From: Prochlorococcus marinus str. NATL2A
GTDB taxonomy: Bacteria; Cyanobacteriota; Cyanobacteriia; PCC-6307; Cyanobiaceae
Reading direction: 5' to 3'
Assembly (NCBI RefSeq): GCF_000012465.1
Contig: NC_007335.2
Coordinates: 1,500,001-1,532,000 of the forward strand
Length of the DNA: 32,000 nt
The position numbers and the translations under genes were made by a program. A model generated the notes under the pieces. It made no database searches, was not told where the DNA came from, and worked only from the letters and a program-made list of their open reading frames with translations. The stretch's first letter is position 1. Every line of letters starts with the position of its first letter. Below, piece by piece: positions 1 through 32,000 of this stretch.

Positions 1-396
1 TCGCACATAAGCATTACTATCGAATCTCAATAAATGCAATAGAAGGTCAATAGCTTGGGGACAAGGATTTCTACCTAAAGCATAAACAGCGCTCATCCTC
101 ACAACTGGAGAGGGTTCGTCAAGTAAAGGGAGTAAAAATGGAAGAGCTCTAGAATCTCTGTGTTCACAAAAAACTCTTAGGCCTTGAAGTCTTTCTTCAT
201 TTCCAGATTGAAGCCATTTCAATGCAATATCACACTCTTTTGATGAATTCACTAGATCTTCATCAGTTTTATCTAGTTCAATTTCATCTAAAGGATCCCC
301 AGCCAACTGAGCAGCTAGTTCTCGAGCCAAGAGATCAGGGTCTATGGCCAAATTTGCCAACCCTTCTTTACTTAAATTTTGATTTACATCACTCAT
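1..396 (-). CDS. HEAT-repeat protein (PBS-lyase HEAT-like repeats), N-terminal 132 codons; the gene runs off the left edge of the window
   Basis: Absent from the ORF track because there is no stop codon inside the window. Hand translation of the minus strand from the ATG (complement of 394-396) stays open to position 1: MSDVNQNLSKEGLANLAIDPDLLARELAAQLAGDPLDEIELDKTDEDLVNSSKECDIALKWLQSGNEERLQGLRVFCEHRDSRALPFLLPLLDEPSPVVRMSAVYALGRNPCPQAIDLLLHLLRFDSNAYVR. The repeated ...LLxDxxxxVRxxAxxALG... pattern is typical of HEAT/PBS-lyase-like repeats. Confidence 0.6.
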   Translation of the reverse strand, partial: MSDVNQNLSKEGLANLAIDPDLLARELAAQLAGDPLDEIELDKTDEDLVNSSKECDIALKWLQSGNEERLQGLRVFCEHRDSRALPFLLPLLDEPSPVVRMSAVYALGRNPCPQAIDLLLHLLRFDSNAYVR

Positions 397-420
397 AGCT
401 CTGACTGAAGAAGAGCAAGC

Positions 421-546
421 TTAATTAATTGGAGCTGGTGCAAGCATATCCCCAGGCAGCCATATACGAGCACTGACTGCAAACAAAGCGATACCAAAAA
501 GAGCAACAATCAAGATAGGAAAAAGAGTTGTCCGTAAGAAACCCAA
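421..546 (-). CDS. Possible 41-aa single-pass membrane peptide with a TTG start; function unknown
   Basis: Hand translation gives (L/M)GFLRTTLFPILIVALFGIALFAVSARIWLPGDMLAPAPIN*. It has one clear hydrophobic helix. There is no in-frame ATG apart from one 8 codons before the stop, and an upstream in-frame stop lies at 568-570. It sits in the 215-nt gap between the symporter and the HEAT-repeat gene. I recognise no family. Confidence 0.25.
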   Translation of the reverse strand: MGFLRTTLFPILIVALFGIALFAVSARIWLPGDMLAPAPIN

Positions 547-611
547 GGTTGCAAGTGAATTAGAATTTCATTCTGCTCTAAATTTTGACCATTTGGCTAT
601 TTAGCGTCAAC

Positions 612-2375
612 TTATTGAGTTATTAGTCTTGTTTTCTTCATTAAAAACACAGAACTGACCGCAATGGAGAGTGCAATCCAAGCGCTCCTTTCTTGATGTA
701 ATAAGAAAGCTCCAATACTGAGTAAGCCTCCATAGAGAATACATGAGCCTAAAATGAAGCGACATCCAAGCACTGAAAAAGAATCAACTGGATCAATATT
801 CAATTTCTTCCGTATTTTGCTCCAGCCAGGGCCTGGAGGTTTTACCTGCATTACAAAGTTATTGAGTGTCTCGTCAGACTCTGGCTCAGTGAAAAATAAG
901 GTAAGCAGCCAAATCACGGCTGAAAATGAAGTTGTGAATAAAAGTCTTTTTCCAAAATCTTCAATTATGAAATAAGGCGAAACTGAAGTAATTAAGCCTA
1001 TAAAAAAACCACTCAGCATTGCCGAAAGTTCCGCTAGAGCATTAACTCGCCACCAAAACCACCGAAGGACAAGCACAGCACCTGGGCCTGTACCTATCGC
1101 AATAACAAGTCTAAACATTGAACCAATACTGTTACTTAATAAAGCCGTGAGGACTCCAATTAGAAGCAACAAAATACTTGCTAGCTGGCCCATAAAAATC
1201 ATTTCTCTAGGCCCAGCGAATGGCCTCACAAATCTCTTATAAAGATCATGTGCAAGATAACTTGCCCCCCAATTGATTGAGGTACTTACGGTGCTCATAA
1301 ATGCAGCGACCAATGAAACTACGACTAATCCAAGTCCAACGGGTGGTAAGTATGTAACAGCAAGGTTTGGATAACTTAATTCCCAGTCAGCTTGTTGAGG
1401 CAAGAGGACTAAACCAGCTAAGCCAACTAAAATCCAAAGCCAACTGCGAACAAGATAATTAACAATTAAAAAAACTATTCCTGCCAAAGTTGCTTGTTTT
1501 TCATCTTTTGTAGCCAATAAACGTTGAATAAATTCCCCACCACCATCACTACGTCTGAAACTCCACCACTGCAAAGAAATAAAAGCGAAGAAAGTAGTAA
1601 TACTTATTCCTGAGCTATCCAACCAATTGAAACCATTTTTGTTGAATGTCCATGGAAATAAAGAAAGCAGCTCAGGTCGATCTAATGCCTCTAACTTTGT
1701 TAACAAATTCGTCATACCACCTGAAGCATCAAGTGCCACAAAGCAAACAGCAAATGCGCCTAAAAGAGCTAATACAAGTTGTACAAAATCATTAACGACT
1801 ACTGCCCAAAGTCCGCCTAGTACAGTGTAAACAAGCAAAAACAAAGCAACTAAAATCATTAAAAGTATCGTGTCAGTAAAGGGTCCGAATACAATATGTC
1901 CATCTACCACACCTAATGATTCAGCCACTTTACGCATTGCTAAGAAAGCATAACCAATCCCAATACAATTGATTGGAACTGAGAGTAAAAAAGCTTTTAT
2001 ACCTCTTAAGTAAGCTGCTGCTTGCCCCCCATAACGTAATTCAGTAAAGGCTGCGTCAGTCAATACTCCACTACGCCTCCACAGTGGAGCGAATATAACC
2101 GTCATAGCAACATGAGCAAGGCCAAAACTCCACCACTCCCAGTTTCCTGCCAAGCCTCGAGTCCCAATAACTCCGGCCACATAAAGAGGTGTGTCAATCG
2201 AAAACGTTGTTGCAGCCATAGACATACCTGCAAGCAATCCATTAAGACGACGACCAGCAACAAAATAGTCTGCTTCATTATGATTTTTTAGAGATATATA
2301 AATTCCTAATACCAAGGAAAAGATCAAATAAACAAATAAAATAAACCAATCAATTAATGTCATAAGAGTCCACAA
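612..2375 (-). CDS. Sodium:solute symporter family (SSF) transporter, PutP/PanF-like; substrate unknown
   Basis: 587-aa ORF that is hydrophobic throughout, with roughly 13 predicted membrane helices. It contains an SSF-type motif (GGLWAVVVNDFVQ, compare GGxxAVxxTDxxQ). Confidence 0.85.
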   Translation of the reverse strand: MWTLMTLIDWFILFVYLIFSLVLGIYISLKNHNEADYFVAGRRLNGLLAGMSMAATTFSIDTPLYVAGVIGTRGLAGNWEWWSFGLAHVAMTVIFAPLWRRSGVLTDAAFTELRYGGQAAAYLRGIKAFLLSVPINCIGIGYAFLAMRKVAESLGVVDGHIVFGPFTDTILLMILVALFLLVYTVLGGLWAVVVNDFVQLVLALLGAFAVCFVALDASGGMTNLLTKLEALDRPELLSLFPWTFNKNGFNWLDSSGISITTFFAFISLQWWSFRRSDGGGEFIQRLLATKDEKQATLAGIVFLIVNYLVRSWLWILVGLAGLVLLPQQADWELSYPNLAVTYLPPVGLGLVVVSLVAAFMSTVSTSINWGASYLAHDLYKRFVRPFAGPREMIFMGQLASILLLLIGVLTALLSNSIGSMFRLVIAIGTGPGAVLVLRWFWWRVNALAELSAMLSGFFIGLITSVSPYFIIEDFGKRLLFTTSFSAVIWLLTLFFTEPESDETLNNFVMQVKPPGPGWSKIRKKLNIDPVDSFSVLGCRFILGSCILYGGLLSIGAFLLHQERSAWIALSIAVSSVFLMKKTRLITQ

Positions 2376-2393
2376 GACATATATGTTTCCTGC

Positions 2394-3652
<1,259 letters not shown>

Positions 3653-3688
3653 TTAGAAAGTTTAGAAGAGTAATGTAGAAAAATTCAT

Positions 3689-7807
<4,119 letters not shown>

Positions 7808-7840
7808 CTATTCAATAAAAAAGTGGATTTGTTCTGAGGT

Positions 7841-9748
7841 TTACGAGGTGGCTGCTACGGCATCAATAATTGTATGGTTCATTACGACTCGACCAACAGT
7901 AGTCAATATATAACGGCTAATTAAACTTCCATCTTCATCTAATCGGTCACGTCGATATGTCCATTCCTCAATACGGGTACCGTCTTTCAAAGTCTCTGAC
8001 TTAAGCGGATTCTGAAGCTCATCGTCATCCTCAATTTCACCAGAAAATCGAACCCAAACCCAATCATGTAAATCTATTCTTTTATCTTCAAGAGCTTGTA
8101 AAACGTCCTCAAGTGATGCATAGGTATTTGAATAATCTCCGAACTTCGGCTGCTTTGATTGAGGCTGAATTGCAGTAAGGTAGTAAGACCCTAAAACCAT
8201 ATCTTGAGATGGGGTAACTATTGGATCCCCAGTTGCAGGGGAAAGAATATTGTTACTCGCTAGCATTAACATCCTTGCTTCTGTTTGCGCTTCAATTGCC
8301 AAAGGCACATGAACAGCCATTTGATCTCCATCAAAATCAGCATTAAAAGCTGGACATACCAATGGATGTAGCTGTATAGCTCGTCCAGCAACTAATTTAG
8401 GTTCAAAAGCTTGAATGCCTAATCGGTGCAAAGTAGGAGCACGGTTAAGCAGGATAGGATGACCCTCTATGACTTCCTGTAATACCTGCATTACTTCATC
8501 GTCTGCTTTCTGTATCAATTTCTTTGCAGCTTTGATGTTATTGACAATGTTCTGGCGAATCAATCGATGAATTACAAAAGGCTGAAAAAGTTCTATCGCC
8601 ATTTCCTTTGGCAATCCACATTGATGCATTTTTAACTTGGGGCCAACTACTATTACCGAGCGACCTGAATAATCAACTCTTTTCCCAAGCAAATTCTGTC
8701 TAAATCTACCTTGCTTACCCTCGATAATATCGCTTAATGATTTCAAGGGGCGATTATTTGCGCCAACAACAGTTCTTCCCCTTCTACCATTATCAATAAG
8801 TGCATCTACAGCCTCTTGTAGCATCCTTTTTTCATTTCTAACTATTATTTCCGGAGCTAGTATTTCCTGAAGACGAGCAAGACGGTTGTTCCTATTGATT
8901 ACTCTTCTATATAAATCATTTAAATCTGAGGTAGCGAATCTACCTCCATCTAGTTGCACCATAGGCCTCAAATCAGGAGGTATTACAGGTATCGCATCTA
9001 AAACCATCCATTCTGGACTTGCGCTTGTAGCAATAAAGTTATCTATTACCCTTAGCCTTTTTATAAGCTTAGCCCTTTTTTGACCTTTACTTGTAGCAAT
9101 ATCTTCTCGTAATTGCTCAGCAACTTCTTTTAAATTTAAATCTTCAAGTAATTGTTTTAAGGCCTCTGCACCTATGCCAACGATGGGTTCATTCTCAATA
9201 GTTGAATCCTCAGCATAAATCTCGTCTTCAATCTCAAGCCATTCATCTTCTGTTAATAGCTGCTTATATTTTAAATCTTTACTATCTCCAATATCTAAAA
9301 CCACATAACAATTAAAGTAAACGATTTGCTCAACATCTCTAAGAGGCATATCTAACAAAATAGCTACATAGCTAGGAATACCTTTTAGATACCAAACATG
9401 TGATACAGGAGCTGCTAATTTAATAAATCCCATTCTATGTCTCCTAACCCGACTTTCTGTTACTTCAACACCGCACCTCTCGCAAACAATTCCACGATGT
9501 CTAACCCTCTTATATTTCCCACAATGACATTCCCAATCCTTGGACGGACCAAAAATCTTTTCACAAAACAACCCATCCATTTCAGGCTTTAGTGTTCGAT
9601 AATTTATTGTTTCTGGCTTAGTTACTTCCCCTACAACCTGACCATTAGGCAAAGTCCTTTGCCCCCACTCCATTACTCTTTCAGGCGATGCTAATTTTAT
9701 TTTTACATAATCAAAATGATTTTCCGTACGTAGATTGCTATTAGTCAT
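7841..9748 (-). CDS. rpoC1: DNA-directed RNA polymerase subunit gamma (N-terminal half of the split beta')
   Basis: 635-aa ORF with the zinc-binding CxCGKYxxxxxxGxxCxxCGVEV motif and the catalytic NADFDGD motif. Confidence 0.98.
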
Positions 9749-9790
9749 GAGAGTTTAGTGTGTTTAGATAATTTGTTTAGATTGAATCGA

Positions 9791-12700
9791 TTACTCCTCG
9801 TATTCTTTACCTAATGATTCATAGGTAGGTCTACTTGGCGTGCTTCTACGAGGATTGACATCTTGCATTAGATCAACTTCTTTTCCATCATCTGTATAAA
9901 CTCCAATATCTAATCCCAATGACTGAAGTTCTCTCATTAAAACCTTGAAAGATTCTGGAGTCCCAGGCCTTGGAATTGGCTTGCCTTTAACAATCGAATT
10001 AAGAGCCTCATTCCGACCTTGCATGTCGTCAGACTTTACAGTTAAAAGTTCTTGCAAAGTATATGCTGCCCCATAAGCCTCAAGTGCCCATACCTCCATT
10101 TCCCCAAGCCTCTGTCCTCCTTGTTGAGCCTTTCCACCTAGAGGCTGTTGAGTAACTAAAGAATATGGACCTGTTGATCGAGCATGAATTTTATCATCGA
10201 CTAGATGCACAAGTTTTAGGAAGTGAGCGTAGCCAACGGCAACTGGTTGATCAAAAGGTTCACCGGTTCGACCATCCTTAAGGAGTAACTTCCCAGGGTC
10301 CTTAGGGTTGTATACCCATGATTTACCTGGCTGCTTTGCAGCCTTTTTTAAATAGGCTTGTACAGTCTGATTAGACATTTCTGGTCCATACATCTCATCA
10401 AATGGGACAATTTTAACTCTGCAATCCAAGTTTGAGGCAGCCCAACCCATAAGAAGCTCAAAGACTTGTCCTACATTCATTCTGCTTGGAACCCCAAGTG
10501 GATTGAGGCATATGTCTACAGGTGTGCCATCAGGAAGATAAGGCATATCCTCTCTTGGCAGTATTCTACTTATAATCCCTTTGTTGCCATGCCTTCCTGC
10601 CATTTTATCGCCAACTTGAATTTTCCTGCGTTGCGCTACATAGACTCTTACAACCATATTTGCGCCAGGTGGTAACTCATCACCTTGCTCTCTTGTATAG
10701 ATCCTTACATCAACTACTCTTCCTCTTTCAGTTGAAGGAACTCGGAGAGAGTTATCTCTTACATCTCTAGCTTTTTCTCCAAAAATAGCTCTTAAAAGTT
10801 TTTCCTCGGGAGGCTGATCTGATTCTCCTTTAGGGGTTACTTTTCCAACAAGTATGTCACCACTCTCAACGTAAGCTCCTATTCGTATTATTCCCATTTC
10901 ATCCAAATTCCCAAGGTTTTCTTCTGAAACATTTGGGATTTCTCTTGTTATTTCTTCAGGACCTAGCTTGGTTTGACGAGCTTCTATTTCATATTTTTCT
11001 ATATGGACAGAGGTATATAGATCATCTTTAACTAACCTTTCACTAACAAGAATTGCATCTTCATAGTTGTATCCTTCCCATGGCATGTATGCAATTAATA
11101 CATTTTGACCAAGAGCTATTTCCCCTCCTTCACATGCCGAACCATCAGCTAAAACTTGACCAACAATTACTGGGTCACCATTAAACACTATAGGCCTATG
11201 GTTTAAACAAGTATCTTGATTAGATCTCTGATATTTTTGCAAGTAATGCGTGTGATCATTTCCCTCGTCATCAGTAACGACAATTGCATTGGCGTCAACA
11301 TAAGTCACTTTTCCATTTACTTTTGAAATTGGAACCATGCCAGAGTCTCTAGCAACTTGAGTCTCTAAACCAGTCCCAACTAAAGGCCTTTCTGGACGCA
11401 AAAGAGGAACTGCTTGTCTTTGCATGTTGGAACCCATCAAAGCCCTGTTAGCATCATCGTGTTCCAAAAATGGAATTAATGATGCAGCCACAGAAATAAC
11501 CTGAACAGGTGATAGTTGGACATAATCAACTTGTTCAGGAGAAACCGTTTCAAAATCTTGTCGATACCTAACTGGAACAAGTTCTGCCATTATTTTCCCT
11601 TCTTCGTTTGTAGCCACATCACCTGGCGCAACCCTACATTCATCTTCTAGATCTGCAGAAAGATAAATAGGATCACCTTCCTTGATTAATCGACCATTTT
11701 CCACTTTCCAAAATGGTGTCTCAATAAAACCGTATTCATTTACTCGTGCGTGAGTTGCTAACGAATTAATCAGTCCTGCATTTGGTCCTTCAGGTGTTTC
11801 AATCGGACAAAGTCTTCCGTAGTGAGATGGATGAATATCCCGAACGGCAAAGCCAGCTCTTTCACGAGTTAAACCTCCTGGTCCCAAAGCAGAGATACGT
11901 CTTTTATGAGTTAATTCAGCTAATGGATTGGTTTGATCCATGAATTGACTTAATTGACTTGAACCAAAAAATTCTTTTATTGCTGCTACTAAAGGTTTTG
12001 GATTTACCAATTGCGCAGGGGTAAGTGAATCTGTCTCACCAACGGTCATCCTCTCTTTAATTATCCTTTCAAGTCTATTTAAACCAACTCGAACTTGATT
12101 TTGTAGAAGTTCACCAACTGACCTAACTCTTCTATTACCTAAATGATCAATATCATCCAAAGTAGCTCCACCAACATCTAATTCTAAATTGATTAAATAA
12201 TCTAAGGTAGAAAGAACATCTTCGTTGGTTAGTGTTCTTAAATTATCAGGAATAGTTAAGCGTAATTTCTTATTTATTTTATATCTACCAACCCTTCCTA
12301 AATCATATCGTTTTGGATCAAAAAATCTTGTTTGGAGTAGCTGTTGGCCACCACTTACTGATGGAGGTTCACCTGGTCTTAACTTTTTATAAAGCTCTAA
12401 CAATGCTTGGTCTTCTGAACTTATACCTTCTTCATTTGCCGCATCAATTGACTTTTTATAAAACTCAGGATGTCGTAATTTATCTATAACGTCATTATCT
12501 GATAAACCCATTGCCCTCATTAAAACATGGGCATTTATTTTTCTTGTTTTATCTACACGAACATGCAGCAAATCGTTTTTATCAGTTTCAAACTTTAACC
12601 ATGCTCCGCGATTAGGAATAACGCTTGCATTGTAAGTTCTCCTACCATTTTTATCTTGCTCATCTTTGAAATAAACTCCTGGACTGCGAACGATTTGATT

Positions 12701-13078
12701 GACTATTACTCTCTCAGCACCATTAATTATAAAAGTTCCACGTTCAGTCATTAAAGGTAGTTCACCTATAAAAACTTCTTGTTCTTTAATCTCTCCGGTT
12801 TCTTTATTCACTAAGCGACAAGTGACATACATTTGAGAAGCAAACGTTGCATCTCTTCTTTTTGCTTCTTCTACATCATGCCTAGGACGCTTAAGCTTAT
12901 ATTCTGCTCCAATAAAATGCAGCTCAAGCTTACCTGTATAGTCAGTAATGGGAGAAAAATTGTCTAATTCTTCTATTAAGCCTTTATCCAAAAACCACTT
13001 AAAACTTGATCTTTGCACCTCAACCAGATCAGGCAGATATGTAGCTGCTTTGGCTACCTGAATCGCGCTTCTGCTCAT
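9791..13078 (-). CDS. rpoB: DNA-directed RNA polymerase subunit beta
   Basis: 1095-aa ORF with conserved beta-subunit blocks (GRHGNKGI, ...[28 protein letters not shown]...). Confidence 0.98.
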
Positions 13079-13149
13079 TCGAGAACCTGCGTTTATATGT
13101 AGAGGACGGGGTTAATGTCTTGTCCTTTAGATCGAAAAATGACCTTTAC

Positions 13150-13192
13150 TAAGAAAAAAAAACAAACAACAATCTCCGCAAAGACTGAGATT
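13150..13192 (-). terminator. Weak candidate for an intrinsic terminator or attenuator between tatD and rpoB
   Basis: Read on the minus strand: AATCTC-agtctttgcg-GAGATT followed by GTTGTTTGTTTTTTTTT. The stem is only 6 bp with 2 GC pairs, so the call is weak. Confidence 0.3.
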
Positions 13193-13332
13193 TGAAATTG
13201 AATTTACTTAATCAACGAACAAACCGACTCAAAAGGTGAACCTTAAGGTTTAAGCGTAGATACCACGCCTAGGCAAGACAATGAATAACTCTACACTCAA
13301 ACCAGAGAATTAACTAGAGGAAATGATGATAT

Positions 13333-14124
13333 TTAAGGCAACGCAAACAATTCCCTTGCGTTTTGAGTGCTTTTTTCAGCAATTTCAGAAAAGCTTTCGC
13401 CTCTAATCTCTGAAATTTTATCTACCACGTGCTTTACGAAAGAAGGTTCATTCCTTTTGCCTCTATGAGGGACAGGTGACAAGAAAGGGCTATCGGTTTC
13501 AACTAAAAATCTACTTTGAGGAACTTTTTTAGCACATTCATGGATATCAATAGCGTTTTTGAAAGTTACATTTCCACTGAAGCTTATGTAAAAGCCAAGA
13601 TCAAGAAACTCTTTCATCTCTTTGACATTGCCACTCCAGCAATGCATAACTCCTTTTGGACAGCAACCATGCTCAGAAAGCTTAGCAAAAACTTCTAACA
13701 TTTCTTTTGCGGCATCTCTGCAATGAACAATAACCGGTAACTTCAATTCAAAAGCCAAGTTTAATTGCGGCATTAAAATTGAAAGCTGCTCACTCAAGTT
13801 CTCTGCTTTGAAAAGATCTAGTCCTAATTCTCCAATAGCAACAACTCGACTGTCATCAAGAGCTGCATTTTTTAAAACACTTAAAGTTTCAGGTCCCCAA
13901 TGATGGGCGTCCAATGGATGAACTCCTACTGAATATCTCAACTCCTGAAATTGATCAGCCATTGATTTAATAGCAGGAATTTCAGATGGTTCTACGCAAG
14001 CATGCAATAAAGCTTTAACTCCTTGTGATCTCCACCTTTCTGCAACTTTTTCTCTATCCTCATTGAAGTTAGAGAATACGATATGGCAGTGACTATCAAT
14101 TATCGAACTCTTCGAATCGCTCAA
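13333..14124 (-). CDS. tatD: TatD-family metal-dependent hydrolase/DNase
   Basis: 263-aa ORF with the N-terminal DSHCH motif and the later conserved His/Asp/Glu positions of TatD-type TIM-barrel hydrolases. Confidence 0.88.
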   Translation of the reverse strand: MSDSKSSIIDSHCHIVFSNFNEDREKVAERWRSQGVKALLHACVEPSEIPAIKSMADQFQELRYSVGVHPLDAHHWGPETLSVLKNAALDDSRVVAIGELGLDLFKAENLSEQLSILMPQLNLAFELKLPVIVHCRDAAKEMLEVFAKLSEHGCCPKGVMHCWSGNVKEMKEFLDLGFYISFSGNVTFKNAIDIHECAKKVPQSRFLVETDSPFLSPVPHRGKRNEPSFVKHVVDKISEIRGESFSEIAEKSTQNARELFALP

Positions 14125-14167
14125 GATAGAAAAATGAAATTCTCTTTCAATATTAGATTATTTATTC

Positions 14168-14470
<303 letters not shown>

Positions 14471-14581
14471 TTAGTGTTTTAGTCTTATGTTAATCCACAC
14501 TACCTCAAGACCATGAAGAAGATCTACATAAATCAAAATTAAGGCATAAGATAATCAAATTGAACCAATAGCCAAAAGTTC

Positions 14582-15931
14582 ATGACGCAAATAATTAATA
14601 AAGACGAGGTTCAAGAAACCTCTTCAAAAAAATTGACCATAAAAACAGCTAATAGCATTGATCAGGCACAGTTTGAGCTAAGGAAAATTACTGAGAGAAC
14701 ATCTGGAACCGTTCAAGATGAAGCTATAAAGGTAGTTGACGATATTCTTAAAAACGTAAGGGAAAGAGGGGATGAGGCACTTACAGAATACACTTCTCGC
14801 TTTGATGGATTTCTAACGGAAAAATTTCAAGTTTCATCAGATTTAATACTGAAAGCTTGGGAAGAGACTCCTAGGGAACTTCAAGATTCACTTTTATTGG
14901 CAAAAAAAAGAATTGAAAAATTTCATAGTCTTCAAGTACCAAAAAATATTACTTATACAGGACCCAATGGTGAAACACTTGGAAGAAGATGGAGCCCTGT
15001 TGAAAAAGCAGGCATTTATGTTCCTGGCGGAAGAGCCGCCTATCCCAGCACCGTGTTAATGAATGCTATTCCTGCTTATGTTGCAGGAGTTAATCAAATT
15101 ATTATGGTTTCTCCTGCTAACTCTCAAGGAGAGATAAACCAAACCGTTTTAGCTGCAGCACATATTACAGGTATCAACAAAATCTTTCGTCTTGGAGGCG
15201 CTCAAGCTATTTGCGCACTTGCTAGTGGAACTGAATCAATTCCAAAAGTAGATGTAATTACTGGTCCAGGAAATATTTATGTAACGTTGGCAAAGAAAAA
15301 AGTTTATGGAAAGGTAGGAATTGATTCTTTGGCTGGTCCAAGCGAGATCCTAATAATCGCTGATCAATCAGCAAAATTAGAACATGTTGCATCTGATATG
15401 TTAGCTCAGTCAGAACATGATCCTTTAGCCTCAGCGATACTAATCACTACAAATACAAAATTAGCTGAAAAGTTACCCGCAGAAATTAACCGTCAATTAA
15501 TTAATCATCCAAGATTAAAAATATGTCAAGAATCAATTTCCAACTGGGGTTTAATAGTCCTTTGTGATGATTTAGAAACTTGTGCGCAATTAAGCGATAC
15601 TTTTGCCCCAGAACATCTTGAATTACTTGTAGAGGACCCAAAAAAATTATCAGAAAGCATAAACAATGCTGGGGCAATATTTATGGGCCCATGGAGCCCA
15701 GAGGCTATTGGAGATTATCTTGGCGGGCCTAATCACACTCTTCCCACTTCTGGAACTGCAAGATTTGCTGGCGCTCTTGGGGTTGAAACTTTTATGAAAA
15801 ATACCTCACTTATAGATTTTTCAAAAGAAGCATTTAATGAAAATAAAAATGCAGTTGTACAGTTAGCCAATAGCGAGGGACTACATAGTCATGCAGAATC
15901 AATACGAATTAGAGACTCTAAATCTTTTTAA
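14582..15931 (+). CDS. hisD: Histidinol dehydrogenase
   Basis: 449-aa ORF with HisD blocks ([36 protein letters not shown]). Its 3' end overlaps the convergent rpiA by 14 nt. Confidence 0.95.
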
Positions 15932-16628
15932 GTGATTCAACACCAACAACATCACTTTCTACTTTCCCAACCAATACTTCATCAGTCAGGTTTACAAAAA
16001 GTCCATTTTCAAGGACACCGGGAATATTATTAATTTGACTTTCCAATAGTTCAGGTTTATCAATACCGTTCCTAAAGGTTAAATCCAGTATCAAGTTTCC
16101 CTGATCAGTAACTATAGGTCCAGCCTTTTTCTGAGCCATCCTTAGATTCCCTTCTCCTCCAAGATTTATTAATGTTTTTTGTACTTGTTTCCAAGCAGAA
16201 GGAAGAACCTCTACAGGTAATTTGAAATCAAGGTTCAATTTTTCAACAAGTTTAGTTGAGTCAACAACAACTATAAATTTTTTAGCTAAAGCAGCAACAA
16301 GTTTTTCCTGCACATGACAAGCTCCTCCTCCTTTGATTAATTGAAATTTGGGATTAACTTCATCAGCACCATCAATTGCAAGATCAATTTCTGAAACAGA
16401 TGAAAGAGATTTAAGTGGTATGCCTAATTCAGAAGCAAGAACTTCACCCTGAAAAGATGTAGTCACTCCAACAACATCTTTAATTTCTCCTGATTTTATT
16501 TTTATAGCAAGAGCTTCAATCATCAAAGCTGCTGTAGAACCAGAGCCAAGGCCTAGAATCATACCGTTTTGAATTTGATCTACAGCAGCTTGAGCAACTG
16601 CTTTTTTCATCTGGTTTTGGAGATCCAT
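15918..16628 (-). CDS. rpiA: Ribose-5-phosphate isomerase A
   Basis: 236-aa ORF with the GLGSGSTA and DGADEV motifs typical of RpiA. Confidence 0.93.
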
Positions 16629-16664
16629 TTAGTCATACCTTTTCGAAAGACAGTAGCAAGATTT

Positions 16665-17825
<1,161 letters not shown>

Positions 17826-17908
17826 CTAAAAACAATAAAGTAGAACAATCCAAAATAAAGAGAACTTGATTTTAGAGGTAACCGAAACCTTTATCTAGTA
17901 ATATTTAG

Positions 17909-17989
17909 TTGCCTGACGGTACCTCTTTGAATAGAGGCGGGTCAAAACTTAAACCGCTCGGGCATCCTGCCCGACTTCGACACTGCCTC
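17909..17989 (+). promoter_or_regulatory. Candidate structured 5' leader of the rimP-nusA-ylxR-infB operon
   Basis: This stretch is locally more GC-rich than its surroundings. It contains hairpin CCTCT-ttgaat-AGAGG (17922-17937) and a 7-bp hairpin TCGGGCA-tcc-TGCCCGA (17958-17974). AGAGGC (17933-17938) can instead pair with GCCTCT (17985-17990), which abuts the likely TTG start. The ORF track reads this region as an N-terminal extension of RimP that has no counterpart in RimP as I remember it. Confidence 0.35.
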
Positions 17990-18460
17990 TTGTCTAATCA
18001 AACCGTTTCAGAATTGAAGGTTCTTACAGCAAAGTCAGCTACTAATTATGGCTTTGATGTAACTGATTTTAAGATGTTTACTCATCTAAACCCCTTATCA
18101 ATTCAGGTAAATATCCGACACAAAAATCCTGACAAGAAAGTCACTATTGATGACTGTTCTATCCTTAGTCAATATATTGATGAAGCTATCCAAGGTTCTT
18201 CAATACTTGATCAACCTTTCAATCTTGAAATCAGCAGCGAGGGAATTGGTGATTTTTTAACAGAGGAAAAAGATTTTCAAACTTTCAAAGGTTTTCCTGT
18301 TGAAGTTAGTTATCAGGATTTAAAAAAAATTGAACAACAAATTAATGGTTTGCTTCTAAAAAGGACAGATAATGAACTCCATATAAATCAAAAGGGGAAA
18401 ACCCAACGGATACCGGTCGAAGACGTTATTCAAGTCCGACTAGCAACACCCTCTGGTTAA
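17990..18460 (+). CDS. rimP: Ribosome maturation factor RimP
   Basis: Resembles RimP as I remember it (...FDVTDFKMFTH..LSIQVNIRH...VTIDDCSILSQYIDEAI....FNLEISSEGI...), and lies directly upstream of nusA. The track ORF starts at 17909. I place the start at the in-frame TTG at 17990, giving MSNQTVSELKVL..., because homologues start only a few residues before this block. Confidence 0.85.
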   Translation: MSNQTVSELKVLTAKSATNYGFDVTDFKMFTHLNPLSIQVNIRHKNPDKKVTIDDCSILSQYIDEAIQGSSILDQPFNLEISSEGIGDFLTEEKDFQTFKGFPVEVSYQDLKKIEQQINGLLLKRTDNELHINQKGKTQRIPVEDVIQVRLATPSG

Positions 18461-18515
18461 AATCTAGATAGTAATTATCTAACCCAATCATTTTCATCCC
18501 TATATCCCATCATCG

Positions 18516-20009
18516 ATGGCTCTTGTTCTACTCCCAGGCTTAAATAACTTAATTGAAGACATTAGTGAGGAAAAAAAGCTTCCATCACAAGTCGTCGAAG
18601 CTGCTTTGAGAGAAGCACTTCTAAAAGGTTATGAACGATATCGAAGAACTCTTTATTTAGGTATCAGCGAAGATCCTTTTGAAGAAGATTATTTCAGTAA
18701 CTTTGATGTTGGTTTAGATCTAGAAGAGGAGGGGTATAGAGTTTTAGCCAGTAAAATAATAGTTGAGGATGTAGAGAGTGATGATCATCAAATAGCAATA
18801 GCAGAGGTTATGCAAGTTGCTGATGATGCTCAAGTTGGCGATACCGTTGTACTAGATGTGACTCCAGAGAAAGAAGATTTTGGAAGAATGGCTGCGGCTA
18901 CAACCAAGCAGGTTTTAGCCCAAAAATTGAGAGATCAGCAAAGAAGAATGATTCAAGAGGAATTTGCTGACCTAGAAGATCCAGTGCTAACTGCCAGGGT
19001 CATTAGATTTGAAAGGCAATCAGTAATCATGGCAGTAAGCTCTGGTTTAGGTAGACCAGAAGTAGAAGCAGAGCTTCCAAGACGAGATCAATTGCCAAAT
19101 GATAATTACCGAGCAAACGCAACATTTAAAGTATTTCTTAAAGAAGTTAGTGAAACACCTAGGAGAGGGCCTCAACTTTTTGTTAGCAGGTCAAATGCTG
19201 GATTGGTTGTATATCTGTTTGAGAATGAAGTTCCTGAAATTCAAGAAGGTTCAGTACGTATAGTTGCTGTTGCTCGTGAAGCAAATCCCCCTTCAAGAGC
19301 AGTAGGTCCCAGAACAAAAGTAGCTGTTGACAGTATTGAAAGAGAGGTTGACCCCGTTGGAGCATGTATTGGTGCAAGAGGTGCTCGAATTCAACAAGTT
19401 GTAAATGAACTTCGTGGAGAAAAAATAGATGTAATTCGTTGGTCTTCAGACCCTGTTCAATACATCTGTAATTCATTAAGTCCTGCAAGAGTTGAAGTAG
19501 TTAGACTTGTGGATCCAGAAGGTCAGCATGCTCATGTCTTAGTTCCTCCAGATCAACTTAGCCTCGCAATTGGTAGAGAAGGGCAAAATGTAAGACTTGC
19601 TGCAAGGCTTACAGGATGGAAAATAGATATCAAAAATTCACAAGAATATGATCAAGCCACTGAAGACTCGGAGGTTGCGGAATTAATTTCTCAAAGAGAA
19701 GAAGAAGAATCTTTACAGAGAGAAGCTGAGAAGAGATTAGAGGCAGAACAGACAGCTAGAGCTGAGGAAGATGCACGCCTAAGAGAGCTATACCCCCTCC
19801 CAGAGGATGAAGAAGACTTTCAAAATGAGGAATTGTCAAACATCGATAGCAATGAAACAGAATCTGAATCTGATTTTGAATCTTCTGAAATTGATTCAAA
19901 TATCGATACTGATGACGCTGAAACCGAAGAAAGTGATATTGATGAAACAATCGAAGACACAGTTACTGCTAAAGATAAAATAATTACAGAAGAGGAAGGA
20001 ACCCGGTGA
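18516..20009 (+). CDS. nusA: Transcription termination/antitermination factor NusA, with an acidic low-complexity C-terminal tail
   Basis: 497-aa ORF with an N-terminal NusA domain plus S1 and KH domains (...GACIGARGARIQ...LAIGREGQNVRLAARLTGWKIDI). The C-terminal ~120 aa are Glu/Asp/Ser-rich. Confidence 0.95.
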   Translation: MALVLLPGLNNLIEDISEEKKLPSQVVEAALREALLKGYERYRRTLYLGISEDPFEEDYFSNFDVGLDLEEEGYRVLASKIIVEDVESDDHQIAIAEVMQVADDAQVGDTVVLDVTPEKEDFGRMAAATTKQVLAQKLRDQQRRMIQEEFADLEDPVLTARVIRFERQSVIMAVSSGLGRPEVEAELPRRDQLPNDNYRANATFKVFLKEVSETPRRGPQLFVSRSNAGLVVYLFENEVPEIQEGSVRIVAVAREANPPSRAVGPRTKVAVDSIEREVDPVGACIGARGARIQQVVNELRGEKIDVIRWSSDPVQYICNSLSPARVEVVRLVDPEGQHAHVLVPPDQLSLAIGREGQNVRLAARLTGWKIDIKNSQEYDQATEDSEVAELISQREEEESLQREAEKRLEAEQTARAEEDARLRELYPLPEDEEDFQNEELSNIDSNETESESDFESSEIDSNIDTDDAETEESDIDETIEDTVTAKDKIITEEEGTR

Positions 20010-20281
20010 GTCAAAACCCCATTCTGCGTAGGTGTATAGCTTGCAAAAAAGTTCTTGATCGCAAGTATTTTTTGAAAGTTACTAGAGATTTTCAGAATGG
20101 AGTAGTTTTCTCAGGTGGGATGGGAAGATCAGCCTATCTCTGTCCAACTGAGTCATGTTTTGAAGAAGCTTTGAAGCGTAAAAGATTACAAAAGTCTTTG
20201 AGATGTGATATTCACTCAAGCGTTTTCAATATGCTCCAAAAACAACTTAATACCTGCATTGATTCAGATACTGAGGCATGA
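20006..20281 (+). CDS. ylxR: YlxR/RnpM-family (DUF448) RNA-binding protein
   Basis: 91-aa ORF beginning ...RRCIACKKV..., in the conserved position between nusA and infB. Its GTG start overlaps the nusA stop (GTGA). Confidence 0.85.
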   Translation: MSQNPILRRCIACKKVLDRKYFLKVTRDFQNGVVFSGGMGRSAYLCPTESCFEEALKRKRLQKSLRCDIHSSVFNMLQKQLNTCIDSDTEA

Positions 20282-20341
20282 TGTTCATTAAGAGAACTCA
20301 GTAAACTCAAAAACCAAATCTAAAGTTCAAGCACAACATTA

Positions 20342-23300
20342 ATGACCAGCAGCGGTAAAATCAGAATTTATGAATTGTCCAAGGATTTAAGCCTTGACAA
20401 TAAAGATGTGCTAGACGCAGCCAGAAAACTTGCAATAGCAGCAAAGAGCCATAGCAGCTCGATAAGCAGTCTTGAGGCAAATCAAATCAAAGATTTTCTA
20501 AAGAAAAGCAATACTATTAATACGACCATTAAATCCAGCAAGAACTTAGACAAGCAAATTCTCTCCGTTAAAAAAAATCCTGTCAAAACTCAAAAAGATC
20601 AAAAGACCGAACCTAAGAAAAAAAACCACGATCAGACAGAGCTTTCACAAGCAAAGTTAAATACCCTGTTAAAACCAAGTCAAACTTTAATTAAAAGCCA
20701 AGGATCTTCTCAAGCCAATAACCAAAAAGCTTTAAAAAATAAATTCCCTGCTAAACAGCAAATAACTTCGCCCTCTAAACCAAACAAACCTTTACCTCCA
20801 AACCCAAGAGTAGAAGTAAAACCCATTATCTCTAAGCCCTTAACTCAAGCCGAGCGTGCGATTCCACAATCCGAACAAAAAAAAGATGGCCAATTCATTA
20901 ACCAACCAAAAAGATCTGAATTAGCTAAAAAATCAATTGGTCAACCAAAGCAAATTAATCCTCAGGAACCAAAGAGACCATTAGCACCACCAAGCAGACC
21001 AAAAATAGATATCCAAGATAAAAAACCCTTACAACCTAATAACCAAAAGGCAAAAACAAGAATTAATCAAGGTGAAATTTCTCCTCAGAAAGTTGGCCAA
21101 GGTAATATCCAAAAAATTAAAAGTCAAAATAAACAGAATGCGCCATCGAGGACCCCTCAGCCTCCAACCAAAGGAAATACTCTTGAACTAGTAGGTGCCC
21201 CAATACGAAAAGAAAAACCTGTAAATAAACCTCATACGAACGAAGTAAGAAATAAGCCCGTAATGCCATCAAGGCCAGGCGCACCAAAACCCCCAACCGC
21301 AGCAAATCGTCAAGGATTATCAAATCGACCTGGTTCTAATAACAGAATTGGTGGGACAGGTCGACCTGGTTCGCCAAATCGACAAGGTCCTAATCGAGGT
21401 GGAGTAGCTAATCGAACTACTCAAGGTCAAAACCGTCCAGGGGCTAATAATCGAGCAGGAGCGCCAGTTCGTAGTGGATCTCCAAATCGAGGGGGGATGC
21501 AAAATAGACCTGGAGTGCCTACCAGGTCCTTGGGTGGCCCAAACCGTTCCAACAATCGACCAGGGGTTCCGTCTGGCATGAGAAAACCAGTTGCACCTAG
21601 TGAATTGATGCAACTGCAAAAACCACAAGCCAGACCAAATGCTCCACAAAGAAAAACTGATTCCCCAACTAGCCTTAGACCTAAAAGAGAAAACTCAACT
21701 GGAGCAAGGCCACCAGTAAATAGGCCAACTCCAGCAGCTCCCAAGAAGCCAGCTCATAGGCCTGGTGGTACTGCTGCTGCCCCAAGAAGAACAGGAAGAC
21801 CTGATTGGGATGACAGTGCAAAGCTTGATGCTTTAAGAAATAAATCCCCCCAAAAGCAGCGTCAAAAGGTCCACATCATTGGAGAAAATGATGATGCACT
21901 AACTGCAGAAAGAGGTGGATTCGCAGGGGAACAACAAGCAGTTGTTCTCTCAGCAAGCTTGGCACGACCATCGAAGCCGAAAGTTGGAAAGAGAAACAAT
22001 GGGAAACCTTTAACTGCTCTAAAAAAACGTAAAAAAGAAACAACTCGTCAAAGGCAACGAAGACGTGCAATGGAATTAAGAGCCTCTAGAGAAGCAAAAC
22101 TTGTAAGACCGGAAATGATTGTTGTTCCAGAAGACAATCTCACAGTTCAAGAGCTTGCTGACATGTTGAGTGTTGAGAGTTCCGAAATCATTAAATCATT
22201 ATTTTTCAAAGGAATTACTGCAACTGTTACTCAATCACTAGATCTAGCGACAATTGAGACAGTTGCTGAGGAATTCGGCGTACCTGTTCTTCAAGATGAT
22301 GTTGAAGAAGCGGCAAAGAAGACAGTTGAAATGATTGAGGAGGGAGATTTAAAATACTTAATAAGAAGACCTCCCGTTGTGACGGTGATGGGGCACGTTG
22401 ATCATGGAAAAACATCTTTACTAGATGCTATTAGAAAAGCAAGGGTTGCAGCAGGGGAAGCTGGGGGCATTACTCAACACATTGGTGCTTATCAAATTGA
22501 GACTGAACACGATGGATCAACTAAGAAACTAACTTTCCTTGATACCCCTGGACATGAAGCTTTTACAGCAATGAGAGCTAGAGGCACTAGGGTCACAGAT
22601 GTAGCAATTTTAGTTGTAGCTGCTGATGATGGCGTTAGGCCTCAAACCCTCGAAGCTATTAGCCATGCAAGAGCAGCAAAAGTACCCATTGTCGTAGCAA
22701 TCAACAAAATTGATAAAGAAGGATCTTCTCCCGACCGCGTAAAACAAGAGTTATCTGAGCAGGATTTATTGTCAGAAGAATGGGGAGGAGACGTGGTAAT
22801 GGTTCCCGTTAGTGCCATTAAAGGCGAAAACATCGATAAACTTTTAGAGATGGTTTTACTCGTAACTGAGGTAGAGGATTTACAAGCAAACCCAGACAGA
22901 TTGGCTAAAGGTACAGTGATTGAAGCCCACTTAGACAAAGCGAAAGGGCCTGTTGCAACATTACTAGTTCAAAATGGCACCCTTAAATCAGGAGATGTAG
23001 TCGCAGCTGGTCCTGTGCTTGGGAAAGTAAGAGCGATGGTAGATGAAAATGGATCTAGGATTAAAGAAGCAGGTCCATCTTGTCCAGTTGAAGCTCTTGG
23101 ATTCAGTGAAGTACCAACAGCTGGAGATGAGTTCGAAGTTTACCCAGATGAAAAGGCCGCAAGAGCAGTTGTGGGAGAACGAGCCACAGACGCTAGAGCC
23201 GCAAGACTTGCTCAGCAAATGGCTTCTAGACGAGTTTCTCTTTCCTCGATGTCTGGGCAAGCAAGTGAGGGTGAACTTAAAGAATTAAATATCATCCTCA

Positions 23301-23893
23301 AAGCTGACGTTCAAGGAAGTTTAGAAGCAATACTTGGCTCTCTAGAACAACTTCCTAAAGACGAGGTCCAAGTAAGAGTATTACTATCAGCTCCAGGTGA
23401 AATCACTGAAACTGATATTGACTTAGCAGCGGCCTCTGGTGCAGTCATAGTTGGATTCAACACTTCAATGGCATCGGGCGCTAAGCGCGCAGCTGATGCT
23501 AATGGTGTTGACGTAAGAGAGTACGAAGTTATTTATAAACTTTTAGAAGATATCCAATTAGCAATGGAGGGCCTTCTAGAACCAGAAATGATAGAAGAAG
23601 CTCTTGGTGTTGCCGAGGTTCGAGCAATCTTTTCAATTGGCAAAAGTGCCGTTGCTGGTTGTTATGTAACCAATGGAAAAATACAACGGAATTGTAGGGC
23701 CAGAGTTAAACGAGGAAAGCAAATCGTTTTTGAAGGCGATCTAGATTCACTAAAAAGGAACAAAGATGACGTCAAAGATGTATCAACAGGCTTCGAATGC
23801 GGAATAGGCTGTGATCGCTTCGCAAACTGGGAAGAAGGAGATCAAATTGAAGCCTTCAAGCTTGTTACTCAAAGAAGAAAATTAAATAATTAG
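20342..23893 (+). CDS. infB: Translation initiation factor IF-2, with a long low-complexity N-terminal region
   Basis: 1183-aa ORF. The C-terminal ~590 aa carry the GTPase motifs ([17 protein letters not shown]). The N-terminal ~560 aa are Pro/Asn/Arg/Gly/Lys/Gln-rich. Confidence 0.97.
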
Positions 23894-23949
23894 CTTCGCT
23901 TATTTGTTAGACCCTAAACCTGACTAGATAACTAATAAAAGCTAGACCA

Positions 23950-24216
23950 CTAATTTGATTCCTCTTTACTCCTATCTTTAAACAACAAAAACCCCAGAAT
24001 TACTAATGCTGATGTTTGGATTGCAAGATCGTTAATAGAGACAGTGTCTCCGGCAATAATATTGGTAACCATGATAAATAAGCCAAGTGCCGCTGACCCA
24101 AATAGAGCTATCCAAACAGCTCTTCTCAAGCCCCGATAAGGATTTTTAGTCTCCTTCAACAGTCGAGCTCTTAAATTAGGATCCAGATTGGAATCAGGCT
24201 TATTAGAATTACTCAA
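23950..24216 (-). CDS. Small conserved two-helix membrane protein (DUF3493-like, from memory)
   Basis: The track ORF (23950..24312) extends through the tRNA gene, so its first 32 codons cannot be real. The first plausible start clear of the tRNA is TTG at 24216, giving (M)SNSNKPDSNLDPNLRARLLKETKNPYRGLRRAVWIALFGSAALGLFIM...LVILGFLLF.... The xLRA..K.P.RGLR motif followed by two membrane helices resembles the cyanobacterial/plastid DUF3493 pattern. Confidence 0.6.
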   Translation of the reverse strand: MSNSNKPDSNLDPNLRARLLKETKNPYRGLRRAVWIALFGSAALGLFIMVTNIIAGDTVSINDLAIQTSALVILGFLLFKDRSKEESN

Positions 24217-24249
24217 AAATAAAATTAAAGATGATAAATTTATTCTAGT

Positions 24250-24321
24250 GCCGGTGTAGCTCAGGGGTAGAGCAACTGATTCGTAACCAGTAGGTCGGTG
24301 GTTCAATTCCACTCATCGGCA
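24250..24321 (+). tRNA. tRNA-Thr (anticodon CGU)
   Basis: Hand-folded cloverleaf. Acceptor stem GCCGGTG/CATCGGC (one G-U pair). D arm GCTC-AGGGGTA-GAGC. Anticodon arm ACTGA-TTCGTAA-CCAGT (U33, anticodon CGT, A37, and an A-C mismatch at positions 31-39). Variable loop AGGTC. T arm GGTGG-TTCAATT-CCACT. Discriminator A. CCA is not encoded. Confidence 0.92.
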
Positions 24322-24579
24322 TAAAGTTTTTAAATAACTTTGCAAAAATTTTCCTGATAGAAGGTGATCTAAATTAAGAACGCAAATATATATATATACC
24401 CTTAGGGCGACTTTGATAACTGCTGAAATGGCTAAACCTTTCCCTTATAAAGCAACTGTTACTAATGATTCTCAGAAAAGCTCCTAGGAATTCTGTTCAT
24501 AACGAAAGTGATCTTAATATGTTAGGGTCTTAGCGCTCTAAATGTATGTCATCGGTTTTTACCCTTACAAACAAAGGTT

Positions 24580-25326
24580 ATGACTTCTACTGCTCCCAAT
24601 GAGAATATTAAGGATAATTTAAAAGATCAAATTTCTTGCAAATTAGTCTCAGAAATAATTCGCGAACGTATACAAGCAAAAGGAGCTAGATTCCATGCAA
24701 ATGATAATATTTCTGATTTCATTCAGCCAGGAGAACTAGAAACTCTAGAAAGAGAAGTTGCCACCAGAGTTAGAGATTTGCTGAAAACTTTATTGATTGA
24801 TGTTGATAATGACCACAACACTCAAGAAACTGCAGAACGCGTTTCTAGAATGTATCTAAATGAAGTATTTAAAGGCAGATATCACCCTCAACCTAAAGTT
24901 ACTAATTTTCCTAACGATAGGAATTTAGATGAGATCTATACACTTGGACCAATAACTGTTCGTTCTGCATGTTCTCATCACTTTGTTCCAATTCTTGGAG
25001 ACTGCTGGATAGGAATAAAACCTGGAGAAAAAGTTATTGGGATATCTAAATTTGCAAGAGTAGCTGATTGGGTCTTTTCTAGGCCACATATTCAAGAAGA
25101 AGCTGTCATGATTCTTGCTGATGAAATAGAGCGATTATGCGAACCCAAAGGTCTAGCGATACTTGTTAAAGCTCAACATTATTGTATGAAATGGCGCGGA
25201 GTCAAAGAGCCTGAAACCAGCATGATCAACTCAATCGTTAGGGGTGATTTTCGCCATGATGCAAGCTTGAAGCAGGAGTTCTTCGAACTTGTTAAGCAAC
25301 AATCCAATTTCGGTAAAAATTATTAG
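24580..25326 (+). CDS. folE: GTP cyclohydrolase I (FolE type)
   Basis: 248-aa ORF with FolE-type blocks (...ETAERVSRMY..., CSHHFVPI compare CEHHxxP, QHYCMKWRGV compare QHxCMxxRGV). Confidence 0.9.
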   Translation: MTSTAPNENIKDNLKDQISCKLVSEIIRERIQAKGARFHANDNISDFIQPGELETLEREVATRVRDLLKTLLIDVDNDHNTQETAERVSRMYLNEVFKGRYHPQPKVTNFPNDRNLDEIYTLGPITVRSACSHHFVPILGDCWIGIKPGEKVIGISKFARVADWVFSRPHIQEEAVMILADEIERLCEPKGLAILVKAQHYCMKWRGVKEPETSMINSIVRGDFRHDASLKQEFFELVKQQSNFGKNY

Positions 25327-25389
25327 AAAGTTTTAAAAAACTATCAACTGACATAGAAGAAAACCCTCAATACTCACGAGGCTTTAGAT

Positions 25390-26619
25390 CTAGAAGTTAA
25401 AAGTGGTTTTCACCAAAGCCCCATTTACTTCCTCTTTACCATCTTTCTCGATAACAAAGATCGCTGGGGTGACTGTGAGACTATCGCTAACTTTAAAATC
25501 GTAAAAAGCTTCCCAAGCTAAAGGATCGTCATAACCACTGTCATTTCTATGAGTTTCTGCTGTTCCAATACCAAAACCAAACTTATTGCCTTCAATCAAG
25601 GCGTTATTCCATAAAAATCCAATAGACCATGTCTTTCCATCTTCAACTTTATTCATAGAAGTATCAGGACTATCATCGTTTTCAGGATTCTTCCATCCTA
25701 TTCCTCCACTCAAGCTGTAGTCGTCTCCAAATTGATAGCTACCACTGACCCCGAAAGAGGAGTAGTCGTTAATATCAGGAGAATTGTCAGTTCTCCCGTT
25801 GTCAGACTGTGTGAATGCAGCTGCAAGAGTATATCTCTCATCAACCCATGCCAACTGAGTAGTGATGTGGTCTTTACCTTCATCAGCTAAAAAGCCAATC
25901 GAAGAGTTTGACGCGTCTTCTGAAACGAAAAGTGCAGAGGCAACTAATTTTTCATAGGACCAAGTAATTCCAGCGCCCGCACCCATCTTCTTGGAATAAG
26001 TATCATTCGCACCTGCCTGATTCAAGACAAACAAAACTCCATCACTTGGGTAAGCACTAGGCCAAACTCCAAGCAAATCATCTTGGCGGAGCTTGGGACC
26101 AAAAGTTACTTGAATATCATCTCCAACAGGGAACTGATAATAAGCCTTATGAAGTTCCAACGAATCACTACTACTGAAAGCAGTATCTAATCTTGCCTCA
26201 CCCATCATTCCAAAGGGTTCCATCATGCCAAAATTGCCAATGCGAACAGCAGTTTTAAGCATGTCTTGACCTGTGAAACTGGTCATAAACATTAACTTTG
26301 TATCGTAATGAAAAACTGTTCCATCCTTTTCGTCAGAAGGAGACATTCCGCCCATTCCACCCATTCCACCCATTCCAGAATCGCTCACGCCATCTACTCC
26401 ACCCAAAACAAAAGTCGTTTTACCCATAAACATAGTTGAGGGGTATGAATCTCCCATATTCATATGACTACCATGGTGATCATGATGACCTTGGTGCTTT
26501 TCACCTCCTGCTTGAACAGCAATTGGAGTTATGAAGCCTAAGACAGCAGGGATTGAGATTAATTGAGCAAAGAGTCTCATAGACCTTATAAGACTAGTAA
26601 AACTAGTAAAGCTATTCAT
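25390..26619 (-). CDS. Putative outer-membrane beta-barrel porin with a His/Met-rich mature N-terminus
   Basis: 409-aa ORF. The signal peptide MRLFAQLISIPAVLGFITPIAVQA|GG suggests the real start may be the second Met at 26580. Much of the sequence is Gly/Asp/Ser/aromatic-rich with alternating hydrophobic residues, and it ends with the OMP-type terminal Phe (...VKTTFNF). No SLH domain is evident. Residues 41-92 read KHQGHHDHHGSHMNMG...GMGGMGGMGGM. Confidence 0.6.
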   Translation of the reverse strand: MNSFTSFTSLIRSMRLFAQLISIPAVLGFITPIAVQAGGEKHQGHHDHHGSHMNMGDSYPSTMFMGKTTFVLGGVDGVSDSGMGGMGGMGGMSPSDEKDGTVFHYDTKLMFMTSFTGQDMLKTAVRIGNFGMMEPFGMMGEARLDTAFSSSDSLELHKAYYQFPVGDDIQVTFGPKLRQDDLLGVWPSAYPSDGVLFVLNQAGANDTYSKKMGAGAGITWSYEKLVASALFVSEDASNSSIGFLADEGKDHITTQLAWVDERYTLAAAFTQSDNGRTDNSPDINDYSSFGVSGSYQFGDDYSLSGGIGWKNPENDDSPDTSMNKVEDGKTWSIGFLWNNALIEGNKFGFGIGTAETHRNDSGYDDPLAWEAFYDFKVSDSLTVTPAIFVIEKDGKEEVNGALVKTTFNF

Positions 26620-26874
26620 GTCTCGTGAAACTAGCTTCTCAGGCTTGTTAAAGGTATAGAATGTGTGCTTTTTGATACAAAGAATCGTATTTTTAGTCTT
26701 TGCCAGGAAGAAACTTAGAACTAATTTCCATCAAAATCTAGTCTCAAAAAGAAGAGATAAAGAATAGTTGGATTGTTTAATTACTTATCTGTTCTAGATT
26801 GTCTGAAAGATTCAATGACAAAGCTCTAGGCTTAATTAGTCTAAAGACTAGGTTTACTAGCCAAAAATAGATAA

Positions 26875-27132
26875 ATGAACAAATTCAAGCCTATTCTCTC
26901 TACAATTATTCTTTCTATATCATTTTCACTAATAGGATGTTCAGATAATTCTCAAACAAAAGGTACTCCCTCTCTTTTTGAGACAAAAATAGAAGCCGAA
27001 AAAGCAGCCAAGGAGTTCAATTGCACTGGAGCTCATAAAATGGGTGACAAATGGATGCCTTGCAAAAGTCATTCTGCTCATGAGGATAAAGAACATAACA
27101 AGTCCAACAATGAACATCACCATCATCACTAG
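26875..27132 (+). CDS. Small lipoprotein with a CxGxHKMGxxWMPCxxH module (DUF3721-like, from memory) and a C-terminal HHHHH tail
   Basis: 85-aa ORF. The signal peptide ends in the lipobox SLIG|C (Cys22). The mature part contains LFETKIEAEKAAKEFNCTGAHKMGDKWMPCKSH followed by SAHEDKEHNKSNNEHHHHH*. The module recurs in the next gene. Confidence 0.75.
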   Translation: MNKFKPILSTIILSISFSLIGCSDNSQTKGTPSLFETKIEAEKAAKEFNCTGAHKMGDKWMPCKSHSAHEDKEHNKSNNEHHHHH

Positions 27133-27147
27133 ATTTTCGAACAATAA

Positions 27148-27591
27148 ATGACAACCAAAAATAGTACAAATCAAAAAGATATCGAAGCACCTTCGCATTG
27201 TGGAAGCAAACCAAAAAAAATTGCATTTGGCATAGCACCACTTGGATTCATTTCCATTGGAATTGTTCCCATGGGTATTGTTAGCATTGGAATTGTTCCC
27301 ATGGGTGTCGTTTCTATTGGTGCTGTAGCCATGGGAGTAATAAATGCCTCAATAGTAGGAATGGGAATATTTTCTGCCGGAATAACAACCATGGGTCTAA
27401 AGGTATGGAGTCCAGAAAACAATGCTATTCAGGAGTCAATCAATCGCTCTAATTCTTCGTCTTCAAAAAATATATATGCATATCCAACTAAAGCTCAGGC
27501 AGAGAGCGAAGCCAAAAAGATCGGATGCAATGGGGTCCATAAGATGGGTAAATTATGGATGCCTTGTGCAATCCATATCAACCCTAACTAA
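27148..27591 (+). CDS. Membrane protein: a hydrophobic (G-x4)n repeat region followed by a second CxGxHKMGxxWMPCxxH module
   Basis: 147-aa ORF starting 15 nt after the previous stop codon, so probably in the same operon. Residues 28-83 have Gly at nearly every fifth position. The C-terminus (AYPTKAQAESEAKKIGCNGVHKMGKLWMPCAIH) matches the module in the upstream gene at 17 of 33 positions by my hand alignment. That match supports the + strand as coding rather than the antisense ORF 27171..27422. Confidence 0.7.
   Translation: MTTKNSTNQKDIEAPSHCGSKPKKIAFGIAPLGFISIGIVPMGIVSIGIVPMGVVSIGAVAMGVINASIVGMGIFSAGITTMGLKVWSPENNAIQESINRSNSSSSKNIYAYPTKAQAESEAKKIGCNGVHKMGKLWMPCAIHINPN
27229..27396 (+). repeat. 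In-frame 15/30-nt periodic repeat encoding GIVPM/GIVSI-type pentapeptides
   Basis: Peptide: G IAPLG FISIG IVPMG IVSIG IVPMG VVSIG AVAMG VINAS IVGMG IFSAG ITTMG. At the DNA level the 22-mer cattggaattgttcccatgggt occurs twice, 30 nt apart (27256-27277 and 27286-27307). Confidence 0.85.
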
Positions 27592-27723
27592 TCTAGAAGT
27601 AATAAAGAATTTAAAGTTGCGGTTTAAAATCCTTGGCAATATATCTACAAACGACTCAATTCATCTCCCTGTTTTTTAACAAATTAGGATTTAATTAACT
27701 TTCGAAAAGTGATCTTAATTGGT

Positions 27724-28341
27724 CTAAGAATATATATCTTCAACTAAAATTGGCCCCTTTTCGCAAATTTGCTGCTGTGAAGGGAACTCTTTATCGGAGC
27801 AACAACATTCTCCTCTATCTGAATTGTTGATCCAATTAATAATCCCTGTTCGGATTGGTTGAGGACATACGTCTCCTTCTTTGAGGTGATTAATTTCTTC
27901 GCTTGTTAAAGGATCAGCATGTTCAATAAAAAGAGACTCTTTAAGTCTAAAAGAACATGTCTCATCCCATTGTTCAAAACAATTTATATGGTTTATAAAA
28001 TCATTCCATGCCTCTTTCATTGATCTATATCCCTTTCTTTTTAATTCTTTTTTAAAAACAGCTTTGATAAATTCATTAAAATTTTCTAATTCTTGAGATG
28101 TAAAAGGTTGAGTTCTTTGAGCTTTAAGTGCTGGCAATTGAAGATTATTTTCAATTAATTGAAGCCTTTGTTCAATTGTTTGAAATCTAGAATCTATCGA
28201 TTCAACAGGAAGGTTCTCTATTTGATTAACAAAACAATCAGAGACAAAACCAACCAATGATTTACCAGAAATCCTGGCACTCTCTTTAATCTTTTCTAAG
28301 AGTTTTGGATCAATACTTACATTAAGTTGCGTTCTCTTCAT
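27724..28341 (-). CDS. Hypothetical protein with a ribbon-helix-helix-like N-terminus, a coiled-coil segment and a Cys-rich C-terminal domain
   Basis: 205-aa ORF. The N-terminus KRTQLNVSIDPKLLEKIKESARISGKSLVGFVSDCFVNQI fits the strand-helix-helix pattern of CopG/Arc/MetJ-type RHH domains. Residues ~50-70 are heptad-like (IDSRFQTIEQRLQLIENNLQL). The C-terminal half has 7 Cys (NCF, ETCS, DVCP, GECCCS, QICE) and 3 His. Coding status is fairly secure; the function is not. Confidence 0.65.
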   Translation of the reverse strand: MKRTQLNVSIDPKLLEKIKESARISGKSLVGFVSDCFVNQIENLPVESIDSRFQTIEQRLQLIENNLQLPALKAQRTQPFTSQELENFNEFIKAVFKKELKRKGYRSMKEAWNDFINHINCFEQWDETCSFRLKESLFIEHADPLTSEEINHLKEGDVCPQPIRTGIINWINNSDRGECCCSDKEFPSQQQICEKGPILVEDIYS

Positions 28342-28499
28342 GATTCAATCAATAAAAGGACGAATTAGAGATCAACTTGTTCTATTTTATTCAAACTAAA
28401 ATCAAATCGTTGTTATTTTCAGATTTCTTGATCTAATTCTAGATTCATAGAGTCTCATCAAATATAGCCAAAAAAATTATGAAAATTTTGTATTCAATT

Positions 28500-29285
28500 C
28501 TAATTACTCCTTGGAAGCAAGATCAATGAAATTACACAAAGAACACTAATAAGTGGGCCTGGAGGCAAATTCATAAACATAGAGAACGAAAAACCAATGA
28601 TCGATAAAACTAATCCAAATATGGAAGATCTAACCATCGCAACCCATAGAGAGCTAGCTTTCTGTAAACCCAACAAAGTTGGAGTTGAGAGTAACGCAAT
28701 CACAAGGATGACCCCGACTGCTGACATTGAGCTCACAATGACAAGTGCAGTGGTAAATCCCAGAGCTAAATTTAAAAAAGACACATTAACTCCACTTGAG
28801 GCAGCTCCTTCTGGGTCTAAACCAATATGAACAAGCTTGTCGTACCCAAAAAGCATTAAGCAAATGAATGCCGAGAACGCAATCAAAGTTCTTAATAAAT
28901 CGCTCAAATTTGCAGTTAATAAATCTCCAAACAAAACAGCCTCTAAATCAATCCTGATTCCAAGTAAAGGTATAAGCAAAACTCCAAGTCCCATCGAACC
29001 AGCAAGAATTGTATTCATTACAGCTTCATAATTTTGATTTTTCTTATTTGTCAAACTCTCTGCTGCAATAGCTCCCACTAATCCGCTTAAGACACCTCCA
29101 ATAGATGGGTCAATCCCAAGCGCCATAGCCAAGGCAAGTCCTGGCAAAACACAATGTGAAATTAAATTGACTTGAAGAAGCCTTTTGTGAGTGATCAATA
29201 CAGTTCCCATAGCAGGGCAAAGTATTCCTGAAAAGGAAGTTATCAAAAGAGGAATTATCCACCAATTTGTATTGAAAAAAGACAT
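28500..29285 (-). CDS. znuB: Zinc/manganese ABC transporter permease (ABC-3 family), ZnuB-like
   Basis: 261-aa polytopic membrane ORF with ABC-3-type sequence (...EAVLFGDLL...). It sits with the ATPase, the substrate-binding protein and a Fur-family regulator. Confidence 0.9.
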   Translation of the reverse strand: MSFFNTNWWIIPLLITSFSGILCPAMGTVLITHKRLLQVNLISHCVLPGLALAMALGIDPSIGGVLSGLVGAIAAESLTNKKNQNYEAVMNTILAGSMGLGVLLIPLLGIRIDLEAVLFGDLLTANLSDLLRTLIAFSAFICLMLFGYDKLVHIGLDPEGAASSGVNVSFLNLALGFTTALVIVSSMSAVGVILVIALLSTPTLLGLQKASSLWVAMVRSSIFGLVLSIIGFSFSMFMNLPPGPLISVLCVISLILLPRSN

Positions 29286-29302
29286 TAAGCCAATGATTCA
29301 GT

Positions 29303-29743
29303 ATGGTCAGTAAGAGAGATCAAGTTAAGATCTTGCTAATGAGTACAAGCAAGCCTGAAATCACTAAACGACAACAACAACTGCTCAATGAACTCAAGAA
29401 CTGTACTGATGAATTGAGCGGGCAAGAGCTGCATAGACAACTTCATAATGGTGAAAAGGCAATGGGACTGACCACGGTCTATCGAAACCTGCAAGCACTA
29501 GTAAAGCAAGGTTTGATTCGTTCCAGACATCTTCCCAACGGTGAGGTTCTTTATGCGCCCGTTGAAAGAGATATACATCATTTAACTTGCGTAAGCTGTG
29601 GAGAAACCACACGCTTGAAGGGATGTCCGGTCAAAATGATGGATCTGTCGAAAAACACCTCTAAAAACTTTGAGCTTTTGTTTCATACTCTTGAGTACTT
29701 TGGTCTCTGCCAAACTTGTTCTCAGCAATTGAATGCTGGATAA
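29303..29743 (+). CDS. zur: Fur-family metalloregulator, probably Zur
   Basis: 146-aa ORF with a winged-helix region (LTTVYRNLQALVKQGLI), an HHLTCVSCG motif and a second CxxC (LCQTCS), which together would form a Cys4 structural site. Calling it Zur rather than Fur or PerR is inferred from its position inside the znu cluster. The start could instead be Met13 (29339). Confidence 0.8.
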   Translation: MVSKRDQVKILLMSTSKPEITKRQQQLLNELKNCTDELSGQELHRQLHNGEKAMGLTTVYRNLQALVKQGLIRSRHLPNGEVLYAPVERDIHHLTCVSCGETTRLKGCPVKMMDLSKNTSKNFELLFHTLEYFGLCQTCSQQLNAG

Positions 29744-29766
29744 GAGTATTTGAATATGAATCAAAC

Positions 29767-30462
29767 CTATAACTTCCACCTCAAATAATTAATTGAACTA
29801 AGTTTTTCTTGAACTTCCTGAGGGCTACCAGAAGCCAAAATAATTTTATCTAAAGCAACAACCTTGTCATAGGCATTTAAAGATGTTCCCCAGTCGTGAC
29901 TACTAACAAAAACCGTGAACCCCGAATCGGCTAGCTGACGAATAATTAACAGGAAATCTTCTTTAGCCGGAGGATCAAAGGCGGAGCAAGGTTCATCAAG
30001 AAGAAAAATTTTGGCTGGATTCATTAATGTTTTTGCAAGTAATGCTCTTTGTTGCTGTCCACCAGACAGAGCATCAAGTCTCCTTTTTGCTAAATGAGAT
30101 ATTCCAACACGTTGAAGAGCCGCTTCTAATTCACAACAAGTCGATTTCGAATGATTGACTCGGCCCAAAGAAACTAATCCTTCAACAGTAATTGGAAAAT
30201 TCCAATTGAGCTTCCCCCTCTGAGGCATTAAAGCCACTTGAGATCGATTATTTCGCAATGGTTTCCCATCAACAGTAATTTCCCCTTGATTCGGTTTACT
30301 ACTCCCTTGCAGCAAGCTTAATAATGTGGACTTACCAGCACCATTCGGACCAACAAGAGCAGTCAAAGTACCTTGCTCAAGCTTTAGAGAAACCTTGCTT
30401 AAAGCAGGTTTAATTTTACTTGAATAAGAATATGTCAAATTTTCAGCAATCAAGCTAGGCAT
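29767..30462 (-). CDS. znuC: Zinc/manganese ABC transporter ATP-binding protein, ZnuC-like
   Basis: 231-aa ORF with Walker A (GPNGAGKST), the ABC signature (LSGGQQQR) and Walker B (IFLLDEP). Confidence 0.9.
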   Translation of the reverse strand: MPSLIAENLTYSYSSKIKPALSKVSLKLEQGTLTALVGPNGAGKSTLLSLLQGSSKPNQGEITVDGKPLRNNRSQVALMPQRGKLNWNFPITVEGLVSLGRVNHSKSTCCELEAALQRVGISHLAKRRLDALSGGQQQRALLAKTLMNPAKIFLLDEPCSAFDPPAKEDFLLIIRQLADSGFTVFVSSHDWGTSLNAYDKVVALDKIILASGSPQEVQEKLSSINYLRWKL

Positions 30463-30512
30463 TAATTAGAGGATTTGCTGACAAGAAACATAATATACTT
30501 GCCAAGACCAAA

Positions 30513-30531
30513 TGAAAATGATTATCGTTTT
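30513..30531. promoter_or_regulatory. Fur/Zur-box-like palindrome in the divergent znuC/znuA intergenic region
   Basis: TGAAAAT-G-ATTATCG (30513-30527) matches the classical 7-1-7 box TGATAAT-N-ATTATCA at 12 of 14 positions. In a second register, AAAATGAT-T-ATCGTTTT (30515-30531) has arms that are complementary at 7 of 8 positions. It lies 12-24 nt upstream of the candidate znuA starts. Confidence 0.5.
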
Positions 30532-30542
30532 AGATACGCTTT

Positions 30543-32000
30543 GTGTTTTTAACGTTGAATTTTTCAAATCAGTCCAAAAAGGTTAAACCCATAATCAATA
30601 AAACAGTTCTCAAAAGTTCTCTTGTTGCTGGAGCATTTTTATTTTCTGGAATCAATCAGACAGCGCAAGCAAATACAAAATCAATTGTTGCTGTAGAGCC
30701 ATTGGTTTGCGATGTTGTATCTGCGATTGCACCACCCTCTACGCCCGTGACCTGCTTAATTGACAGAAAGCAAGATGTTCATGATGTCAAGATCACTCCA
30801 AGGCAAGCTCAAACACTAAAAAGTGCGAATCAAGTATTTACTCTTGGTTCAGAGATGACCCCTGCAATTAAAAAATGGTTGGATAATCCTTTAACTGTTG
30901 TCGTTGGTGTAAGTGCAATAGAAATAGACGATCATGACGACCACGATGATCATGACGATCATTCAGCTGCTAAGCATGATGATCATGACGACCACGATGA
31001 TCATGACGATCATTCAGCTGCTAAGCATGATGATCATGACGACCACGATGATCATGACGATGCCCATGGAGAGGGAGCTTTTGAATGGGCTGGTGTTTTT
31101 GATCTTTCCGCAGGAGTCTACAAATGGTCTTTCGCCAAAGTTGATGGAGACTATGCTGATCCTGCGATGAAAATGGTTATTCTTAAGTCTGGTGATATTG
31201 AAGCATCAGAAGAGCTTGCTAAAGAATTATTAGGATCCAAAAATTCAGAAGTTAAGCGCAATAATGACAAACTTATTGCGCAGGACAAAGCCTACCTTCT
31301 TACATTTAATGAAAAGAAAGACATCACAACATTTACTGTAGAAATCAAAAAATCTGGTAAATACGCTTTCTTTACTGAGCATATGCCGTTTGAGTTTGAA
31401 GCCGATGAACATTTCTTTAAAGATGTTTCAGGCGACGATGTGGAACCGATTTCCCAAGTACCAGATGAAGGAGATCATCATCACCATGACCATGGAGGCT
31501 TAGATCCTCATATTTGGCATGATCCACATAACATCATCAAGATGGGAAATGTAATTTCTAAAAATATCAACAAAAAGATTTCATTCTTTGATAGAGAAAC
31601 TAAAAAAGTTTTAAAAGAAAGAACTCAATCTGTAAATTCCATTTTGAAAGATCTAGATCAATGGACTCAAGAACAAATAGCTACTATTCCTTCTGATCAA
31701 AGGACGATGGTTTCTAAGCACAAAGCCATGGAATATTATGGAGATGCATTTGGATTGAAGACCATGAGCCTACTAGATTTTCTTGGTGATTCATCCAGCC
31801 TTAGGCCTCAAACTATTTCAACTGTATTAGCTGAGCTTAAAGAAGAAAACGTGAAAGTTTTATTCGCTGAGCAAAAGCCTCCTTCAAAGCTATTGAGAAA
31901 CCTCAGTAGACAAACTTCCACTCCTATCGCATCAAATCAAATCTATGTTGACGGTCTAATGCCAACAGGGAATACTGTTTCAGTTGCTGTACATAACACC
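30543..32000 (+). CDS. znuA: Periplasmic zinc-binding protein ZnuA (cluster A-I substrate-binding protein) with a greatly enlarged His/Asp-rich loop; 3' end runs off the window
   Basis: Absent from the ORF track because there is no stop before position 32000. Hand translation in the frame of 30543 is open to the window end: (GTG)FLTLNFSNQSKKVKPIINKTVLKSSLVAGAFLFSGINQTAQA|NTKSIVAVEPL...VHDVKITPRQAQTL...(HDD)n...GLDPHIWHDP...SKHKAMEYYGDAFGL...VLFAEQ.... It has a signal peptide and ZnuA-type ligand motifs (HD, DPHIW, and the HxAxxYxxxxFGL region). In-frame stops lie at 30513, 30519 and 30531, and no ATG is available, so the start is GTG 30543 or TTG 30555. Confidence 0.85.
   Translation, partial: MFLTLNFSNQSKKVKPIINKTVLKSSLVAGAFLFSGINQTAQANTKSIVAVEPLVCDVVSAIAPPSTPVTCLIDRKQDVHDVKITPRQAQTLKSANQVFTLGSEMTPAIKKWLDNPLTVVVGVSAIEIDDHDDHDDHDDHSAAKHDDHDDHDDHDDHSAAKHDDHDDHDDHDDAHGEGAFEWAGVFDLSAGVYKWSFAKVDGDYADPAMKMVILKSGDIEASEELAKELLGSKNSEVKRNNDKLIAQDKAYLLTFNEKKDITTFTVEIKKSGKYAFFTEHMPFEFEADEHFFKDVSGDDVEPISQVPDEGDHHHHDHGGLDPHIWHDPHNIIKMGNVISKNINKKISFFDRETKKVLKERTQSVNSILKDLDQWTQEQIATIPSDQRTMVSKHKAMEYYGDAFGLKTMSLLDFLGDSSSLRPQTISTVLAELKEENVKVLFAEQKPPSKLLRNLSRQTSTPIASNQIYVDGLMPTGNTVSVAVHNT
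30930..31061 (+). repeat. Perfect 51-bp in-frame tandem repeat (2.6 copies) inside znuA, encoding DHDDHDDHDDHSAAKHD
   Basis: The unit gatcatgacgaccacgatgatcatgacgatcattcagctgctaagcatgat occupies 30930-30980 and repeats identically at 30981-31031. Its first 30 nt repeat again at 31032-31061. Confidence 0.95.

Follow-up and report, generated by a model that had tools for sequence, protein, structure and literature searches.

A candidate metal-handling gene cassette with its own putative regulator beside zur–znuABC in Prochlorococcus marinus NATL2A

In Prochlorococcus marinus NATL2A, genes for a porin, a lipoprotein, a membrane protein and a Cys-rich protein lie next to a zur–znuABC set, raising the question of whether they extend that zinc importer across the envelope or form a unit of their own. 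A preliminary description of the locus proposed a relay in which metal would pass from the porin through the anchored proteins to ZnuA and ZnuBC under the control of Zur. Here we analyse the window, a stretch of 32,000 nucleotides of the NATL2A chromosome, together with 81 related Prochlorococcus loci; a literature search found no paper mentioning DUF3721, the domain shared by two of the proteins, or the locus tags of the cassette. We infer the function of the four genes from sequence data and give a probability of about 0.5 to the reading that they form a self-contained, horizontally mobile cassette for handling a divalent transition metal in the envelope, with its own putative regulator.

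Four proteins with ligand-rich motifs

The four open reading frames lie at the coordinates and on the strands first described for them, all of the quoted His/Cys/Met motifs were found, and window proteins match P. marinus NATL2A entries AAZ58518–58521 and AAZ58523 exactly in sequence (Table 1). The neighbouring genes are, as described, a standard zur–znuABC set, recognized by ABC-3, FUR, ABC_tran and PF01297 profiles and one Zur box, and agree with the ZnuABC/Zur set of Barnett et al. 2012 (PMC3323870). In the znuA product there are (HDD)n repeats and a ~110-aa insert.

Table 1. Features of the cassette and its neighbours, in window coordinates
Feature	Position	Strand	Remarks
SLH-less OprB-type porin gene	25390..26580	-	Listed ORF to 26619; probable start Met14 at 26580
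Porin-proximal candidate operator	26589..26615	.	Three CTAG/CTAT cores
TGTG-N8-TACA box, divergent porin/lipoprotein intergenic region	26664..26679	.	Conserved block in alignment
Lipoprotein-proximal candidate operator	26843..26870	.	CTAG/ATAG cores
DUF3721 lipoprotein	26875..27132	+	NATL2A AAZ58519, 'family PM-24'
HCG/DUF3721 membrane protein	27148..27591	+	
Putative RHH-type Cys-rich protein	27724..28341	-	AAZ58521, 'family PM-12'
znuB, ABC-3 permease	28500..29285	-	Neighbour outside cassette
zur, Fur family (FUR profile)	29303..29743	+	Barnett et al. 2012, PMC3323870
znuC, ABC ATPase (ABC_tran)	29767..30462	-	
Zur box ATGAAAATGATTATCGTTTT	30512..30531	.	Divergent znuC/znuA promoter region
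znuA (PF01297)	30543..32000	+	Continues past window end; start codon uncertain

The porin appears to be a divergent OprB/'por_somb' member in which the profile match covers the barrel part only, scoring 18.8 bits for OprB (Pfam; cutoff 22.9) and 90.1 bits for por_somb (NCBIfam; cutoff 100; profile positions 137–485 only). Searches with phmmer led to PF04966-carrying proteins (E = 1e-111 to 1e-88), and the porin is 51% identical to PF04966 proteins annotated 'iron uptake porin'. Cyanobacterial OprB-type porins of that name share what is probably a homologous β-barrel and are outer-membrane diffusion channels proposed as an entry route for inorganic metal; the cassette porin differs from them in its scores below both curated cutoffs and in carrying a His-rich N-terminal tract instead of an SLH domain. 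That domain is absent (the NCBIfam alignment begins at profile position 137), and PF00395 is present in more distant homologues of ~460–500 aa (P0093, P0100 and P0102). The mature N terminus comprises the His-rich GGEKHQGHHDHHGSHMNMG followed by a (GMG)n insert of variable length, and the porin also has an HMNM motif. The His-rich tract is kept in cassette-linked short porins of other lineages; the insert, with 2 to 6 copies, is confined to LLI-type porins with a long intergenic region and is absent from other porins. Translation probably starts at Met14 rather than at 26619, because close homologues are 396 aa long and a non-coding CTAG repeat, itself conserved, extends into the first 13 codons of the listed frame.

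The lipoprotein and the membrane protein both contain DUF3721 (PF12518; 69.9 and 66.3 bits, respectively; Pfam cutoff 27), a profile of 33 residues with an HKMG...WMPC core. The lipoprotein has the lipobox LIGC (...FSLIGC, followed by S), a single DUF3721 and a His-rich C-terminal tail ending in HHHHH. By pattern matching ([LVI][ASTG][GA]C), a lipobox-like motif is present in 53 of 60 orthologues, and 58 of the 60 have at least three His among their 15 C-terminal residues. The membrane protein combines an N-terminal HCGSKPKK motif (HCG being kept in about all of 76 such proteins), a hydrophobic part of ~60 aa made of decapeptide repeats (IGIVPMGxVS, 5–6 copies, with about five PMG repeats) and a C-terminal DUF3721. 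The gap between the two genes is only 15 bp and they therefore probably form one operon.

Within DUF3721, C-x3-H-x8-C-x2-H is found in 104–115 of 122 domains drawn from 50%-identity clusters, and the H-x-M, W and M residues are near-invariant. AF2 models the domain of the membrane protein as a helix and β-hairpin (pLDDT about 80–85) with the two Cys flanking the hairpin, and yields no confident model of the hydrophobic part of that protein; Foldseek with the low-confidence model returned no match. In the periplasm, this Cys pair could simply be a disulfide. DUF3721 is also found inside cytoplasmic phage XkdF-like proteases and in a Synechococcus-like secreted triple repeat without metal neighbours, and is thus perhaps a generic structural mini-domain; one fusion to a thioredoxin-like domain (P0515) was seen. 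The motifs of the cassette survive in orthologues of only 50–60% identity and, judged by these alignments, its His/Cys/Met motifs are more than chance.

A mobile unit and its neighbours

Across the 81 loci, the conserved unit is the tandem pair of lipoprotein and membrane protein genes, both with DUF3721, which occurs in many genomic contexts. Some 25 of the loci have window-like synteny; all of these share ≥80% identity with it and therefore represent one lineage. Direct adjacency to zur–znuABC is conserved throughout the LLI lineage (~25 loci) and confined to it. There the region from tRNA-Thr to znuB, in which the cassette lies, is variable, and the porin, folE and a 160-aa secreted protein have been gained or lost next to tRNA-Thr. 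Outside LLI the cassette is found at other sites, as in MIT 9302 and in L001, L024, L049 and L069. In 10 of the 81 loci a porin, with or without the gene for the RHH-like protein (rhh), adjoins the pair where znu is absent, and eight of these ten porins are of the His-rich short type; the His-rich, SLH-less porin and the RHH-like protein accompany the pair in several znu-less lineages. The pair stands alone, with no metal gene within 10 kb, in 32 loci.

Other metal genes recur near the pair. In a second, ~60%-identical lineage, znu lies within 2–8 kb; loci outside LLI with this spacing are L037, L057, L065 and L071. The gene hupE, which encodes a predicted cobalt importer (PMC4284471), is near the pair in 9–10 loci, with a cobalamin riboswitch in seven of eight tested; its orientation is convergent with the pair, and there is no shared transcript. 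COG0523-like operons with a Zur box are found in three arrangements (L001, L014 and L029), and in L014 the lipoprotein gene has a double Zur box 253 bp upstream, in the divergent region. Such adjacency is weak evidence because islands cluster at hot spots.

Zur boxes were sought as ATGAWAAYNRTTWTCRT-like inverted repeats with 2 or fewer mismatches. The window holds a single one, between znuC and znuA, which is conserved in 22 related loci; a single site is in line with the Zur regulon of Synechococcus WH8102, which is likewise small (PMC9337993). None was found before the four genes in 26620–26874 or 28342–28499, or before any cassette gene in the window or the 22 syntenic loci. Of the relay that had been proposed, a functional unit whose metal-ligand signatures are kept over long divergence is supported; regulation of the four genes by Zur is not, nor is the linkage to znuABC/zur across relatives on which that proposal had staked its refutation, the cassette lying elsewhere outside LLI.

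A candidate regulator and CTAG repeats

The N terminus of the RHH-like protein gives weak matches to DUF6364 (18.9 bits, cutoff 27.3) and YlcI_YnfO_N (21.1 bits, cutoff 30), and hhalign places residues 6–39 in register with a CopG sequence (pairwise E = 0.004, probability 8%). The AF2 model, with two helices and no confident strand, is unusable (pLDDT 53). Four Cys are invariant (C121, C159, C179 and C181, including a C-x-C). We regard the protein as a putative metal-sensing regulator of the cassette.

The porin and lipoprotein genes are each directly preceded by CTAG-N5-CTAG repeats. On the porin side the cores, at 26594, 26603 and 26612, are 9 bp apart, and the candidate operator is 14–35 nt upstream of the probable start codon; TRF independently reported a 9-bp repeat of 2.9 copies at 26589–26614. 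On the lipoprotein side, CTAG at 26848 and 26857 and ATAG at 26867 form a candidate operator that ends 5 nt before the start codon, with an additional CTAG at 26826. Among loci with rhh, 27 of 30 have the repeats 5′ of the lipoprotein gene, against 1 of 30 loci lacking rhh (Fisher p = 2e-12), and 23 of 27 have them 5′ of the porin gene; the repeats were never found before rhh itself. Over 1.47 Mb there are 93 CTAG-repeat motifs, 57 of them at porin and lipoprotein promoters. Both rhh and the motif are lost in L020; against the link, L005 and L059 have the operator with no rhh within 10 kb. This co-occurrence points to a regulator–operator pair belonging to the cassette, in which the RHH-like protein appears to act through the CTAG repeats. 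Where the gap between the porin and lipoprotein genes is only ~70 bp (L024, L035 = MIT 9302, L049 and L069), a single triple CTAG site lies in the shared divergent gap, which argues for a DNA operator.

The arrangement recalls NikR and nikABCDE in its putative RHH-type N terminus joined to a putative C-terminal metal-sensing domain, in a regulator gene beside its presumed targets and in a candidate operator of repeated half-sites. NikR differs in having an ACT-like His3Cys C-terminal domain, whereas that of the cassette protein is predicted to be helical with four Cys, and its operator is a widely spaced inverted repeat rather than tandem 9-bp CTAG repeats. We rejected membership of the NikR family: hhalign with an E. 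coli NikR sequence gave no alignment of the RHH or C-terminal regions, and the C terminus is all-helical in the low-confidence model. A TGTG-N8-TACA box, which we take to resemble an NtcA/CRP-type site, occurs in 17 of 26 intergenic regions, exclusively long ones.

Proposed function and competing readings

The envelope layout of an outer-membrane porin, an anchored lipoprotein and membrane protein and a regulator is plausible. The core would be the lipoprotein and membrane protein, always together: the former periplasm-facing and little more than one DUF3721 mini-domain with a poly-His tail, the latter, which seems to share its transcript, bearing an HCG motif in the cytoplasm, hydrophobic repeats rich in Met, Gly and Pro, and a DUF3721 in the periplasm. 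The porin, in which the His-rich tract would replace the usual SLH anchor, and the presumably cytoplasmic RHH-like protein would be accessories present in a subset only. We suggest that the targets of the RHH-like protein are the tandem CTAG operators, with their 9-bp spacing, before the porin gene and the lipoprotein operon, and that its occupancy of them shifts when metal binds at the Cys site. The porin, once expressed, would admit a metal ion, which could be captured by the His tail of the porin and by the His tail and DUF3721 site of the lipoprotein and then be handed to the membrane protein and/or a resident inner-membrane importer (ZnuABC or HupE). Acquisition is favoured over detoxification because the porin would be co-regulated with the binding proteins.

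The cassette probably handles a trace metal, and the hupE and COG0523 neighbours, the C-x3-H-x8-C-x2-H motif and the His tails favour a divalent one. Zinc is only one candidate; cobalt (in view of hupE and the B12 riboswitch), nickel and copper are others. A Zn(II)/Co(II)-type metal is our tentative choice, at a little under even odds; copper is unlikely and nickel more so. Features compatible with Cu(I) are the PMG repeats, the Met-rich (GMG)n insert and the H-x-M...W-M motif; poly-His is compatible with nickel.

That the four proteins feed ZnuA and ZnuBC in a Zur-controlled response to zinc limitation, with the RHH-like protein as co-regulator, we consider improbable, even though rhh is on the same strand as znuB and 158 bp downstream of it, the Cys2His2-type motif and His-rich tails are hallmarks of zinc proteins, and both the conserved LLI adjacency and the loci described above with znu at 2–8 kb or a COG0523 operon, including the double Zur box of L014, speak for it. 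Against it, Zur boxes are missing before the four genes in the window and 22 syntenic loci, intact cassettes without znu exist in other lineages such as MIT 9302, the cassette has its own candidate regulator–operator pair, and linkage in LLI traces to one evolutionary event beside a tRNA in a variable region. Like ZinT and the His-rich loop of ZnuA, the lipoprotein would be a small periplasmic His-rich metal-capture device near an importer; DUF3721 is unrelated to them in sequence, the lipoprotein is lipid-anchored, and it has neither a Zur box nor consistent znu linkage. ZepA of Anabaena, a Zur-regulated exoprotein for zinc uptake (PMC10957091), is a comparable, recently recognized non-canonical extracytoplasmic accessory of metal acquisition in cyanobacteria, but its regulation by Zur sets it apart, no domains shared with the cassette proteins are stated, and the paper is silent on Prochlorococcus, porins and lipoproteins (PMC10957091).

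Less likely again is that the cassette buffers or imports copper in the periplasm, by means of a CusF/CopM/PcoE-like binder, a PcoB-like Met/His-rich outer-membrane protein, a CTR-like Met-lined membrane protein and a regulator sensing Cu(I) through thiolates. Prochlorococcus is copper-sensitive, and the Met-rich insert and HMNM motif of the porin, the PMG repeats, the C-x-C of the regulator and the near-invariant H-x-M, W and M of DUF3721, which would correspond to the Cu(I)-site residues of CusF, are in keeping with this. Yet the (GMG)n insert is limited to LLI-type porins, genes for P1B-ATPases, plastocyanin or multicopper oxidases were seen in 0 of 81 neighbourhoods, and the recurrent neighbours are zinc- and cobalt-related. 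The lipoprotein resembles CusF/CopM/PcoE as a small His/Met/Trp-rich periplasmic binder, and the porin PcoB/CopB as an outer-membrane protein whose N-terminal region is rich in Met and His, likenesses that would lie in residue composition only; no homology was found, and the cassette neighbourhoods hold no copper genes. The membrane protein likewise evokes, by pure analogy, the eukaryotic CTR1-type copper channels, with which it would share its small size, Met- and Gly-rich membrane segments, an extracytoplasmic domain of Met/His/Cys ligands and a cytosolic His–Cys motif. Least probable of all is that these are flexible cell-envelope island genes outside metal handling, for instance for porin or surface variation under phage or grazer pressure, with DUF3721 as a disulfide-stabilized structural or interaction module and the His-rich tracts incidental. 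The contexts are island-like and hypervariable, DUF3721 is inserted in phage head-protease-like proteins, the thioredoxin-like fusion hints at redox or disulfide chemistry, and the pair lacks a metal neighbour in 32 of 81 loci; nevertheless, PADLOC gave no matches and PHROG no meaningful ones, the His tails and His-rich porin N terminus are kept over 40–50% sequence divergence, and hupE, znu and COG0523 genes recur beside the pair at a frequency far above what single genes should show in a genome of ~2,000 genes.

A DUF3721 gene cassette beside zur–znuABC

The four open reading frames (ORFs) that a preliminary description had singled out beside the zinc genes, as a possible relay feeding ZnuA and ZnuBC, reappear with their strands and quoted motifs in a six-frame ORF list of the window. 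The window proteins are NATL2A AAZ58518–58521 and AAZ58523 (exact-sequence look-up). Existing annotation of the small cassette proteins offers only 'family PM-24', 'GLTT repeat' and 'family PM-12', and none of the genes came up in a literature search covering DUF3721, the PMN2A locus tags, and zinc, cobalt, copper and porins in Prochlorococcus. Both small proteins—a lipoprotein and a membrane protein encoded in tandem—carry DUF3721 (PF12518; 69.9 and 66.3 bits, Pfam cutoff 27), the 409-aa ORF product is a divergent OprB-type porin (Pfam, NCBIfam) and the cassette neighbours encode ZnuB (ABC-3), a Fur-family protein, ZnuC and ZnuA. Met14 is the probable start of the porin, a correction to the listed ORF: the closest homologues are 396 aa long, and a conserved non-coding repeat overlaps the 13 additional codons. 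The short porins linked to the cassette that were compared have a His-rich mature N terminus in place of the SLH domain, and only those of the window's own lineage (LLI) carry a (GMG)n insert, of 2 to 6 copies. A 9-bp DNA repeat is the coding basis of this tract, which varies over that range among close strains and is missing from the porins of other lineages.

At least three His residues lie within the last 15 positions of 58 of the 60 distinct lipoproteins, and an N-terminal HCG motif is present in essentially every membrane protein. The motif C-x3-H-x8-C-x2-H recurs in 104–115 of the 122 DUF3721 domains inspected. Near-invariant among them, too, are H-x-M, W and MP; the search pattern itself demanded an MP-like pair ahead of the second Cys. 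In an AF2 model of the membrane protein (pLDDT 47.6 overall) the DUF3721 part alone is confident (pLDDT of around 80–85), forming a helix and then a β-hairpin that is bracketed by the two Cys residues; a Foldseek search against the PDB gave no match.

Positions of features in the window and in related loci (L-numbers)
Feature	Sequence	Position	Remark
tRNA-Thr (CGT)	window	24249–24322	between DUF3493 gene and folE; overlaps over-long N-terminal extension of ORF 23950–24312
Porin gene	window	25390–26580 (−)	probable start, 26580
(GMG)n coding repeat	window	26344–26377	
Porin-side CTAG cores	window	26594, 26603, 26612	alignment; set found independently by TRF
TGTG-N8-TACA box	window	26664–26679	
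Lipoprotein-side cores	window	26848, 26857 (CTAG), then 26867 (ATAG)	alignment
Lipoprotein gene	window	26875–27132 (+)	
Membrane-protein gene	window	27148–27591 (+)	
rhh	window	27724–28341 (−)	
Zur box	window	30512–30531	between divergent znuC and znuA
znuA tandem repeat	window	30930–31061	
znuA insert	window	~31062–31480	after tandem repeat
Double Zur boxes	L001; L014; L029	3397–3419; 9633–9655; 5356–5378	40–47 bp upstream of operon
Cobalamin riboswitches	L014; L016; L041; L054; L056; L064; L067	10884–11030; 11293–11439; 7004–7149; 9626–9771; 11732–11878; 11703–11849; 11367–11509	immediately upstream of hupE
160-aa secreted protein	L005; L019	8255–8737; 7876–8358	
IGxVPMG-repeat proteins	L001; L026; L036; L064	8741–8947; 1144–1353; 4209–4445; 10643–10897	
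XkdF-like protein with DUF3721	L089	5506–6615	
Secreted protein with three DUF3721 repeats	L058	9653–10132	
~313-aa β-barrel protein	L037; L071	12156–13097; 3580–4533	

Linkage to znu genes and to Zur

A scan with the DUF3721 alignment, using one genome per species, gave 289 relatives, of which 80 loci, almost all from Prochlorococcus, were kept; window genes were mapped onto these by tblastn and clustering of all ORFs, and synteny was counted over 81 loci. What stays invariant across loci is the tandem pair of lipoprotein and membrane-protein genes. The window order—(folE)–porin–lipoprotein–membrane protein–rhh–znuB–zur–znuC–znuA—occurs in about 25 loci, all at least 80% identical to the window and therefore of one lineage (LLI, including MIT 0916). 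A second lineage, about 60% identical, has znu genes at 2–8 kb from the pair. Six loci (L001, L024, L035 from MIT 9302, L049, L053 and L069) combine rhh, His-rich porin, lipoprotein and membrane protein with no znu nearby, two (L005, L059) encode the pair and the His-rich porin, with rhh not found within 10 kb, and 32 have the pair with none of the rhh, porin or znu neighbours. Universal linkage to znu is accordingly rejected on the 81 loci; its confinement to one lineage weakens the proposed relay by the preliminary description's own measure, conserved linkage in related genomes.

Nor was the proposed regulation of the four genes by Zur borne out. The zinc genes of the window are standard, as judged from sequence, with one Zur box: the inverted repeat ATGAAAATGATTATCGTTTT, the sole perfect match in the window, which is kept in 22 related loci. 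This agrees with the zur–znuABC cluster and Zur box described in Prochlorococcus (Barnett et al. 2012, PMC3323870) and with the single box between znuC and znuA experimentally shown in Synechococcus WH8102 (PMC9337993). Scans with this palindrome, and with a consensus that combined LLI znu sites with more distant ones (about 60% identical), turned up no Zur-box-like site upstream of the porin gene, the RHH gene or the lipoprotein operon, and Zur control of the cassette is rejected on this basis. What stands of the earlier reading is a coherent envelope module with metal signatures; its role as a Zur-controlled appendage of ZnuABC falls, the znu position being that of one lineage.

Within LLI, the stretch from tRNA-Thr to znuB differs between genomes, some of which lack the porin, folE or a 160-aa secreted protein, and resembles an island hot spot. 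The 160-aa protein, which has no Pfam match, is found in L005, L019 and nine other loci, where it recurs beside the porin, hupE or the DUF3721 pair, and may be a further cassette member. Small proteins of 68–115 aa, with only IGxVPMG hydrophobic repeats and no DUF3721, are often encoded downstream of the membrane protein and could be partner subunits. In znuA, a perfect 51-bp tandem repeat (2.6 copies) encodes (HDD)n-SAAK; after it comes an insert of about 110 aa that matched nothing in Pfam or the PDB and is missing from the ZnuA-like proteins of more distant lineages (such as L037 and L071), only about 307 aa long. There, znuA directly adjoins a gene for a β-barrel protein of about 313 aa with the His-rich tracts SHAHGGGGG and HEEEGHDDHGDDHD, a terminal F and a near-threshold match to Pfam Phage_OMP; this protein may serve ZnuABC as a dedicated partner in the outer membrane.

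A candidate regulator–operator pair

Alignment of the divergent porin–lipoprotein intergenic region reveals CTAG cores in tandem, at a constant 9-bp interval, a short distance upstream of each start codon. Among loci with rhh, the motif lies upstream of the lipoprotein gene in 27 of 30, versus 1 of 30 among loci without (Fisher P = 2e-12), and upstream of the porin in 23 of 27; upstream of rhh itself it was never seen across loci. The 1.47 Mb of loci contain 93 CTAG-N5-CTAG motifs, 57 of them at porin and lipoprotein promoters, and an LLI genome that has lost rhh (L020) has lost the motif too. At four loci (L024, L035, L049 and L069) one triple CTAG site occupies the shared divergent gap of about 70 bp, which speaks for a DNA operator rather than an RNA element; an RNA element in the window was also rejected using Rfam, as only tRNA-Thr was matched at gathering scores over 20000–32000. 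Among loci without rhh, a search for a shared upstream motif produced none that was convincing.

The N terminus of the RHH-like protein (AAZ58521) gives three weak RHH-type matches in register, one of them to a CopG sequence, and its C-terminal part has four invariant Cys residues (C121, C159, C179 and C181). We infer that this protein would bind the CTAG repeats, with metal modulating the binding, giving the cassette a candidate regulator–operator pair of its own. The predicted pairing is the most concrete new result and is directly testable in vitro. An AF2 model of the protein was unusable (pLDDT 53), searching PDB sequences with the RHH profile gave no significant match, and membership of the NikR family was rejected, there being no alignment with an E. 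coli NikR sequence. A TGTG-N8-TACA box is also conserved in the long type of porin–lipoprotein intergenic region (17 of 26 loci); we take it to resemble an NtcA/CRP-family site, which would link porin expression to another regulator.

Metal, direction and spread of DUF3721

On the best-supported reading, the cassette is a mobile unit that handles a divalent metal and brings its own putative regulator. It is like known metal-uptake accessory systems in this proposed role but differs in its uncharacterised parts. We favour Zn(II)/Co(II), given the Cys2His2-type motif and the neighbours related to zinc and cobalt; Cu(I) would fit the Met-rich features, and Ni the poly-His. The DUF3721 Cys residues may instead form a disulfide in the periplasm rather than bind metal, and DUF3721 may be a generic mini-domain, since it also occurs in XkdF-like proteases, a Synechococcus-like secreted triple repeat and one thioredoxin-like fusion. 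For the cassette as a divalent-metal unit, the co-regulated porin hints at uptake rather than buffering.

The zinc and cobalt neighbours recur across loci. A HupE/UreJ permease gene adjoins the pair in 9–10 loci, with a cobalamin riboswitch in 7 of 8 tested; hupE of this type is a proposed cobalt importer in marine cyanobacteria (PMC4284471). These riboswitch-bearing genes are convergent with the DUF3721 pair, and a ZnuA-like gene follows hupE in L056 and L071. Repeatedly close to DUF3721 genes (L001, L014 and L029) is an operon for a short COG0523-like P-loop protein (CobW_C) and two metallophosphoesterase-like proteins, preceded by overlapping double Zur boxes.

Prochlorococcus is the ocean's most abundant phototroph; to our knowledge it has neither TonB-dependent receptors nor siderophores, and how picomolar zinc, cobalt, nickel and copper pass its outer membrane and periplasm is largely unknown. 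Were the cassette a metal-acquisition module with its own sensor, it would give a role to a Pfam domain of unknown function, add a metalloregulator and operator that show no detectable homology to any characterised family, and provide a genetic marker of trace-metal stress comparable with GEOTRACES metal fields. A more far-reaching proposal, which we consider unlikely, is that DUF3721 proteins are an unrecognised envelope metal-trafficking family, the HCG–repeat–DUF3721 membrane protein a new small oligomeric metal importer and the RHH–Cys4 protein a metalloregulator of a new class that works through tandem CTAG operators, all forming with the His-tailed porin a flexible, island-encoded, high-affinity zinc/cobalt route across both membranes of Prochlorococcus.

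A full HMMER search places DUF3721 in 385 clusters at 50% identity. In IMG/VR the domain lies within phage XkdF-like (Peptidase_S78_2) proteins, inserted as a module in nine contigs (L087, L089, L094–L096, L101, L102, L105 and L106), and other viral or metagenomic proteins, larger and head-protease-like, have two copies. A phage or defence origin was rejected, with no PADLOC match and only a marginal PHROG match; tblastn of the lipoprotein against GenBank phages gave no match. One contig labelled 'Asaia bogorensis MAG' (59% GC), which is probably mis-binned and in our view marine Synechococcus-like, encodes the secreted triple-repeat protein, with no metal neighbours. In ocean metagenomes, the membrane protein forms 1,705 clusters at 90% identity, one with 905 members; the cassette genes are very common there and variably present between cells, as expected of niche-adaptive genes.

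Follow-up and report, generated by a model that had tools for sequence, protein, structure and literature searches.

DUF3721 proteins encoded beside the zinc-uptake genes of Prochlorococcus marinus NATL2A as candidate metal-handling accessories

Two DUF3721 genes and their neighbors

The window analyzed here is a 32,000-nt stretch of Prochlorococcus marinus str. NATL2A (contig NC_007335.2, positions 1,500,001 to 1,532,000), and all coordinates are positions within it. Its plus strand carries two short open reading frames, ORF A (26875 to 27132; an 85-aa lipoprotein precursor) and ORF B (27148 to 27591; a 147-aa, putatively membrane-associated protein). The second starts 15 nt past the stop codon of the first, and the two probably form one operon. 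The pair had been placed beside znu and zur, and profile matches identified these neighbors as znuB, encoding an ABC-3 permease (28500 to 29285, minus strand; PF00950, 149 bits); zur, encoding a Fur-family regulator (29303 to 29743, plus strand; PF01475, 64.5 bits); znuC, encoding an ABC ATPase (29767 to 30462, minus strand; NCBIfam AztA/ZnuC-type matches); and znuA (30555 to 32000, plus strand; PF01297, 150 bits), which runs off the window and whose translation shows an inserted domain as well as a repeat of the (DDHDDHDDHDDHSAAKH) type. This is the gene order of the Prochlorococcus zur-znuABC clusters described previously (PMC3323870). Divergent from the pair lies a porin gene (25390 to 26619, minus strand; weak OprB and por_somb matches), whose product has no SLH domain and begins with a His/Met-rich region (HQGHHDHHGSHMNMG...GMGGMGGMGGM) that is kept in the Prochlorococcus neighbors; in 25 loci, a porin gene lies no more than 3 kb from the pair. 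On the other side, a ribbon-helix-helix protein (RHH205; 27724 to 28341, minus strand; weak RHH_1, DUF6364, and YlcI matches) has a conserved Cys/His-rich C-terminal domain, with the motifs H..CF..W, LF..H, C..P.RTG.INWINN, and C.C conserved at ≥90%. It accompanies the pair in 29 loci, znu-less loci included, and is a candidate local regulator.

The two proteins had been described as sharing a 33-residue block reminiscent of the DUF3721 family. The gap-free alignment gave 17 identical residues out of 33 on recount, with the same set of invariant residues as first listed (C, G, H, K, M, G, W, M, P, C, and H). A Pfam profile search placed both proteins far above the 27-bit gathering score of PF12518 (DUF3721): ORF A with 69.9 bits (E = 1.5e-19; residues 35 to 67, model positions 1 to 33 of 33) and ORF B with 66.3 bits (E = 2e-18; residues 112 to 143, model positions 1 to 32 of 33). 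Since each protein matches the profile independently, the likeness of the blocks is far beyond chance. One ORF A orthologue is already named "DUF3721 domain-containing protein / Protein family PM-24" in public databases, and both window proteins are ordinary full-length members of that family with its WMP motif. The literature searched contained no paper on DUF3721, PF12518, or "family PM-24" and no metal-binding experiment on the family, and no related structure has been solved.

ORF A starts with MNKFKPILSTIILSISFSLIGC... and ends in NNEHHHHH. Its signal peptide, MNKFKPILSTIILSISFSLIG followed by Cys (26875 to 26940, plus strand, lipobox included), closes with the lipobox L-I-G-C (residues 19 to 22, Cys22) and conforms to the rule [LVI][ASTVI][GAS]C, predicting lipidation. 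As proposed earlier, the protein is thus a predicted lipoprotein, and the lipobox is kept in 112 of 120 orthologues (LIGC in 72, LMGC in 32); orthologues from Prochlorococcus are 64 to 97% identical to ORF A. The DUF3721 domain (LFETKIEAEKAAKEFNCTGAHKMGDKWMPCKSH; 26977 to 27075, plus strand) is followed by a His-rich tail (SAHEDKEHNKSNNEHHHHH; 27076 to 27129, plus strand) that is disordered in the AlphaFold model. This natural His tail is real and conserved: at least three consecutive His close the protein in 103 of the 120 orthologues, with a median of 7 His within the 22 residues after WMPC. Across the family as a whole, 34 of 150 representatives have at least three His downstream of the domain.

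ORF B has no such tail. Its residues 25 to 86 (27220 to 27405, plus strand) form a hydrophobic repeat (mean Kyte-Doolittle value, 1.78), preceded by KPKK, with Gly every 5 residues (28, 33, ... 63, 73, 78, and 83) and Met every 10 (42, 52, 62, 72, and 82). This hydrophobicity fits membrane anchoring, whereas the Gly-x4 periodicity is atypical of transmembrane helices, and AlphaFold assigns no secondary structure to the segment (pLDDT of ∼40). The protein also matches the Pfam GLTT repeat (PF01744; 63.8 bits against a gathering score of 21); this and its pentapeptide matches were judged to be compositional, as befits a Gly-rich hydrophobic repeat, and were not taken as a sign of common function. 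The DUF3721 domain occupies residues 112 to 144 (AYPTKAQAESEAKKIGCNGVHKMGKLWMPCAIH; 27481 to 27579, plus strand).

Conservation and predicted fold of the domain

Residue conservation was counted in 166 domain copies from the top 150 family representatives. Cys20 (165/166), Gly22 (165/166), and Cys33 (162/165) are essentially invariant family-wide, and no other residue is. The Trp-Met-Pro motif, present as WMPC in both window proteins, is found in ∼90% of the copies (W30, 154/166; M31, 149/165; P32, 146/165), and Met26, like Met31, is ∼90% conserved. His24 is kept in 158/166 copies (95%) and His36 in 135/166 (81%). The preliminary description had proposed a conserved Cys2-His2-Met2 module; the Cys pair and, to a large extent, His24 bear this out, whereas the six-ligand set is not family-wide: in a copper-operon subfamily, at least one of the two His is missing, and in one of its types Met26 as well. 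Positions 24 and 36 covary, with His/His in 128 of 159 representatives; both His are kept in the znu-linked clade, and the copper-operon copies combine Phe with Phe/Ile/Leu, Phe with Glu, or His with Glu. Judging from this covariation and the predicted topology, the two positions may be in contact and, with the Cys pair, make up a single site at the hairpin base.

AlphaFold models the ORF A domain as a strand-helix-hairpin mini-fold (pLDDT of 82 to 88), and that of ORF B as the same helix-hairpin (pLDDT of 78 to 85). The PDB yielded no fold match at E < 1, the best Foldseek hit having an E value of 1.2 and a probability of 0.30; with this score, and with only two Cys, neither of them in the helix, a cysteine-stabilized alpha/beta (defensin/scorpion-toxin) fold was rejected. 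The domain resembles zinc knuckles, zinc ribbons, and Cys2His2 fingers in being tiny and in offering a tetrad, Cys-x3-His ... Cys-x2-His, on a beta-hairpin. Zinc ribbons are also known to have degenerate copies with ligands replaced by hydrophobic residues, as occurs in degenerate DUF3721 copies. However, the cyanobacterial copies are extracytoplasmic, and a classical Cys2His2 finger or CxxC knuckle was discarded: the order is C-x3-H-x8-C-x2-H, the predicted fold is strand-helix-hairpin rather than beta-beta-alpha, and no zinc-finger Pfam model matched.

A pair of conserved Cys in the oxidizing periplasm is more often disulfide bonded, and zinc proteins of that compartment usually use His, Asp, or Glu. 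The domain could be metal free, with the invariant Cys pair as a structural disulfide, and act as a docking module for CopM, ZnuA, the porin, or PepSY-like proteins; metal binding by ORF A would then come from its His tail alone. We regard this as unlikely and place it first among the alternatives. The residues common to all subfamilies are limited to Cys20, Gly22, Trp30-(Met31)-Pro32, and Cys33, and His24, Met26, and His36 are each replaceable within copper operons (by Phe, Asn, and Phe/Glu, respectively). Because a subfamily without His24, His36, and sometimes Met26 keeps the fold signature, a core of purely structural function could account for the universal residues, and the near-invariant alanines of the helix and the aromatics look like packing residues. 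Yet His24 and His36 are conserved at 95% and 81% and covary as a pair, and the presence of His at both positions tracks znu context. The topology is like that of disulfide-stabilized mini-folds, with a structural match that is not significant; further points for a disulfide are the export of the cyanobacterial copies (lipobox, signal peptides) and the lack of a His tail in ORF B.

The viral copies bear on the same question. Occurrence in cyanophages had been suggested, but tblastn with the window domain or a phage-type domain gave no convincing match in 50,697 isolate phage records; the viral copies found come from contigs of uncultured phages, where the domain is inserted in XkdF-type prohead proteases. 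As to whether they keep the Cys, His, and Met positions, Cys-His-Cys is retained and is joined by His/Glu/Asp. Prohead-protease fusions are cytoplasmic, so a disulfide is unlikely in these copies, which argues against a purely structural role for the Cys pair.

Zinc- and copper-linked gene neighborhoods

The pair recurs in Prochlorococcus, Synechococcus, and Cyanobium, and the two genes are adjacent in 61 of 80 genome loci. The genome scan relied on a single pattern, MG[DK][QKL]WMPC, which biases the sample toward the picocyanobacterial type; a low-specificity pattern retrieved at least 17 loci from metagenomes. Among 44 well-flanked pair loci, which are phylogenetically nonindependent given the synteny of Prochlorococcus genomes, znuA, znuB, or zur occurs within 10 kb in 23, in several gene orders, and any metal gene in 29. 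The order of the window clade, A-B-RHH-znuB-zur-znuC-znuA-COG0523, accounts for 22 loci, so that the pair shows the znuABC/zur association of periplasmic zinc chaperones. Other arrangements are DUF3721-znuB-zur-znuC-znuA-cobW-HupE (one locus), znuC-znuB-A-B (two loci), and znuA followed by a divergent A-B-permease group with Fur further along (one locus). HupE/UreJ adjoins the pair in 8 loci, and both His are retained in all six zinc-context copies.

About one-third of the well-flanked pairs lie in variable islands with no metal gene inside 10 kb, which counts against a role as metal accessories. The pair might instead encode hypervariable, island-borne surface or envelope proteins unrelated to metals (involved, e.g., in phage interaction or envelope structure) that are znu-adjacent in one syntenic Prochlorococcus clade only. 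Many pairs are indeed surrounded by genes for glycosyltransferases and Nif11 peptides and by small ORFs that are unrelated and poorly conserved. A solo ORF B-like paralogue has a conserved nonmetal context in 9 loci, and in phage genomes the domain is part of structural or protease proteins. Nonetheless, we consider this explanation very unlikely, as the znu linkage returns in other gene orders in distant picocyanobacteria, HupE/UreJ adjoins the pair elsewhere, a sister subfamily is invariably found within copper operons (∼20 loci), and the His tail, the His/Met-rich porin, and the Cys-rich regulator cotravel with the pair.

Regulatory sequences give no further link to zinc. A Zur box, AATGATTATCGTT (30517 to 30529), with one mismatch to the consensus core AATGATNATCATT given in PMC9337993, lies in the znuC-znuA intergenic region of the window, and a box was found in 25 of 25 orthologous intergenic regions. 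In contrast, none was detected in the 255 bp upstream of ORF A (26620 to 26874), and across 65 loci the region upstream of the pair matched in 8 at ≤2 mismatches, which equals the background of 0.26 per kb. Several apparent matches (CATGATGATCATG) turned out to be His-Asp codon repeats in the porin gene and znuA. With no Zur box ahead of the genes, zinc regulation of the pair is unsupported; as far as the sequence can tell, this counts against a simple zinc-regulon role, and it fits both the nonmetal explanation and a role in copper handling. The Zur-repressed cluster of Synechococcus WH8102 holds three uncharacterized genes, synw0968, synw0972, and synw0973 (PMC9337993), of which synw0968 would be the likeliest DUF3721 candidate by analogy with the order znuC-znuB-A-B; the literature searched contained nothing else on synw0972/0973, nor any Prochlorococcus metal-stress expression data covering the ORF A and ORF B genes.

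The sister DUF3721 subfamily is always encoded in a MerR-CopM(DUF305)-DUF3721-PepSY_TM-like operon (∼20 loci), directly after the CopM-like gene and under a MerR or ArsR regulator, with genes for a Cu P1B-ATPase, DUF411, and a multicopper oxidase alongside. CopM was shown experimentally to be a periplasmic copper-binding protein (PMC4335983); DUF305 and DUF3721 are unrelated in sequence. Unlike these copies, the window proteins lie outside such an operon, keep both His, and have zinc-uptake genes alongside. The copper-context copies have lost one or both His, and a second operon type keeps His24 and loses Met26. The latter breaks the rule that His2 would go with znu and Met2 only with cop, and reduces it to the statement that copper-context copies lack the full His pair. 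The anticipated enrichment of family neighborhoods in metal genes therefore stands, with znu/zur/COG0523/HupE on one side and copper operons on the other. The proposed tie to metal homeostasis is supported for the family: the zinc-linked genes recur beside the picocyanobacterial copies in several orders, and the sister subfamily belongs to copper operons.

The operon with CopM, the Cu ATPase, and the multicopper oxidase is the best-conserved context of the family, and copper, not zinc, may be the metal concerned. Cu(I) would then be bound by the Cys pair or by His54, Met56, and Met61, with Trp60 close by; the porin and the His-tailed lipoprotein would handle the entry of copper or its detoxification in an organism sensitive to this metal, and the znu adjacency would be secondary. 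The ∼90% conservation of Met26 and Met31 agrees with this, as do the MGGM repeats and His clusters of the neighboring porin, a composition typical of copper-binding segments (PcoB/CopB, Ctr1 N termini). CusF and PCuAC have Met/His periplasmic Cu(I) sites. In OprC, Cys/His/Met/Met residues in a CxxxM-HxM site bind copper (PMC11836926). The DUF3721 motif CxxxHxM...WM likewise offers Cys, His, Met, Met, and Trp, a likeness in ligand types alone: fold and spacing differ from all three proteins and no homology was detected. Membership in the CusF or PCuAC families (OB or cupredoxin-like fold, family His/Met spacing) was rejected on the absence of a Pfam match and the different predicted fold. At one locus, a permease distantly related to a Cu/Zn efflux family follows A-B; yet the surroundings of picocyanobacterial A+B pairs showed no copper genes (CopA, CopM, multicopper oxidase, MerR), and znu/zur/COG0523/HupE recur there instead. 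Moreover, the copper-context subfamily is exactly the one without the His residues, and poly-His tails are more typical of Zn/Ni/Co handling. We thus hold a copper role for the pair to be rather improbable.

A candidate accessory system for trace metals

Our preferred reading of these findings is that picocyanobacterial DUF3721 proteins are periplasmic metal-binding accessories, probably for zinc, with copper as a serious rival. For the window genes, we tentatively favor, at slightly under an even chance, a two-gene operon encoding extracytoplasmic accessory metal binders for picocyanobacterial trace-metal acquisition, most likely of zinc. ORF A would be a lipid-anchored protein with one strand-helix-hairpin mini-domain, in which Cys50, His54, Cys63, and His66 would make up a single Cys2His2 site, and its flexible poly-His tail could capture metal or hand it over. 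ORF B would present a second copy of the domain on its putative membrane segment of Gly/Met repeats. Along with the Cys-rich ribbon-helix-helix protein and the His/Met-rich porin, the two may relay or buffer metal on its way from the outer membrane to ZnuA/ZnuBC.

Precedents for such a function are ZinT, AztD, and Zcp, the last of which belongs to a DUF family, DUF4198, for which a role in capturing periplasmic zinc for ZnuABC was demonstrated recently (PMC12663993). Like the window proteins, these are exported, of small size, and encoded next to znu/zur; they have His-rich segments, and handover to ZnuA has been proposed. The DUF3721 fold is, however, far smaller (33 residues), its candidate ligands include two Cys, and no Zur box lies upstream; neither ORF A nor ORF B matched the ZinT, AztD, or Zcp/DUF4198 families in Pfam or NCBIfam.

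A bolder version, which we think quite unlikely as a whole, takes DUF3721 to be a novel extracytoplasmic mini-metallochaperone, a 33-residue Cys2His2 "periplasmic knuckle" whose ligands would be tuned between zinc-uptake and copper-resistance operons. The porin, lipoprotein A, membrane protein B, and the ribbon-helix-helix protein as sensor would then constitute a relay devoted to carrying metal from the outer membrane to ZnuABC at picomolar concentrations. Picocyanobacteria are not known to have TonB-dependent receptors. For Prochlorococcus and marine Synechococcus, no outer-membrane zinc route has been identified (PMC3323870).

At stake is how Prochlorococcus and marine Synechococcus gain zinc and avoid copper at picomolar concentrations. 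DUF3721 is a promising, if unproven, candidate for a novel domain of periplasmic metal handling. If it turned out to be a disulfide adaptor instead, the finding would shrink to a pair of unremarkable proteins from a known DUF family. Besides the pair, the analysis brings forward the His/Met-rich porin, the Cys-rich ribbon-helix-helix protein, and the CopM-DUF3721-PepSY-like copper operon as further candidates. Should DUF3721 proteins prove to carry metal in the periplasm, they would fill a gap in metal acquisition and add a new minimal metal-binding fold, with a simple ligand switch, His beside znu and absent beside cop, that would be testable on a 60-residue protein.

DUF3721 membership and predicted fold of the A-B pair

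A 15-nt gap separates ORF A (26875-27132, +; 85 aa) from ORF B (27148-27591, +; 147 aa), and the two are probably co-transcribed. Their coordinates and features in the ORF listing agree exactly with the preliminary description, and their shared 33-residue blocks align gaplessly, with 17/33 identical positions. Each protein matches Pfam PF12518 (DUF3721) on its own, well over the threshold of 27 bits (ORF A, 69.9; ORF B, 66.3), which confirms the suggested family assignment and indicates that the two blocks are homologous rather than similar by chance. Exhaustive profile search of 1.84 billion proteins yielded 381 cluster representatives (50% identity); this makes A and B ordinary members of a named family that is small and functionally uncharacterised, and no mention of DUF3721, PF12518, or "family PM-24" was found in the searchable literature. 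Orthologues with identities of up to 97% are named Prochlorococcus. The N terminus of ORF A is a textbook lipoprotein signal (…FSLIG|C), with a lipobox present in 112/120 orthologues. Its His-rich tail is likewise conserved: at least three consecutive His end the protein in 103/120, and a median of 7 His lie within 22 residues past WMPC (n = 120). In ORF B, a ~60-residue hydrophobic segment precedes the domain, and residues 25-86 (window 27220-27405, +) form a hydrophobic repeat of very regular 10-residue units (GIVPMGIVSI-like), in which Gly recurs at 5-residue and Met at 10-residue intervals. A third, downstream gene at loci L079, L084, and L096 encodes an ORF B-type repeat only, without DUF3721. 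Tandem arrays of two or three domains occur in some family members, among them a single secreted protein with three copies (L083 9653-10132) from a locus labelled Asaia bogorensis MAG, which may be a binning contaminant; P0242 and P0243 are lipoproteins of about 400 aa with acidic "YMPC" variants.

In the AlphaFold models of both proteins, the domain runs from a short strand through a helix of 10 residues to a β-hairpin (pLDDT about 80-88), with both Cys at the hairpin base; the linker and His tail of ORF A are predicted as disordered, and the ORF B repeat gets no resolved structure. No PDB chain matched the family profile, and Foldseek found no significant PDB relative (best E-value, 1.2), its top matches being defensin and toxin mini-folds with topology alone in common. 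Among 166 domain copies (the best 150 of 381 representatives, a sample biased towards the query), conservation was highest at Cys20 and Gly22 (165/166 each), followed by Cys33 (162/165), His24 (158/166), Trp30 (154/166), Met31 (149/165), Met26 (147/166), Pro32 (146/165), and His36 (135/166). Covariation links positions 24 and 36. Both are His in 128/159 copies; a divergent subfamily instead pairs Phe with Phe/Ile/Leu, Phe with Glu, or His with Glu. This covariation, together with the predicted topology, suggests that both side chains touch and form one site with the Cys pair.

Zinc-uptake neighbourhoods and regulation

A scan of GTDB species genomes returned 246 stretches, nearly all from Prochlorococcus, Synechococcus, and Cyanobium; neighbourhood counts rest on 80 loci among the matches listed. 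Within these, an ORF A-type gene lies directly 5′ of an ORF B-type gene in 61/80, and the pair is thus a conserved unit. The window's clade (at least 22 loci) has the order porin, divergent A-B, RHH205 (a 205-aa ribbon-helix-helix protein), znuB, zur, znuC, Zur box, znuA, and COG0523. Other arrangements are DUF3721-znuB-zur-znuC-znuA-cobW-HupE (L117), two znuA genes followed by znuC-znuB-A-B (L118/L119), and znuA divergent from A-B, a Cu/Zn-efflux-like permease, and a TIGR03943 subunit, with a Fur-family gene further downstream (P0400 locus). With znu-linked gene orders varying in this way, inherited synteny alone is a poor explanation. Among the matches listed, HupE/UreJ immediately adjoins DUF3721 genes in 8 loci, and 44 pair loci have at least 5 kb on each side; in these phylogenetically non-independent loci, znuA/B/zur occurs within 10 kb of the pair in 23, and any of znu, zur, HupE, or COG0523 in 29, bearing out the proposed association with metal genes. 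Several further loci have znu at 3 to 8 kb. Weighing against the association, roughly one third of pairs occupy variable, island-like regions without metal genes. That A and B lack any metal role appears very unlikely. The permease 3′ of A-B in L120 (1349-3006) and at the P0400 locus belongs to PF03773 and shows distant similarity to the SO_0444 Cu/Zn efflux family; L120 also shares the rest of the P0400 arrangement (TIGR03943 permease subunit, Fur-family gene on the downstream side, divergent znuA on the upstream side). In L040, L069, L079, L084, and L085, where no znu gene adjoins the pair, a HupE/UreJ-family metal permease (Pfam, 57 bits) sits directly beside the DUF3721 genes, about 1 kb or less from the pair; in L079, a ZnuA-like gene is also present 2 kb away.

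The divergent porin (25390-26619, −) lacks the usual SLH domain and has a His-rich, then Met-rich N terminus (GGEKHQGHHDHHGSHMNMG ... GMGGMGGMGGM), which is kept in Prochlorococcus porins adjoining the pair; neighbouring porins that are more distant belong to the ordinary SLH type. Just upstream of the window's porin, 24580-25326 (+) encodes a GTP cyclohydrolase I of the FolE type, an enzyme class that depends on zinc; the corresponding place beside znu is taken in L117 and L118 by a PTPS (QueD-like) gene and a HisI gene. ZnuA (30555-32000, +) bears three (DDHDDHDDHDDHSAAKH)-like repeats (at about 30925-31060), a ~110-residue insert, and then GDHHHHDHGG between the two lobes of its fold. In at least 22 loci of the window's clade (e.g., L042 15482-16864), the gene after znuA encodes a COG0523/CobW-type GTPase (Pfam, 207 bits) that has a long insert; its expected position is just past the right edge of the window, and it matches the described zinc-linked COG0523 branch 1a (PMC3323870).

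A copy of the cyanobacterial Zur box core, AATGATNATCATT (PMC9337993), lies in the znuC-znuA intergenic region (30517-30529), and 25/25 orthologous intergenic regions have one too. None was found in the 255 bp 5′ of ORF A, and only 8/65 regions 5′ of ORF A-type genes had one with up to 2 mismatches, which equals the chance rate; direct Zur control of the pair is therefore unsupported by sequence. Zur-box-like matches within znuA (CATGATGATCATG) were rejected as spurious products of the repeat codons. In Synechococcus WH8102, three uncharacterised genes of the znu cluster are Zur-repressed (PMC9337993). RHH205 (27724-28341, −) is a candidate local regulator; it co-occurs with the pair in at least 29 loci, some without znu. 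It combines an N-terminal ribbon-helix-helix (MKRTQLNVSIDPKLL...) with a Cys/His-rich C-terminal domain whose motifs H..CF..W, LF..H, C..P.RTG.INWINN, and C.C (GECCCS in the window) are kept at ≥90%, and it may function as a NikR-type regulator that responds to metals; no Pfam family over threshold and no PDB relative were found for it.

Copper-type operons and phage copies

A sister subfamily with a C-terminal "…LHKALQ" helix is encoded in about 20 metagenomic loci (e.g., L112 7663-8500; L115 6559-8581; L121-L136) within a tightly conserved operon of MerR or ArsR, DUF305, one or two DUF3721 genes, and a ~100-aa PepSY_TM-like membrane protein, often alongside a Cu P1B-ATPase (TIGR01511, 580 bits), DUF411, and multicopper oxidase. 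CopM, of the DUF305 family, is an experimentally demonstrated periplasmic copper-binding resistance protein (PMC4335983); the operon itself appears to be absent from the searched literature. A third Prochlorococcus paralogue (…LELGCIGTHKNQDKWLPCENEKQLHKYLRK; L055 15712-16254, −; L073 12456-12956, −), coupled to an 88-aa PepSY_TM-like protein, has the same two-gene architecture, but copper genes are not nearby. The six-residue Cys/His/Met set highlighted in the preliminary description is complete (C-x-G-x-H-x-M-G-x-x-W-M-P-C-x-x-H) in 6/6 zinc-context copies examined, whereas copper-context copies have lost His (KC[KS]GAFAMG..WMPC) or retain His24 without Met26 (GCKGTH.NNGLWMPC..E). Copies with the full His pair thus sit among zinc-uptake genes, and the sole universal candidate ligand is the Cys pair. 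That A and B handle copper instead of zinc, a reading favoured by the Met/His chemistry, the nearby MGGM-rich porin, and these sister operons, seems unlikely.

In IMG/VR, 31 loci encode the domain, mostly as an internal insert in 370-570-aa XkdF-type (Peptidase_S78_2) prohead proteases of uncultured phage contigs (L001-L025; e.g., L004 4515-5612) and in a few cases as small secreted proteins; one of two copies in L027 has lost His and Met. Isolate-phage relatives of the carrier proteins infect Limnohabitans, Nonlabens, Roseobacter, and haloarchaea. The suggested occurrence in cyanophages could not be confirmed, with no convincing match in 50,697 isolate phage genomes and BFVD matches from uncultured Caudovirales. 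The prohead-protease fusions are cytoplasmic proteins, in which a disulfide would be unlikely to form; this lends slight support to a site stabilised by metal. That DUF3721 is instead a docking module held together by a disulfide, itself binding no metal, is a somewhat improbable alternative.

Candidate role of the pair

Zinc-uptake and copper-operon contexts tie DUF3721 to transition-metal homeostasis in two independent ways. These neighbourhoods and the conserved Cys/His partly support the earlier metal-binding reading; the missing Zur box at ORF A weighs against a simple zinc-regulon role. As the reading with the most support, we tentatively propose that A and B could act outside the cytoplasm as metal-binding accessory proteins for the acquisition of trace metals, zinc being the probable one. 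They would bind metal via a Cys2His2 site and, in ORF A, also via the poly-His tail, and would act together with the His/Met-rich porin, in a possible relay upstream of ZnuABC. As ordinary members of a known family, A and B are partly supported in their proposed assignment as periplasmic metal-handling accessory proteins. A functional link of DUF3721 to zinc and copper loci does not appear to have been reported in the literature searched, and it is directly testable on a very small protein.
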